Shown: positions 1 to 64,000 of the stretch, one piece after another
How positions within the stretch are numbered: the stretch's first letter is position 1
Layout: each line of letters begins with the position of its first letter
Origin: Carpediemonas membranifera BICM
Taxonomy: Eukaryota; Protista; Fornicata
Assembly (NCBI GenBank): GCA_019828565.1
Contig: JAHDYR010000001.1
Location: 310,001-374,000, forward strand
Reading direction: 5' to 3'
Length of the DNA stretch: 64,000 bases
Program-made: the position numbers and the translations under genes
Notes under the pieces: generated by a model
Database searches by the model: none
What the model saw: the letters and a program-made list of their open reading frames with translations, nothing else
What the model was told of the DNA's origin: nothing

Positions 1-1443
1 GGAATTGGCCCTGGACGTCGGGATCGCCCAGAGGGTCGACTTGGGCCATCATTCTCATCTCATCGGCAGCCCAGGCGACCGACTCGCCATAAACTGCGAT
101 TAAGTCGTCCTGACTGTGGCTGAGTGCCTCTGCCCTGCCCCTGTCGGCGTACACCAGCGCCCTGAGCTTGTCGTGCGTGCTCGTGAGTATGGAATACACC
201 AGGTCGACCGACTCCTCGTCAATTGGCCCTAGTTTCGCGGTGGCCTGATTCTCCTCAGCTAGCCGCGAGTTCTCAGCTCTGAGCTGTTCCAGCTCGAGCT
301 TGAGTGCGGCATTTGACTCCTCCAGCCGCCTTGCCCTTTCAGCAAGTGGAACTGTCTCGTGCAGGGCGGCGTTGTTACGAACCATACTGCATCTGGCAGC
401 AAACATCAGGGTAGACTTAGTTTCATCCGCGTTACGAGCAGAAGGCCCCACCGTGGCGATCAGCACGGTCCTGGAGTCGCCACCGAGGCCGTGGGCCAGA
501 ATCTTCGTCAGCTTACAGTTACGATACGGCACGTGCGACCGACCCGCTATGAGTGCGTCGATCACGTTCCCCAGCTCTGAAAGGCTCTTGTTGATGTGCC
601 CCGCCTCTCTACTACGGTCGCCTCGGGACTTTGACTTGCGAGCCCTCTCTGACCCTGCCAGGTCGACCAGGGTGAGATCTGACACAAGCTCCGTGTCGTC
701 GGCGGTCAGCTGCTCCACTGTGGCGGCAAGGATGGTGTGTGAGCGGCTACTGGCTTCGTTCATGGCGGTAGCGGCGCGGTATTCCTTGACTGTCTCGAGT
801 CCGCGGTTGACAACGGACATGGCGACAGTGACGTTGTCTGCGGCCCACTGGGTGAGGCCCTCGACCATGAATCTGTCCCCGGACTCAAACATCTCCAGCG
901 ACTTGTGCTCTTCGGCCAGTAAATCAGTCACAGATTCGTTGTAAATCTGAAGGAAGGATAGGTAGACCCGCCACTCTTTGATTGATCCCTCGCGCTGCTT
1001 AAGGTGGAGTCCGTCGAAAAGGGCGGTGAGGCAGCGGGGGATGATGCCGGTCTCGGGGCCAATGGAGTAGTCCCGCGTCGTGTTCAAGATACCCATGGTA
1101 TAGGTCTTGCCTGTGCCGGTCTGGCCGTAGGCGAGGAGGGTTCCGTTGTAGCCCTGGAGCACCTGGTCGACGAGATGAGACGCCGTGTCGCTGAATACGA
1201 GCGACTGGGAGGCATTACTGCTAAAGACACCGTTGAAGGAGAAGCTGGTGCTTGAGACATCCCGCGGCGGCCTAAAAACTATGGAATCCTGCGTAAACGG
1301 AAAAATTCAGTTCAAACTTCTCGGTCCTCCATCGTATCGTACCCGTCGATCGAACAATCGAACGAATAGTCTTCATCTACCTCATCCTCTATTGGTGGAC
1401 GTACACGGATGAAAACCTTCAGCCGCTGATCGTCCTTGGTCAT
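1..1443 (-). CDS. Kinesin motor domain protein; 3' end runs off the window; one intron at about 1289-1317
   Basis: Manual minus-strand translation gives MTKDDQRLKVFIRVRP, GYNGTLLAYGQTGTGKTYTM (P-loop), NEASSRSH (switch I), LVDLAGSER (switch II), HINKSL and HVPYRNCKLT, followed by a coiled coil. A 29-nt GTTTGA...CGCAG intron joins the frames. Confidence 0.93.
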
Positions 1444-1555
1444 TCGACGAGAACAGGTTGACTAACCTGCACCTTCGAGAACCAGTCTCAGAGCTCAGCC
1501 TGCCTGCTTGCGCGAGAGCTGGCTGCTATCAGATCAGACTGCTTCTTTACAATGC

Positions 1556-1828
<273 letters not shown>

Positions 1829-2204
1829 CTACTATGGAAAAAACGGTCAGAACTGAAGTTGGATCCGACCACCAAGATCCATCGGACAAGTCTGACGTTC
1901 ATATCCGTATTGTGCAACGCTGGAAGCTCCTTGTCGATAACAAACCATCTTTTGCAATTTCAATGAAATGTTGCTGTGGGGCGAGACACGATCCGCAAAA
2001 TCAACTTCAAGAATTCACGATCTATGCAGCAAGAAAGGTGGCCTAGCGCAACGCAGAGGAGCCATGCCATGTGTCTGGCTCGGTCTTGCCTTGCGAACCC
2101 ACGCTAGGGTGCACGGGATGTCACAATGGTTGATCAAAACCATGTTTGATCGACGAGCTGTAAATCCATTCTTACAGCCTGCATCAATAGCTGATATTTA
2201 TACA

Positions 2205-3086
2205 CTACCTTCTCCCAACACGCTTCACTGACCTCGACTTGCCAGCTTTCGGCACAGACTTCGCCTTGGCCGTCGTTCCCTTGCCGCGACGACCACTTGC
2301 CTTGACATCAGAGGCTTTGTCTCCCGCGCGCGCCACGGTGACCGTCATATCATGATATGGCGTATCTATGTCACCAACAGAGATATGGTCGAAATCAAAT
2401 TCATCATCAGATTTGGATCGAGACGAGACAAAATTTTGAGGGGTATAACCGTCAGGCACGGCTCCCCTGATGTAGTAGATCTTCATCCTCATGCGCCACT
2501 CCTTGAGGCCGAGTGGGGCCATCTCCTGCGTCTGCCCAATAAGGGAGCGAAGCATGGTAACAGTGGCATCCTTTGCCCTTGTTCTGGGGTCGACCTGGGG
2601 CTCTTCCTGGCTCTTTTCCTGTGTATCGCTGCCCAGTGTGAGGGTTGGCTGGCCGTGCACCAGTGTGACACGAACTGTGTGAGTCTTTCTTTTTCCGGAG
2701 GACAGGAGGACAAACAAGTGTATGACTCGACTAGTTTCTCTGGGTCTGTACGAGTGTATATACCCAGGACAACCTTCCTGAGCTGGGTGAGGGGGGTGGG
2801 TGCGACAAACATAGTTCTTCTTCAATGCATCGAAGACGCCGTCTTGTAGCCAGGAATTAAGCTTGTCAATGTCTGGATGCGCATTTGGTACAAGCATGCT
2901 GATGTGGAGACCGGCCACAGTGCACTCTTCGAAGCATTCTGGTGGAAGCAAGCCTCGAAAATGGCATATTGTGGAGATTGACGTGCGAAACAGGTTCTTC
3001 AACAGTGTTAATGAGTCCTGGTTGGTAATAAGCTCATTTGCGACAGACTGCGCCGCCTTTTGTCTTACCAACTGAGCTACAGGCAT
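2205..3086 (-). CDS. HOP1: HORMA-domain meiotic axis protein (Hop1/HORMAD-like); introns 2783-2810 and 2675-2715
   Basis: SLTLLKNLFRTSISTICHFRGLLPPECF and WLQDGVFDALKKNY|LRKVVLGIY...LVESYTF match HORMA. Removing two GTTTGT...CAG introns restores one frame. Confidence 0.85.
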   Translation of the reverse strand: MPVAQLVRQKAAQSVANELITNQDSLTLLKNLFRTSISTICHFRGLLPPECFEECTVAGLHISMLVPNAHPDIDKLNSWLQDGVFDALKKNYVCRTHPPHPAQEGCPGYIHSYRPRETSRVIHLFVLLSSGKRKTHTVRVTLVHGQPTLTLGSDTQEKSQEEPQVDPRTRAKDATVTMLRSLIGQTQEMAPLGLKEWRMRMKIYYIRGAVPDGYTPQNFVSSRSKSDDEFDFDHISVGDIDTPYHDMTVTVARAGDKASDVKASGRRGKGTTAKAKSVPKAGKSRSVKRVGRR

Positions 3087-3269
3087 CAACCACCTTCCGC
3101 CAATTCGCCGGACAAACCCCGCAGTTTAATGCAGTCGAATCTGATGTGCCCCAACCAACCACATGGCCTGAACTAACGCTTTACAATACATCTGGCCCAA
3201 TGCCGGAGTCTGCTTGCATCACCGCGGGTTGTTCTCACTAGGTCAATCAACTGATTAACAACTGCCGCC

Positions 3270-4211
3270 TCAATTCGCAGCCCTCAGCCTATTGACCACG
3301 CGCTCCTCGGTCTTCAGCACCTTCGCCAGCCTCCCGGGTATGTCTTCCGAGTCCACCAAGCTCTTGAGCATCGGCTTGAGACTGACAAGAACGTCGTCCG
3401 GCTCGCCAGTAAACGGCGGCACAGGGATGAGGTTGGAAAGGTGCCTGCCGAATGACACGAGGCGATCATCCACGGCGACGACCCTCTCTAGAGGCCGGCC
3501 GAGCTGGTCGAGGTCCTTGACCAAATCCCGGCGTCTAAAAGGCCTGCAGTCGCTCCGGCTGAGTCTGTGGCGGATCAGGTTGTCGGGGTCAATGTGGCCA
3601 AGCACTGTCTCGGCATACCGACCCTCTCCCGCAGTGAAAATGACGAGTTCAAAGAGAGTGGAGGCCCACTGGATAAAGTTGACCACGCCGGGGCGGAGGA
3701 AGAGGCCGAATGGGGCGCCGCGGTGGTAGCAGAGCTTGGGGGATAGCCCCCACTTGTTGGGAGCATGAGTGTTTGAAAAGTCGCTGCTTATCAGGGTGAG
3801 GTCGAGGTCAAGGACGAGCGTAGGCTTGGCGGTGCGGGATACTGGAAGCAGGAGCGTCTGCTCAGGCAGTGGAGCGAGTACTGTGCCGACGGCGTTGGCG
3901 GACTCGATGTCGTCGAGGTTGAACGCTTCAAGGGCGGATACAGAGTTCTTGAAGGCGTCCATCGAGAGGATTGGATCTGTAGGCACCTTCTTGATGGAGA
4001 TGAAGGCGTTCAGCGTCTTCTGAGAAGAGCTGGCAGCGTTCTTCTTCAATGATGCGTCTGTGCGCATCGGAGCTGGCGAGCCCTTCTTCCTGCGAACGAG
4101 GATAGTCTTATCTCGTCTCTTCAGGGTCTGTAGTTGCTGTTGTTGCAGTGTCTTCGGCATATATGATGAGTAATCTGTTCGCGCCAAAACTGGTGGATGG
4201 CGCGCTTTCAA
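3270..4211 (-). CDS. FCP1/SCP (NIF) family HAD phosphatase
   Basis: LVLDLDLTL (DxDxT), LRPGV..F, FELVIFTA, YA..VL..ID, VKDLDQLGRPL and VDD motifs. Confidence 0.9.
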   Translation of the reverse strand: MKARHPPVLARTDYSSYMPKTLQQQQLQTLKRRDKTILVRRKKGSPAPMRTDASLKKNAASSSQKTLNAFISIKKVPTDPILSMDAFKNSVSALEAFNLDDIESANAVGTVLAPLPEQTLLLPVSRTAKPTLVLDLDLTLISSDFSNTHAPNKWGLSPKLCYHRGAPFGLFLRPGVVNFIQWASTLFELVIFTAGEGRYAETVLGHIDPDNLIRHRLSRSDCRPFRRRDLVKDLDQLGRPLERVVAVDDRLVSFGRHLSNLIPVPPFTGEPDDVLVSLKPMLKSLVDSEDIPGRLAKVLKTEERVVNRLRAAN

Positions 4212-4451
4212 TTACGTGCTCTATTTACGTTATACATGAGGGGCCGGCCGTGATATGAGAGTACCAATGCCATCCGGTGCCAACCCGCGTCAACTACTAC
4301 CATGATCGCACCATCAATTCAAAAAGACGTCTCAGCCCAAAGCGCACCAGAGGTCACACAATTTTGAGTAATTTATGTGAATTTCATTAGTCGACAGGGT
4401 TCCATATTGGATTTCCACTAAATAGCAGACCCTATCATAAATCGTAGCATA

Positions 4452-5297
4452 TTAGAATCGACCCTCCATTCTCTTGAGCCGAGTGCACACTGTTTGCACC
4501 TGCCTCAGCGTCGGGGGACGGTCATCCGTGGCCAGGCGACGACAGATCTCGCCAGGCTTCATACTTAGACGAAGCATCTCCGCGATCTGTTCCTTCATCG
4601 CCGACCCAAGTCTATGAGTCTTCGTTGTCTTGGTAGAGTTCGGGGCAGGGGTGGTGCACAGCCTGTGGGACCCTGTGGTGCTCAGGAACACCCGGTTGAG
4701 GAGGCTGCAATAGCTGTACCGGATTTCCAGTGAGCACTTTGATTTTTCGCAGATTAAGCCCGCGCACTTGAAGCGACGGATCATGAGGTTATGCTTGTCC
4801 TTACACGGACAGAGGCCGTTGGTGGTGCCCTTAGAGTGCCAGCGGATGGGGCTTGCATCCTTGTGCTCCATGATGGCCTGCTTGATATCCTCTTCGGTGC
4901 CAGCGCCAAGGTTCAAATCGTCAGTGATGTCATCGGTGACCCACTCGCGGCGGCACCCGCGGCGGTTGCTCGGGAGAGAATCGCATGTTCTTTCGTCAGT
5001 GACGGAGTTTTGCCACGAATCTGCAGCTGGTTCTTTCGGTAAGCTCACATCGATCGGGGGATAAGACATAAGAGGCTCAGAAAAGTTGATCATCGGCAAT
5101 GAATCGAAGCCGGATTGGTGAAGAAGCGCTGGAAGCTCATATTCAGAGCTTACCGGCGTGTTTTGAAGCTGTTCTTGGAGCAAAAGTTGGGAAAACGATG
5201 AAGGATTCGAAAGATTGGAGATTTCGAGTGGCGAAAAGGGAAGCGTATCACAAGAATCTGTATAGTAATGACCAGGCTCCATTCCCAGGTAACTCAT
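4452..5297 (-). CDS. Putative transcription factor with WRKY/GCM1-like Zn finger and HTH (MULE-transposase-derived)
   Basis: Acidic, low-complexity N-terminus. C-terminal FKCAGLICEKSKCSLEIRY...GSHRLC is followed by RLGSAMKEQIAEML...KPGEICRRL...PTLRQVQT, as in the N-terminal part of Mutator transposases and FAR1/Aft1-like factors. Confidence 0.5.
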   Translation of the reverse strand: MSYLGMEPGHYYTDSCDTLPFSPLEISNLSNPSSFSQLLLQEQLQNTPVSSEYELPALLHQSGFDSLPMINFSEPLMSYPPIDVSLPKEPAADSWQNSVTDERTCDSLPSNRRGCRREWVTDDITDDLNLGAGTEEDIKQAIMEHKDASPIRWHSKGTTNGLCPCKDKHNLMIRRFKCAGLICEKSKCSLEIRYSYCSLLNRVFLSTTGSHRLCTTPAPNSTKTTKTHRLGSAMKEQIAEMLRLSMKPGEICRRLATDDRPPTLRQVQTVCTRLKRMEGRF

Positions 5298-5622
5298 GGA
5301 TTGTCAACTGAAGGAAGCCACTGCGAGAAATGAAACCGACTCAAGACGCCAAAAATATCAAGTCGATCTGATGACTGCGTCACAGACTCGAGGTTCATGT
5401 GGCCACGCATAGGCTCTCCAATGCGTCTGGGGTATCTTTAAATTAACATTTATTTCAAGTCGACAATTCTTGTCAGTCGCGCTGATTCCGGAACGACACG
5501 CTAAATTCGATTTATGAGAATTAACACTTAGGAACGTAAGTTGACTCGTGTACCCCCAAGCAACGCCCTTAAAACGTACTGAGAGATACAAAGATCGTTG
5601 TCGGAAACACGACCGTGGTTGA

Positions 5623-6849
5623 CTAAAAGAGACGCCGCATCCGCCTCGTCCAGAGCATGCCAGAGCAGAACACCATGCATGCCAGTATAATTAGCAGCAC
5701 CACTGCTACCCAGAAGATCCAGATATGACTGCCGATTCCGTTATCCAAGTTCATGCCAAAAGCTCCACTAACTGCTGCCGATGCCGCCACAGCCACGCCT
5801 ATAATAGCGGTCTTGAGCTCTAACACCATGATCTTGTTCCTAGCTGTATCCAACAGGAGCGAAACGTGCCTCGAGGCGAGGGTAAGCTGTGACTTCAACG
5901 TATGAAGACTTGACTTCAATGCAGTCAGCTGGAAATAATACGATTCCAGTAAATCCTCAATATCGTCTCTTAGCGTAGTGTCAATTTCATCTGCCGACTG
6001 AGCTCTGAAGCACAGCATGGCCAAGTTGTCCCATTCCTCGGGATCAGGCTCCTCCTCCAGCACTAGGCTTAGTCCGCGGGCTGCCAGCGTCACATCCTCC
6101 ATTGCCTGGTCACAGGCGATCTCGTCGTCGACAAGGATGGAGAGAAACTTGTCTCTGGGAACACCTCTGATTGTGGCGATGTCGTCTTCGACAGACTGAG
6201 TTACCACCTGCTCCTGGGCGGCAAGTGCCATTGTTGTGTACACTAGCACAGTCTCTAGTGCCAGTAGCTCGAAGTCTATGGGGAAGATCGTATCCGTCTC
6301 GTACAATAAAGACCGAAACTCATCATCATCTTTCGCAGATTGAAGTCGGTCATAGTGCTCGTTTGTTACAGACTGGAAGATTGACGTGAATGACCGGATG
6401 AAGCTTGAGGAGAAGGGCGTGCTTGCGTCGATCACATGGACTTGGTACTCCTCTTCGTGCTTGCAAATAACGACGTTGAGCTCGTCAAACGTGACTAGAA
6501 TCTTGTTCCCACGGCGGGCTTCGATGAAGGCGGTGTTCACTGCTAGCAGAGAGGTCACATCGCGGCCGTCTACGCCGAGGTGGGGGCCAATCTTGCGCTT
6601 GGGAAGAAGCTTGGAGGTCTCGCTGAAAGCTAGCGCCCAATTGATGTCCTTTGGACGCTCATCGTCCTCAATATCGAAGTCACATGACAGAGAGAACGTT
6701 GTAAGGTTGATGCTTCGTATGTTTGCTGTGCGGATGGTCTGAACGACGGATTCCTCCGCAAAGAAAGACTCTGCGCCACCATGGAGCGCCGTTATATCGT
6801 CTAATGAGCCACCGCGGTCAGTATCAAGCATGACAAGGACGCTAAACAC
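5623..6849 (-). CDS. CorA/Mrs2-family magnesium transporter (start codon uncertain)
   Basis: EDLLESY, LDTARNKIM and GAFGMNL (GMN signature) with two C-terminal TM helices. Confidence 0.9.
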   Translation of the reverse strand: MFSVLVMLDTDRGGSLDDITALHGGAESFFAEESVVQTIRTANIRSINLTTFSLSCDFDIEDDERPKDINWALAFSETSKLLPKRKIGPHLGVDGRDVTSLLAVNTAFIEARRGNKILVTFDELNVVICKHEEEYQVHVIDASTPFSSSFIRSFTSIFQSVTNEHYDRLQSAKDDDEFRSLLYETDTIFPIDFELLALETVLVYTTMALAAQEQVVTQSVEDDIATIRGVPRDKFLSILVDDEIACDQAMEDVTLAARGLSLVLEEEPDPEEWDNLAMLCFRAQSADEIDTTLRDDIEDLLESYYFQLTALKSSLHTLKSQLTLASRHVSLLLDTARNKIMVLELKTAIIGVAVAASAAVSGAFGMNLDNGIGSHIWIFWVAVVLLIILACMVFCSGMLWTRRMRRLF

Positions 6850-6882
6850 GCACTTTGAAAGCTTTCCGTGGTCATCATTTGA

Positions 6883-7836
6883 TCACTGCCCCGGCGCTGC
6901 TTTCTCAGCTCGGAACACCCCAACCGCCACGAGAGACCCGTCAATTGCCGCTAGCAGAGGTAGTGTGGGATGGAATCGGCAGCCACCCCTGAGACCAGAG
7001 CATTCGACGACGGGTGGATCAGACACGCGGTACACAACCACAGAGTCACCCCCGACTGCTATAAATGTGCCAGAACTGTCCACATCTACCATATTCCGGC
7101 AGTGTCTGCGCTTTCTACTCTCGTACGGCAGCGTAACAATGGGGGCAAGGGAGAAGGGGTCAACCAGTCGGACCAGCGGCTCGAGTCGATACTTGAGAGC
7201 GACTAGACCGGAAGGGGCCAAGGCTATGGAGTCTATTGCCCCTGCCCCGCTGACCACCCGGGCTGATCTGATGGAGTTGAGGTCAGGGTGGCTGTGGGGG
7301 ATGACGGAGAGAGTGCCCTCGAAGCCACCGACGGCTATGAACTGTGGGCATGCTGCTATAGCACTGGTTGTGAACTTAGGGAGCTGAGTGGAAGTAAAGG
7401 AGGCATGATCGTCGTCCTGAGTGAACAACGCACCCTTGGCGCCGAATACCGGCGTATCGCGGTGTCGCCCCATCGCTCGGATGTCAGGCATATGGTCTGC
7501 ATACACTGGCGGGAGGGTGATGTTCCCGCGGTGCTCCAGGCCGGGCACAGTGAAGATTGCTGGAGGAAAGTCACGGCAAGCAACAACTACGGCGCCGGGA
7601 AGAACAGAGACTGCACGGATAGTGTTTGGTAATGAGCTTGATTCGGAAATGATGAATGGTTCTGTTGGAAGCTCGGCGTTTGCAGAGTATGGAGAAGCAG
7701 TAAAGAATTCGCCGTGAAGACGAAGGATTGAGAGCCTACGAGCTCCGCATACGACTAAATAGTGCCCATCTGTCGACCAATCACAAAATGATGGCTCTTC
7801 GTCAAGTTCTATGGCATGACTGGCTGCCAGCTCCAT
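6883..7836 (-). CDS. WD40 protein, TCAB1/WRAP53-like
   Basis: CDWSTDGHYL, ACRDFPPAIF, RNMVDVDSSGTFIAVGG and GCRFHPTLPLLA parallel the WRAP53 motifs (CKWAPDG, SRENPIHIW, FDLDPTGQFLVSG, SLHPSLPLLA). Confidence 0.55.
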   Translation of the reverse strand: MELAASHAIELDEEPSFCDWSTDGHYLVVCGARRLSILRLHGEFFTASPYSANAELPTEPFIISESSSLPNTIRAVSVLPGAVVVACRDFPPAIFTVPGLEHRGNITLPPVYADHMPDIRAMGRHRDTPVFGAKGALFTQDDDHASFTSTQLPKFTTSAIAACPQFIAVGGFEGTLSVIPHSHPDLNSIRSARVVSGAGAIDSIALAPSGLVALKYRLEPLVRLVDPFSLAPIVTLPYESRKRRHCRNMVDVDSSGTFIAVGGDSVVVYRVSDPPVVECSGLRGGCRFHPTLPLLAAIDGSLVAVGVFRAEKAAPGQ

Positions 7837-8163
7837 TATTTCCCGCTAAACTGACCAATCAAATGTCCCGTAAATGTTAGCACGGTCGCGCTGAAACCAC
7901 CACAAGAACACCAAACGAAGCAGCACGCGTTTTAAGGGCAAGTACATGGTTGGCCGAGAGTTGAATGAAAAGGACAGTTCATGCATGCTGCGGGCGTACA
8001 TCATGAGACATGCACGACTTGTAGACATGTGGTTGGCTCCATTTCTAGTAGTACAGGAGTAGCTGGCCGCTGCCTCTCCCAAATGACGTGGCTCGACTCT
8101 GCCACAGTCGAGCAGCATAAGGTACCAATGGCGTGATGTGAGAACTATTGCTGGTTCGTTGAA

Positions 8164-8498
8164 ATGAAGGAGAACAACCTTCAGCGATATGTGACTATAA
8201 CTTCTGGTGATGGTTATACCTTTGTTGTCCCGCTAGAAGTGGCAAATCTCTCGGAAACCGTGCGAAGTATGTCTGATTCTCGCTTTTTCACACAGCGATG
8301 CTTCTTTCGGGCTTCAGAGAACAAGGAAGCGTCATGCTACTCCCTAAAACGCCTGATCTGAACATGACTGGCAAGCGTCTTGCCGGACATCTGACCCGCC
8401 ACCCGCTCGGCTCCGCTGTCGTGCCAGAGTCGGACACTGAGCCAGAAGCACTCGAATACGAGGTCCAAGAGTCCCTCACGCCGCTGGATCCTTCATAA
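8164..8498 (+). CDS. Elongin C / Skp1-like protein, divergent; intron at about 8267-8295
   Basis: YVTITSGDGYTFVVPLEVANLSETVRTML resembles the Elongin C N-terminus. A GTATGT...CACACAG intron joins ORFs 8164 and 8298. Confidence 0.6.
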
Positions 8499-8548
8499 AT
8501 TTCAGATTGGTTCATTTCCTCTGCCGCGCATGACAACCACAAGTGAGA

Positions 8549-9571
8549 ATGAGAGCACTTCTTCTCCAACGAACAGGAAAGCCATATGACTTTGAGATGG
8601 GGACATTTCCAGTCCCAGAACCAGGTCCCAACGACGTCCGCATCAAAATTGCTGCCACCGCGTGCAATCCTATAGACTATAAGCTAGCAACGCACGGAAA
8701 CGCCTCCTGGACAGTATTTCCCCGTATTCTCGGGTATGTTTAGCACCTCACACATTCATCCAGTCTCGATACGGCCGGTGTCGTGGACAAGGTCGGTCTA
8801 AACGTCGCCGACTACCATGTTGGTGACAGGGTCGTTCAACACGGGGACCTGCGGCGTCGCGGGGGCGGGTATGCCGAGTACACAGTGTGCGACACCCGCC
8901 ACCTTGCTAGGATACCCCGGACAGTCTCATATATTGATGCTGCCGCCGCCATGTGCGCCGGATTGACCGCGATGCAGGCCGTGAGTCGAAAGCTGCACGT
9001 CAAGGCGGGTGATACGGTGCTTATCCATGGTGGGGCGGGTGGAGTTGGTTCATATGCGGTCCAGCTATGCAAGGTACTCGGGGCGACAGTTATGACCACG
9101 TGCCAAGGAGAGAAGGCAGACTACGTAAGATCACTTGGAGCTGATGAAGCGATAGACTACACAACTGAGGACGTGTCTCAGCGCGTTATGGAGCTCACCA
9201 ACGGGCTCGGGGCCGATTGCATCCTCAACACCCTGTCGCCCGAGACCGGCGTCGAGGACGTCGAGCGCCTTGCATTCAACGGTGTCCTCTGTATGATCAG
9301 TGGACCCATGCCAGTTTCCATGGCAGACCTGGGCATGTTCGTCAAGGGGCAGACACTGACAACCTGCTTTCTTGGGGGGGCACACATGTACCAGCATGAA
9401 GAGTCGTTGGTTGACTTGAAGAAGATGGCGGAGGAGATCTTGGATTTGCAGGCGGAGGGATCGATCAGATCTCCTATACAGAAGATCATAAGATTGAATC
9501 AAGTGCCGAGGGCGCTTGATGAGCTCGAAGACAGACATGTGACTGGGAAGATAATTGTTGATATGCAGTAG
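8549..9571 (+). CDS. MDR-family NAD(P)H oxidoreductase (quinone reductase / alcohol dehydrogenase-like); intron 8734-8763
   Basis: ACNPIDYK, ILGLDTAGVV (after splicing), GGYAEY, HGGAGGVG Rossmann motif and TGKIIV. Confidence 0.92.
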
Positions 9572-10082
9572 ATATGATAAAATCTGGGTGATATTCTGGC
9601 TTGTGTCATGACCGGACCGGCCAGGAGTCAAGTTATGCCAGATTTGACATACCGTGGTCGTTTCGCCAGCGTTAGTGGCAGCTCCGCCCCCGGCCTGAAG
9701 GCTGGCCGGCGTTTGACAGACTTGGACCGGTGCGGACCGGTACATCAAGAGGTATGTATACGTGTAAAATAAAAAGTGGAGTCGGAGCATACGTCCAGTG
9801 GTGATTCGACGGGCTCGTGGGCTGACCCACTCTCCGCGGATTCGTCATCCCACTACGAAGAGCTGGCAGTGGTCTCCGACGTTTGGGGAAAGACTACTTG
9901 GCCTGCCTCGTTCAAATATGATTGTAACTTGTCTTACACCGAAGTGGGTCGAACAATGTGACGCGAAGTTCAAGGTCAATAGCCATGCCCCACCGACCGA
10001 CGCCACGATTATGGCATCGTTGGGAACGGCAAGCTGTATCCACTGGCGAGAGCTGACCACCCATAAATAAAAACTCCATATT

Positions 10083-12110
10083 TTAAACCTCGTCAACCTG
10101 ATATGGGCTTTCCTCACCCCGCTCCTCCAGCAGCAATGCAGGGCCATGCCACGCGATGGGGTTCATCCGCCCTGTCGCAGGAACAGCGTGCATCTTACCG
10201 TCATCGCCCCATGCGAACGTTGGAACAGCTGAACCGTGGCGAGGAGTGACTGTCGCCCGGTGGCCCTGCCGACTCGTCCAGTCGAAAGAAAAGGGCACGC
10301 GCTTGGCCTTAGCGAGTTCAAACTGCCCGTCCCGATCCATCTGGAACAATCTGACTTCGTAGGGCAGAGTGAGCTTACCTCTCTGCTCGACCGCCCACTT
10401 GTCATCAGCAGAACCGCCAATAAACCCGCCGCGTGCATGTGCGACGATGCCAGACGGAGGCTCGAGTGCCAGATTCTTGAACGCGCTCGGGTGTCTCACA
10501 TCCTGCTGTCCAAAAAGATACGGAGGTAGACCGTCCTTCCATGACATGTCAGGCAAAGACGTCTCGTGCATTAGAATGTCGACAAAGCTTGCTTGGTTGT
10601 GGGTGAACGAGCCTGTGTTGGCGTATACGACGTCCGTATCGAGCGTTCTAGGGCATTCCTTGTCGTTGACTGTCATCCTGTCGCGAGTAAAATTTCGGAG
10701 CATCGGAATGTGGGTGTGGCTCACAATCTCCACTAAATACGGAGATTGGTGCATAAAATGGCCATATGTTCCAGCTAGTGATGAAGCAAGCATCGCCGCG
10801 GCCCGCCGAAGCCCCCATCTCGACCTGGCATGCTGGACTACTCCGACATACTCGGCAACGATATCCTGCACCGAAAGAGTCTCGCCGTCACGAAGACACA
10901 CGCTCTGGTCCGATATGTTAGACCATGAATCCATCCAGGATACGGTCATAGCTTTTCGCAGGATAGGCTCAAGAACGGCGCGGAAGTTCATGAAGTATAT
11001 GGCTACCTGGAGGGAAGCGGGGCCTGCCATCTGGACGGCGGTCTGCAGCAGGCGGTCAGGGGCACTCTGCATTGATCCAGCGGTCGCAGCACCACGTGAC
11101 ATGAAGTAACTGATCGCTGGGAGATCGTTGGCATGATCTCTGCGGCAAAACAGATCTTGTTCATGACCGTGTGTGATTCTGATCCCGTTGATGATGAGCG
11201 AAGGTGAGTCTACAACCACAATGCGGGGTCCAAAGCCTTCTGCCAGCTCAGCAGCGCTGAGCTCGTCGTCGTGGTTCCCTCGGAGGATGAAGACACGGAT
11301 CTGGTTCCTCGCAATCTTGTCGAGCATCTGTACGACGGTCTGGACGATCGGCTGCTGGAAATACTCGGTTGCGGTGGGCGGTCGCTGGTCGTTTTTGAAC
11401 AGCCATGCCTCGATCACATCACCGTTGAGCACGAGCGTGTGTACACAGGTGCTGGGTGACGTGAGTTCAGACAGCATTGCCATGAGGGCCTCATGCGATG
11501 TCTGTGTGTGCCAGTTCGAGCCAAGGTGCAGGTCAGAGATGATGCGGATGACATTCCTAGCAGTGTGGTCGACGGGGTCGAATAACGCGATATATGGCTC
11601 GGGGTAGACGATCTCTCGCCCCTCCTCGTCATGTGACGGCCTGTTGAGCGGGTCTGCGAGTGCTGCGGAGGAGAGAACCGTCATGGCACGCTCGGGATGA
11701 ACGGTTGCAGGGGTTGCCAGCATCTTGGTCATTGCTCGCTTCAGGGATGATACTAATTCCATGGCAGCACCGGTGGTGGTGTTGTTCCGTGGCTGAAGGG
11801 CCCGTGAAGGGGGAAGTGTTGGGAGTTCTTCGATGGTAACGCCGCTGCGAATCATCGACGTTTTCCACACAGGCCATGGCGCCACGATTGGCGTCTCCGT
11901 GGATAAAGGATCAATAGGCTGGAGCCATGGAGGAAGTGTGTCGTTATTCATTTCGTTTGATGAGACTGTTGTGATGTTGGAGTTTCGACCCAACCCGATT
12001 GGGCATAGAGCAGGGGAAAGGACGTGAGGCGGGGTGGTATGGCATGGGAGGATGTGGTGTGAGTGGTCAAGAGCATGTGGAGGGTTCCATGGCCCTGTCA
12101 TGGCAGACAT
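10083..12110 (-). CDS. Calcineurin-like metallophosphoesterase (LpxH/YbbF-like); start uncertain
   Basis: ISDLHLG, LNGDVIEAW, RGNHD, THGHEQD, SHTH and YANTGSF motifs in the canonical order. Confidence 0.85.
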   Translation of the reverse strand: MSAMTGPWNPPHALDHSHHILPCHTTPPHVLSPALCPIGLGRNSNITTVSSNEMNNDTLPPWLQPIDPLSTETPIVAPWPVWKTSMIRSGVTIEELPTLPPSRALQPRNNTTTGAAMELVSSLKRAMTKMLATPATVHPERAMTVLSSAALADPLNRPSHDEEGREIVYPEPYIALFDPVDHTARNVIRIISDLHLGSNWHTQTSHEALMAMLSELTSPSTCVHTLVLNGDVIEAWLFKNDQRPPTATEYFQQPIVQTVVQMLDKIARNQIRVFILRGNHDDELSAAELAEGFGPRIVVVDSPSLIINGIRITHGHEQDLFCRRDHANDLPAISYFMSRGAATAGSMQSAPDRLLQTAVQMAGPASLQVAIYFMNFRAVLEPILRKAMTVSWMDSWSNISDQSVCLRDGETLSVQDIVAEYVGVVQHARSRWGLRRAAAMLASSLAGTYGHFMHQSPYLVEIVSHTHIPMLRNFTRDRMTVNDKECPRTLDTDVVYANTGSFTHNQASFVDILMHETSLPDMSWKDGLPPYLFGQQDVRHPSAFKNLALEPPSGIVAHARGGFIGGSADDKWAVEQRGKLTLPYEVRLFQMDRDGQFELAKAKRVPFSFDWTSRQGHRATVTPRHGSAVPTFAWGDDGKMHAVPATGRMNPIAWHGPALLLEERGEESPYQVDEV

Positions 12111-12387
12111 AGCGAGCCGAACAAGGACGCGCAGGGGTGAATGAAACGCACCAGACCGCGGTACACCACATTCTTTCGAATGTTGCGTTCATTTTTCAAT
12201 CGCAAGTCCCTCTGTTTCAACAGTCTCAATCAGATGAATCCTTGACACCCCGGGAAAAATCCACCCAGTATCGCATTCCACCCACCCTCGACTCCTTGGA
12301 AGGTCCGTTGAGTCTTTCGGGCCGCAGCTTATGAACCTATCAGCACGACTCTTCGGCGAGTCAGCGAGCAACAGCGTCCGATCCGCG

Positions 12388-13511
12388 ATGAATACGCCTT
12401 CCGCGGGAACATATACCTCTAGTTTGTGTCCATTGAATCGTTATGTCGTTGTTGTTACACAGTGTCCTCCTATGCGCCCTCTCCAACGCAGCAGAGGCTT
12501 CAAATCCTCCAATCTCGCCTCTCTCAGAACAAGGATCGTCGTTCTGCAAGCCCCGAACGCACCCGATCATCATTAGGCATGAGCAGAACCATTGCTGCTC
12601 CAGAAAACGAGCCTGAGATTAACAACAACGAAGATACAAGGCCCGACTTCGAGGAGATCGCCAGGCACCAAGAACGAGTCAGTTCCAACGAGCAGCGCAT
12701 TGAAGAGCTCCGCCAGAGCTTCGAGAAGCTTTCTCTTGCCATGGAAAACGAAGAGGCCAAGCGCCGCGCGATGAACTCCACGTTCACTAAGAACTTCGCG
12801 CTCAAGATCGAGGAGCGCTTCATCAAGATCGAGACTGAGCTCAACACTCACGCGAAGATCTCTACAACTGCGGAGGAGGCCCGCCACAACCTCCGCAAGA
12901 CTTTGGACACCCGCACCGCCGCCTTCACGGACCGCCTCGCCGCCCTCGAGCACCGCGTTTCCCAGGCTGTTGACACTGTCGACAACCGCTGGGAGGAGCT
13001 CGACGACCGCCTCCGCGCGATGGCCAAGGATGTTGATTTCGCCAGAGACGCCGTGACGACGAACGAGGGTACTCTCTGGACAAGACTAACCAAGCAGCTC
13101 AACGCCATGCGCTCAGAGATGGCAGAGGACCGGCGCCGGCAGCGTGAGGTGGATGACGCCCGCATGCGCACGGTGGACGAAGGTGTCGCCTTCATCAAGG
13201 ACGGCCGCGATCAATGGCTTCGCATGTTTGACTACAAGCTCCTGCCCTTCCGTCAGAGCAGAGAGGAGGCTGAGGGACGCATGGAGAAGCGTGCTGACGA
13301 CCTCATGTCGGAGCTCGATACGCTAAAGCGCAAGGTCGCGGGCGTAACTGATGGAAACGACCTGACCCGTCTCGAAGACGCTCTAGCAAACATCCGGGAG
13401 GAGCTTGAGGAGGAGCGGCAGGAGAGGGAACGGACCGAAGGCCAGGTGTCGAAGCTCCTCGAGCTGCTCGTGGAGAAAGACGAGCTGGAGCTGGGCGAGC
13501 TGGAGATGTAA
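12388..13511 (+). CDS. Coiled-coil protein, possibly SF-assemblin/beta-giardin-like; intron at about 12422-12462
   Basis: Long heptad-rich E/R/K/L ORF with a Pro/Ser head. A GTTTGT...TACACAG intron links ATG 12388. Confidence 0.7.
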
Positions 13512-13787
13512 CACCGTGTACTGTAATAAACTGTTCTTTACTTGGGTTGGGGTGACTCAATTTGACTCGAGACCAACAACGACTTTCCGGCGGTTCAAAG
13601 TGAAGCCCGCAAAGGAAAACAGGAGAACAAAGGAGAGAAGGACGCGGTTCGCGAACCCAGCTCGGCTTTCCACCGATAAGACTATCTGGGACAATTTGAC
13701 TCGACTCGACTTCCCGCCGAACCGAAATCCCGCGCAATTGCACAAACTCCCATGGTTCGCGAACCTGGTTCCCCTGGATCCCCTAGA

Positions 13788-14481
13788 ATGTCTGTAGACC
13801 CGTATAACATCTCTCCGACGATGACTAATGTCTTCATTGGCATCTCCGGCCTCATTGGCGCGGGCAAGAGCACGCTTGCCGAGAAGCTTGCCAAGCGGCT
13901 CGATCTTCCCATCTTCAAGGAACCAGTGATCGATAACATCTACCTCGAGGACTTCTACAAGGTATGAATCCCCTTCTCCCTCGCTTTCACAGGACATGAA
14001 GAAGTACGCCTTCCCCCTCCAGGTCTACCTCCTCAACCAGCGCTTCAAGCAGCACCAGCAGATCATCTGGCAGGACATCGGTGGCGTGCAGGACCGCACG
14101 ATCTACGAGGACTCTGTGTTCGCCAAGGTCCTCCGTGACCAAGGCGACATGGAGGAACGGGACTACGAGACGTACCTGGAGCTCTTCAGAAACATGTCCA
14201 ACTTCATGCAGAAGCCGACCATGATCGTCCACCTCGATGTGACTCCGGAGGAGTCGATGCGGAGGGTCGAAATGAGAGCCCGCGGGTGTGAGACCGGAGT
14301 CCAGCTCGAGTACCTCCAGCGGCTGTACAAGGCGTACGAGGAGTTCATTGGGGCGATCGCGAAGGTCATCCCCGTGATCAAGATCCGCTGGGACGAGTTC
14401 AGGACAGTAGACGAGGTGGTCGACCGGATCGCACTCGAGTACGCCAAGCTCGCCAACGTGAGGACGGTGACGTTCGAGTAG
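13788..14481 (+). CDS. Deoxynucleoside kinase (dAK/dGK-type); intron 13962-13992
   Basis: GLIGAGKSTL P-loop, FKEPV, FY|DMKKYAFPLQVYLL, QDRTIYEDSVF, lid RVEMRARGCE and YLQRLYKAY. Confidence 0.93.
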
Positions 14482-14674
14482 GGGGTTGTAAATGGCTGCA
14501 GCGTTGTGCGTGTTTTTGTTCATTGCAAGGACGAGGATGAGAAGCAAGGTGAGCCGGGCGAAATGGAGGCGATGGTCGGATAGAACTCAGTGGTTGGAGT
14601 CAAGCCATGCAGTAACAGACTAACCTGCGTTTTCATTTCGACGCGAGGGCCATTTCTCGCGGAATCAACGCACT

Positions 14675-17600
14675 ATGGACATTCTTATGACGAAGGATCT
14701 TGCTTCAGCCAAGGAGAAACTTCGAACGACCATCCGCTACCTCGAGCATGACTCCCGCGTCAAAATTTCGAGCCAGAAAACTGATGCTCAAGTTCAGGCT
14801 GATGCAGAGTACCTTGGAAAAATTCAGGACCGTCTTCTCGCTCTACCAAACGCGATCGATACCGTTCTCAACGGGGTACTTGCCTCCGTTGCTGAAATCC
14901 GCGATCATTTTGCCTCATCCCTGGCGCCCGTCGTGGACCAATACGAGACCGTAGAGGACTACGTACGCCGCGCCATGGGACTCGACGACGAGGACGACGA
15001 CCCCAACGATGCTATGCAAACAGCAGGCCAGCTTTTGGCGACAGTTACATGCGTGGAGGACGATGCCAAGGCTCTCGCGGCCATGCCGATGGACCATACG
15101 TCATTCGACAAGTTTCGCGAGTTCTCTGACTCCTCCCGTGCAGTCACTGAGCATGTGTCCGCCTTTTGCAACTCAGTCAAGCCGCCGTTGAAGTATAAGT
15201 CGCCCCTTGCCGAGATGAAGCGGATCATAGCCCAGCTGGAGAGCCTGGAACAGGTAGGGACCATGCTAGACGCTGCCTCGATCACGGTATCAGATGTGGC
15301 AGCGAAGGTTGCATCCTCTAACACTCCCTCTGCCAAACGACACAAGCCAACCCGAGGACGGAATGAAATGGCGGCTCTCAATCAGATAGTCAAGAACGCG
15401 AGGTCCAACTCTCGCGTCCCTGAGCGTGAACCAGCCATCATTCGCACTATTCGAGCGGCAAAGCAGAGCGCCGAGCTCGCCGAACGTGAGCTGAAGAGTT
15501 ACCGGCAGCAGATCTCGGCCGGGTGCCCCGAGTGCCGCCAGTGGGAAGCCAAGGTCGTCGCCCTCCGCCAGCAGCTGTATTCTCGCGTGAAACACGTCCC
15601 CATCGGCCAGCGGATGTCCCCTGCTCCACTGGCGTCGGCCAGCCCAGCACGTACCAGGGCACAATCGGCCACGCCGACCAGGGCGCACGCAGCCGGACGT
15701 AGAGATGCAACACCTGTGCTTTTCAGTCCAAACGCCTCTGTGCCTCTGTCTGCAATCAGACGATGGGACTCGAAGGACAGGGTCGACGCGGCTGAATACG
15801 ACGACGAGGAGGAGGGCGCTGTGCCGAGGCCGCACTCTGTGGCCCTGCCAGCTATCGGATCAGGCCATGGCCTGGGCGATGATGGCCCCGAGTCAGAGAA
15901 ACCAGCGAAGACAGTGGAGACAGGCGAGGCAGCATTACAGACAGACGCACCCGACCTCGCTGACGAAGGGACCCAGACATTGGCCGCTGCTGAGCCCGAA
16001 GAGGACGCCCCTGTGTATTCCTTCGAGCCACAGATCGTGTATCATCTGCCGACGATCACAGAGGCAGAAGAGGATATAGCCAGCTCTGAGCTATCCACTG
16101 ACCGCTCAGACGCGTCTACGGACTCAGTCGCATCCATACGTACGCTAGAGGTTGAAGACGGGTCGGATGCACTCACAGCCTCGCCGCGGTCGGGTAATGC
16201 CACAGTCGCCGCGACTCCGAACCACCCTCTGATGACAACAGTGATGTTAGATAGCGAGACTGATGACATGACTCAGAGCCAGGACGACTTTATCGACTCG
16301 GAAGACAATGACAGAACAAGTGCCCCGAACGTCCCCTTGCTGGACGACACAGCGGATGAGGATGATGAGGTCGCCGCAGAAGGCAGCGAGGGTGGAGAGG
16401 CAACCCCGATCGGGGCTCGTGCGAGCTTCAGTGACGACTTTACAGTCGACTCGGCCGAGTCGGATGGCTATGAGCAAGATCCGGAGCCGAGGTCAAGGAG
16501 CTGCACCCCGAGGACGAGCGCAGACGAGGTGTCAGAGGTCCGGTTGCTCAGCGCAAGGTCGGGGGAGCGGTTGCGTGGTGAGACTGAAGAGCACGAAGGG
16601 GGCGATGAACACGTGGATGAAGAGAAGAAGGAAGAGGACGAGCACAAGGAGGAGGAGGAAGAAGAAGCTGGGACCGATGACCAGGGCGAGGGCTCTGTCC
16701 CAGCGCACGTGGGCATCTCGAGACCGGACTCGGCATCCTCAGTCGACGAGATCATGGGCGATGAAGACGGGCCCTCTCGTATCAGATCGGTCGTCTCAGC
16801 CTCATCAATTGATGAAATTGTCTCAGACGGCGAGCACGGTCCCAGTAAGATCAGATCCATGGACTCGGCCTCCTCGGTTGAAGAGATCGTCTCAGATTCA
16901 CAGCGCCCGTCCAGGATTTCCAGGCCAGAGTCAGCCTCGAGCGTGGACGAGCTTAGCACACCCAACAGCACGCGAGAGGACGGTCCCGCGGCCATTGCTC
17001 GGCCCGAGTCGGCCTCGAGTATTGATGAGATCCTTGAGCCAGACCATCCGGCTAAGATTGCCAGACCCGACTCGGCATCCTCAGTCGAAGAGATCATCGG
17101 TGAAGACGACCCTGCCCGTATTTGTCGGCCCGAATCTGCTTCTTCGGTCGAGACATTGGAATCCGCCTTTGTGGATGTCGACGAGGCAGACTTGGACCAA
17201 CCCAGAGTCGACGACGAGGCCGAGTTACACGCGATGCACCGCAATATCTCAAAGTCACTTGACCCGCACACCTTGTCCCATTCCCCACTCCCACCCCGGC
17301 CGAGACAGAGCTCTATGCCCTACGACAGTGACCTTGTCGCATCATCTGATGACTTGGTAATGAGTGATGACAACAACACCGGCGAGTCTGCCCCGCAGCT
17401 ACCGCCGCATGATGATATCACGTACAACTCGGCGACTTCACTCGTTAACACCCGCGGGAACACTACCGGGTCCGACACCCCTCTGGTGGCCTCCAACAAG
17501 CATTTACCGCCGTATGAGTCGTCTGACACGCTCGACGAGCAGACACCTAGGCCCGCGGAGGAGGACCTCGGCAACTTCATGCTCACTCGACTGTGTGACT

Positions 17601-18796
17601 CGGCCGTCCCTGGTGTAATCCGTACACTGTGCCTGTGTCCTCCTAGGAGACCCATCATGGCGGCCGCTGAGCAGCTATCGAGCAGGAAACCGCTCAAGAA
17701 ACAGCCAGCGAAGCAGCAAGACATCGAAGCACTCGCCAACCCCTTCGAGAATCTCCTTGAACACGCCCCACACCGCGCCCTGTCCGTCTACAGCGCCATG
17801 AGCAGTGTTACACCAGAAACCCTCGCCTCAAGCAACGCCAGAGAGCTTGATGGAGTCGATGAGGAGGACGAGAGCACCGAGCTCACGGTTGACGAGGATA
17901 TCACTGGGTCGGCCGGTAGCCTGAGCGTCCAGGACGCAGAGTCGACCGCAACTGTCATAGCTGGATCTACTGACGGAAAGGTCACAATCTGGGAAATATT
18001 TGACGGTCGGATCGAATCTTCTACAGTCATGGCGGGTCACTCAGAGGGCGTCAACCAGGTCGTAGCAGAGCCAGGGACGGACACGCGGCCGCCGCTCGCA
18101 GCATCGTGCTCGGACGACCGCACCATTGTCATATGGGACCTTGACCGTGCGGTCATCAGGCGGCGACTCCGGGCAGCAGCCCCGGCGCTGTGTTGCGCAT
18201 TTGCACACATCCCTGATAACGGCGAAAAGGTGCTGAGTGTTGCGGTCGGATCGTACAAGTTGGTCAATATCTTCAATATCGAGACCGGCCAAGCGATACA
18301 CGCGTTACACCACGGCGACGGTCTCAACGTCTACACGCTCGCCTGCCACCCAACGCTCCCCATCATTGCCTCTGGTGGCGACGACAAACGCGTGCGCCTC
18401 TGGTCTTCGAACGACGGCAAGCTTGTCACTTCTCTGGCACCACACAAATCCTGGGTCATGCGAGGTGTGTTCACCCACGACGGCTTATTGTGCACGACCG
18501 ACCAGGCGGGGTATCTTCGTATGTCAGACAGCAACGGTAACATATTAGGGTCGACCCGCGGGCACAACGGGGCTGCGACTGCCGTGCTCGAGGTTTCCCT
18601 GGAGCATGTGCTGACTGTTGGGACTGACGGTCAAGCTGTGATTTATGGGCGGCAGGGAACGGTTGATAAGTTTACGACTGGACACCTCAGCTCTGTGTAT
18701 GACGCGGCATTCGACCAAGAGAAGGGTATTCTGGTCACGGCCGGCAGTGATAGAACACTGCGCGTGATGATGGTTCGAGCCAAGGAATGTTTGTAG
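14675..18796 (+). CDS. Large protein: N-terminal helical/coiled coil, acidic disordered middle with peptide repeats, C-terminal WD40 propeller
   Basis: 1373-aa ORF with WD motifs GSTDGKVTIWE, SCSDDRTIVIWD, SGGDDKRVRLW and TAGSDRTLRV. Confidence 0.85.
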   Translation: MDILMTKDLASAKEKLRTTIRYLEHDSRVKISSQKTDAQVQADAEYLGKIQDRLLALPNAIDTVLNGVLASVAEIRDHFASSLAPVVDQYETVEDYVRRAMGLDDEDDDPNDAMQTAGQLLATVTCVEDDAKALAAMPMDHTSFDKFREFSDSSRAVTEHVSAFCNSVKPPLKYKSPLAEMKRIIAQLESLEQVGTMLDAASITVSDVAAKVASSNTPSAKRHKPTRGRNEMAALNQIVKNARSNSRVPEREPAIIRTIRAAKQSAELAERELKSYRQQISAGCPECRQWEAKVVALRQQLYSRVKHVPIGQRMSPAPLASASPARTRAQSATPTRAHAAGRRDATPVLFSPNASVPLSAIRRWDSKDRVDAAEYDDEEEGAVPRPHSVALPAIGSGHGLGDDGPESEKPAKTVETGEAALQTDAPDLADEGTQTLAAAEPEEDAPVYSFEPQIVYHLPTITEAEEDIASSELSTDRSDASTDSVASIRTLEVEDGSDALTASPRSGNATVAATPNHPLMTTVMLDSETDDMTQSQDDFIDSEDNDRTSAPNVPLLDDTADEDDEVAAEGSEGGEATPIGARASFSDDFTVDSAESDGYEQDPEPRSRSCTPRTSADEVSEVRLLSARSGERLRGETEEHEGGDEHVDEEKKEEDEHKEEEEEEAGTDDQGEGSVPAHVGISRPDSASSVDEIMGDEDGPSRIRSVVSASSIDEIVSDGEHGPSKIRSMDSASSVEEIVSDSQRPSRISRPESASSVDELSTPNSTREDGPAAIARPESASSIDEILEPDHPAKIARPDSASSVEEIIGEDDPARICRPESASSVETLESAFVDVDEADLDQPRVDDEAELHAMHRNISKSLDPHTLSHSPLPPRPRQSSMPYDSDLVASSDDLVMSDDNNTGESAPQLPPHDDITYNSATSLVNTRGNTTGSDTPLVASNKHLPPYESSDTLDEQTPRPAEEDLGNFMLTRLCDSAVPGVIRTLCLCPPRRPIMAAAEQLSSRKPLKKQPAKQQDIEALANPFENLLEHAPHRALSVYSAMSSVTPETLASSNARELDGVDEEDESTELTVDEDITGSAGSLSVQDAESTATVIAGSTDGKVTIWEIFDGRIESSTVMAGHSEGVNQVVAEPGTDTRPPLAASCSDDRTIVIWDLDRAVIRRRLRAAAPALCCAFAHIPDNGEKVLSVAVGSYKLVNIFNIETGQAIHALHHGDGLNVYTLACHPTLPIIASGGDDKRVRLWSSNDGKLVTSLAPHKSWVMRGVFTHDGLLCTTDQAGYLRMSDSNGNILGSTRGHNGAATAVLEVSLEHVLTVGTDGQAVIYGRQGTVDKFTTGHLSSVYDAAFDQEKGILVTAGSDRTLRVMMVRAKECL
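16710..17160 (+). repeat. Coding tandem repeat, about 7-8 imperfect copies of I(S/A)RP(D/E)SASS(V/I)(D/E)EI
   Basis: Visible in the translation and in recurring TCGGC(A/C)TC(C/G)TC(A/G)GT-like DNA at roughly 55-65 nt spacing. Confidence 0.9.
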
Positions 18797-18874
18797 GATT
18801 TATGATATGGGATGGTTTTTGTACATATGGCATATTAAAGGCTCTTTCTTTCGCAAACCTCAGTGAATAGGCAG

Positions 18875-19180
18875 AGCCCAGTCAAGATTAAGCTGAATGA
18901 GGTCAACCCAAACGCTGCCGTCTGGACTCCGTGGGGCTGCTCGCTGTGCTTGTCGTACTAGCCCCCCTTGCTTGAGACTGCAGATGAAGAGACTGTGACC
19001 TCACCTCAAGTCACTATGATCTAATGGAAGACCTAGCACCTTGCAAACTCTACTTTCCACTAAACTGCACATCCCGACCTTATTCTGCGGGTCTGTCACG
19101 ATGACGGCGTCACAGTGTCTTAAGAGAAACGTGCAGTTTAGCGCGACATGATGGTGTGCTGAATCTCAACAGGGAATAGC
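18875..19180 (-). ncRNA. Candidate RNase P/MRP-family structured RNA, about 300 nt
   Basis: Minus-strand-specific G-U helices. Terminal stem CCCUGUUGAGAUU/AAUCUUGACUGGG. An 18-bp P3-like stem is followed directly by GGAAAGU, and a P19-like hairpin is followed by CR-V-like ACCUCAUUCAGCUUA. CR-I is atypical and P2 was not found. Confidence 0.45.
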
Positions 19181-19318
19181 TAATTACGGCTCTGGCGGCG
19201 CCAATCGCCTGCACTAAACAGTTGATTTGCTGACCTCTCTGGATGGGCCTCGAGTCAATCGATTCCACCGTGTTGCACAGCCGAGTTTTTGGCGAGACTC
19301 TTATCACTCATTTATTAC

Positions 19319-19914
19319 TTAGAACACAAAGAGCATGGCCATGAGGACGGCACCGAGGGCGACGAAGACCTTGGGGGCGGCCGAGAGGTAGGCGTAGGAC
19401 TTGAAGTAGACCGCCTCGTTCTGGTTGCAGGGGGTGACGGTGATGGTCATGTTGCGCTCGTCCATGGGGATGGCGTTGATCGTGGAGATGAGAGAGTCAA
19501 TGACCCAGGTCATGTCAACGTCGGGAAGGCCGAAGGCCTTGGTGATCTCGTCAACGACCTTCTGGATGTCCTCGGTAGGGATGGTCATGTCGAGGTTCTG
19601 GAAGCCGTCGTTCTCGACGCAGGTCTATGTGATCGAAGAAATGTGTGACGAACGAAGTTGAAGTTGCCGTTGGTGTTCTGGAACTGGTCCTGCGCCTCGG
19701 TGCTGTTGAAGTTGATCCAGATGGAGACAGAGTCGCCAGGGATGTGAGTAGTATCCCCTGTGTAACGCTATGCGGGCTCCAAAGGCCACAAACAAGTGAT
19801 GTTGTGCTTCTCGCCAACAGCGAGCATCTCACCCATCACGGGGTAAGTGAGGGGCTCAATAGTGATACTGCAGAAAGCGACGGCTACAAGAAGAAGAGCA
19901 ACGATGAACTTCAT
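19319..19914 (-). CDS. Secreted, probably GPI-anchored small surface protein; two introns
   Basis: Signal peptide MKFIVALLLVAVAFC. The spliced NITWDTTHIPGDSVSIWINF resembles a Kre9/Ig-like start. Hydrophobic C-terminal tail SAAPKVFVALGAVLMAMLFVF. Two GTT...AG introns restore the frame. Confidence 0.75.
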
Positions 19915-20549
19915 GAGTTTCTCGACGAGTGTGTCTTTTCTACTGAGAAAATCTCACCCAAAATCCCGCAATCCCAATCCCAATCTTTGGAGTATGTCGC
20001 CAGATTGGGAGAATCAGCAGTTTCCAGATTCACGTTTCCATATATCCCTCAATTCCGTTGGCAAGACCCTGGCGGCCAATTGGTCGCAGTCAAGACCTGT
20101 CTGGATACGCTCAACCCTACTTTTTCGAATCAAGCCCGCTTGACGCAATCAGAAAATGAGCAACAATTCACTGAACTGAATAAAGTGTCGAATGCCGGCT
20201 AATTGGAACAGATCAGGTCCATTCTCCACATTCAAACTGCTGGCAGATTTGACGACGAGGCCCTGCAGCCTGATGTAATCATGCAGCGTACACATCGATG
20301 GATGGGGCGAGTGTCACACAGTGCAGCCCCACCAACCATCTCTTTTAGCCGGGGTTTGATGACACGAGAGCTGGCACCAGTCTACTCCGGAGTTCATTCA
20401 TTCAAGATGCCCATATCGCCGAGCAGCAGCAAAGGCACCGTTCCACACGCGTCAGACCGTGTTGTATCACTGATAGAGTCAATAATTCGAATGATACGAG
20501 CCAGATACTGACGATCGTCTCGCGATCTTGGAGACAAACTGCTAACTAT

Positions 20550-22179
20550 ATGAAAGCTCGGCTATTCTTTCTCCTAGTTGCAGTTGCTGCATGCATTTGT
20601 ATTGCTTATTGCTACAATATTGATGCTAGTACCGTTTTGGAGCCGATTGAGGTTGATGGGTGCCGTATTCTGTCGTTTGGTTCGAGTATCTCCTATTCGG
20701 ACACGAAATTAGCCATTGGAGCACCTAGAACGATTCGTGATGACCAACCTGAGGTTGGCATTCTGTTTGTTTCTCCGAATATCGTTACTCAGCTTCGTAT
20801 ATGACCGTAACGGCACGCAGCTCTCAAATCCGCGCTCCTTTTCTGGCATAGCGAACCCAAACAACCGACTACACAACATAGCTCTTGTTGACGACAAGAC
20901 AGTGCTCTACACCTACAACAACGGCTCTGCTCGATGGCCTGCAGGAGGTCGAGCGGGCTTGGAGCTCGGTATTGTCTCAGACGCACACGTGAGTGCGTTC
21001 AGCGACACCGAGTTCGACTGTAGCGCGATTGACTACATGCCTATCGACAACACTTCCTTTGTGGCCGTGGCAAGTACCAATATCAGCCTATTCAAGCGTG
21101 TGCCAGAGCCGTTTGGGGACTTCTCATGGGACAAGGACGACACGCTGACAATCATGGCCAACGAGACCGCCGAATCGACGTCGCAGTTTTTGTCACTGGC
21201 CTATAATAACGGTCGTATCGCGTGCACGTTTGTTTCAGTATCGCGTGGGTCCATACAAACCGCGGTGGCCAACTTGACAATCACCATGCTCACGATGGAT
21301 GAGTCCCGGACCCATCTGACTGTAGAATGGAACGAAACAGTGCTCACAGGCCAAGCGGCCCATACCTTGCCCGGCTCCGTCTCAGCCCTGTCTCCAGGCG
21401 GCACTGTGTACGCTGTGGGGTCACCCTTCATGGCGGATCAAGACGGGTCGTATCAGGCCAACGGGCGGGTCGACCTGTATCATTATGATGGAGTCAAATG
21501 GGTGTTTGGATGCAGTCTCTATCCTGACTCGGAGTCAAGTCGCGAAGGAGCGTTCTTCGGTGCATCTATAGTGTTCAAATCAGATTCGGAGTTGTTCATA
21601 TCTTCTCCGAATTGGAGATACAAGTCTGCGAGTGCTATCCTCCTGTATACTAAGAAATCAGCAGGATTGTGGGTGAAATCCGAGACAATCATTCACCACC
21701 GTGAGACCATCCATGACCGGTTTGGGGTTCCTATTACGTACATCCCTGACAGCGACACACTCGTTGCTTCTTCAACCAGTCTGGATCGGGGTCTCGTGCA
21801 TTTCATCCCGCCGGGCAGCCCTTCATCAAATGATGGGTCGGGTGGCGGTCTTTCAGGAACCACTGTGGTGCTTGTCGTGGCCGGGGTTGGAGTGATCATG
21901 GTCCTTCTCTCATGCATCATCCTCGTGACCCTGATGATTCTCGGCATAAGTGCGGCTGCTGGTGCCTCTCTGGCTGCTTACCGCAGAGACTCCAAGGGTG
22001 GGTTCGTCGACCCGATGTCGACTATGCCTCTGGTCTCGAGCCCTGGTCGAGTCGAGTCGACCCTGCTGTCTGGGATGGTGCGCCCGCCCCTGGACATGAG
22101 GCTACCTCCCCTGCTCAGACCGCCCAACGGTGTTGGCGTGGTTGGGCGCAGTGTGTCTGGTACCTCTGAGAATGCTTGA
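20550..22179 (+). CDS. Type I membrane protein with FG-GAP-like beta-propeller ectodomain; intron at about 20765-20792
   Basis: Signal peptide; FGSSISYSDTKLAIGAP, YAVGSP...GRVDLY and FFGASIV...ISSP repeats; a long hydrophobic TM segment near the C-terminus. Confidence 0.8.
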
Positions 22180-22202
22180 GGGAGTCTGCCTAGCAAGGGA
22201 CG

Positions 22203-25062
22203 ATGGTAAACCACGATAGAGTTTTTGGCAGACTCGAGGCCGACCATGAAAACAACCGGCTTGAGCTCGCGCTCGAAGTATGGAACTCGCGGCTCACAGT
22301 GGATATGTAGGATGTTGTGCGCATAAGGACACTGACTGGGCACGAAGGCACAGTGAACGGTGTCGCCACCTCCCCCGACGGCTCCATCGTCACTGCCTCA
22401 TACGATGGCACAGTCAAGCAGTGGGACGCGACCACCAGTCAGTGTATCAGGACCATGAAGTATAGATGGCATGTTTGGTGCGTTGCCATATCGCCGGACG
22501 GGTCGACCATCGCTTCTGGTGGCTATGACAAAAGTATCAAGCTCTGGGACACAACCGCAAGCCGGCGGACTAAGACCCTCAGTGGGCACACTGATACTGT
22601 GCGCTGCCTTGCATTCTCGTCCGATGGCCGCACCCTGGTCTCGGGGTCAGAGGACAGCACCGCCAAGGTCTGGGACGTCGAGACAGGGCAGTGCAGGCAG
22701 ACACTAACAGGGCATGACAGGACTGTGTATGGCGTGGCCATCTCCATTGATGGCTCGACCATTTGCACTGGAAGTTGGGACAGTACGATCAAGCAGTCGA
22801 ACTGCGCCACTGGCGAATGCATCATGACTATAGACCATAGCCAGCCTGTCACCAGCCTTGCCGTATCACCCGATGGCGCCATTGTCGCATCCGGTGGCAG
22901 GGATAGCTCCATCAAGTTCTGGGGCTCCGCAACTGGCCAGCTGACTCGGACCCTTGCTGGGCACACTAAAACTGTGCGCAGCCTCGCCTTTTCCCCCAAC
23001 GGCATGACTCTGCTGTCTGGGTCTGCAGACAAAACCATCAAGCAATGGGACGTCGCGACTGGGGCACTGATCAGGACGTTACCGGGGTAAGTAAGTGAGT
23101 GAGGGAGTAAGTTACAATGTGCAGTGCGTTGCATTCTCACGGAACGGCACCATGATCGTATCTAGATATGGCGCCAAGACAGCCAAGGTCTGGAGCGCAC
23201 TCACCCGCACCCGATGCCGACATCGCCATCGACCCTGGCGACTCAGTAGCACTCACCAGCGACCTCGATCGTATCCTCTTGCACTTTATCGTCTCAAGCT
23301 ATCCGCGCTCCTTCACGATGACGCTGAGCGGCGGTACCGCCAGAGTCTGGCTGGACGAGAACAAGTTCGCCGAGACAGACTCCGAGGATGCCACGTTGGC
23401 CGAGCGCATCAATCTCTACAACAATATAAGGAGCCAGGCCATACGCCGAGCAGATGAGCTCGTCTCCGACTTTTGCTCGCGTCCTCCCGCCAACGCATCG
23501 CTAGCTCTCGTCACGATCCATCAGCTGAGGCAGGTTGTGACTCACGTGACATCACACAAAGTGCCAAGCAACTTCACTGCCGCCGTCGCCGACATTGCTT
23601 CAGCTGTCACTCTGACCGATGGCCAGTTTAGCGCCGACCGGCATGCCCTAGAAATCAGCGCGGTCCTTTCGGAAGCCAATTGCCGGATGCTCAAAGCTGA
23701 GCTCGCCGACACGAAGGCTAAGCTTACAGCAGTTGAGTCAAACAGTGCCGACCAGACCGCCATGCTTAGCGCTGAGCTTGCAGGCGTGAAGGCGACCCTG
23801 GCCTCGTTCTGCGCCTCGCTTCAGACAGGTCAGTTTACTGCTGCCAGCCGCGCCGCGGACATCAGCACCATGCTCGAGGGCCACCCCCTGCTCTCGGCCG
23901 CCATCCCGACCCACGATGGCATTGTGAGCATTTGCAACGTTCCTTCGCCCGCCGGCCTCATCAGCCGACTCGGCCAGGCCAGACGCCAGCCAGAGACCCG
24001 CATCGCCGAGTATAAGGAAGTCATCGCCCAGGCCAGGGCCGGGGTCGAGGCGCTCGAAGCAATTGTCGCAGCTGTCAACACTGACTATCAGGCGGCCTCG
24101 GACATCGTCGACTGCGCCGCCGCCTTCGAGTCTCTCCCCTCGCTCGACGAGATGGCCCGCGTGCTCAAGGCCGCTGACAACGAGGTCCTCGACTTCCCCA
24201 CACTCGCTCCCGAGCTGCAGGCCAGGTACGCCACGCTCCGCGCCTTCCTCCAGCCTGCCGTCCGCGAGACGTGGCAGTGGGCCCTCAGTCGGAAGGAGCT
24301 TGGCGATGACACGAGCTCCGAGGAGCGCACTATTCGCGAGATGACTGGCCTGATCGCCGAGGCTGAGGTCCACCTGGCTGCGTTCGCCGAGGCCGACGAC
24401 ATCACTGCGCAGCTCCGGTCGCTGGGCAACTACCAGCGACTCAAGAACAAGGCCGAGGAGCTTGATGATGAGCTCGCATTCCTCCAGCGCCGCTGCAAGC
24501 ACGCCCAGGCTGCCGAGGTCGCGGCTGAGCTCGAGGCCGTGAACGCCAGCATCGTCGAGATTAACGCCGTCCTGGCCCGCCGCACGCCGCAGCTCGTCCG
24601 TCTCTGCCCCGAGCTGGAGGCCCTCACCGCGCCGTCGGCCAGCCTCTTCGCCGAGCTGCGCGAGATGGGGCTGGCCCACCTCATGGACCTCCCCGAGATG
24701 CGCGCCGACCTGTCGCTGTCCGACTTCGCCGTCGAGTCGACCGTCAGCGAGAACAGAGCGCTGTGCCAGATCGTGACCCGCAGCGGCCAGACCTTCTTCG
24801 CCAAGACCTTCAAGCTCGACAACGAACACCAGCGCAAGCTCTGCGACCGCGAGGCGGGCATCCTGTCGCGCATGACGCACAGCCCCGCCGTACCCAAGCT
24901 GCACTTCGTCCTCGTCGACAGCACCGAGCAGACCAGCACGATCGGCATGGAGCGCCTGAAAATCCACCTGCGCGACGCCCCAGCCGACTCGCCCGACAGC
25001 CTGCGCAGACTGCTCCGCGGCCTGCTCACCGCGATCCACGACCTGCACAGCGCGGGCGTCTG

Positions 25063-25095
<33 letters not shown>

Positions 25096-26739
25096 GCGCG
25101 AGGGCCACCCCGTGCTCGTCGACTTCGAGACGGCCTCGAATACGGACGCCGTGAACACGACGGCGACCGGAGTCAACATCGGCACGCTCGCCTTCAGCGC
25201 GCCCGAGGAGATTGCCGCCCGCAATGCCGGGAAGAAGCTGAGCCACCGCGAGCAGCAGGCCGCCGACGTCTACCACGCGGGCCTGACGACGCTGGCGCTG
25301 ATGACGACGGAGTACACGGATTTCTGCAGGGACATCCTCTCTCTCAGCAACAACAAGGCCTTGCTCGAGAGTTCGACCGCCAACCATGACAATCTCTGCG
25401 CCGCCCTACTCGCCAGCGTTACCGTCCCCGACGCCCTGCGCGACGTGCTCTCCGGCATGCTCGCCACCCACCCCGAGGCCCGCTGGTCCGTCCGCCGCGC
25501 CCTGGCCGACGGCCTCTTCACCGCCTCAGCCAACGAGCTGGACCCCGAGGTCGACCTCAACGCGGCGAGCAGCAGGTTCGCGAACGCCCACGCCTTCGTC
25601 GACGACATCGACCGCGCGCGTCTGCAGATGCTCCGCGAGGACCCGGTCGACATCGCCCTCGCCGATGACATTTCGGCGAGCCTGGCCAGCATCGCCGCAT
25701 GTGAGGAGGACCTGTTTGCCATCCCCGCGACGCTCTCGGGCGGCCGCGTCGACCTAGGAGCGCTGATGCCCATCGTCGACCAGGCGCTGCAGACATCGCT
25801 CGGGGACGCCATTGCCGCGTGCCCGCTCGAGGGCTTTGAGGGCGCCCACATCAAGGCTTACGGCGACGAGGTGAGACTCCGCTTCACCGAGCGTATGCAG
25901 ATCGTCCGCAACGGCATGGCCGCGAAGACACAATTCAGCGAGAAGGTCCTCGCGCTGACGGCCGCCCAGCTGCGGGCCCTGCTTGTGCGCCCCAACCCGC
26001 TCACGGTCGCCGCCGTGCTCGCCCCGCTGCGCTTCCCCGCGGACAGCCAGGGCGTGCAGGACGCCCTCCGCGCCGTGCTCGAGGACGACGAGACGCGCCG
26101 CCGCTTCGCCTTCCACGTGTTCGGCGGCCAGCTCCCCCAGCCCAGCTCCGTTGGCGTGACCCTCCACGACCACCACCGCGTGTACGCCGACTGCGCGGGC
26201 GGCGCCCACCTCCCTCGTCTGGAGGACGCCGACCAGATGCACCAGGCGGTGCTCGACTCGGCCCCTGCCACACCAGGCGCGGCAGCCGACTTCTACGTCA
26301 TCCCGCGGCGCCAGCAGTCATACTCGCACGCCGAGATCAGGACCTCGTCGAGCAGAACGACATCCTGCAGACGTGCTGCCTGGTCACGCTCGGCAGATGC
26401 GCCGCTGTGGACGTCCCCGTTATCCGCCGCTGCCCCACATGCGGCGAGCTGACCTCGCGCGAGGGCGACCTGGACCGCTGCAAGATGTCGACGTGCCCGT
26501 GCGGCCAGGACTTCTGCCACAAGTGCCTGCTCCGCGTGGCCAACCATCGAGAGCACATGGCCCACTTCGGCGGTGAGTGCGAGATGGCGCCGCGCCAGGT
26601 AGTCGACCTGCCCGAGGGCGTCGCGAGGCAGCGCACCGTCACGTGCCCCCACTGCCATCGGTCGGTCACGGTCAGCGCGAACCGGAGACAGGTCACGTGC
26701 CGCGGGTGCAGGCAGACCATTGATGCGAGATCTGTGTAA
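22203..26739 (+). pseudogene. WD40 - coiled coil - Ser/Thr kinase - HECT-like - Rcat/IBR-like - Zn-ribbon fusion gene, interrupted by a stop (23088) and frameshifts (about 23195 and 26340)
   Basis: About 7 high-identity GH...WD repeats. Kinase motifs FAK, E, HRDLKPEN, DFE, APE and DVY. HECT C-lobe-like RRRFAFHVFG...YADCAGGAHLP. C-terminal CPTCGE...RCKMSTCPCGQDFCHKC and CPHC...CRGC. Confidence 0.75.
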
Positions 26740-26956
26740 AGAGAATCCAAGTGATCCAGTGACCAAGAGCAGGGCCGCCGAGCATGAACGGGCATGCCTC
26801 ATCGTCCGAGAATGATGGGCCCGTCACATGCTGATTCAGGAAGCAACTCGTGAAGCCATCCAACGGAGTCAGCGTAGATGCTACGGCGCCCCGAGACGGC
26901 ATGATCGCTCATGTTTACTTACAATCGAGTATACTCGTAAAACCGGCCACGAGTGT

Positions 26957-28888
26957 TTACTCATCATCGCCCATGCAGACCCGGGCTGCCTCCATTGAGG
27001 CCTCAGCGATCTGGGAGATCGCCTCCTCCTCGAACGGGATCAGCAAAAGATCGCTTCCCAGAATAACCGGCCCGTCAAACTTCTCGACGCCAGGCACCTC
27101 TTCGGCCTTGAAACCAGCGATCTCCGACCTGGGTGAGAAGTGCGTAAGGCAGACCGCTTTGACTCCAGACAACTCCGCGAACTTCATGACATCGCTGACG
27201 GTCGAGTGCTTATTCTCGCGTGCCCTATCTTCTTCCCCATCAGGGAACGTCGCCTCATGGATGACGAGGTCCGCACCGGCACAAGCTTTGCACAGGCCAG
27301 TACAAAACTTGGTATCACCACTGTACCCAAACTTAAAGGGCTTGCCGCTGCCAAGGTCGAGCTCGAAGACGTACCCGAATGCCGGGGTGATACTGTTGGG
27401 AGAATCATCCATGTGCTTCACGAGGACAATGTCTACCGTCTTAAGAACTCGGAGCTGCTCGGGGTGGGGCGCACAGTGCTTCGTGTCAGATTCAGCAAAT
27501 GCGATTTTGACTCCATCAAAGAGAAGCTGGCGCTGGAGCATTGACCGGGTCTGATCTAGGGCCTCTTGCGGTCCGACCACGCGACATTGGACGTCAGGGC
27601 AGACCTTGTGCCGCTCAATGAGCAGGGCGGGCAGGCCAAGAGTGTGATCACCGTGTGAGTGCGAGATATACACTGCATCTAGCCGTGACAAAACAGAATC
27701 GAGTTCATCACCGAAAGCAGAGGCAAGTTGACTGAGAGTACCCTCGCCGCAGTCCAGAAGGATGTACCGCGGCACACCGCTGGCTGTTGGTAACGAAAGC
27801 AGGAAGCCGCTTGTGTTTCTCAGCGGCGACGGGATGGCGCACGCGGTACCGAGCAGAAGAACGTAAGGCTTCTCGTTCGAGATAATGGAGGGACGGCGTG
27901 GTAGGTCAGGGGCGGCCATGCCAGGGTCAACCACCTTTGAATTACTCATCGTGAGACCAGGGGCAACTGTGATATACTCACCGAATCCAGAGATCGGGTG
28001 GTCATCATTTGATTGACGCTGAAGAGGGGTGACATAATAGGGCGAAAGGTCGGCCAGCTTGCTCTGTAGAGATTCGAAGGCGGGGCTTCGGGCGACTGGG
28101 TTGGGGCCTCTTAGGACATGTTGGCAGGTCAAGGTCGAGGTCCCGAAGGCCTCGACGTACTCGAGAGATTTGAGGAACTCACGATCGATATTATGTATCA
28201 GGAGATCGCACGAAGATACGAGGGATACAAGGTGAGATTTGTGGTCGAGCAACTCAGTGAACTCGCCAAGTGTGTCAGCCGACAGCATAGCAAGGACGAA
28301 TCCAGCCCTGTCGGGACCAAAGAGGTCGGAGGGGGCGATAGTTTCGCCATTGAGCGTGACGGTCTGTCCTGCAGCTAACTTTCCACGGAGAGCGCCAGGG
28401 AGCTTCATCTTGCTCGCCTTCTCAGCGTCGAACTTACCCTTAGTGTTGGGGCATCTGAACATAGTGCAGAGCACCTTGGTTCCTGCTGCATTGAAGAACG
28501 GAAGCACCTTGACAGTGTCGCCAGCAAAAAATGGGGTGTTCGACTTCATTGGCACAATCTTGGCGTTGGTGAACTCGGTATAGTGGGCAAGAGCCTCGCC
28601 TGCGTTGCACCGAGGCTTGAGAATAGGCCGAATGGTCATGGTTCGCTCATCGTCATCGTCGAGACGGCCAAGGGAACATGTCATTGCAAGTCCGATCGCT
28701 CCAAAGGCTGAGGAGATGTCAGTGCACACGATAGTGTCTATCTTTCCGATCTTGAGATGCTGCTCCATCGCTAGGCGCTGGGTTCCGTCAGCGCAGTTGC
28801 AGAGAATGCGCTTCGTCGAGCCCAGAGGCTTGAACATGAAAGAAATGGTGGCACTGCTGTTTGCTTGGATGAATTGAAGCTGCGACAT
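26957..28888 (-). CDS. TRZ1: tRNase Z long form (ELAC2/Trz1)
   Basis: NCADGTQR pseudo-motif, GKFDAEKA exosite, LLGTACAIPS..RN, LDCGEGT, HSHGDH, YSGDT, HEAT, HST and LTHFSPR. Confidence 0.93.
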   Translation of the reverse strand: MSQLQFIQANSSATISFMFKPLGSTKRILCNCADGTQRLAMEQHLKIGKIDTIVCTDISSAFGAIGLAMTCSLGRLDDDDERTMTIRPILKPRCNAGEALAHYTEFTNAKIVPMKSNTPFFAGDTVKVLPFFNAAGTKVLCTMFRCPNTKGKFDAEKASKMKLPGALRGKLAAGQTVTLNGETIAPSDLFGPDRAGFVLAMLSADTLGEFTELLDHKSHLVSLVSSCDLLIHNIDREFLKSLEYVEAFGTSTLTCQHVLRGPNPVARSPAFESLQSKLADLSPYYVTPLQRQSNDDHPISGFGEYITVAPGLTMSNSKVVDPGMAAPDLPRRPSIISNEKPYVLLLGTACAIPSPLRNTSGFLLSLPTASGVPRYILLDCGEGTLSQLASAFGDELDSVLSRLDAVYISHSHGDHTLGLPALLIERHKVCPDVQCRVVGPQEALDQTRSMLQRQLLFDGVKIAFAESDTKHCAPHPEQLRVLKTVDIVLVKHMDDSPNSITPAFGYVFELDLGSGKPFKFGYSGDTKFCTGLCKACAGADLVIHEATFPDGEEDRARENKHSTVSDVMKFAELSGVKAVCLTHFSPRSEIAGFKAEEVPGVEKFDGPVILGSDLLLIPFEEEAISQIAEASMEAARVCMGDDE

Positions 28889-29165
28889 GATATTTCACAA
28901 AAAGCGTTCTCTGAATGTGATCTGGCGAGGTTGAACCCCAAAGTTTGTGCACTATCCTGCCCGTAATAACCGTAATAAATCGGGGCCACGCGAGGCTGGT
29001 TGCGACAGAAAGAGCAGCGCGACATTCTAAGGAGGGCATGAATCCACAGAGTCTGTTATGGAACTACCGTCTGATCCGATGCGCTGGGTAAGGCACCGAG
29101 AGGGAATGAGAGCCAACAAATTGACCAAACAGGGGCGTCTTTACTATATATACATGACGCATCAC

Positions 29166-31883
29166 TCATATTGTATACTGCATCTGAGTCCGGCAATCGA
29201 CAATTCTGACCCTCTCGTCAACAATCCGAACTGCCTGCTCTACTGGCCTGGCAACAGGTGCAGGCGAAGTCGTGTCAATCACACCAGTCGGACCCAGGCC
29301 GAGGTCCACGTCCTCGTCGTATGAGCACGCCGGGCTGGGCTGGGCTGGGATCTCGGGCACGGGCTCGACCTCGGCGACTGGCTTGCGACTGGCGACTGGC
29401 TTGCGGGGAGAGGAGGCAGGTGGGCTGGCTGGTTTGGCTGGGGCCGGCGGGGGAGGGGAGGGTGGCTGTGGGACTGGGCTTGGTGCCTTGGGCGCAGCCT
29501 TGGTCTTGGGCTTCTCCGCAGACGGGGGGGCGGGCTCGGCTGGAGCGAGCTTTTCCGGACTGGTGGGTCCTGATTTCCGGACAGCCGGAGACTGAGGCTT
29601 CGACTTGGCCTTTGGACTTGCAGCCTTGGCCTTCGCCTTCTTAGCTTTCGGGCTCGCAGGCTTTGACGACTGAGGCGTTGCCTTAGACTGCACTGCCGGA
29701 GGACTCGGGGCGACTGCGACTGCATCGGCGGATTCCATGTCGACGTCCCCATCCTCTTCGAGTTTCAGGACGTCCGGACGAACTAGCGTGTGGGGCCTGG
29801 GCAAGGCGGGTCTGGCCGCAGGCTTGGCGTCCCTTGGGAGTGTGCCAGATTTCATCGGGTGTACTCCGGGGAGCGGGCCGAGCACTTTAGTGTCAACCAC
29901 CACGGGTTTGCGGTAAGCAGCCGTTAGCGGTGCTGGGGCGAGTCCGATGACTATTCGTGACCCGTCTGTGTTGAACAACGGCCTGGGCCTTTCGTGCTGC
30001 TCAGGGATGGCTGTCAGAGTTGCTGGGCATGGGTCTGATCCGCATTCAGGCCAGGCTCCCAGGGCCTCTGGGCTGCCTGCGTCGGCCAAGAGGGCTCGGC
30101 CGCCGCCCATGGGGGTGCGACTGGGCGATGGAATGGGTCTCGGGCTCGGTGCGGGTGAGGCTAGCACCGAGAGCTTCACCCGCTTTGACGCCGACTTCTG
30201 TGCCGGTTTACCCGGTGTCTTTGGCTTCGACTCCGTCTGGGCGATCATATCAACCTCCACGCGCATCAGCTCGGCCAGCGCGATGTCTGCCGGGTCGGGT
30301 GTCACGTGTGGGATAAAGTTCACATGGCCCGGCAAATCTCTCGAAGTGAGGGCCTTATGCATCTCACTGCCCGTCATGGCCGCTGCAGCCTTGGGGAACG
30401 CGACAATGAACGAGCCCAGTGTTGCTGGCAGGGTCGGGATCCCCTTGAGTGATTTGAGTATTTCATTTGGCGGGGTGGGTCCAGCAGGTACTTCGGGCTT
30501 GACCCAGTTGTTCTTCTCGGAGATAAGAAGCTCCGCGCCCACCGTCAGGTCAACCATCGCGTGTATTTGGAAGTGGATCCGCTTGGCGATGAATACTGCC
30601 TTGACCTCGCAGTTGGGAGTGGTCGACGTCCTGAGGAAACGGGCCTCGGTTCCACACTGGTCAGCGTCGACGCACAAGCCCATCTCTGGGACGTAAAGCA
30701 CATGCCGACAGCGCTCCCTGAGGTCGGCGGGCGGGGTGTGGCTGAGTGCCAAAGCCAGCTCTGGAGCGGGTACTACATGTCCAATGTAATCTGCCACGGG
30801 GTCACCTGCATTCGCTGGGCGATCGAGGAAGAGGCCCGAGTCAGATCTCTCCGGCATGACCGGCATGACCACAAGATACGGCTGGGGCAAGTTGTTGTTG
30901 TCAACATCATCTGCCTCTTTTGTAGAGTCATCGCTTGACCGGAGCGGGTCCACATTTGGCAGGAAAGTAGGCAGCGGGGCGAGTAGCTGGGTCCCGGTAG
31001 GGTGGTATGAATTCCTCATGACGGAACAGTACCCAGGCATTGCAGAGCAGTGTGTTTTAAGGCACGCCGTGCACCTGGCTGACCCTGGCAACGTCAGCGG
31101 GGCATGGAGCGCCCATGGGGCGATCTTGGGGCGGGCGCGGCGCTCGGCTGTCTTCCGAGGCCTGCGTTCCTTGGGTGGTTGGATGACGAGTGAGGCGGGG
31201 GCGCTGCCATGAGCAATCTGCTGGGACGCGGTGGTCTTCGCCCTTCGCTCGGACCTCTCCCTCGTTGGCTCAGTGGGCTCCTTCTTTTCGTGGGGGGTCG
31301 GGACAGCCTTTCTCTTGCGGGGCTTGGGCTTCTCTTTCTTCTCGCTCTCCTTGGTTGCCTCAGGCGGTGCTGGTGTGGCGGGTGGCTTGTCCACCTTTTC
31401 TGTCTTTTCAGGCTTGACTGGGCGCTCCTTCTTCGCCTTGCGGTCGTTGGTGTCCACAAGCACGGCGCCGACGTCATTCGCGAGCGCACTAATCACCTGT
31501 CCGTCCATGATGGACTCAGCGCCGGCTGCATGAATCAGCTCTATGGAGTTCTTGTAGGTAGTGTTCATAAGGGTCGCTAGGCCGACGATAAGGTCGTATT
31601 TCCCGTCCCACGACATCGAAGCGGGGTCAAACAGGATGAGGTACTTAGCTACAGTGCTTTCCGCACCACCAACGATTGTCCATGTGGCTTCAGATGGCCC
31701 TGAGCTCCGGCGGGAACGTTTGGACGAAGCAGTGAGGAAGTATTGCAGGTCTTGGCTCAATTCGCTCTTCAGCGAGGGATCTGAGATCCCAGCGAAGAGC
31801 TTTGTGACATCAATGTGCGAGCCTATGAATGGCTTCACATTGAGCTGCTCCAGAAGCTCTGGAAGCGTCTTTATGGAGTCCAT
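29166..31883 (-). CDS. SET-domain chromatin protein (Set3/MLL5-like) with Pro/Ala/Lys-rich disordered regions
   Basis: LCVDADQCGTEARFLRTSTTPNCEV...VGAELLI is a SET core with a Set3-like substitution of the NH motif. Confidence 0.75.
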   Translation of the reverse strand: MDSIKTLPELLEQLNVKPFIGSHIDVTKLFAGISDPSLKSELSQDLQYFLTASSKRSRRSSGPSEATWTIVGGAESTVAKYLILFDPASMSWDGKYDLIVGLATLMNTTYKNSIELIHAAGAESIMDGQVISALANDVGAVLVDTNDRKAKKERPVKPEKTEKVDKPPATPAPPEATKESEKKEKPKPRKRKAVPTPHEKKEPTEPTRERSERRAKTTASQQIAHGSAPASLVIQPPKERRPRKTAERRARPKIAPWALHAPLTLPGSARCTACLKTHCSAMPGYCSVMRNSYHPTGTQLLAPLPTFLPNVDPLRSSDDSTKEADDVDNNNLPQPYLVVMPVMPERSDSGLFLDRPANAGDPVADYIGHVVPAPELALALSHTPPADLRERCRHVLYVPEMGLCVDADQCGTEARFLRTSTTPNCEVKAVFIAKRIHFQIHAMVDLTVGAELLISEKNNWVKPEVPAGPTPPNEILKSLKGIPTLPATLGSFIVAFPKAAAAMTGSEMHKALTSRDLPGHVNFIPHVTPDPADIALAELMRVEVDMIAQTESKPKTPGKPAQKSASKRVKLSVLASPAPSPRPIPSPSRTPMGGGRALLADAGSPEALGAWPECGSDPCPATLTAIPEQHERPRPLFNTDGSRIVIGLAPAPLTAAYRKPVVVDTKVLGPLPGVHPMKSGTLPRDAKPAARPALPRPHTLVRPDVLKLEEDGDVDMESADAVAVAPSPPAVQSKATPQSSKPASPKAKKAKAKAASPKAKSKPQSPAVRKSGPTSPEKLAPAEPAPPSAEKPKTKAAPKAPSPVPQPPSPPPPAPAKPASPPASSPRKPVASRKPVAEVEPVPEIPAQPSPACSYDEDVDLGLGPTGVIDTTSPAPVARPVEQAVRIVDERVRIVDCRTQMQYTI

Positions 31884-32065
31884 CGCGCCGCGCGGCCCCT
31901 GACATAAAATGCGTATTAACAATGAGCGAATTGAAGACGGTGGTAGACTCATACAGCTCCATTGCAGAGGTCTGCGACCCGCGGAGGTGTCAGAAAGTGG
32001 AACATTGCCGGTTTATTTCCGACCGTCTTGAACTCATCAGACGAAAACGGGCTTAATCCTTTCCT

Positions 32066-35000
32066 TTGATGAGGAGCAACGGCAGTGATACTGAGTTCTC
32101 CACTTCTACTCTGTCAGATGCCTCATCTGATGCAGATTCATTGCGCGCAGCCTGCTCAGAGTCCGAGAACGACCACATTGTCGTCGAAACAACGCCAGCA
32201 CCGCATATGCCGACGATTCCTGATCATGAATCGCACCAGGAGAGCATTATGGCCGCTGAATCACCATTAGATTCCGCTGCTTCCCCCGCCACCACTGATT
32301 CTGAAGACTCCGTTCCGATCAACTCTTCCTTCGCCAACCTCCGCATCGACGTGCCTCTAATCCACCATGAATCGGACGACGACCTACCCGCGTCATCCAC
32401 TGGCGAGTCTAACTCCGACGAGGCGCACACGCCCGATGATGACCAGCGAATCAACAGACAACAGTCAGGTGACTCCACACTCACTGACGAGAGGCTGGAC
32501 GGGCGCTCAGAGGTTAGCGCAGTCTCTGCAGCCACGACTACGCAGTCCTTCTTCTCTGGCGGAGACGCGGTCGGCATGAGCGGTGCCTTCCGCAGGGCCC
32601 GCATGTTTGCTTACGAGATGGTCTACCTTGTCGTCAAGGGCAACAGATTAGTCGGCCCCCTCATGATTTTACTTCATTTTATCGAGTTTTTGCAGCTCCT
32701 GTCGTTCGCAGTCGACCCGTGCGGCCGTGAGGCGGTCTCTCAGTTTGGTACGTCCGTTGTTCTTAACAAGTACATCGCCATCATCCTCTCCGTTTTCCGA
32801 CTGATGCCGAACTTCGGCGAGTATCATACAGCTCTCTACGTTGCCTGCTCTATTGTCACAGCAGCTCTGGTCATCTTTCTAGTACTCAGCATCGGCCTCA
32901 ATCGCCGTTTGACGAGTTCAAATGTCCCCCCACTGATATTTATTAGAACCATGCGCGTACTCCTCTGCATGCTTGTCACGATCCTCTTCGTACCAGTCGC
33001 CAGCGCATTCACTCAGGTTGCTGTCAGCCTCCTCTCAGATTCCCCGAGCTTGATCAAGATCGTGCTGGCCGTGGTCGTCATATGCATTCTTATTGCCTTT
33101 ACTGGTGTTACTGCTGCAGTCGCTGCTCTCTTCATTCAGCCTGAATTGGCACATCCTTCGCCTCTCGGGAGGATATCGGCGAGATCTGACGTAATCACCC
33201 TTATCATCAAGGCAGCGGTTGTGTGCACGTATCACGTGTTCGACGGCACGACAGCGTACTACCTCCCCGGCATCATCCTCATATGGTGCCTTGGGGCCAA
33301 CACCATGTGTCTCACAGTCTCCCAGCCATACTTTTACCGTGTTACAAACATTCTACGAGTCACCATGCTCGGCCTCGTAGCGGTGGTGGCTGCCTGCTTC
33401 CAAGCCGGTCTTGCTATGCGACTGCCCCCGCCTGCGGTCGACCTGGCCCTGCTATTGTCTTCGCTCGCCACTGTACTCGTCTCTGTAGCCCTTGGACTCG
33501 TCATCCCAGTGCTATACTCAATCCCCACCCGCCTCTTCGTGGCTTCAAACCATGCCATACTCGATGGACAGCCGGCTAAACTGCGCAGACCGACTTGGAT
33601 TCTACCCCACGCCGTTGGTCTCTCGATGAGGCCAATGTATCGTCAGATCGAGCGACTGGACTCCACCATCCAACGACTCCAGCGCCAGCAGCCCATGTCC
33701 ATTCCAGGATTTGAGTCGGAGGACGCCGAGGACGACCCCGCAGTGGAGAAACTGATTGTTGAACGCAACACCGTAGTCGACGATTGCTTCCGCGTGTTCC
33801 AGCATGCTTTCAGGCAGTACCCTAACAGCCTCGTCGTCTGCGCCGCTTACTTCTCCATGGTGACCGCATATCGCCCAAGTTGTTCTTCCGACTGCATGCG
33901 TCGATCCCAGCGGGTCAAGGATCTCAACGCATCGTTCGAATCATTTGATATGATGTACTTTTTCTTCCAAGCTTTCCGCACGACTGGAAGAGGCGGAAGT
34001 AATGACGAGATCGCCAGACTAGAGCGCCAGCGACGGCTGAGAGAGACCATTCGAGACCAACACAACTTGATGGATGACCGCGCCGCTTTTTGGAAAGAAA
34101 TTCGTCAGCTCAGAACAAGAGCGGTGACCAGCGCCAGAGTGCACCAGATCACGGAGATCTCATCCCGTATGTCTGTCACCATCGACCGGGTCAACTCCAA
34201 CTATAATTACTTGTTACGTGACGCCACACCCCGCATTTTAAGGCAGTATTCGAGTTTTTTGCGAGATGTGATGGGGCTTGAACGGTCTGCCTCGAGGTTT
34301 ATGGAACGTGCTGACGAGCTTGAGGCCTCAACCAAGGGCTCATCTTCTGTCCAGGTCCAGGACCTCGACACGCGACACGCAGGCTACCTCTTTGGGGCGA
34401 TTCACACAGGCCTGGAGGTCCGTGGCCTCATCTGCTGCGTCGAGCTGACCACCATCCTCGGTATACTCTCTACCAGCATGTATCTCGTCATCCGGTATAT
34501 ATTCCAACACATGGTGATGCTTTTCTTCACCCTAGCCATGTTTTCCTACACGCTGCTGTACAACACGATGGGGGTGACCGAGTATCTCAGCTACAACGAC
34601 CCCAGTCGCATCCTGGGCTTCTACAGTATGAGTGAGACTCTACTCACCGCGATCAGGAAGACCGCATCAATTGATTACATCGAGAACACGTTTGACTTGT
34701 ACTCGACGGCCGTTCAGCTCATCACAGCTGACTCGATCATCCCCCAGGCGCACAAGGCGGCCATTCTCGAGACACACACGCCGCTCTCCTGGTCGAGCGA
34801 CACCTGGTACCCACATGCTCTGACCGAGCTCACCATCGGCCTGTTTAGCGACCATCTCGACTTGTTGAGCAGTAATATGATTAACGTGACGTCGAATATA
34901 TCCCTGACGGACTCGATTAACGTGGCCACTGACACTTTCCAGCGGTCTGGGCAGGAGGCCCTCCACCAGCTCGACGAACCAGCCTCGGACTCGGGCTCTG

Positions 35001-36574
35001 ACACGCACGATGCCATTATGTCTCACTATGTAACCAGTGAAATGAGCATGGACGAGGCGATTACCTCCATCATGGGCGCCCTCGAGCGGATCGAGGCGGT
35101 CAACCGAGCTGCACTGATCGCGCAGGACGGAAGCTACCCAGTGGATCACACCGAATTCGAGGCAGATATGGCGTTTGTCCTTGCAAACACGCCTGCTTTG
35201 ATGGACCATTTCGAGACAATTCTCGAGGACTTCCTTCTGACGACCCATTCTTTCCCCTTCGTGCTAATGTTCCTTCTTCTCGCGCTCATGGTCGTGTTTT
35301 CCCTCTCGACTTGTCTCATGGTCTTCATCCTCTTTATCAACCCCGTACGGAAGGCGTATGCAGCCAACCTCGAGGTCCTCAAAGCCCTTCTTATGCTACC
35401 ACCCAGTGTAATGGAGGAGCTCTCGTCCCAGGAAACCAAAGCACCTCAGCGGAAGCCCAAGGCCCGCATTGCCAAGGTCATGTTCAACGTACCAGACCAA
35501 GAGGACGACGACCCCACATACACATCCACCCCAGCTACGCCACGGGCACTCACTGCTCAGGGCATGCCCAAGAGCGGCTCTACGAAGGCCACACTGGCCA
35601 TGTGGAAGCGGGCGAAGCCTCACATCGTCCGACGGTGGCTGTTTGGTCTCCTGCCCCGCATCTTGCTGTTCACATCGCTCGTGTTGTGTGCTTATGACTT
35701 CTTTAGCGGGATTCTGATATATCGCGTGATCGGAGATACTCATATCACTTCGGAGTTTTATATAATGCTACGCGGGATCATCGCAAACGGTGAGATCGCC
35801 TCACAAGTCCAGCGGGTCTCCGCCTTCGAAGCGGCCACCGGCATGCGTGCCAACACCACCCGCGCTTCCCTGCTTTCAGCCGAGGCGGACCTTGAAGACG
35901 CAGTGACCTGGATGTCGTCCACCACCACTGCGTTCTCCCACAACTGGTTCAGAACCAACATCGACGTTGACTGGAAGGAAGAGATCATTCTCTATGTTGC
36001 CGAGCTGGTCACTTCCTCTGCGTGGGTCAGTGGGCCTTACTACGATACGATTGCCGAGATCCTGTATGTCCCATCGTGCCCGTTCGAGGCTATATCCCCC
36101 GATCTCTGTGTTGCCATGCTCGGTGGGTTGTTTGACGCACCGACGCAGACACAAGGAGGGCTACTCAGCGCCGCGCAGTTTGCTACGGGGGTGGCAAAGC
36201 TCGCATCACAGATTGACACTGGTTTCATGACCGCAGTCGCGCAGCAGTTCGCCACGATAGACACGTTTGGGCTGAGTGGATACTTCGTCAACATGATTGC
36301 TGCTATTCGGAACCGTCTGGGCTCTGATATTGACAGCACTGTGACTATTATCATTGTATTTACTGTTATCATCGCTGCGTTAATCGCCGGCATGTATGTT
36401 GTCTTCTTCCGTCCACTCGCCCTCAAGGTTTACTGGGAAAGACGTGAGCTTCTCGTCAATCTCGATATTATTGTCAGAGACTCCAAGGTCGAGTTGCCCC
36501 AAGATGTCAGGGCGTTGGTCGAGCGGATCAGACCACAATCGGCGGTCGAGGTGGACGGTAGTGACAGCGAGTGA
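32066..36574 (+). CDS. Multi-pass membrane protein, TmcB/TmcC (tiny macrocysts)-like
   Basis: N-terminal TM cluster starting at FIEFLQLLSF, a central helical region (AFWKEI, ILRQYSSFLRDV) and further C-terminal TM pairs. Confidence 0.7.
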   Translation: MMRSNGSDTEFSTSTLSDASSDADSLRAACSESENDHIVVETTPAPHMPTIPDHESHQESIMAAESPLDSAASPATTDSEDSVPINSSFANLRIDVPLIHHESDDDLPASSTGESNSDEAHTPDDDQRINRQQSGDSTLTDERLDGRSEVSAVSAATTTQSFFSGGDAVGMSGAFRRARMFAYEMVYLVVKGNRLVGPLMILLHFIEFLQLLSFAVDPCGREAVSQFGTSVVLNKYIAIILSVFRLMPNFGEYHTALYVACSIVTAALVIFLVLSIGLNRRLTSSNVPPLIFIRTMRVLLCMLVTILFVPVASAFTQVAVSLLSDSPSLIKIVLAVVVICILIAFTGVTAAVAALFIQPELAHPSPLGRISARSDVITLIIKAAVVCTYHVFDGTTAYYLPGIILIWCLGANTMCLTVSQPYFYRVTNILRVTMLGLVAVVAACFQAGLAMRLPPPAVDLALLLSSLATVLVSVALGLVIPVLYSIPTRLFVASNHAILDGQPAKLRRPTWILPHAVGLSMRPMYRQIERLDSTIQRLQRQQPMSIPGFESEDAEDDPAVEKLIVERNTVVDDCFRVFQHAFRQYPNSLVVCAAYFSMVTAYRPSCSSDCMRRSQRVKDLNASFESFDMMYFFFQAFRTTGRGGSNDEIARLERQRRLRETIRDQHNLMDDRAAFWKEIRQLRTRAVTSARVHQITEISSRMSVTIDRVNSNYNYLLRDATPRILRQYSSFLRDVMGLERSASRFMERADELEASTKGSSSVQVQDLDTRHAGYLFGAIHTGLEVRGLICCVELTTILGILSTSMYLVIRYIFQHMVMLFFTLAMFSYTLLYNTMGVTEYLSYNDPSRILGFYSMSETLLTAIRKTASIDYIENTFDLYSTAVQLITADSIIPQAHKAAILETHTPLSWSSDTWYPHALTELTIGLFSDHLDLLSSNMINVTSNISLTDSINVATDTFQRSGQEALHQLDEPASDSGSDTHDAIMSHYVTSEMSMDEAITSIMGALERIEAVNRAALIAQDGSYPVDHTEFEADMAFVLANTPALMDHFETILEDFLLTTHSFPFVLMFLLLALMVVFSLSTCLMVFILFINPVRKAYAANLEVLKALLMLPPSVMEELSSQETKAPQRKPKARIAKVMFNVPDQEDDDPTYTSTPATPRALTAQGMPKSGSTKATLAMWKRAKPHIVRRWLFGLLPRILLFTSLVLCAYDFFSGILIYRVIGDTHITSEFYIMLRGIIANGEIASQVQRVSAFEAATGMRANTTRASLLSAEADLEDAVTWMSSTTTAFSHNWFRTNIDVDWKEEIILYVAELVTSSAWVSGPYYDTIAEILYVPSCPFEAISPDLCVAMLGGLFDAPTQTQGGLLSAAQFATGVAKLASQIDTGFMTAVAQQFATIDTFGLSGYFVNMIAAIRNRLGSDIDSTVTIIIVFTVIIAALIAGMYVVFFRPLALKVYWERRELLVNLDIIVRDSKVELPQDVRALVERIRPQSAVEVDGSDSE

Positions 36575-36805
36575 GATTTGAGGTGATCATGTCTGCAGAG
36601 ATTGGGGGATTACGATTACGTTGTCTGTGTTTGATTATAAAATCGATTCGATGCTGCTGATGTTTCTTTGGTTGGGTCCCGTTTTGCCGTAACAATGTAA
36701 AGCACATGGTTGAAGGCTTCTATGCTGCCGCCCGCAAGGGCAACAGCATTGCGCTGGAGACCATGCCGCCGGCAGTGCTCCGTGGTCTGCCTCCGGGCTG
36801 ACCGT

Positions 36806-37182
36806 TATATACTATGACAACAAGTTTATTTTAATAATAAACACGAAAATTGTACACAACATGGTTCCCCTTGTAGGCTGAGCATGGTTTATCTGGGGCT
36901 GATGGAACAATGAATGATGTGCTTGGGGTCGACTTGGTAAGTTTCATGACCACGGATCCTTCATCACCCCGCCCCCTCTTGGTCGTGTCGTGGGTTGACA
37001 CCGCTTGACACCACATCGAGGTGGACACTTATCACCAAGGGTGATGTTTGCGCGCAATGTGCAGGATAAGGTCAATGTCGGAGGATCAGTCGCTGGAAGC
37101 GACGGACATTGACCTACACGCGGGCCAAGGCCGGCGTACCACCCGCCAGGTAAGGCGAGCCCCCAGACTTACATAGTATATA
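36806..37182. other. Structured non-coding element bounded by an 11-bp inverted repeat (MITE-like element or ncRNA)
   Basis: TATATACTATG (36806-36816) pairs with CATAGTATATA (37172-37182). Internal perfect AGGTCAATGTC/GACATTGACCT stem and several hairpins; no credible ORF. Confidence 0.45.
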
Positions 37183-37211
37183 TATATATAGTATATAGTA
37201 TATAGTATATA
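37176..37211. repeat. (TA)n / (GTATATA)n microsatellite
   Basis: GTATATATATATATA GTATATA GTATATA GTATATA read directly from the sequence. Confidence 0.95.
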
Positions 37212-37382
37212 TTACAGGAGCACGGTAAGTCACAGAGCATTTACATAGGTCAGGAAACAGGGGTTTCTCAAGTAAATACTCTTCCCCCTCCATTCACGAG
37301 CACACGATCATCCCGAAGTACACCACCAATTCATCCACTCGCATCGACGCTTTAGTACAGTAATGAAACAAATGCCCAGGTC

Positions 37383-39272
37383 TCACCTCATGGCGGTCGC
37401 CTTCAGCTCTTGCCGCAGGGCGTCGAGCCTCGCAGTCTTCTTGGCCAGGTCGGACAGAACATCTTCCCGGTCTGTCGCGGGCGATGGGTCCAATGTCTTC
37501 ATCTTACCCTGTTGCTGTGGAATGTTCTCCGGCATCCTGACACCCGTCCGGCCAAGTTGCGGGAAAGTTCTCCGGACAGAAACTCCGGACATCCGAGGAG
37601 CGGTGTACGAATCATTTGATGCGCTCACCCCAGGAGAGGCGTCGACCCTTTGGCCAGGGTCCCGTGAAGTGGGCGTGGGCAGACTGTCAACCCTGCGACC
37701 AACCCCGACTGTCTGCATGGAGGGAAGCTTCATCGCCTCGGTCTGCCTGTCTTTGACGAGCCGCTTTGTCAGACTGTCGACCTCGCTCTCCAGTGCCTTG
37801 ATGCGAGCGTCCTTTGATTTGGAGTCACGCTCAACAATGTCGGCCTTGAGGTCGAACTCAGCGACTTGCTTCGAGAGGGCTTCAGCTCTGCTCTTCTCGC
37901 TCTGAGCCTGGTCTGTCTGCTTACTGAGCTCTGCCTGCAGTGCCTCCACGATGACCTCGCCACGGGCACGCTCTTCTTCGAGCTCGGCCTTGACGAAATC
38001 GAGCTGACCGCGAACCTTGCCGAGGGCCGTCTTCTCCACTCTGAGCACCTCTGCGTGTTCGGAGTCAGACTGGCGAAGCTCAGAGACCTCCTTTTCAAGG
38101 TCGAATATCCTTCTCCGCAGCGTCTGGCTCGCGTCAGATCCCTTGCGATCGGACTCTGAAACGGCAGATCTCAACGATGCCAGCTGCTCCTCGTGGTCGG
38201 CCTTAGAGATACGCAGCTGGCGCTCGAGCGTGGCGATTTGCTCTTCAAGACCAGAGCGAACACCGCTGGCCTCTGCTGCAAGAGCCTCGGCCTGCTGTCG
38301 CTCCTCGAGGGCAGCGGCTTCCTGGTCCTGAGCATGGGCTAGTGCTTGCAAGAGCTCCTGCTGCACATCTTCCAGCTGGGTCATCTCACGTTCAGTCTCC
38401 CTTAAACTGCGCAAAGTCGAGTTGAGTTGCTTCGTCGAGTCGTTGAGCTGCCGCTCGAGGTCGGCAGAACGCTCATTCGTGCGGGCGGCTTGCTTCTTAA
38501 GAGAGTCAATCTGGGCGCGGGCGTCCTTGGCTGCTGCGTCAGCTCTGTCTCTGGCATCTTCGGTGACTGAAAGCAAGTCCGCCTTCCTCTGGAGAGCGTC
38601 GACCTGTTCTTGGAGCAAATCCCTTGAATTAGTCAAATCAGGCACCTGATTGGCCAAATCTCTAGCGCGTGCGAGCTCGCTGCGTGTGTTTTCAAGATCA
38701 GCCTCGAGGTCGTCGTTGCGACTGAACATTTCTTCCGAAACGGTTCTCAGCTCAGAGGCATCGGCCTCTGCCACCTCAACCCGCTCATTCAGATCCTTGT
38801 TGGTATTCTGCATATCAGCCAGCTCCGCCTCGAGCTCTGCGATGCGCTTCTCGGCCCTTGAAAGGCTTTCCATTGTGTCGGCAGCTTCGCCAGTCATTTG
38901 TGCCTTGCGGTTGAGCGCCGCACGGAGAACATTGATATATTGCTCGCTCTCAGAGACGCGCCCGGTGATTTGGGTGAGCTGTTTCGACAGAGACATGTTT
39001 TCGTTGCGTAGGAGGCGGTTTTCCCGCTGGACGTCTGAGGAGGAAATCGCGTCGGCGAGATTATCCCGCGTAGTGGCCGCCTTGCTTTCTAATTCTTCGG
39101 AATATTGACGTTGGGAAGCTAATTGGGCATCAAGGCGCTGCACTTGGCGCTCAAGAGACTCGATCTGGCGTTCTCGGCTTACGACCGACCTTTGAAGGCG
39201 CTCACTCTTCTTTTGTTCCTCAAACAGCTGCTGACGTGCTTCTCGCAACGCTGTATATTGCTGGGAGTCCAT
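37383..39272 (-). CDS. Long coiled-coil protein
   Basis: 629-aa ORF with continuous heptad pattern and a Pro/Ser-rich tail. Confidence 0.85.
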   Translation of the reverse strand: MDSQQYTALREARQQLFEEQKKSERLQRSVVSRERQIESLERQVQRLDAQLASQRQYSEELESKAATTRDNLADAISSSDVQRENRLLRNENMSLSKQLTQITGRVSESEQYINVLRAALNRKAQMTGEAADTMESLSRAEKRIAELEAELADMQNTNKDLNERVEVAEADASELRTVSEEMFSRNDDLEADLENTRSELARARDLANQVPDLTNSRDLLQEQVDALQRKADLLSVTEDARDRADAAAKDARAQIDSLKKQAARTNERSADLERQLNDSTKQLNSTLRSLRETEREMTQLEDVQQELLQALAHAQDQEAAALEERQQAEALAAEASGVRSGLEEQIATLERQLRISKADHEEQLASLRSAVSESDRKGSDASQTLRRRIFDLEKEVSELRQSDSEHAEVLRVEKTALGKVRGQLDFVKAELEEERARGEVIVEALQAELSKQTDQAQSEKSRAEALSKQVAEFDLKADIVERDSKSKDARIKALESEVDSLTKRLVKDRQTEAMKLPSMQTVGVGRRVDSLPTPTSRDPGQRVDASPGVSASNDSYTAPRMSGVSVRRTFPQLGRTGVRMPENIPQQQGKMKTLDPSPATDREDVLSDLAKKTARLDALRQELKATAMR

Positions 39273-39424
39273 TCAGACGCAGAACTCGGGCCGCAAAACC
39301 ACGTGATTTGATCAAGATTTTGCGATCAAATTTTGAGCACCGGAAGACGGATTCAGATCCTATCACCCTGGCATCAGATCAGCCATATGCTATATAATCC
39401 CCATAAACAGTATTTATCCTCACC

Positions 39425-40390
39425 CTACCTTCTCTTATCCTGCACCTTTTGCAACGACGCCGTCAGACGAGGGAATGTGGCAGGGAAAGTGTCTCTCCGT
39501 CCATCAGCGATGTGCAGTACCCGGTGCGTGTTGATTAGACTGCCGAACTTCGAGTACCGCTTGCTGAGGAGCCCTTCATGGATGAGGCCTTGGATCGCCG
39601 CAGATGGCGCAATCTTGAGCATGCGGGATGTTCTGAAGAGATCCTTCTCGACAAGCTCGTTTCTAGAAAGGTAGGTAGCACCGTTTGCAGCGGCGTCGCG
39701 GCAGTACTGGCGGCATCTGTTGTAATCGCCAACAGTCAACCACGAGCAATTGGGGAGGGTCTCGCTGTCCTGCAGGGCGACAACCTGAGCCATATCATCG
39801 CGGTCAACGTCCGTATCCTCCTCGATCTCGCTGTCTTCGTTCACAGTGGTCTTTGCGTTGGGGACAGGAACCTCAAGGGCTGCGGGCGGGTTCATAACGG
39901 CCGAGTTACCGATCATGTCCCAGGATATAGCGAGGCTGGCGATCATAGGCCGGCACTGCGTGAAGAAGGCGCGGAGCTTCGCCAGAGAGGCGAGGTCCTC
40001 GGCGACAAAGCCACATTCAAGGATCACGCTCGTTTCTTCAGCAAGGTTGATCATCTTTGACTGCACGGCGTCAAGCTCTGGCTTATAAAGGATGGCTTGA
40101 GAGATCTGCTTGAGGCAAAAGTAGACGCCGTCGTTCTCAATGAACTGCTGCACATTGGCGGCCGCACTGGAATCAAGACGGGTGCGGATGACATATAGTA
40201 CAAGCATACGAACGGCTCTTAGGAAAGCCATCTGGGACTTGAAGCGAGGCAGCATTGGATGCTCGTCAGTCCTAAAAAGTGGGAAGAAGTCATCGTCGAG
40301 CTTCCTAAAGACCTCTACTTGATTCTCATTCAACCATTCAACGAATTGGATGTCCGATAGCCCTTTCTGAGCTTCTATAAGGGAGCTCAT
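39425..40390 (-). CDS. Hypothetical protein with a possible C-terminal winged helix
   Basis: ORF of more than 320 aa with host-like codon use; C-terminal ...AAIQGLIHEGLLSKR. Confidence 0.65.
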   Translation of the reverse strand: MSSLIEAQKGLSDIQFVEWLNENQVEVFRKLDDDFFPLFRTDEHPMLPRFKSQMAFLRAVRMLVLYVIRTRLDSSAAANVQQFIENDGVYFCLKQISQAILYKPELDAVQSKMINLAEETSVILECGFVAEDLASLAKLRAFFTQCRPMIASLAISWDMIGNSAVMNPPAALEVPVPNAKTTVNEDSEIEEDTDVDRDDMAQVVALQDSETLPNCSWLTVGDYNRCRQYCRDAAANGATYLSRNELVEKDLFRTSRMLKIAPSAAIQGLIHEGLLSKRYSKFGSLINTHRVLHIADGRRDTFPATFPRLTASLQKVQDKRR

Positions 40391-40532
40391 GCACTTCGTC
40401 TCGAGGCTGCGCGCAAACAATACATGGCGCTTTAACAACGTAAATCAGAAACAAACATCAAACCGGGCAGTGACAGACCAGCATACCCATCAGTCACATA
40501 CAAACACAGCCGACATACCGCCCCACGGGGCC

Positions 40533-41078
40533 TCACCTCGAATCAAGCTCCAGGACCAGGCCCTTGTTCTTCACGACGGCCTCCTGGGCTGCCGCTGAGG
40601 TGGTTACTATGCGAGCCATCACAGCCATCGCAGTGGCGGAGTACGGCACGAAGTTGGCTCGGGCAACGTTTTCTGCGTGATGAGCGTAGGCGATGAGAGC
40701 GGAGGACCTAATCTCGCCAAGGAGCGCATATACAGCATCTAGGCGCTGAATAAGATACTTGCTATACTCAGGAGAGGCACGTAGACGTGGTATTGTGGCG
40801 GAAAAGGCGCCCGCATATTCCTTGAGATCGTTGCCAATGTCAATACGCTTGTACTTGTTCAAAAGTCTGCGGGTGGTTACTAATTTGCGGAAATAACCTG
40901 TCTTTCGGTGCGCATTCTTGAACATATAGTACAATTGGTTCACAAGCTGGATTTCATTGTCTAGCTTGGTAGGTAGAACGTTGTGCCTCCCAGTGTTCAA
41001 CTTCTGCGCTCTGTCGCACAATTTAGCATCACTGGACCCAACAGTTGTCACTGCAGGCTTTTTCGCAGAGATTTGCAT
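40533..41078 (-). CDS. RNase MRP protein Rmp1/NEPRO-like (DUF4477)
   Basis: EIQLVNQLYYMFKNAHRKTGYFRKL and FVPYSATAMAVMARI match the Rmp1 pattern (E..L...Y..KNQHR...F..L; F.......L.RI). Confidence 0.6.
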   Translation of the reverse strand: MQISAKKPAVTTVGSSDAKLCDRAQKLNTGRHNVLPTKLDNEIQLVNQLYYMFKNAHRKTGYFRKLVTTRRLLNKYKRIDIGNDLKEYAGAFSATIPRLRASPEYSKYLIQRLDAVYALLGEIRSSALIAYAHHAENVARANFVPYSATAMAVMARIVTTSAAAQEAVVKNKGLVLELDSR

Positions 41079-41394
41079 CGTGGCGATCGTCCGGTGCATA
41101 AAGTGCACATTCTTCGTTACGAGTCGTACAGGGAGGAAGGAGCCATGCAAAATACAGTGAAAGCTATGAGTAAGACACGAAGGGGTCTTGCTGCCAGAAC
41201 TTCTCATTCGTCGCTCTGCCGCCAGTCAGGACACTTGAGAAAAATCAGCCCGACTCAGCATGTGTATCACTGTTCTGCTGGTCAATTTCAAATACTCACG
41301 CAGCCTATACGCTCTCATCTGAGGGCCTGACTACTTCATCTTTTTTGTACGAAAAAAAACTTGCATGAAAAAAGACGATCGCTTCTGAGTGTCT

Positions 41395-41897
41395 ATGGAC
41401 GTCCGTTTCGCTGCCCCCGAGCGTATTCCTAAGCCTCTTGTTTGTATTTTTGCCGTTTTTACGTGATTATACAGGTTTCCTACAAGGCTAACAAGAAGGG
41501 AACTGTTCTTAAGAAGAACCTCGTTCCTGGCTCCATTGTGATCCTTCTCGCTGGTCGCTACGCTGGCTCCCGCGCTGTCTTCCTCAAGCAGCTCGACTCC
41601 GGCCTCCTTCTCGTTACCGGCCCCCACAAGGTCAACGGTGTCCCTCTTCGCCGCGTTAACCAGCGCTACGTCATCGGCACCTCCACTTCCATCGATGTCT
41701 CCAAGGTTGATCTGTCCAACGTCTCTGAGGAGTGGTTCAAGCACTCTGAGACCGTCCTCCCCGCTCTCGCTGAGACCCAGAAGACCCTCGATGCTACCCT
41801 CCTTGCTGAGATCAAGAAGGTTGACTCCATGAAGGCTTACATGAAGTCCAAGTTCTCCCTCAAGAAGGGCGACCGCCCCCACGACATGGTCTTTTAA
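41395..41897 (+). CDS. RPL6: 60S ribosomal protein L6 (eL6); intron at about 41440-41474
   Basis: PGSIVILLAGRYAG, LLVTGPHKVNGVPLRRVNQRYVIGTS and C-terminal PHDMVF; strong codon bias. Confidence 0.96.
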
Positions 41898-42084
41898 ATG
41901 CCGTCGCTATTGTGCGCCCAGGGTGATTGTTGATGATTTCGTCAAAAGAAGTGACAATACTGCCGTCACTTGCTCTTGCAGTGTGATCATGCTGATACAT
42001 TCGTCAGAGCATTCGCTCTGGCAACATTCTGGTCCCGAGCACTTTTGTGCACTTCGACGCTGAGCTCGAGCTGAACAACATCAA

Positions 42085-44780
42085 ATGGATCCGTTGACAT
42101 TCAGGCTCGTCTCTAAGGGAACCAAGCTTAACCAAGATGAGCAAGGCGCCCTTATTCGTGACGTTTGCTGTCTTGCCAGTGCAGATCCACGTGCATACCA
42201 GGCCATGTCCGATGGAAGCGCCTCTCGCGTATGTAGAACCCCATATGTCTCACTCAGATGTTCCCTGGTGCCCAGCCCGTCTCTATTACCGAAGAGAGCC
42301 TTGAGAAGACGATGAACGACGACTACCATGTCTCCGAGAAGACTGACGGCACACGTTTCCTCCTCTACATCCGCGACACCCGCTCCAACGTGGGCGAGAA
42401 GGACCGCACGCACATCAAGGGCCAAGTTATCAATGACAAGGCAAAGTGCTACCTCGTAGGCCGTGAGTGGGAGATCATTGACCTGAACCTTTCTCTGCCC
42501 CTCACGTCGAGAAACCTCACTAGCCTGCTGGACGGGGAGCTCGTGTCTGATATGACGAAGGAGGGCGAAAAACGACTCGTGCTATATGTGTTTGATGCCC
42601 TTTTCGTGGCGGGCCAGAGCGTGGTTAGAGAAACGCTCGTAACTCGACTTAACTCAGTCAAATACTTGTTCAAAGGCAGACAGAACTTGTACGCCCGCAA
42701 AAAGAAGGGAATGAAGGTAGACGAAGATATGCTTCGTTTCGAAGTCGCCTTCACGCAAGCAAGGCACAGGAGAGCCAAGGAGGGGCACCCGGACGATGTC
42801 AGCTTCGTAGTCAAGCATTTTATGCCCAAGAGCGAGATCAAGAAGATGTTTGATGAGGTCATCCCCCGCCTACCACATAGGAACGATGGCGTCATCCTCA
42901 CGCCCAGTAAGGATCCGTACAAAGCTGGAACGTGTCCCAGACTGCTTAAGTGGAAGCCTGCGGACCAGAATAGTGTCGATTTTATGGTGGGGCGGAAACA
43001 CATCGTGGTCGAAATCAAAAACGACGATGGGACATTCAGACAGGAGACACGCATCCTGGCGACTCTGTACCTCGCCAAGGACGGCCAGACAGATTTCACA
43101 GAGGGTGGTTTGACCAACGTTGACTTGACTCCAGGCCAAGTCGCCCACATCTTGGCAGTCGACAAGAAGCGTGAGAAGGATGATTCGCGGCCGCCGTATC
43201 TCACGGACACAGTCGTCGAGGCCGTATACGTGCCCGACTGGCACCTGACTACGTACAAGAAAGTCGACCGCGTCTCTGTCGATGACTCCGGGAAGGAGCA
43301 CAAGCGGACGGTCTGGGTGGTTGACTCGGTTCTGGACGGGGGCTGGAGGATCGAGCGGGAGAGACCTGATAAGGCGCTGCCTAACGATATTAAGACGTAC
43401 AACAAGGTGTTTATGTCGATTCAGCAGGCCATCACCAAGGAAACGCTCATCGATCGCTTGGAGGCGAGGCCCCTTGTCGCTGTGAGCGGCGAGGGATTGC
43501 CGAGCCTTCCTTCGGACTTGGTGAAAGCCGCACACGCTGCATTCAACTCATACCAGCTGACACGAGTCAAACCAGCGCCCAAGGCAGATCGACTCGATCT
43601 TTCAGCCGTGACCGCCGCACTCGGCGTTCACCCAGTGACAACAACGGTCTCCTTTGGTCATGTCGCTGAAGTATCAGATTTCATCCGTCGCCACGTGGTG
43701 CACGCCGCCCACACTGAGCTTGAGATGCGATTGGGCGTGATCCGGTGGTCCGAGGCCGCACTCCCGCCTGGCCCCATTCAACTCGCCTGGCAGATGGCAT
43801 GTAATGACGCTGCTTCCCGCAAACTGCCTGCTCCACCCCTGCCCCGTTACGCTCATGCCGTGGACGCCGTTGTCGCGGCAAAGGGAACGTATTTCGACTC
43901 TGGTGTGACTCAACTCCAATACCGGCTGATTAAGGCGGCACTCAACGCGCACTGGAATGAGATGAAGGGGACCCAGGAGGGCCAGGCGGAGGGGTATTCT
44001 GTTGCCAAGAGTCTGACTGAAGATCTCAACTTCCGGAGCTTGGGCGATAAGATCCGTGTATCGTATCCGTATGCACCAGATCCTGCGAATCCGAGAGGTA
44101 AGAAGATTATTGCGGTCGATAAGATCTTTTGCATGAAGAAACAGCGAACGGACAAGCTCGACATCCGGACATCCGGAAAGACCGACATCCGCCTCGCCTC
44201 TTCAGTAGAGGAGCCAATGGAGCTCCCCGCGGCCCTGAGATCGCCCAAGCCAGACGAGCCGCTCCTCCGGGGCCGCCGTAAGCTGCGCACCAGTTTCCGG
44301 ACATCCGGATGGTCACTTGACTTGACTGAAGTCAGAGAACTTCGTGGAGTCGACAAAGGGCTGAACCGGCTCTGGTCGAAGGAGGCCACGTTCGAAGTCG
44401 AGTTGGAGGTGACCCCCAATGGTCTGGCCAACCTCCAGGGTGCCTCCGCTATCCCAGCAGCGTTCTTCCAGCAGTGCGCAGACATCCTTCAGCAGGCACG
44501 GGTGCTTGTGGAGCGGTGTGGGTCCACGTGGGATGATACGCCGACTCAGGCAGAGTTGGGCAGGGTAAGGCCGGAGGAGGAGGAAACCGTGGAGGCGGAG
44601 GCGACAGAAGGACAGGGTGAGGCCAAGGCTGAGGCCCCGGAGCCGAATCAGGTCGAAGTGAAGGCTGAAGAGACGACAAAGCCCGCGGATGCTCCGGAGG
44701 TGCGGAAAGCGGTGCCCGTGCCGGCAGAGAAGCGGGATGTTATTACCATGGGTGTGGGGCTGCTGGTATGCGACGAGTGA
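42085..44780 (+). CDS. mRNA capping enzyme: guanylyltransferase fused to a C-terminal CYTH/Cet1-like RNA triphosphatase; intron 42229-42257
   Basis: GTase motifs FPGAQPVS, EKTDG (I), LDGELV (III), VFDAL (IIIa), DGVILTP (IV), LKWKP (V) and RERPDK (VI). These are followed by TTM motifs ELEMRLG, DIRLASSVE, RKLRTSF, LDLTEV and FEVELE. Confidence 0.88.
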
Positions 44781-44874
44781 GTACGTAACAAGTAAACCCC
44801 GGTCATAAATATGGGTAAGGTCATCTCTCAGCCTGGCTACATTTCAAGGAACGAAGGAATGCTTTATTACAGTG

Positions 44875-46062
44875 TTACAGATTCAACGCGCTTGACGTGA
44901 TCATCCCCGACGACGAGGGGCTATACAACAGCTTCTCACGAGATGCCTTGGGCGATGTCCCGGCCGATTTGGGCGATGACTGGGGTTGCCGGGCCTTCTG
45001 CCGAGTGATGGACAGAGAAAAGATGATATCCGGGTCGACTATCAGCCCAGCTCTGGAGGGATGCAGATGACCCACCCCGCCGCTTGTAAATGGCACGACA
45101 GGGCCACTGTGATACTGTGGGACTTCGTGGCCATGGTCTTTCCTCCGCAGGCGGCGACGACGCTCGTTTGCGCTGAGAACACCGCCGATGGATGGCTCTG
45201 TGAGGATGAGGCTGTCCATTGCGAGCCGGGGCACTCGAACGGTGGGCTCGGGCTGGTCCATCTCTTTCAAGAGGCGGAAGTCAGTGGCGGCCTTCTTCAT
45301 TTCCCCCACCTCGCGATAGACCAGAGCTCTATCTGACACAAGACCGTGGATGGGAAGACCGGCGGATTGGGCGCTTTCAACTGCCTTTGTCAGGTGCTCG
45401 AGCGCTTCGTCCGAGCGGAATTGATAAAAGAGAGCGACCGCCATCAAATGATGAGCACCGCTATGATCAGGGACGGCCTTGAGAACCGTCTGGGTGTTCT
45501 GCATGCATATCTCAACGTTTCCCAGGAGCAAATGGGCCAAGCCGAGCAAGTAGCGCAGCTCCGTGTGTCCCGGGGCGATGCTCAGACCCTCGTTCAGCGC
45601 AGCAATCGAGTTGGCGGTGTTGTCGTTGTTGAAACAGAGGATGGCGATGTGGTGGTAGATGTCGACGAGCAGACTCGAGAGGACTTCCGGGGTGAACGCC
45701 TTGCGGAGGTGGGAGGGGATGTCGCGAGGCTCGTGCTGATAGAGCTGGATCACGCCAATGGCACGCTGGTAGAGTATGTCGGCCTCCTCAATGTGTCCTT
45801 CGCGGCCCATGAGCGAGGCAAGCATGACAAGGGCGTGCAGCTCGGCCTGGTCACCGGCAAGGACTTGGTTCATCGCGCGGATACACCCATCAATGTCATC
45901 AAGGTTCAGGAAGCATATTCCGCGGTTGTAGAGGGACGTAAGGTCATATTTGTCCGTGTTGGCCGCAAGATTGTAGAAATATTTTGCATTTGCGTAGTTG
46001 CCTTCGTCAAAGAATGTATCTGCCTTTGTTATGTATGAGAGAGTGTCCGATGTTTGCATCAA
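44875..46062 (-). CDS. TPR-repeat protein
   Basis: Repeated TPR patterns (YNRGICFLNL, YLLGLAHLLLG, DRALVYREVG). Confidence 0.85.
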   Translation of the reverse strand: MMQTSDTLSYITKADTFFDEGNYANAKYFYNLAANTDKYDLTSLYNRGICFLNLDDIDGCIRAMNQVLAGDQAELHALVMLASLMGREGHIEEADILYQRAIGVIQLYQHEPRDIPSHLRKAFTPEVLSSLLVDIYHHIAILCFNNDNTANSIAALNEGLSIAPGHTELRYLLGLAHLLLGNVEICMQNTQTVLKAVPDHSGAHHLMAVALFYQFRSDEALEHLTKAVESAQSAGLPIHGLVSDRALVYREVGEMKKAATDFRLLKEMDQPEPTVRVPRLAMDSLILTEPSIGGVLSANERRRRLRRKDHGHEVPQYHSGPVVPFTSGGVGHLHPSRAGLIVDPDIIFSLSITRQKARQPQSSPKSAGTSPKASREKLLYSPSSSGMITSSALNL

Positions 46063-46174
46063 GCGGAGTGAAAGACGGCGAAGATTCTCGCCAGCTTTTT
46101 TCTCACAAAACGGTCTTTAAACTGCGAAATATGAATTCACGCAAGTCGCGATAGTCACTGAGTTGCCTCACAGC

Positions 46175-48058
46175 TTACACATCAACCCCTGCCTGTCTAA
46201 AATACACCTTCAAGTCCGAGTCCGCCTCGCTCACAGTCACTCCGTCGAGCACGCCCTTGTTCTTCACCGCCCGAGCCGCCGCCACCGCCCTGATGGCCGA
46301 GTCTACGGTTCCCTCCGCCTGCAGATTATAAATTGTAACGGGTCTAGTCTGCCCGATACGATGGATGCGAGCCTCAGCCTGCTCGTCAGTCGTCGGGTTG
46401 TAGTCGTGGTCAATGAAGACAGCGACACTCGCTGCGGTCAGTGTGATACCCACCCCGCCTGCCCTGGTTGAGAGCAGCATCACAGCAGGGCCTGGGGCGT
46501 GCTGGAACGCGGCGATGATGCCTCCCCGGTCGGCTGTGTCGGTCTGCCCGTCGAGCCGGAAAAGATCGATTTGGGCGATCGGCTCGAGAATTGACTCGAA
46601 TATGTCCAGCACGAGTCGGAACTGTGAGAATACTACAGCCGATTGCCCAGAAGCCAAGGTCTGGCGGACAAGGGCAAGTGCCCTGTCAATCTTGGCTGAA
46701 CCACTCAAGTCGAGTTCCGGCACATCTATTCCGGCAGCTTCAAATGCCGGAATCATCTGCCAGTCATAAACTAGGCCATGGGTCGGCACAGCCGGAGTCG
46801 TAGGCATGAGAAGCAGGCTCTCAGGACTAAAAGAGGCCAGCATATCGCCCAAATCGCAGCCCAACGCCTCACCTACAGCAAAGGCCAGGGTCGGGTTGGG
46901 TGTGGCTTGGTCGGCTGCAAGCTGGGCGATCAGCGTGCGGCGGGCAGTGTCGTATGAGGTGGAAACCAACAGTGGATGGGCACACGCCAGTCTGGTACGC
47001 ATCAGTGAGGTTGAGAGGGACTGACCAACACAGCCACTCAATGTCGCGTCATAAACTGCGCGATGACTCTGACTCAATTCGACTTTGACAGTCAAACGCC
47101 GGATCTCGGGCAAGTCTCTGGTGACGTCCGCCTTGACTCGTCTCAGCATGAACGGACCGAGCAGGTAGACCGCAAGCGGGCCCAGGTCGACTGGGATAGC
47201 TGTCAGATCAGAGAGTCTGGCCTTGACCCACGGCGACACGAAGCTGAGCAGGGCGAGCAGCTCGGCCGGGGTGTTTTGCATGGGCGTACCTGTGAGTAGG
47301 ACCTTGGTGCCTGCTCTGACTCGGGCCAAGTTGGAGTGCAGCTTAGTGCTGGGATTTCTGAGGACTTGGGCCTCGTCGACCACGAGCACGCGCCACCTGT
47401 TGGTGTCAAGTGCCCGCCGGACCTTTCCGTCTGCTATTACCGGTGTTGTGGCCACAACTACAGTCCCTGCGTCTGGTTGACCAACCCTAAGGATGCCAGC
47501 CCGGGTAGCATGTCGCGTGTACTTCTCGAGACGGTCACCCGAACTCTCCAGCCACCTGAGGCCAATGTGTCTCCCGCTCTTGTCCCCTGCCAGCGTGAGC
47601 ACGGTGAGGCTGGTCCATGTCGCGACCTCTGACGTCCAGTGGGCGACAGTGGATGCCGGGACGACGACTAGGGCGCGTTGGGTCGGAGAAAGGACGGAAG
47701 CAATGAACATAACGGCTTGGACAGTCTTGCCGAGGCCCATTTCATCGGCAATGATGCCGTGGAGGCCGTTTCGGGAGAGAAGCTGGAGCCAGAGGACGCC
47801 CAGTGTCTGATAGCGATGCAGGTGAAACGTCTTGTCAGCAATCAGGCCATCTATCTGTTTCTGGCGTTGTTTGTAACTTAACTCTGCTGAACTCAGCATC
47901 TTCTCTGAATCTCGCTCCAAACGAGCTGTTAAGCTCGCACAGTGACGAATGAATGACAGAAAGATGGGCGGTAGTAATCCGGCATTCACCTGATCCTTCA
48001 CAAAGCTCAGAAACTGCAGATATTCATAATCTGCCTCGATTGCTTCGCCGGACAACAT
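46175..48058 (-). CDS. SNF2-family chromatin remodelling ATPase, possibly Fun30/SMARCAD1-like
   Basis: GIIADEMGLGKT, DEAQ, LTGTPMQN, FMLRRVK, FSQF, RLDG, LSTRAGGVGITL and QAEARIHRIGQ. Confidence 0.93.
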   Translation of the reverse strand: MLSGEAIEADYEYLQFLSFVKDQVNAGLLPPIFLSFIRHCASLTARLERDSEKMLSSAELSYKQRQKQIDGLIADKTFHLHRYQTLGVLWLQLLSRNGLHGIIADEMGLGKTVQAVMFIASVLSPTQRALVVVPASTVAHWTSEVATWTSLTVLTLAGDKSGRHIGLRWLESSGDRLEKYTRHATRAGILRVGQPDAGTVVVATTPVIADGKVRRALDTNRWRVLVVDEAQVLRNPSTKLHSNLARVRAGTKVLLTGTPMQNTPAELLALLSFVSPWVKARLSDLTAIPVDLGPLAVYLLGPFMLRRVKADVTRDLPEIRRLTVKVELSQSHRAVYDATLSGCVGQSLSTSLMRTRLACAHPLLVSTSYDTARRTLIAQLAADQATPNPTLAFAVGEALGCDLGDMLASFSPESLLLMPTTPAVPTHGLVYDWQMIPAFEAAGIDVPELDLSGSAKIDRALALVRQTLASGQSAVVFSQFRLVLDIFESILEPIAQIDLFRLDGQTDTADRGGIIAAFQHAPGPAVMLLSTRAGGVGITLTAASVAVFIDHDYNPTTDEQAEARIHRIGQTRPVTIYNLQAEGTVDSAIRAVAAARAVKNKGVLDGVTVSEADSDLKVYFRQAGVDV

Positions 48059-48162
48059 AACGGCCTTCCTAAAACTGCACTCAACTCGGCGGAATAGATT
48101 ATTGTCCGACCGCCCCTACCAGTGGAAATATGACTCTTTATCCGCATCACCTCATGCAGGTC

Positions 48163-48834
48163 TCAGACACGCTTCAGTCTCTCAGCGACTGCCTTCTCAG
48201 CCTTTTCCCGCAACGCAGCCTTCGCTGCGGCTGTAGCAGCCTTCTGTGCCTGTCTCTCCCGCTGCTTAGTCTCGATCTCGGTCTTCTTCGCGATACTGGC
48301 GGCCTGCTGGGACATGACGCGCTCCTTCTCGGCTCCAGCTAGAGACGCCGCCAGCGCAGCAATCTCCGAGCCGGAGAGGACCTTGTCTTTCCTAGAAGCC
48401 TTGGAACCAGACTCCCGGCCGCGTTTGAAGATGAGTGGGTGGTCAGCCGGCGCCATAGTGGGTTCCTCGGGCACTGTCTTGAAGCTCCTGCCGGCCTTGG
48501 CGGCAGTGATGATGTTCATCTTCGCAATAAGCCATCCCTTTGTCCAGAATAGCTTCACGGACCTCTCTTCCACGCGGATACCCTTGGGGAACTTCTCTTC
48601 CATCTCAAAATCCTTGTCGGGGCCCTTGGCGTTGTACTTGAAGTGGTCTGAGAACACTCTGAGCTTGATATTGCTGCGAGGGATGTCATAGATGCGGATA
48701 CGGAGCGATACTTCTCTCTTTTTCCAGTTCGTGTTGCATTCGAAAGGAGCTGTGCCCGATTCTTTCACACGCATGGGAACCATGCCCTTAACCACGTTCC
48801 CGGAAGCCTTGCTTGCTTTAGAGCGTGCATCCAT
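48163..48834 (-). CDS. HSP20/CS-like beta-sandwich protein with a basic C-terminal tail
   Basis: Beta-strand pattern RIYDIPRSNIKL...KLFWTKGWLIAKM, then a Lys/Ala-rich helix. Confidence 0.55.
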   Translation of the reverse strand: MDARSKASKASGNVVKGMVPMRVKESGTAPFECNTNWKKREVSLRIRIYDIPRSNIKLRVFSDHFKYNAKGPDKDFEMEEKFPKGIRVEERSVKLFWTKGWLIAKMNIITAAKAGRSFKTVPEEPTMAPADHPLIFKRGRESGSKASRKDKVLSGSEIAALAASLAGAEKERVMSQQAASIAKKTEIETKQRERQAQKAATAAAKAALREKAEKAVAERLKRV

Positions 48835-49050
48835 GTTATCTGCGTATGCTCTGCGGCTCTTCGGTGAGTCGACGAGTCACAATGATCGACATGGTCAGGC
48901 TTGAGGGAGCTTGGCTGGGTACAAGTCTACTTCCATGGTTTAAAGCTTCTTTCTGCCCTTTCCCCGTGCTCTTAACGCCACCTGCGGACTTTACGAAATA
49001 CAAACTGTGAACAGCCGAGGCCTTCGAATAAATGAAACTCCCACAAGCCT

Positions 49051-49563
49051 CTACTTGAAGATAGATGCCATGAAGCTCTTATGACATGCCGCCTCGGTCG
49101 GCTTGTTGCTCCGCCCGACAGCCTCCGTCTGTTCGCCCGCCATAAACACTCCAGAGGACAGCCAACTGTTCCCAGATACCACAGCTGGTGCCTTGATCTT
49201 GGTCTCAGTCGCGCTATCTTTCCGGCGTTGCTGGATCTTCGCTAGTTCCCTTCGAAGGATCTCCTCGTCGTCGGCAGCGGTGGGATCCTCAGCATCCTCG
49301 GGCTCGGACCAGTCTTCATCAGCATACTGGGCAACTTCGTCCGGATCAAACGTGATTCGCTTCTTCAACTCGTCCGAAACGTTGCCCATCGTCAGAAGCT
49401 TCACATCCTCGGTATGGCGCTTTTTCGGCTCTTCTACAGCAGGTTTTGGACCGACTCTGTATTGTACTTTCCGTTTAGATGCTCCTCTGGAGCTTTGAGC
49501 CATGGACTGGCCCACAAGCACATCTTTCGCCATGCTTTGTGGCGCAGGTCTGACCCTGGTCAT
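49051..49563 (-). CDS. CWC15: Spliceosomal protein Cwc15-like
   Basis: MTRVRP, KVQYR, DDEEILRRELAKI, W..GVF and C-terminal HKSFMASIFK (compare HKKFMEKYIK). Confidence 0.7.
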   Translation of the reverse strand: MTRVRPAPQSMAKDVLVGQSMAQSSRGASKRKVQYRVGPKPAVEEPKKRHTEDVKLLTMGNVSDELKKRITFDPDEVAQYADEDWSEPEDAEDPTAADDEEILRRELAKIQQRRKDSATETKIKAPAVVSGNSWLSSGVFMAGEQTEAVGRSNKPTEAACHKSFMASIFK

Positions 49564-49825
49564 CAGATGATGCGAGTGTGTGCTGACGTGTCCTTCATCT
49601 GTAGTAGTAGGCCACAAGAGCTGTAAAGGCCGGTCTAACCCTCCATATTGTTTCAAGCTGCTTCTGTCTTGCTCCGTCCACCCTCATCATAAACAATGAA
49701 GAAAAGCGGTAGGCAGCCAAAGGCAGTGAACTGCGACATGCGCCGCACCACGCCGACTGCAAGAGTAGCCTCGGGGAGTCAAAATTTGATGCGATCAAAT
49801 TCTCAACGCCGATCGAACGAAAGCG

Positions 49826-51880
49826 ATGCTCCAGCCCGTAGAGCTTGTCTCTAAGCTGGTTACATCTGTTATAGATGCCCTAGACGATGATGAGATGTGC
49901 TCAGATTCTGATTTGATCGATTGGTACGTCCAAACTGCGCACTCTCTCGGGAGCGTGCCCAACCAAGCAGTTCTAGGCTTCATTCAGGCCAGCTACAGTG
50001 ATTTCCCCACCACTGAACTCACTCTTGCTGGCCAAATGTCCACGGACATTGATGTAGCTCTTGCTCTCGGCGCCATATACCTTAGCCCGACCCCGTTGAC
50101 CCTCGTCAACCTGTCCTCCACCGGCATCGGTAACCTTGCTGTCGAAATGCTTGTAGCTGGTTTCAATGCTCAGCGTCTGGCGACCCTTGAGCAGATGTGT
50201 CTTCGGGGCAACGACCTCGGCGACAGACGCATTGCCTCCATTGTTCGCAGTCTCGCCAATGCTCCAGAGCTCAACCACCTCGACATATCAGGCTGTTCCA
50301 TCACTGAGAGCGGCATCTCCGTCTTCCTGGATGTCGGCAAGGGTGGCGTGCCCTCGCTTCACACCCTGGCCTTGGATATGAACCCGCTCGGACACAAGGG
50401 CGGTGCTATACTTGGCCGATTGATCACTGTCATTCCCGTGAGCAAGCTGTACCTTGGTTCATGTGGACTTGGCGATGCTGGCGCGGAGATGCTCAGCAAG
50501 GGCTTGCGCCACTCTGAGCTTGAGGAAGTTATTCTGTGGGACAACGCTATTGGAGACCAGGGTGCCAAGGCCTTTGCACACGCAATCGCAGACATGCCCG
50601 AGGAAGCCACCGCCGCACCAGCAGCCCAGCCAGCTCCCCAGCCGACGCACACTAAGAGGCCATCGGGCGCACTCTCATCTACCGCGCCCCGTCGTCTCGC
50701 AATCCCCGCCACGCCCTCGATGAACAGGACACTGCCCACTCCCACTTTCGGGGCGAGTCGGCGACTTTCCTTGACCGATTCTCCGGCGTGCCGGACTGGG
50801 AGCCTTAGCAGCACTGCGGATTTCTCCAAGACCAACTCAGCCATGCCGTCGGCAGACGTGAGTGATGCTGAGGCGGAGGACGACGTCGATACTCCTCCAG
50901 TCGCCCCATTGACCGTCCTGGCACTCTGGAACAACAGGATTGGATCAGTGGGGGCCGCAGCTCTCGCACAGGCAATGGTCGCCCCAGGCGCAGCTAAGCT
51001 CGCGTCGCTGGACCTCAGCGGCAACCCGATCGGGAACAATGGAATCGCGCTCATGGAGGGAAGCCTCGGTAAGCTCTGCGCCAGCCAGCGGGAGGCTACA
51101 CTCGCCGCTTTTGAAGGAAAAACCTCCGACTGTCGGCACCCGTGTCGCGTGTGGGATTTGGCTCAGATCGGGCTGACCGGCGAGGGTATCCATTGTGTTG
51201 TAAGAGCACTCCGGATGTCAAACACTGACCGCCCACCCATGACAACCCTTACCAAATCAATTGATTGGTCCACACTGACCACCCTTAACCTGCATGGCAA
51301 CAATCTCCAGGATTCCGGCATTATTATCCTCATGGGCGGAGTCCGGAGCTGTCTGTCGTTGTCACGGCTGATTCTGTCACAAACCATGTTTAGTCACGCC
51401 GGTCTTGCTGCCATTGCGGCCTTGTTGACAGTACGCCCGACGGTCACCCATCTCGATATCAGCTGCAACCGCCTGACCGACGAGGCACTCAGCGTGCTCG
51501 TGCGGCGAGTTGGAACTGTCAAGCTTCATTCTCTCGTGCTCGACCACAACAATCTGGGAGATACATCGGTGACTGCGCTTGCCGAGTCACTTGTCAATCA
51601 TCCAACGTTGCATCACATCAGTTTAGCCCACAACAAGCTCGGTCTTGTTGCAGCCGTAGCCCTAGAGCAGGCTCTCGAGCAGTATAACGTGCTCCAAGTG
51701 CTCAACGTCTCCGGCAACCCCCTGCCCGCGACCTCCCAGACATCGCTGTGTCACGCCGTTGTCCGGCTGTGGGCCCGGCAGAAGCACGCCGGGATCCCTG
51801 CGCTGACGTGTGACCTGGTGAGAGAGAAGGGATTCGAGCCTGACACCATGGTGGCCAGGCGGGGAGAGGAGACGGAGTAG
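49826..51880 (+). CDS. Leucine-rich repeat protein (RNI-like)
   Basis: Many LxLxxNxIGxxG repeats with a disordered insertion. Confidence 0.9.
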   Translation: MLQPVELVSKLVTSVIDALDDDEMCSDSDLIDWYVQTAHSLGSVPNQAVLGFIQASYSDFPTTELTLAGQMSTDIDVALALGAIYLSPTPLTLVNLSSTGIGNLAVEMLVAGFNAQRLATLEQMCLRGNDLGDRRIASIVRSLANAPELNHLDISGCSITESGISVFLDVGKGGVPSLHTLALDMNPLGHKGGAILGRLITVIPVSKLYLGSCGLGDAGAEMLSKGLRHSELEEVILWDNAIGDQGAKAFAHAIADMPEEATAAPAAQPAPQPTHTKRPSGALSSTAPRRLAIPATPSMNRTLPTPTFGASRRLSLTDSPACRTGSLSSTADFSKTNSAMPSADVSDAEAEDDVDTPPVAPLTVLALWNNRIGSVGAAALAQAMVAPGAAKLASLDLSGNPIGNNGIALMEGSLGKLCASQREATLAAFEGKTSDCRHPCRVWDLAQIGLTGEGIHCVVRALRMSNTDRPPMTTLTKSIDWSTLTTLNLHGNNLQDSGIIILMGGVRSCLSLSRLILSQTMFSHAGLAAIAALLTVRPTVTHLDISCNRLTDEALSVLVRRVGTVKLHSLVLDHNNLGDTSVTALAESLVNHPTLHHISLAHNKLGLVAAVALEQALEQYNVLQVLNVSGNPLPATSQTSLCHAVVRLWARQKHAGIPALTCDLVREKGFEPDTMVARRGEETE

Positions 51881-52167
51881 GCTGTACCATAAACATCATT
51901 GCCAATTGGATAGAAGGAGAGCGATCATGTCTGGGAACACCGTCCAGTTGGGAAGTGCTTTAACCACCGCGAAAGAGAACTAGCTTTATCAAGGCCGCAG
52001 TTGTTGAACGATGATAATGATGTTGGTTATTGACATGAACTTGTGCAGACTAGTGGAATAGTCTTTTAGCACATTTGTGCTGGTCATCGGAGACTTGCGT
52101 CGTCCTATAGCTGCGTTTAATGGTCATTGGGTATCAACGGATATGAATCCTAACTCCCTATAGTTTC

Positions 52168-52851
52168 TTAGAGCTCACGGCGGTTAGCCTGCTCGCGGGC
52201 AATGCGCGCGGCGTTGAGCTCCTCGCGCTTGACGGACTTGAAGCCGTTGACGGGGTGACCGTCTCTGTGGACGTCGATGGAGTCCATAAAGCCTGTGATG
52301 GCAGTGACGAGAGAATCGAACTCGCGCTTTTCCTCCTCGCGGACATCAGTGATAGCGACGCAAGCGCAGGTCTTCATGTGGACGACCTGGCCGAGAACGG
52401 CCTTGCTGGGGATGATGCAGTAAGGGATGTTCTGCTTGCGGCAGAGGGCGGGGATGTGGAGAACGACTTCGATGGGGTCGACGTCGGCGGCGATGACAAC
52501 AAGCTTGGTCTGCTTCTTCTCGATGAGTGATGTCACGTGGTTCACACCGAACTTGGCGAAGTAGGGCTTCTTCTGAGCGATCTCCTTGCCTTTAGCCTTG
52601 GCCTCGGCGAGAGCTTGAAGGCGGGCCTTCTTCTGGGCGCGGTCCTCGGGCTTGTACTTGGAGAGGAAGGAGACGAGGTTGGTGGCGACGTTCTTCTCAA
52701 CAGTGTGCGTGAACATGTTGAGGGCAGCGGGCTGCTTCAGGCGCTGAACAAGAACATTCTTCTTGCGTTGGTTGACAACGTAGCGGGGGAATCTCGTATA
52801 ACGGGTGAGATCCATGTGCTTCTGACCAGTAGCAGACATAACGCGAACCAT
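52168..52851 (-). CDS. RPL7A: 60S ribosomal protein L7a (eL8)
   Basis: DLTRYTRFPRYV, KYKPE, GVNHVT.LIEKK and LVVIAADVDPIE..LHIPALCRK..IPYCI. Confidence 0.97.
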   Translation of the reverse strand: MVRVMSATGQKHMDLTRYTRFPRYVVNQRKKNVLVQRLKQPAALNMFTHTVEKNVATNLVSFLSKYKPEDRAQKKARLQALAEAKAKGKEIAQKKPYFAKFGVNHVTSLIEKKQTKLVVIAADVDPIEVVLHIPALCRKQNIPYCIIPSKAVLGQVVHMKTCACVAITDVREEEKREFDSLVTAITGFMDSIDVHRDGHPVNGFKSVKREELNAARIAREQANRREL

Positions 52852-53050
52852 TCTTGATGCTTTTAGCAAAGAGCCGTGTTGCAAGCAACGAGGTGAACCC
52901 TTCAAAAGTCAAAAATGGCCAAAACTCAGTCGTGAAGAATGAGGGTACTTGGACTTATATAGCTACTATAAACACCATTAGCCACTTCCAGGCTGGTTCC
53001 AGGTTGCATTTCGGCAGAATCATTTTTTGCGCAGTTTGTGTCAGCGCGCC

Positions 53051-54176
53051 ATGATCGAGTCTATCTCCAGCCTTAAGAACGCTTCGAGTCTCCCTCCGCA
53101 AGTTCGACGCGCCAAATGTGCTTCAATTGCGGGCCGTTCTCTGAAAGAGGTTGTTGAATGCCCCGAGGGCTTCTATGTTTTAGTCTCGATGAAGCTTCCT
53201 CGTGTCTCTATACACCTTAGGCATGTTAGCATCATGCAGGTTGCTGTTTGGTTCCAGCAGACATACGGATGCCCTATTGTTATCCACATGCGGGACGACC
53301 TCGACTTTTTGACAGCCACCGTGAAGCAAAAGGGCTCTGAGCGCCCTATCCAGTTCACAGAGTCCCGCACCAAGGCCAAGAACATGGCTACTGAGCTCCT
53401 CCAGTGTGGTGTTGACGCCGAGAAGACGTTTGTCTGCAACACGACGTCTTGCGTCGGCCGTCTCTTCCACACGATGCTCCACATCGAGAAGTACACGCAG
53501 TGCCTCCATATCGAGTCCGAGCTCGGTGTCACTACGTCCAACAACATCGGGATGTACGCGCATCCCGCCACAGTCGCAGCGATGACCCAACCCGCCTCCC
53601 TCGCCGGCCTCGTGCCCTCCAAGGCGGCCTGCCTCGCCGTGACCGACACCACGGACGAGCCGGTCTGGCACACAGCTCTCAGATACAGCGAAGCGACTGG
53701 AGCCCCTGCCCCGTGCGTCCTTATGGCCGCACCCGTGCCCATCCCTGAGGCAGGTCGGGTCCGTGATCGAGGAGGACGCCCCAGAGCTCATGGGAATGCA
53801 GAACAGCACCCTGTTCCTCGCAGACGCTGTCGGAAAGAAGATCAGCAACAAGCTCAACAAGTTTGCCGTGTCTGGCGGCCGGGAGACGGTGGAGGAGCAG
53901 AAGGAGCGCGGCGCCGACCTCACACTCGACGTCCCCTTCGCACTTTACGACCTCCTCGAGTCGGATGACTTCAAGGTTGAGTCGATTCGTGCAGGATACG
54001 GCACCGGCGGGTCTGGCATGGTCAACGAGACCGGGGCGACCGAGTTCATGATGACCGGCAATGTCAAGAAGACTGTGGCCGAGCTTGTGCTGGGCATCAT
54101 GGGTCCCATGGCATCCAGGACGAAGGAGGCGAAGGATTTATATAAGGTTTGCTCCGAGCCGCGTCAGCTTTATTAA
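53051..54176 (+). CDS. Degenerate tryptophanyl-tRNA synthetase paralog, with a one-base frame break at about 53740
   Basis: WFQQTYGCPIVIHMRDD, EKTFVCN, STLFLAD, KFAVSGGRETVEEQKERGADLTLDVPF and MMTGNVKK align to eukaryotic TrpRS, but the catalytic motifs are altered. Confidence 0.8.
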
Positions 54177-54395
54177 ATTGGCGGCAACACGACAGATCGA
54201 GCCCAAAGTTGCTAGGCTCGGGGCATTGTGGGTATAGATGAGATTTCCGTGTCTTGTCATGATTTTGATGATATCTATCGGATCTTGTTAATCTTGGAAA
54301 TGACGAAAGGCGCTTGAAGATATACTTCAACATCTTCTTCCATCAGGGCTCTATGTTCCCAAAAGTTCAGGAAATAGTTCAAATACCTTAGAATC

Positions 54396-56009
54396 ATGTC
54401 GTTTGACAACGAAAATCTCTTCAACACCCCTATGCCATCTTCCCTTTCCAAACACAAGCAGAACGGGGAGGAAAATCGGCGAAGGCCACCAGAAACTCCT
54501 GATATTGACCCTTTCGACAACGTAGAACCTGTGAATACACCAAAGAATAGAATAGGTTCCAACTTCTTTGCTCCCATCTTTCGACTTTACGCCCTCAAAA
54601 TGCCCCCGGACGATGATGAATACATCGACGACCTCGATATTTTCCCTCTCTCTACATGTATCCTCGAGGATCCGCCATATATTCACCAGCCGTCCATCAA
54701 GTTCACGGACAAGAACATGACCCCTTCTCTCAACAGCCGGCACTTCAACCTCATTCTAGACGCTTTCCCAGAGGAGCGCGAGTACATGTTCCCCTTCTTG
54801 AACGCCCTCTTCAGCGTCGCCTCGCTCTCTACCCGCGAGCAACGTGGCAAGCGTCTCTTTGAACTCATGTCCCGACGCCACCCCGACCCGCCCGCCTTCA
54901 TCAGCTCCAAGCTGACCCTCCTGAGGCTCGACCAGTATGACCACAGGTGTCCCGCCCCCCTGTTTGCCCGGATTCTGATCTGGGCAGCCATCCAACTCCA
55001 TGCGGCTGGCCGACTCGGCCATGCCGTGGATGACGTTGCTTTCTTTTGCGCTGAGGCGGTGAGGTCGTCTGTCGGCCACTCTCTCTTCAACGTTGTGGGC
55101 CTACTCCGGGGCTTCAGCCGCTTCCCCTTTGCAGTGGGCGACATTTCCTCCGCCCCCGCCCTGTTCTGGGCCAAGACTGACTTCACCCGACTCTGTCTCG
55201 CAGCCATCGAGGAGCTGATGGATGACGTCACCATAGACCTGAACCGCTCGGACACCCACACCCTGTGCCACTCGATCAGCGTCGCCGCGAGTAACATCGC
55301 CCGAGTAGTCTGCCACATTCAGAAACCCTCACGCGCCCTCCCCGACGACGTATTCAACCTCATGTCTGATGCCGACTGGGTTCCCGAGGAGCGGCTCAAC
55401 GCCAGATCAGACCTCCAGCAGGCGCTCGGGCCCGACTCCAAGCTGGCCGGCCGGGACAACGTCAGGTCTCTCCTCCAGCTCGCGAACATGGGCATTGGCA
55501 CTAGCGCGGTGCGCCTGATGACCGCCCTCCGCGCTGAGAGCGACACCAAGACTGCCGGTCCCGTTCTCATGAACGCACTCCGGTATGTAGACACCGCCAG
55601 GGCTCTCCCAGTCGCCCTCCGCAACAACCTAGCCCCCTGGCCAGACATGTACAGGGCCATCTGCCACGCCACGTACACCGCCACCCTCGCCAAGGCCATT
55701 CTCGAGACGGCCGGGGCGACCAACACCCGCAAGTGGGACTTCCACGCCGCCCCCGTGCATCTGCTGGCCCTCCGGACCGCCGTGGACCACCCGTACTGTC
55801 GCGACACGGTGCTCTCGTGTCTCCACGCCCTCCTCGCCAGCGTCCCATCCCGCGAGAGCCTGCTCCGTAGGTCTCGCCCTCACGCTGACCTCTCTCGCCT
55901 GCGAATAGAGTTCGACGAGGACGTAGAAGCGTGGGTCTCGAACACCAAGATTCTCTTGTGCAAGGAGGGGGTTTCCGAGAAGATCCACAAGGCCTCCATG
56001 GGCAAGTAG
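54396..56009 (+). CDS. Helical protein with similarity to NELF-C/D (TH1)
   Basis: LFELMSRRHPDPPAFI, ILIWAA and APVHLLAL...HPYCRDTVLSCL resemble TH1 segments recalled from memory (LFKMFTSMDPPPVELI, ILAYAA, TPVHLALL...HQLLHPQVLQLL). Confidence 0.5.
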   Translation: MSFDNENLFNTPMPSSLSKHKQNGEENRRRPPETPDIDPFDNVEPVNTPKNRIGSNFFAPIFRLYALKMPPDDDEYIDDLDIFPLSTCILEDPPYIHQPSIKFTDKNMTPSLNSRHFNLILDAFPEEREYMFPFLNALFSVASLSTREQRGKRLFELMSRRHPDPPAFISSKLTLLRLDQYDHRCPAPLFARILIWAAIQLHAAGRLGHAVDDVAFFCAEAVRSSVGHSLFNVVGLLRGFSRFPFAVGDISSAPALFWAKTDFTRLCLAAIEELMDDVTIDLNRSDTHTLCHSISVAASNIARVVCHIQKPSRALPDDVFNLMSDADWVPEERLNARSDLQQALGPDSKLAGRDNVRSLLQLANMGIGTSAVRLMTALRAESDTKTAGPVLMNALRYVDTARALPVALRNNLAPWPDMYRAICHATYTATLAKAILETAGATNTRKWDFHAAPVHLLALRTAVDHPYCRDTVLSCLHALLASVPSRESLLRRSRPHADLSRLRIEFDEDVEAWVSNTKILLCKEGVSEKIHKASMGK

Positions 56010-56196
56010 AGCAAGCTAGATGCTATTATAAAGAGAAACATGCATTTATTCGAGATTAACTCTCCCATGTGGCCGGGCGGACAGCGGTCGGTCGACATTA
56101 GTCGGCAAGTGATGAAATTACATAAATTTAAGTCTAAACTAACATGCATCCTTGGTTAACACATGTACTTGGCATAAATACTCTTCTGACGCAGAC

Positions 56197-56637
56197 TCAG
56201 CGCCGGCTCTGACCGGGTCCTTCCACAGCATCGATAAACTCTTGGGCCGCGGCGACCTGGTGCGCCCATGTCTGCATAGCGCGATCAATACCGTTCAGTT
56301 GGTCGTAAAGAACATTTTCGACTGCCTCGGCTGCCTTGGTGGAGGAGGAGCGGAGGGTTTCGAGCCTTTCATCCCACATGCGGCGTGAGGCCTCGGTGCT
56401 TTCGTCAATGTTCGTGATTATGTCCATAATATCGCTTGGAAGGTCTCTTGTATTCAAATCTGAGGCGATGCTGCCTGTACCCGAGACCTTAGAGAGGTTG
56501 CTTCGTTCTCTTGGCGGATACGTCCTCTGAGTCTTTGGAGAGCTCAAAGGACTGCTATATGGCGAACTTCTATCCGAATAAGTGGGCGTTGACGGTGTTC
56601 TATCGAACTTCTTCCCAGTTTTCCCAAGCAGCGGCAT
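56197..56637 (-). CDS. Small hypothetical protein with Ser/Pro-rich N-terminus and C-terminal coiled coil
   Basis: Roughly 146-aa ORF starting at MPLLGK. Confidence 0.6.
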   Translation of the reverse strand: MPLLGKTGKKFDRTPSTPTYSDRSSPYSSPLSSPKTQRTYPPRERSNLSKVSGTGSIASDLNTRDLPSDIMDIITNIDESTEASRRMWDERLETLRSSSTKAAEAVENVLYDQLNGIDRAMQTWAHQVAAAQEFIDAVEGPGQSRR

Positions 56638-57643
56638 CGTGCTCTTTCTTTGCTTCAAGTCGACGATTCCGCTGCCACCAAATCGAGACAAGCATAGGTG
56701 CAACGAACACTATACATCCATGTTACTCGGATGGATGAGGTTATGCATCGGCGGCAGCCCGAGAGGACGAAATTCTGCATCGACAAGCGGGGCACGCCAG
56801 TCTTCGGGTGGAACAAACTATGTATTCACTGCATCTATGCGCTACAGTACTTCTGTTGCCTTTGTCCTGGGTGGCAGAGTCTTTGCCGCTGAGGGCGGAT
56901 TTGGTCGGCGACCACCAGACCATGATTGGCGTCAAGTGGATTGTAGAGAGATGTAGATGAGCGCAAAATGTAGAATAGACATGTAGTAGCGAGTATTCAT
57001 GCTTAGCTGTTGCAGATAGTCCTTTGCCATCTCATACTAACGGCCGGCATCACAATGCTCCATAACAATCGCGTATTTAGCCAAAAACATAGCGAAATAC
57101 CCTTATCTACACCCATTGAATGGTTGCTAAGCTCTCAAACTCAAACTTTCCCCGCCAATTTCACTAGTCGTCAGTGAGTATCACCGTCTCGACCAGCAAT
57201 CTCGCCAATCTCCGGAGATCGGATCACTCATCAGTCAATATCTCATGGATCCGACCCGCCTATCATGTATGAGTGAAATCCGGTCTTTATTGGTTAATTG
57301 GGTCGACTTCCAAAGATGGATCCAATATTGGATTCTTGTTGAGACCTGACGCAATATTGTCAAGGTCCATGCGGTGTGCGATGATATCACTAGCCATGAA
57401 TCCGTTGGTCTTCGCAGATTGTTGCTTGAGTGAAAAGAATCTTCAACCGCAATTGGGGCAAAGTACAAATTTTACGGATTTAATGGGTTAGGGTTTACAA
57501 AAGCGGTCCCAATCATCTCTTACGTTGATAATGAACCACTCAAGACCACCCATATGTGATTCTGAAGAGCAAGAAATCCCAAATATTGAAATCATCATTC
57601 GCCAGCAACTCAGCCAACCCGGGCTCTTAGCCTTGCATGTTTA

Positions 57644-58584
57644 CTATATAAATGTATCTAGACGCTGCGGCTTGTTTTCTCTTATGTCTGGGTCGTGCAG
57701 CACCGGCATCGGACTGTGAACCCCCTGTAGCTTCTCCACCAAGAGCTTGAACGAGCGCGTTGTCGGTCTACGCCGCACTGTAATTATCTCCTCATAGTCA
57801 GAGTTGATCTGTCGGACTGTCTGGTGGGCGCTGTGTATTATGTTTCTGAAAGACGCGGGCGTGTTCGTTGGAGGCGCGCCGACTTCGTCTTGGTGTCGCT
57901 TGAGCAGGGCGGAAATATGGTCATCTCGAAGCAGCTCGTTGCTCGAGAGGTTGTTCAGAGCCGCGACCTTCCGTCGGTAAATTTGGAGGTGCGAACCAAT
58001 GCAGTCAAAGCTGATTTGTTTCGAAAGCTCGGCACTAATCTGCTTAGGCGTGACCGACTTAATGCCGTACCTGTATTAGTGTACAAGAGACCAAGTGTGC
58101 GTCATTTGGGCGCAGCCGTGGGGCCGGTTGGCGCGGGCGACACTCTCAGATTGGGAACAAACTTGATTACTGCGGCCTCGAACTCCGCATGGAGTGCTGC
58201 TGTCCACCTCATGCGTGGTTTCCGTTGCTTAGCCTTCTTTTTCTGAATCCCAGCTCGCTTTGTCGACGAATTCGCCTCCATAGCTTGAAGCAACAACTCC
58301 TCGGGCCTATACGCAGACCCTTGTGATTCTGACGAGGACGAATGGCCCGAGTCATCATCGCTGAGAGTTGAAGCAGTTGGACTCATCACGTAACCAAGGG
58401 CCGGACCACTCATTGTCGTGGATTCGCGGGTCGGATGTTTGATCGATTTTGAGTGGTCTTCTTGAAACGAGTGCCGCGAGAGATTGGAGCGACTACAAAT
58501 TGACTCTGCTGCTGGCGGCGACCAGGATCGTTTGTTGAAGGAGAGGCGGGGCGGTGTGGGTTTCTTGAACTTGAAAAATGGCAT
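57644..58584 (-). CDS. GARP/SHAQKYF-class Myb transcription factor; intron 58071-58162
   Basis: KPRMRWTAALHAEFEAAVIK|YGIKSVTPKQI...IGSHLQIYR after removing a GTTTGT...CTAATACAG intron. Confidence 0.9.
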
Positions 58585-58744
58585 GTTACTGAAATGATGT
58601 CCAGCGATCTCTTGACATGATGCAGGTTGATCGAGGTCTCTTCTCCAGTAGTATCTTTGATCGTTTGCCCCAATATCGAGATATCTGAAAATCTCGAGCG
58701 AGCAGGATAAGGCACGATCATCAAGAATTTCCTCATCTCAAAGT

Positions 58745-59150
58745 ATGAAGCCTGTTAGCGTTATGTTCTTGATGCTTCTGGTAGTATCTGTCGTATGTAT
58801 GCCAGTTGATCTTCTTGATGTCACCTGCGATAAGCCTATCGGCTTGAGTCCACATGCAGAGATGTTTGGCGCCGATACCATCCGTATCACAGCCTCTGAA
58901 GTGTTCGGCGCCGATACTACGAGCTCAACGGCTTCTGGTGGACCAATTACCACGCTTGTATCGTTCATCTTTCTGTTTCCCCTCATTCTCTTTATCATTT
59001 GCTGCCCGTGTGCCACTGCCCTTGTTTGTTCATCTCCAATAACCCATCACACAGTTTGTTGTCTGTTGCCCCTGCTGCACTGTCTTCAGTATTGCATACA
59101 TCATCTTCTTCACAATTCTTGTAGGGTGGTTGGCTGACCAAGGATTGTGA
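58745..59150 (+). CDS. Small membrane protein with signal peptide and Cys-rich TM region; one intron
   Basis: Signal peptide and FGADT twice. Removing a GTTTGT...CACACAG intron gives IICCPCATAL|FVVCCPCCTVFSIAYIIFF. Confidence 0.65.
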
Positions 59151-59424
59151 GCTTGATCGATTGCGATGAACCCATATAGTTTCGAACCTAGTCGACAGTG
59201 AACCGCTTTCTTTATGCCGGTAAACTTGTCCATCAGATGTTCTTTGATTCTGTGGATCTCTTGGGCAACGTTCTCCCGAGATTCTTTCGAAAAATATTTC
59301 GACAAAAAGTCGTGTGTGGCTCCGTTGTCTGGGTGTGGCATCGTATGCGCCGACCCTAGTTGGCGATATTTGGGTCACGCAGGGTCAGAGCGCAGGGTAA
59401 GACTAAGCATTAAGCATCACTAAT

Positions 59425-60502
59425 ATGGTCAGGTTCGATGAATTAGCCTCCAAGTTCACATCTGTGATCAACAAGGAGATGGACCGTGCCAAGCTACCTG
59501 CCGTAACACAAATTGCGACCAAGAATATTAGCCACACGCTCACAGCGTTCAAAGACACGCTGAACAGCACAACAGATGTTTGTTTCACACCGCTCATGTC
59601 TTACCAAGATGGAAAAGCTTGTCCGTGAGGCCACTACGAACGAAGCTTGGCCCGCCGCCCCTGAGCTTCTCCGCAAAATTGCTCAGCTTACCTTCCATTT
59701 CAACCAGTGCCAGCTGCTCTTCCCGGCCATCTGGGGGCGCATGGGGAGCCAGCCAAACAAGCGGTGGCGCATTGTGTACAAATGCCTCAACCTGATAGAG
59801 TACCTCCTCCTCAACGGGTCCACTGACGCAATCGATACGATCAAAGCCAACCTGTACCAAATCAACACACTCTCAGATTTCCAATTCCACGACGAACGTG
59901 GAGAGGACAAAGGTTTCAACGTCAGGACCAAGGTTGAGAAGCTTCTGGCCCTCGTCAACTCGGACGATCTCGCCCGCCAAAGGGATGAGATCCTCGAGCA
60001 CCGTAAGAGATTCGTGGGCATCGGTGCTGGGTCCGCTGTAGTCAACAGGATCAGATCTACCTCGAACGCATCTGCCTACAGCCCGCCCAAGCCGGCCCCC
60101 GCCAAGGTCGATGACGCCCCGGTTCCCATCGAGCCATTCCCCTTCCAGCCTGTCTCCCAGCACAGCGTCACCTCCCCCGCCCCTGCTGCCCCAGCCAAGT
60201 CTCGGGAAGAGGACCTCCTCGACCTCTTTGGTGCCTCCCCTGCCCAACCCGCAGCTGCTGCCCAGCCCGCCAACGAGGATGCTTTCGCCTTCCTTAGCCC
60301 AACTTCTGTGTCGACCCAGCCTGCCCCGGCTGCTGCCCCTGCCCCCGCATCGGCCCCGAAGACGGACCCCTTCTCGGAGTTCTTCACCAGCCCAAGCGCA
60401 AACACGGCCCCGGCAAAGTCTGACGACCTGTTTGGTGCGTTTGAAGCACCAAAGGCCCAGCCGACGCCAAACCAGGGAGCGACCATGTTTGACTTCCTTT
60501 GA
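59425..60502 (+). CDS. ENTH-domain protein (epsin/EpsinR-like); one intron at about 59578-59608
   Basis: VREATTNEAW, WRIVYKCLNLIEYLLLNGS and DKGFNVR, plus a disordered tail with DLL/DPF/DLF clathrin-adaptor motifs. Confidence 0.92.
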
Positions 60503-60856
60503 TTGATTATTAAAAAACGAAACCTGAGGTGGCTTGGATATCTCGTTCCTTCAGAAGCATCGGACAGTGAGCGTGACAGACAGATATTGCCAGATGCCAC
60601 ATACTGAGGTGTGACTTGAATTTCGACGGAAGACAAGGAATCAATGTCTACCCCGCTCACCTTGGCCCCAGGAATTTTAGGTGGAGAAAGAGGTCGGCTG
60701 ACCAATCCTGGGCCATCGGAGACCTTACTTGCCACAGTCGGTCAGACTCGATTGCCCAGATGATAAAAGACCCCGATGAAGAAGAGTGACTTGGAGGCGA
60801 CTCTGACCAAAGTTGACCAGATGACAGTGTGACATGGGGAGGCGACGGTCTCGTGC

Positions 60857-62351
60857 ATGACCAGACGTAAGACAACTATATGTATCGATTTAGGCACTAC
60901 AAAGTCATGTGTGGGCGTGTTCAGGAGCGAACGCCTCGAGATCATCCCAAATGAGCACGGAAGCAGGATCACGCCATCATTTATTGCCTTTCGCAGCAAC
61001 GGCCTATCTCGGCCATGAGGTCAAGAAGGCAGTCATTGCTGTCCCTGCCTGCTTCAATTACTCTCAACGCAGCTCGGTCCGTGACTCTGGTCTCCTCGCT
61101 GGCCTTGACGTCGTTCGGATCATAAGTGAGCCAGCTGCTGCTGCACTGTCCACACACGAGCTTGAAAAACAGTCGACCGCGGAGAAGAACGTCCTGATCT
61201 TCGATCTCGGCGGCGGTATATGCGACGTCTCGCTGCTCATCATCGTCGAGGGCATCTTCGAGGTCAAGGCGACGGCGGGCGACACGCATCTCGGCGGTGA
61301 GGACTTCGACAACCGCATGGTCAACCACTTCGTGACCGAATTCGAGCGGAAGCACAAGATGGACATCAGTGGCAACGCCCGAGCGATGCACCGCCTGCGT
61401 ACTGTCTGCGAGCGCGCCAAGCGCATGCTCTCGTCCTCGACCCAGGCCGCGATCGAGATCGACTCGCTTTTCGAGGGTATCGATTTCTTCACGAAAATAA
61501 CTCGCGCCCGCTTCGAGGACCTCTGCGGCGACCTCTTCCGTGCCTGCATCGACCCCGTCCAGCGCGTGCTCACCGACGCGAAGCTCGACAAGACCAAGAT
61601 CCACGAGATCGTGCTCGTCGGAGGGTCGACCCGCATCCCCAAGGTGCAGCAGCTGCTCAAGGACTTCTTCAACGGTCAGCAGGTCTTCCGCAGTATTAAT
61701 TCCGATGAGGCTGTGGCGTTTGGTGCTGCAATTCAGGCTGCCATCCTCGGTGGAGACACTTCGGACAAGTTATCTCAAATACTACTGCTCGAGGCCACGC
61801 CCGTCTCGCTCGGCATTGAAACCGCCGGGGGGGCGATGACGACACTCATCAGGCGCAACGAGACGGTCCCCCTGCACGCCAAGGCATCGTTCTCGACCTT
61901 AACCGACGACCAGACGTCTGTGTTGATCCAAGTCTTCGAGGGCGAGCATAGTCTGACCCGCGACAACGTTCTACTTGGCACATTTGACATCTCGAATATC
62001 CAGCCTGCCCCGCGTGGTATCCCGAATATCGAGGTGGCGTTCGACCTCGGCATGGATGACGACCTCAAGATCACTGCTGAGGACAAGAGCTCGGGCAACC
62101 GCCACCAATTCTCGATCTCTCGCACGAGCCACCGTAACGAAAAGCAGAGATTTCTTCCAACTGAGGGCGCCCAACTAGTGGTCCGAGAACCGAGCGCGGG
62201 AGCACAGAACGCAGAGTGCCGGGCCGACTCTGACCAAGGGCAGGATGAATATGATGACATTCGATCCTCATCTTGTGATGCTTTCGAGAACAGGAAGAGT
62301 GAAGGAAATTTTGATGATGAGATGATTAACCGGGAAAATGTGATAGATTGA
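60857..62351 (+). pseudogene. Hsp70-derived pseudogene or truncated copy
   Basis: [11 protein letters not shown]...TPSFIAF, then a frameshifting deletion to [23 protein letters not shown] and [10 protein letters not shown] are present; the lid and EEVD are absent. Confidence 0.85.
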
Positions 62352-62882
62352 ATATTTGGTGCAAGGGTAATAAAGATTTGAGTCAACCCGACTCGCTCCA
62401 GTAAGCGAGCAAGGGACGAAACAAGCTTCACGTTTGGTGGGATGTGGTCTGGGTCCCGTTCACGCGAGAGCTCGTTTCCCAGACAAGGGGACACGGAGTG
62501 CTCAAAGTTTCGAGAGAATGACTGCACCAACCAAAAAATGCAACCAATTGGAAGCAGTATCGACGCCACTCGACCCGACTCACGGGAACAGTAAGGAAGT
62601 GACTATTGCTGGCACAAGAGGCTTTTGTGGCGGGAGGCCTCGGTAGGAACGGGGTCGCCATGCACCCTGGCCGACCAAATGCCGATTGATGATTTTGTTT
62701 AGACAGCAGGAAGGGAGCCAGAGACGTTGGTGCCGGCAGTGATGTATCTGAACACCACCAAGGCGATGGTAGCAAGATCGAATATTTGGTCTGATACGAC
62801 CTGATTTCGCATTTCTGCTACAGTCGAGCACAAGTCAGAACGATCAGGCGATAAGTTCTGGCGAAGTAGCGCAGTTCTAGCT

Positions 62883-63683
62883 ATGGGAAATGGTAATTCC
62901 GCAGCACCAAGTCGTTCTGACATCAACAATACACCGGTAGCGAGCCATGGTCATACTACCGCGAAGGAATCGGACAAGGGACATATTGTGAACATAGACT
63001 GGAAGCATGGCGGGCATTCAGTGTACATTACAGGTTCATTCAACCGCTGGAGGGAGCGCATACCGATGAAACACAAGGACGGCGTCTGGTCAGTGGGCAT
63101 CCGCCTCCCCATTGGACTGCATCAGTACAAGTACGTCGTGGACAACGAGTGGAAGTATGACCACACCAAGCCCACTAGATCAGACCCTATTGGGAATGTG
63201 AACAACATTATCGAGATCCACGAGACGCTCGACGACCCTGATGCTCGCGAGTACACACAGACCCTGCCTGTGCTAGGACAGGGGCTGTTTGATAACATGG
63301 GGCTTGTGCCAGACGCTCAGCCCAAGCAGCTGAACACCACGCCTCTCAACAGACAGATGAAGGACGACGGCCGCATCCACCCCGACGCCGCAAGCCAGCA
63401 AAGTGCCGAGGTCGTCGGTTCAAGAGACCCGTGTCTGCTGCCCCTACCCGAGCACGTGGTGCTGACCCATTTATACCGGGCGAACACGGCGACGACGACC
63501 CAGTACGGCGTCACTGTCCGTTTTAGGAACAAGTTTGTGACGACGATAGTTTATAACCCGAGCTCGGGTGTGCTGGACGAGCGGCGGCGTATTGAGCAGG
63601 AATGCCAGTACGGCGGGACGATGCTGAGGCCTGGTGAGAGTCTCGGGCAGTTTTACTTGAGGGAGATGCAGGCTGAGGTGTGA
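62883..63683 (+). CDS. AMPK/SNF1 beta subunit
   Basis: MGNGNS myristoylation start, CBM48 (WKHGG..VYITGSFNRW, YKYVVDNEW, GNVNN) and ASC domain (LPLPEHVVLTHLY, RFRNKFVTTIVY). Confidence 0.95.
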   Translation: MGNGNSAAPSRSDINNTPVASHGHTTAKESDKGHIVNIDWKHGGHSVYITGSFNRWRERIPMKHKDGVWSVGIRLPIGLHQYKYVVDNEWKYDHTKPTRSDPIGNVNNIIEIHETLDDPDAREYTQTLPVLGQGLFDNMGLVPDAQPKQLNTTPLNRQMKDDGRIHPDAASQQSAEVVGSRDPCLLPLPEHVVLTHLYRANTATTTQYGVTVRFRNKFVTTIVYNPSSGVLDERRRIEQECQYGGTMLRPGESLGQFYLREMQAEV

Positions 63684-63730
63684 TTATTGTAAAGAGCAGC
63701 AGCTAGGGGTATTGGCCGACTGTTTTATAC

Positions 63731-64000
63731 TCAATCTAATCTCAGAGATGGGGTATGGGGGATATTGGCAGGGTTTGGGGAACTCTGGGTTGGGGCAATC
63801 AGATAATGGAACCAACTGCGTCTCTGAATGCGCAGTGGGGCAAGATAAGCGAGCTGATCGGCAGCATTCAGCGCATTAAGGCTGATCTTGATGGGGAGAA
63901 CGCCAATGAGCCAGAGCTTGACGCTGTGATCAAGGACGGTGCGGTCTTCCTCGAGAAAAGTATCGCTCGCCTCCAAAACTTCGGTATATTGTCTAAGACA
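63731..64000 (-). CDS. 3' end of an unidentified gene that continues beyond the window
   Basis: Open frame reaching the window edge; no recognised motif. Confidence 0.4.
   Translation of the reverse strand, partial: CLRQYTEVLEASDTFLEEDRTVLDHSVKLWLIGVLPIKISLNALNAADQLAYLAPLRIQRRSWFHYLIAPTQSSPNPANIPHTPSLRLD

What the first reader, a model, noticed from the sequence alone, without database searches (positions are those of the whole stretch)
22203..26739. WD40 sensor-kinase-HECT-Rcat-Zn ribbon fusion: candidate protist immune/conflict signalling-ubiquitination module
Seen: one collinear reading path encodes about 7 similar WD40 repeats, a long coiled coil and a Ser/Thr kinase with intact K, E, HRDLKPEN, DFE and APE but a degenerate Gly loop. 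It continues into a HECT C-lobe-like segment (LTAAQLRALL...RRRFAFHVFG...RVYADCAGGAHLPRLEDADQMHQAV, with Cys at the catalytic AHTC position). It ends in an RBR Rcat/IBR-like CPxC...RC...TCxCxxxFCxxC and an LSD1-like CxxC...CxxC ribbon. Established: HECT and RBR Rcat are two separate thioester E3 chemistries, and homogeneous WD40 arrays act as variable sensors in fungal HET-E/NLR-like proteins. Inference: a single-chain receptor-kinase-dual E3 effector; I know no described family with this architecture.
Basis: partly seen in the sequence, partly recalled or inferred. Interest (0 to 1): 0.8.

Follow-up and report, generated by a model that had tools for sequence, protein, structure and literature searches.

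The report
Broken WD40-kinase-hidden HECT-RBR-like gene copy
This stretch is a damaged, probably dead copy of a gene family found only in the free-living protist Carpediemonas, whose intact members join a WD40 propeller, a protein kinase, a HECT-type ubiquitin-ligase fold that sequence searches miss, and RBR-type zinc fingers in one protein.

Summary
The genome is Carpediemonas membranifera (24.2 Mb, 69 contigs). The WD40 repeats, the kinase and the IBR-type zinc finger are real Pfam matches.

The "one collinear reading path" is not intact. Against its 96%-identical twin (L025, about 45 kb away) the window copy has:
- a TAG at 22308;
- +19 nt at 23090-23108;
- -50 nt after 23209;
- an in-frame -264 nt (88 aa) after 25736;
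- -1 nt after 26343.

It is probably a pseudogene or a truncated kinase-only derivative.

The architecture itself is real. Sixteen paralogues carry the kinase-HECT-like core in single open frames of 1376-2374 aa, and about 27 more loci are fragments.

The 376-aa post-kinase domain has no Pfam, PDB-sequence or HMM match to HECT. Its AlphaFold model nevertheless matches only HECT ligases: all 16 PDB representatives with Z >= 8 are HECT (Z 9.2-13.3), and the next chain scores 3.7.

The "LSD1-like ribbon" is the first half of an IBR. Two paralogues and a second genome assembly's homologue (probably C. frisia) continue into a canonical Rcat motif.

N-terminal (WD40, PARG-like, Ras-like) and C-terminal (zinc tail, RhoGEF, none) modules are swapped among paralogues.

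Ligase activity and an immune role remain untested.

The parts
22203..22310 (+). N-terminal leader of the gene copy, ending in a premature TAG (22308-22310) where the intact twin L025 has GAG (Glu)
22317..23087 (+). WD40 blades 1-6 (frame 0). 88.8% DNA identity to L025, much lower than the rest of the gene
   Evidence: Pfam WD40 E 1.6e-72, 6 stretches
23090..23108 (+). 19-nt GTAAGT/GTGAGT-rich insertion inside blade 7. It causes a frameshift and carries an in-frame TAA at 23088-23090. It is not a frame-restoring intron
23125..23209 (+). Remnant of WD40 blade 7 in the frame of 23095. It is followed by a 50-nt deletion after 23209 that removes the junction to the linker and shifts the frame again
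   Evidence: Pfam WD40 E 0.026
23168..26452 (+). Longest open frame (1094 aa). It is identical in length to P0008, a 1094-aa protein on record from a 500,663-nt contig. It holds the linker, the kinase and the truncated HECT-like domain, then runs out of frame into a junk C-terminus
23225..24757 (+). Ala/Leu/Glu-rich helical (coiled-coil-like) linker with no Pfam family
24779..25510 (+). Ser/Thr protein kinase domain. Beta-3 Lys at 24794-24814, HRDLKPEN at 25064-25087, DFE at 25118-25135, APE at 25196-25210. The Gly loop is degenerate
   Evidence: Pfam Pkinase E 1.3e-21; PDB Rad53/CaMKK/TTK E about 1e-12 for the twin
25544..25736 (+). HECT-like domain, start of the N-lobe (family positions 1-67). 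After 25736 there is an in-frame 264-nt deletion that removes positions 68-150, the most conserved block of the family
25737..26343 (+). HECT-like domain, rest of the N-lobe and the C-lobe-like part (from about 25934). The Cys at the HECT catalytic spacing (7 residues before the LP motif) is at 26192-26194. A 1-nt deletion after 26343 breaks the link to the zinc tail
   Evidence: fold evidence from the intact twin
26344..26739 (+). Zinc tail in a third frame. Zinc module 1 (IBR/Rcat-like) spans 26431-26583, with an extra conserved Cys at 26479-26481. The CxxC...CxxC ribbon at 26644-26709 is the first half of an IBR. Stop codon at 26737-26739
   Evidence: Pfam IBR 6.3e-07

Best explanation
The stretch is a decayed member, a probable pseudogene or at most a truncated kinase-only derivative, of a multigene family found so far only in Carpediemonas.

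Intact members are single-chain proteins of 1400-2400 residues. The invariant core is a Ser/Thr kinase followed directly by a highly divergent HECT-fold domain. In front of it lie a long helical linker and a variable N-terminal module: usually a 7-bladed WD40 propeller, sometimes two propellers, a PARG-like domain or a Ras-like domain. Behind it lies a variable C-terminal module: an RBR-like zinc tail, a RhoGEF, or nothing.

Most likely mechanism (inferred, not shown). The N-terminal module binds a partner. The helical linker mediates oligomerisation. The kinase is switched on and regulates, in cis, the adjacent HECT-like/RBR-like ubiquitin-ligase module, much as PINK1 regulates Parkin in trans.

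The family evolves by birth and death, module swapping and gene conversion of its 3' half.
For: Organism:
- Paralogues carry Carpediemonas membranifera accessions.

Decay of the window copy:
- One TAG, three frame-shifting indels and an 88-aa deletion relative to L025, at 96.3% overall identity.

Family size:
- 16 loci hold the complete post-kinase domain in long open frames, and about 27 hold partial or split copies.

Single-chain architecture and module swaps:
- Pfam scans of 10 intact paralogues.

HECT fold (model pLDDT 72, residues 10-280 well modelled):
- The 50 Foldseek matches listed are all HECT domains (75 matches have E <= 0.001); best E 1.4e-06, probability 1.0.
- VIA-align Z 12-13.5 over 170-270 aligned residues.
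- In an unfiltered scan of 48,161 PDB representatives, the 16 chains with Z >= 8 are all HECT ligases and the next chain has Z 3.7.
- The top ESM Atlas match is a WW-HECT cluster.

Cysteines:
- A Cys with the same C-x6-P spacing to the LP motif as the HECT catalytic Cys is kept in all 11 zinc-tail paralogues.

Tail:
- Pfam IBR match.
- Canonical Rcat motif in L029 and L031, matching ARIH1 and Parkin RING2 at E 1e-3.
- The same three-module tail in P0014, from a second assembly.
- The top 42 Foldseek hits of the tail model are all RBR ligases, at E 5e-4 to 0.1.

Kinase:
- Kinase motifs (HRD box; DFE and APE in most) found in 14 of 16 paralogues.

Evolution:
- Identity to L025 is 30-70% in WD40 and the proximal linker, against 75-92% in the kinase, HECT-like domain and tail.
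- dS is about 0.3 in WD40 but about 0.07 in the HECT-like domain, which points to 3' gene conversion.
- GC reaches 0.676 over 24-26 kb of the window.
Against: - Expression is therefore unknown, and so is the reality of the two 1-nt-scale frame breaks in a long-read (MinION) assembly (PMC8516963).
- The open frame 23168-26452 corresponds to a protein on record (P0008), so a truncated product cannot be excluded.
- dN/dS between the window copy and L025 is 0.36, not 1.
- No sequence method detects HECT: Pfam finds none, a PDB profile search finds none, a profile search of 1.84 billion proteins finds no canonical HECT, and hhalign gives probability 1-2%.
- The C-lobe, which holds the putative catalytic Cys, is modelled below pLDDT 50 in both models.
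- That Cys is absent in 5 of 16 paralogues.
- dN/dS of 0.4-0.8 across all domains indicates weak constraint.
- There is no RING1-type E2-binding finger.
- The window's subfamily lacks the canonical Rcat.
Confidence: 0.7

Rival explanations
1. The HECT-like domain, and perhaps the zinc tail, is a non-catalytic scaffold: a pseudo-enzyme like the inactive HECT of G2E3. On this view the family acts simply as regulated kinases or scaffolds in cytoskeletal or signalling roles, like the large lineage-specific kinase expansions of other metamonads. It would be neither an E3 ligase nor an immune device.
For: - The HECT-position Cys is lost in 5 of 16 paralogues, including those in which the domain is C-terminal as in true HECTs (L037, L038).
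- dN/dS is 0.6-0.8 in the HECT-like domain among close paralogues.
- There is no sequence similarity to HECT.
- The domain also sits in front of RhoGEF domains.
- Most paralogues have lost the canonical Rcat.
- There is precedent: G2E3's non-functional HECT, and kinase plus divergent HECT proteins of unknown function in Naegleria and Ectocarpus (PMC3673628).
Against: - The Cys at HECT spacing is invariant in all 11 paralogues that keep a zinc tail, although neighbouring residues vary.
- The extra Cys of zinc module 1 is invariant in those 11 and in P0014.
- The Rcat motif GGC-x-HM is intact in L029 and L031.
Confidence: 0.35
2. One reading: the family is an immune or conflict receptor. Variable WD40 arrays sense non-self, and the kinase plus two thioester E3 chemistries are the effector.
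For: - Birth-and-death dynamics, with more dead than intact copies and genomic clusters.
- N-terminal module swapping.
- Fastest divergence in the WD40 part.
- The highest per-position variability in the WD40 unit lies at positions 9-11, 13, 29, 31 and 38. From my own knowledge these are top-face positions, as in fungal HET-E/NWD repeats.
- The family is restricted to one genus.
Against: - Top-face variability is generic to WD40 repeats.
- The higher WD40 divergence is matched by higher dS (0.3 against 0.07), so it reflects 3' homogenisation rather than demonstrated positive selection. WD40 dN/dS is 0.33-0.68, below 1.
- The blades look only moderately alike by eye in the translations (not computed), not the near-identical arrays of HET-E.
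- No NACHT/STAND NTPase, death-fold or other immune hallmark was found.
- No pathogen or partner is known.
Confidence: 0.2
3. The window copy is a working full-length gene. On this view the stop and the frame changes are assembly errors in a paralogous region, or are removed by unusual splicing.
For: - The assembly is based on long reads (MinION; PMC8516963), and short-read correction is unreliable between 98%-identical paralogues (my inference).
- The 19-nt insertion is GTAAGT-rich and lies within a GT...AG interval, 23087-23124.
- dN/dS against L025 is 0.36.
Against: - A GAG-to-TAG substitution, a 50-nt deletion and a 264-nt deletion are not typical consensus errors.
- Removing 23087-23124 leaves the frame broken and runs into a TGA (read).
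- Even if the frames were restored, the 88-aa deletion removes the invariant core of the N-lobe.
- The protein on record at this locus corresponds only to the 23168-26452 open frame.
Confidence: 0.1

Closest known systems
HECT E3 ubiquitin ligases (UBE3C, E6AP, HUWE1, NEDD4/WWP family, UBR5)
   Same: - The bilobal HECT fold. The N-lobe aligns at Z 9.2-13.3 to every HECT representative in the PDB and to nothing else above Z 3.7.
- The domain is collinear with the HECT C-lobe motifs.
- A Cys lies 7 residues before a conserved LP, as in the CFNxLxLP motif of the genome's own canonical HECTs.
   Different: - About 12% identity, with no Pfam, HMM or PDB-sequence match.
- Not at the protein's C-terminus in most members.
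- The Cys is missing in 5 of 16 paralogues.
- Always preceded directly by a kinase domain.
- The C-lobe is not confidently modelled.
RBR E3 ligases (ARIH1/HHARI, Parkin, HOIP, HOIL-1, RNF216)
   Same: - Pfam IBR match of zinc module 1.
- An IBR followed by the canonical Rcat motif CPxC...GGC-x-HM-x-C in L029, L031 and P0014.
- The tail model's best Foldseek matches are all RBR ligases.
   Different: - No C3HC4 RING1 was found; an IBR/Rcat-like module sits in its place.
- The Rcat is a short, single-zinc-site version at the very C-terminus.
- The window's subfamily ends inside the IBR and has no Rcat.
G2E3 and the 'GL-Bikonta' divergent HECT proteins (Grau-Bove et al. 2013, PMC3673628)
   Same: Divergent or inactive HECT combined with catalytic zinc fingers (G2E3), and divergent HECT combined with protein kinase domains in Naegleria and Ectocarpus.
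   Different: [quoted passage not shown]
- No homology between the two groups was found here.
- Their domain order and partner domains differ or were not compared.
PINK1-Parkin and LRRK2/ROCO-type multidomain kinases
   Same: From my own knowledge, PINK1-Parkin is a kinase controlling a Cys-dependent ubiquitin ligase, and LRRK2 is a large scaffold combining a kinase with a WD40 propeller and a small-GTPase-like module. Paralogue L039 has a Ras-like N-terminus.
   Different: Here the kinase and the ligase-like modules are fused in cis. There is no COR domain. The resemblance is functional only and is not a homology claim.
Fungal HET-E/NWD WD40-repeat non-self sensors
   Same: Consensus-type WD40 arrays whose variability is concentrated at top-face positions, in a family that evolves by birth and death.
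   Different: - No NACHT/STAND NTPase.
- The WD40 part is N-terminal.
- The repeats are not near-identical.
- No dN/dS above 1 was found.

Membership tests
HECT E3 ligase (Pfam PF00632) | Significant match to the HECT sequence profile | tested here: not met
   - No HECT hit at E <= 1 for the window ORF.
- No HECT hit at E <= 10 for any of the 16 paralogue domains.
- A profile search of PDB sequences gave 0 hits.
- A profile search of 1.84e9 proteins gave 21 hits, none of those looked up or scanned a canonical HECT.
- hhalign against the genome's own 4 canonical HECTs gave probability 1-2% and pairwise E 0.049 and 0.0077.
HECT E3 ligase (Pfam PF00632) | Bilobal HECT fold: N-lobe | tested here: met
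   - AF2 model, residues 10-280, pLDDT mostly 80-97.
- The 50 Foldseek matches listed are all HECT; 75 matches have E <= 0.001.
- VIA-align Z 12-13.5.
- In the unfiltered scan, 16 of the 16 chains with Z >= 8 are HECT, and the next chain has Z 3.7.
HECT E3 ligase (Pfam PF00632) | HECT C-lobe fold | tested here: inconclusive
   - C-lobe residues 282-311 and 326 onwards have pLDDT below 50 in model 1, and residues 59-162 are below 50 in model 2.
- Some alignments reach model residues 325-329.
- The sequence is collinear with the C-lobe motifs, with P about 0.008.
HECT E3 ligase (Pfam PF00632) | Conserved catalytic Cys about 30-35 residues before the end of the domain | tested here: inconclusive
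   - A Cys at the same spacing to the LP motif as in canonical HECTs is present in the window copy (26192-26194) and in 11 of 16 paralogues.
- It is replaced in L035 and L037-L040.
- Thioester chemistry is not testable here.
HECT E3 ligase (Pfam PF00632) | Domain at the extreme C-terminus of the protein | tested here: not met
   The domain is followed by a zinc tail of 110-180 aa or by a RhoGEF in 14 of 16 paralogues. It is C-terminal only in L037 and L038, which lack the Cys.
RBR E3 ligase (RING1-IBR-Rcat) | IBR-type zinc finger | tested here: met
   Pfam IBR at 29.8 bits against a cut-off of 24.3 on window 26407-26736. The second module completes an IBR pattern in L029, L031 and P0014.
RBR E3 ligase (RING1-IBR-Rcat) | Rcat (RING2) with catalytic Cys in a GGC-x-HM context | tested here: not met
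   - Absent from the window copy and from its subfamily, whose proteins end inside the IBR.
- Present in paralogues L029 and L031 (ARIH1 RING2 E 1.2e-3) and in P0014.
- Zinc module 1 of the window copy has Rcat-like spacing, C-x4-C-x-C-x4-C-x2-C-x6-H, with a conserved extra Cys (26479-26481), but the motif is degenerate (DRCKMS).
RBR E3 ligase (RING1-IBR-Rcat) | N-terminal C3HC4 RING1 that binds E2~Ub | tested here: not met
   No RING family appears in any Pfam scan of the tail or of the whole proteins. By inspection, the Cys pattern of module 1 is not C3HC4.
WD40 beta-propeller | Tandem WD40 repeats matching PF00400 | tested here: met
   E 1.6e-72 with 6 repeats in the window, plus a broken 7th. 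The intact twin has 7 repeats.
Eukaryotic protein kinase (PF00069) | Profile match plus catalytic Lys, HRD, DFG-Asp and APE | tested here: met
   Pkinase E 1.3e-21. FAK, HRDLKPEN, DFE (Gly replaced by Glu family-wide) and APE are present; the Gly loop is degenerate.
LSD1-type zinc finger (PF06943) | Match to the zf-LSD1 profile | tested here: not met
   zf-LSD1 is not among the Pfam hits at E <= 1. The best sequence neighbours are generic zinc ribbons: eS27 at E 0.06 and IBR_1 at 1.7e-4. Alignment shows it is the N-terminal half of an IBR.

The most novel reading that the evidence does not exclude
The intact family members are a new kind of Cys-dependent ubiquitin ligase. In this reading a HECT-fold domain and an RBR-type IBR-Rcat module are fused in one chain directly behind a kinase. 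Two or three conserved cysteines (the HECT-position Cys, the module-1 Cys and the Rcat Cys) could form an intramolecular ubiquitin relay, gated by phosphorylation and by a diversifying WD40 sensor. The HECT N-lobe would take the E2-recruiting role that RING1 plays in RBRs.
Probability: 0.2. Interest if true: 0.8.

Novelty: new variant of a known kind. Interest (0 to 1): 0.55.

Why it matters
HECT and RBR are two of the main known classes of E3 ligase that carry ubiquitin on their own cysteine, and I found no description of both in one polypeptide. The search library yielded only kinase plus divergent HECT in Naegleria and Ectocarpus, and dead HECT plus zinc fingers in G2E3 (PMC3673628).

This family shows that a HECT fold can diverge until every sequence profile misses it, so surveys of E3 repertoires in protists undercount them.

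It also offers a natural set of about 16 intact and about 27 decayed paralogues with swapped sensor and effector modules. These could be used to study how signalling and ubiquitin modules are recombined.

The organism is already notable for lacking ORC/Cdc6 (PMC8516963).

For the window itself the result is sobering: the copy that was flagged is the broken one.

Tried and rejected
- I first guessed Plasmodiophora brassicae from the genome size and GC. This was wrong: accessions show Carpediemonas membranifera.
- I considered introns at 22278-22310 and 23087-23124. Rejected: the twin has GAG at the TAG, and removing the 38-nt interval does not restore the frame.
- I suspected synteny between the 487-aa ORF upstream of the gene and the 487-aa Kelch gene beside P0014. 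Rejected: there is no similarity. The window's neighbours are unrelated genes, a tRNase Z-like gene and a SET-domain gene.
- Sequence routes to HECT all failed.
- The ESM Atlas feature search of the linker gave nothing.
- The second AF2 model (C-lobe plus tail) was of low confidence, pLDDT 54. Only its RBR-like matches are reported, as weak evidence.
- Downstream flanks share no conserved sequence; only L029/L031 share one. Upstream flanks were extracted but not compared.
All pieces were searched separately by reference, and family-level work used intact paralogues.

Full report
**What is at the coordinates**

The region holds four open pieces on the + strand:
- 22317-23090;
- a short frame from 23095;
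- 23168-26452 (1094 aa);
- 26407-26739.

- WD40, E 1.6e-72, six repeats, with a weak seventh in the next frame;
- Pkinase, E 1.3e-21, at residues 538-781 of the long frame;
- IBR, 29.8 bits against a cut-off of 24.3, in the last piece.

No HECT profile hit appears. The linker is Ala/Leu/Glu-rich and poor in Pro and Gly. Its hydrophobic periodicity peaks at 3.5-3.6 residues, which fits amphipathic helices or a coiled coil. The kinase has the beta-3 Lys, HRDLKPEN, DFE and APE, and its Gly loop is degenerate.

**Organism**

The window is contig 2, 310001-374000, of a 24,237,836-base genome in 69 contigs. Paralogous proteins carry GenBank accessions of Carpediemonas membranifera, annotated only as "Protein kinase domain" or "RhoGEF domain". 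The genome paper gives 24.2 Mb, 69 contigs and 57.1% GC (PMC8516963). This is a free-living anaerobic metamonad, not a pathogen. My first guess, Plasmodiophora, was wrong.

**The window copy is broken**

A twin gene (L025) lies on the opposite strand of the same contig, about 45 kb away. It is one uninterrupted frame of 1675 codons. A global alignment gives 96.3% identity: 98% over the linker, kinase, HECT-like part and tail, but 88.8% over WD40. It also lists the differences:
- GAG to TAG at 22308-22310;
- +19 nt of GTAAGT-like sequence at 23090-23108 inside blade 7;
- -50 nt after 23209;
- -264 nt (88 codons, in frame) after 25736;
- -1 nt after 26343.

Each out-of-frame lesion accounts exactly for one of the observed frame changes. 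The GT...AG interval 23087-23124 is not a rescuing intron, because removing it leaves the frame broken (read). The 88 missing residues are family positions 68-150, which hold most of the invariant residues of the post-kinase domain.

The copy is therefore most likely a pseudogene. At best it yields the 1094-aa product on record, with kinase, a crippled HECT-like domain and no zinc tail. dN/dS against the twin is 0.36, so the decay is recent or is masked by gene conversion.

The small indels could in principle be assembly errors in a long-read (MinION) assembly. The TAG and the 50-nt and 264-nt deletions are unlikely to be.

**The family**

Searching the genome with the post-kinase segment, with the tail and with a 16-sequence profile gives 48-97 matches.
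- Sixteen loci have the complete post-kinase domain inside open frames of 1376-2374 aa.
- About 27 more are partial, split or stop-containing. They often lie in clusters: contig 2, contig 26 at 713-821 kb, contig 22, and a tandem array of dead tail fragments on contig 54.

Pfam scans of ten intact members show the same order in a single chain: N-terminal module, long linker, kinase, post-kinase domain, C-terminal module.
- The N-terminal module is usually one WD40 propeller. L034 has two, L036 has a microbial-type PARG-like domain, and L039 has a Ras-like domain.
- The C-terminal module is the zinc tail in 12, a RhoGEF in L035 and L040, and absent in L037 and L038.

The kinase followed directly by the post-kinase domain is the invariant core. 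Kinase motifs (HRD box; DFE and APE in most) turn up in 14 of 16 members.

**The post-kinase domain is a hidden HECT fold**

Sequence methods find nothing:
- Pfam on all 16 copies;
- a profile against PDB sequences;
- a profile search of 1.84 billion representative proteins. It returned 21 hits; those looked up are Carpediemonas paralogues and fragments, one protein from a second assembly (P0014), and two low-complexity chance hits.

An AlphaFold2 model built on the 16-paralogue alignment has pLDDT 72, with residues 10-280 mostly above 80.
- Foldseek against the PDB returns HECT domains in all 50 rows listed; 75 matches have E <= 0.001, the best at E 1.4e-06 with probability 1.0.
- VIA-align gives Z 12-13.5 over 170-270 residues.
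- An unfiltered comparison with 48,161 PDB representatives gives sixteen chains with Z >= 8. All sixteen are HECT ligases (UBE3C, E6AP, HUWE1, UBR5, Itch, HACE1, Tom1, WWP1, NEDD4-2, AREL1, Rsp5, Ufd4, TRIP12, HECTD3). The list then drops to Z 3.7.
- The ESM Atlas agrees: a WW-HECT cluster at TM 0.46, with all other rows at 0.26 or below.

This is a clean fold assignment for the N-lobe.

The C-lobe is less secure. It is modelled below pLDDT 50 in both models. Profile-profile alignment to the genome's four canonical HECT domains is collinear but weak: probability 1-2%, pairwise E 0.049 for the whole domain and 0.0077 for the C-lobe.

The catalytic Cys of the canonical HECTs of this genome has the same spacing. 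It is invariant in the 11 paralogues that keep a zinc tail. It is replaced in the five that lack the tail, carry RhoGEF, or have a degenerate tail. That co-occurrence is suggestive of function but is not proof.

**The tail**

Zinc module 1 (26431-26583) has the pattern C-x2-C-x12-C-x4-C-x-C-x4-C-x2-C-x6-H...C. This is an IBR by Pfam. It also has an additional invariant Cys at the position where an Rcat has its catalytic Cys, within a degenerate motif.

The final CxxC-x14-CxxC (26644-26709) is not an LSD1 finger. In L029, L031 and P0014 the same element continues as a full IBR. It is then followed by a canonical Rcat start, CPxC...GGC-x-HM-x-C-x-C, that matches the ARIH1 and Parkin RING2 (E about 1e-3; alignment).

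P0014 comes from assembly GCA_002919055.1 on a 17.7-kb contig. It is probably the Carpediemonas frisia metagenomic bin mentioned in PMC8516963, though I could not verify that. The three-module tail is thus probably ancestral, and the short tail of the window's subfamily is derived.

The tail model is poor (pLDDT 54). Even so, its 42 best Foldseek matches are all RBR ligases, at E 5e-4 to 0.1. No RING1 was found.

**Evolutionary pattern**

Identity to L025 falls to 30-70% in WD40 and the proximal linker, while the kinase, HECT-like domain and tail stay at 75-92%. Synonymous divergence differs in the same way, about 0.3 against about 0.07. The gradient therefore reflects homogenisation of the 3' half by gene conversion rather than demonstrated positive selection. 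The GC peak of 0.676 over 24-26 kb fits this (GC-biased conversion is my inference).

dN/dS is 0.33-0.84 in every domain, meaning fast evolution under weak constraint. Mosaic identities indicate recombination between paralogues: L035 and L036 have an 81% kinase but a 45-48% HECT-like domain.

Among 89 WD40 units, the most variable positions are 6, 9-11, 13, 14, 22, 29, 31, 38 and 39. Most of these (9-11, 13, 29, 31, 38) are the top-face positions that vary in WD40 ligand-binding surfaces generally. This is compatible with a diversifying sensor but is not specific to one.

**How it most likely works**

Shown here:
- the domain order;
- the HECT fold;
- the IBR/Rcat relationship;
- conservation of the kinase motifs;
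- the family dynamics.

Inferred:
- the N-terminal module binds a partner;
- the helical linker oligomerises;
- the kinase activates or marks the adjacent ligase-like module;
- the HECT N-lobe could supply the E2-binding function that the missing RING1 would give an RBR.

The main rival is that the HECT-like domain is a pseudo-enzyme scaffold. G2E3's HECT is reported to be one, and kinase plus divergent HECT proteins of unknown function exist in Naegleria and Ectocarpus (PMC3673628). An immune or conflict role is possible but has no direct support.

**Novelty and verdict**

The proteins are on record but annotated only as kinases. Neither the genome paper nor my literature searches describe the family, the hidden HECT fold or a HECT-RBR-kinase chain. 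Absence from that library is not proof of absence.

I rate it a new variant of known kinds: a new architecture and a cryptic HECT, found so far in one genus. The caveat is that the flagged locus itself is a decayed copy.

Noticed in passing
L035:1798-8877 (G000:C7:327798-334877) and L040:363-4730 (G000:C13, minus strand): Family members in which the HECT-like domain is followed by a RhoGEF domain (Pfam 1e-25 and 2e-13) instead of zinc fingers. L040 also has no recognisable kinase motifs.
   Followed up: partly
L036:657-5210 (G000:C26, minus strand) and L039:2041-7629 (G000:C13): Family members whose N-terminal WD40 propeller is replaced by a microbial-type PARG catalytic-like domain (2.5e-06) or by a Ras-like GTPase domain (1.9e-04).
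   Followed up: partly
G000:C54:845613-851857, also about 683 kb and 796 kb: Tail and C-lobe fragments of the family recur about every 2.93 kb, each with a TGA stop. This looks like a tandem array of dead fragments.
   Followed up: no
window 26737-26741 and the stop codons of L025-L032: Nearly all paralogues end with TAAAG. Similarity between paralogues starts near the ATG and stops at the stop codon, and downstream flanks are not shared (only L029/L031 share theirs). This is compatible with very short UTRs and mRNA-mediated or conversion-limited copying. It is unexplained.
   Followed up: partly
window 24001-26000: GC is 0.676, against about 0.55-0.59 in the rest of the window. The peak coincides with the part of the gene that is homogenised among paralogues (low dS). 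GC-biased gene conversion is a possible cause.
   Followed up: partly
G000:C67:366890-367783, C5:77984-78835, C54:1347357-1348121, C68:437404-438219: The genome has only four canonical, Pfam-detectable HECT genes, against about 16 intact cryptic HECT-fold genes of this family.
   Followed up: partly
P0017 (KAG9394562.1) and P0016 (KAG9389532.1): Annotated proteins that contain only a piece of the HECT-like domain. In one, the piece sits next to a Chromo domain. These are probably gene models built over family fragments or over a retroelement insertion.
   Followed up: no
window 26960-28888 (-), 29169-31952 (-), 14675-18793 (+): Neighbouring genes are unrelated to the family: a metallo-beta-lactamase/tRNase Z-like gene, a SET-domain gene, and a 1373-aa protein with a C-terminal WD40 propeller.
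   Followed up: partly
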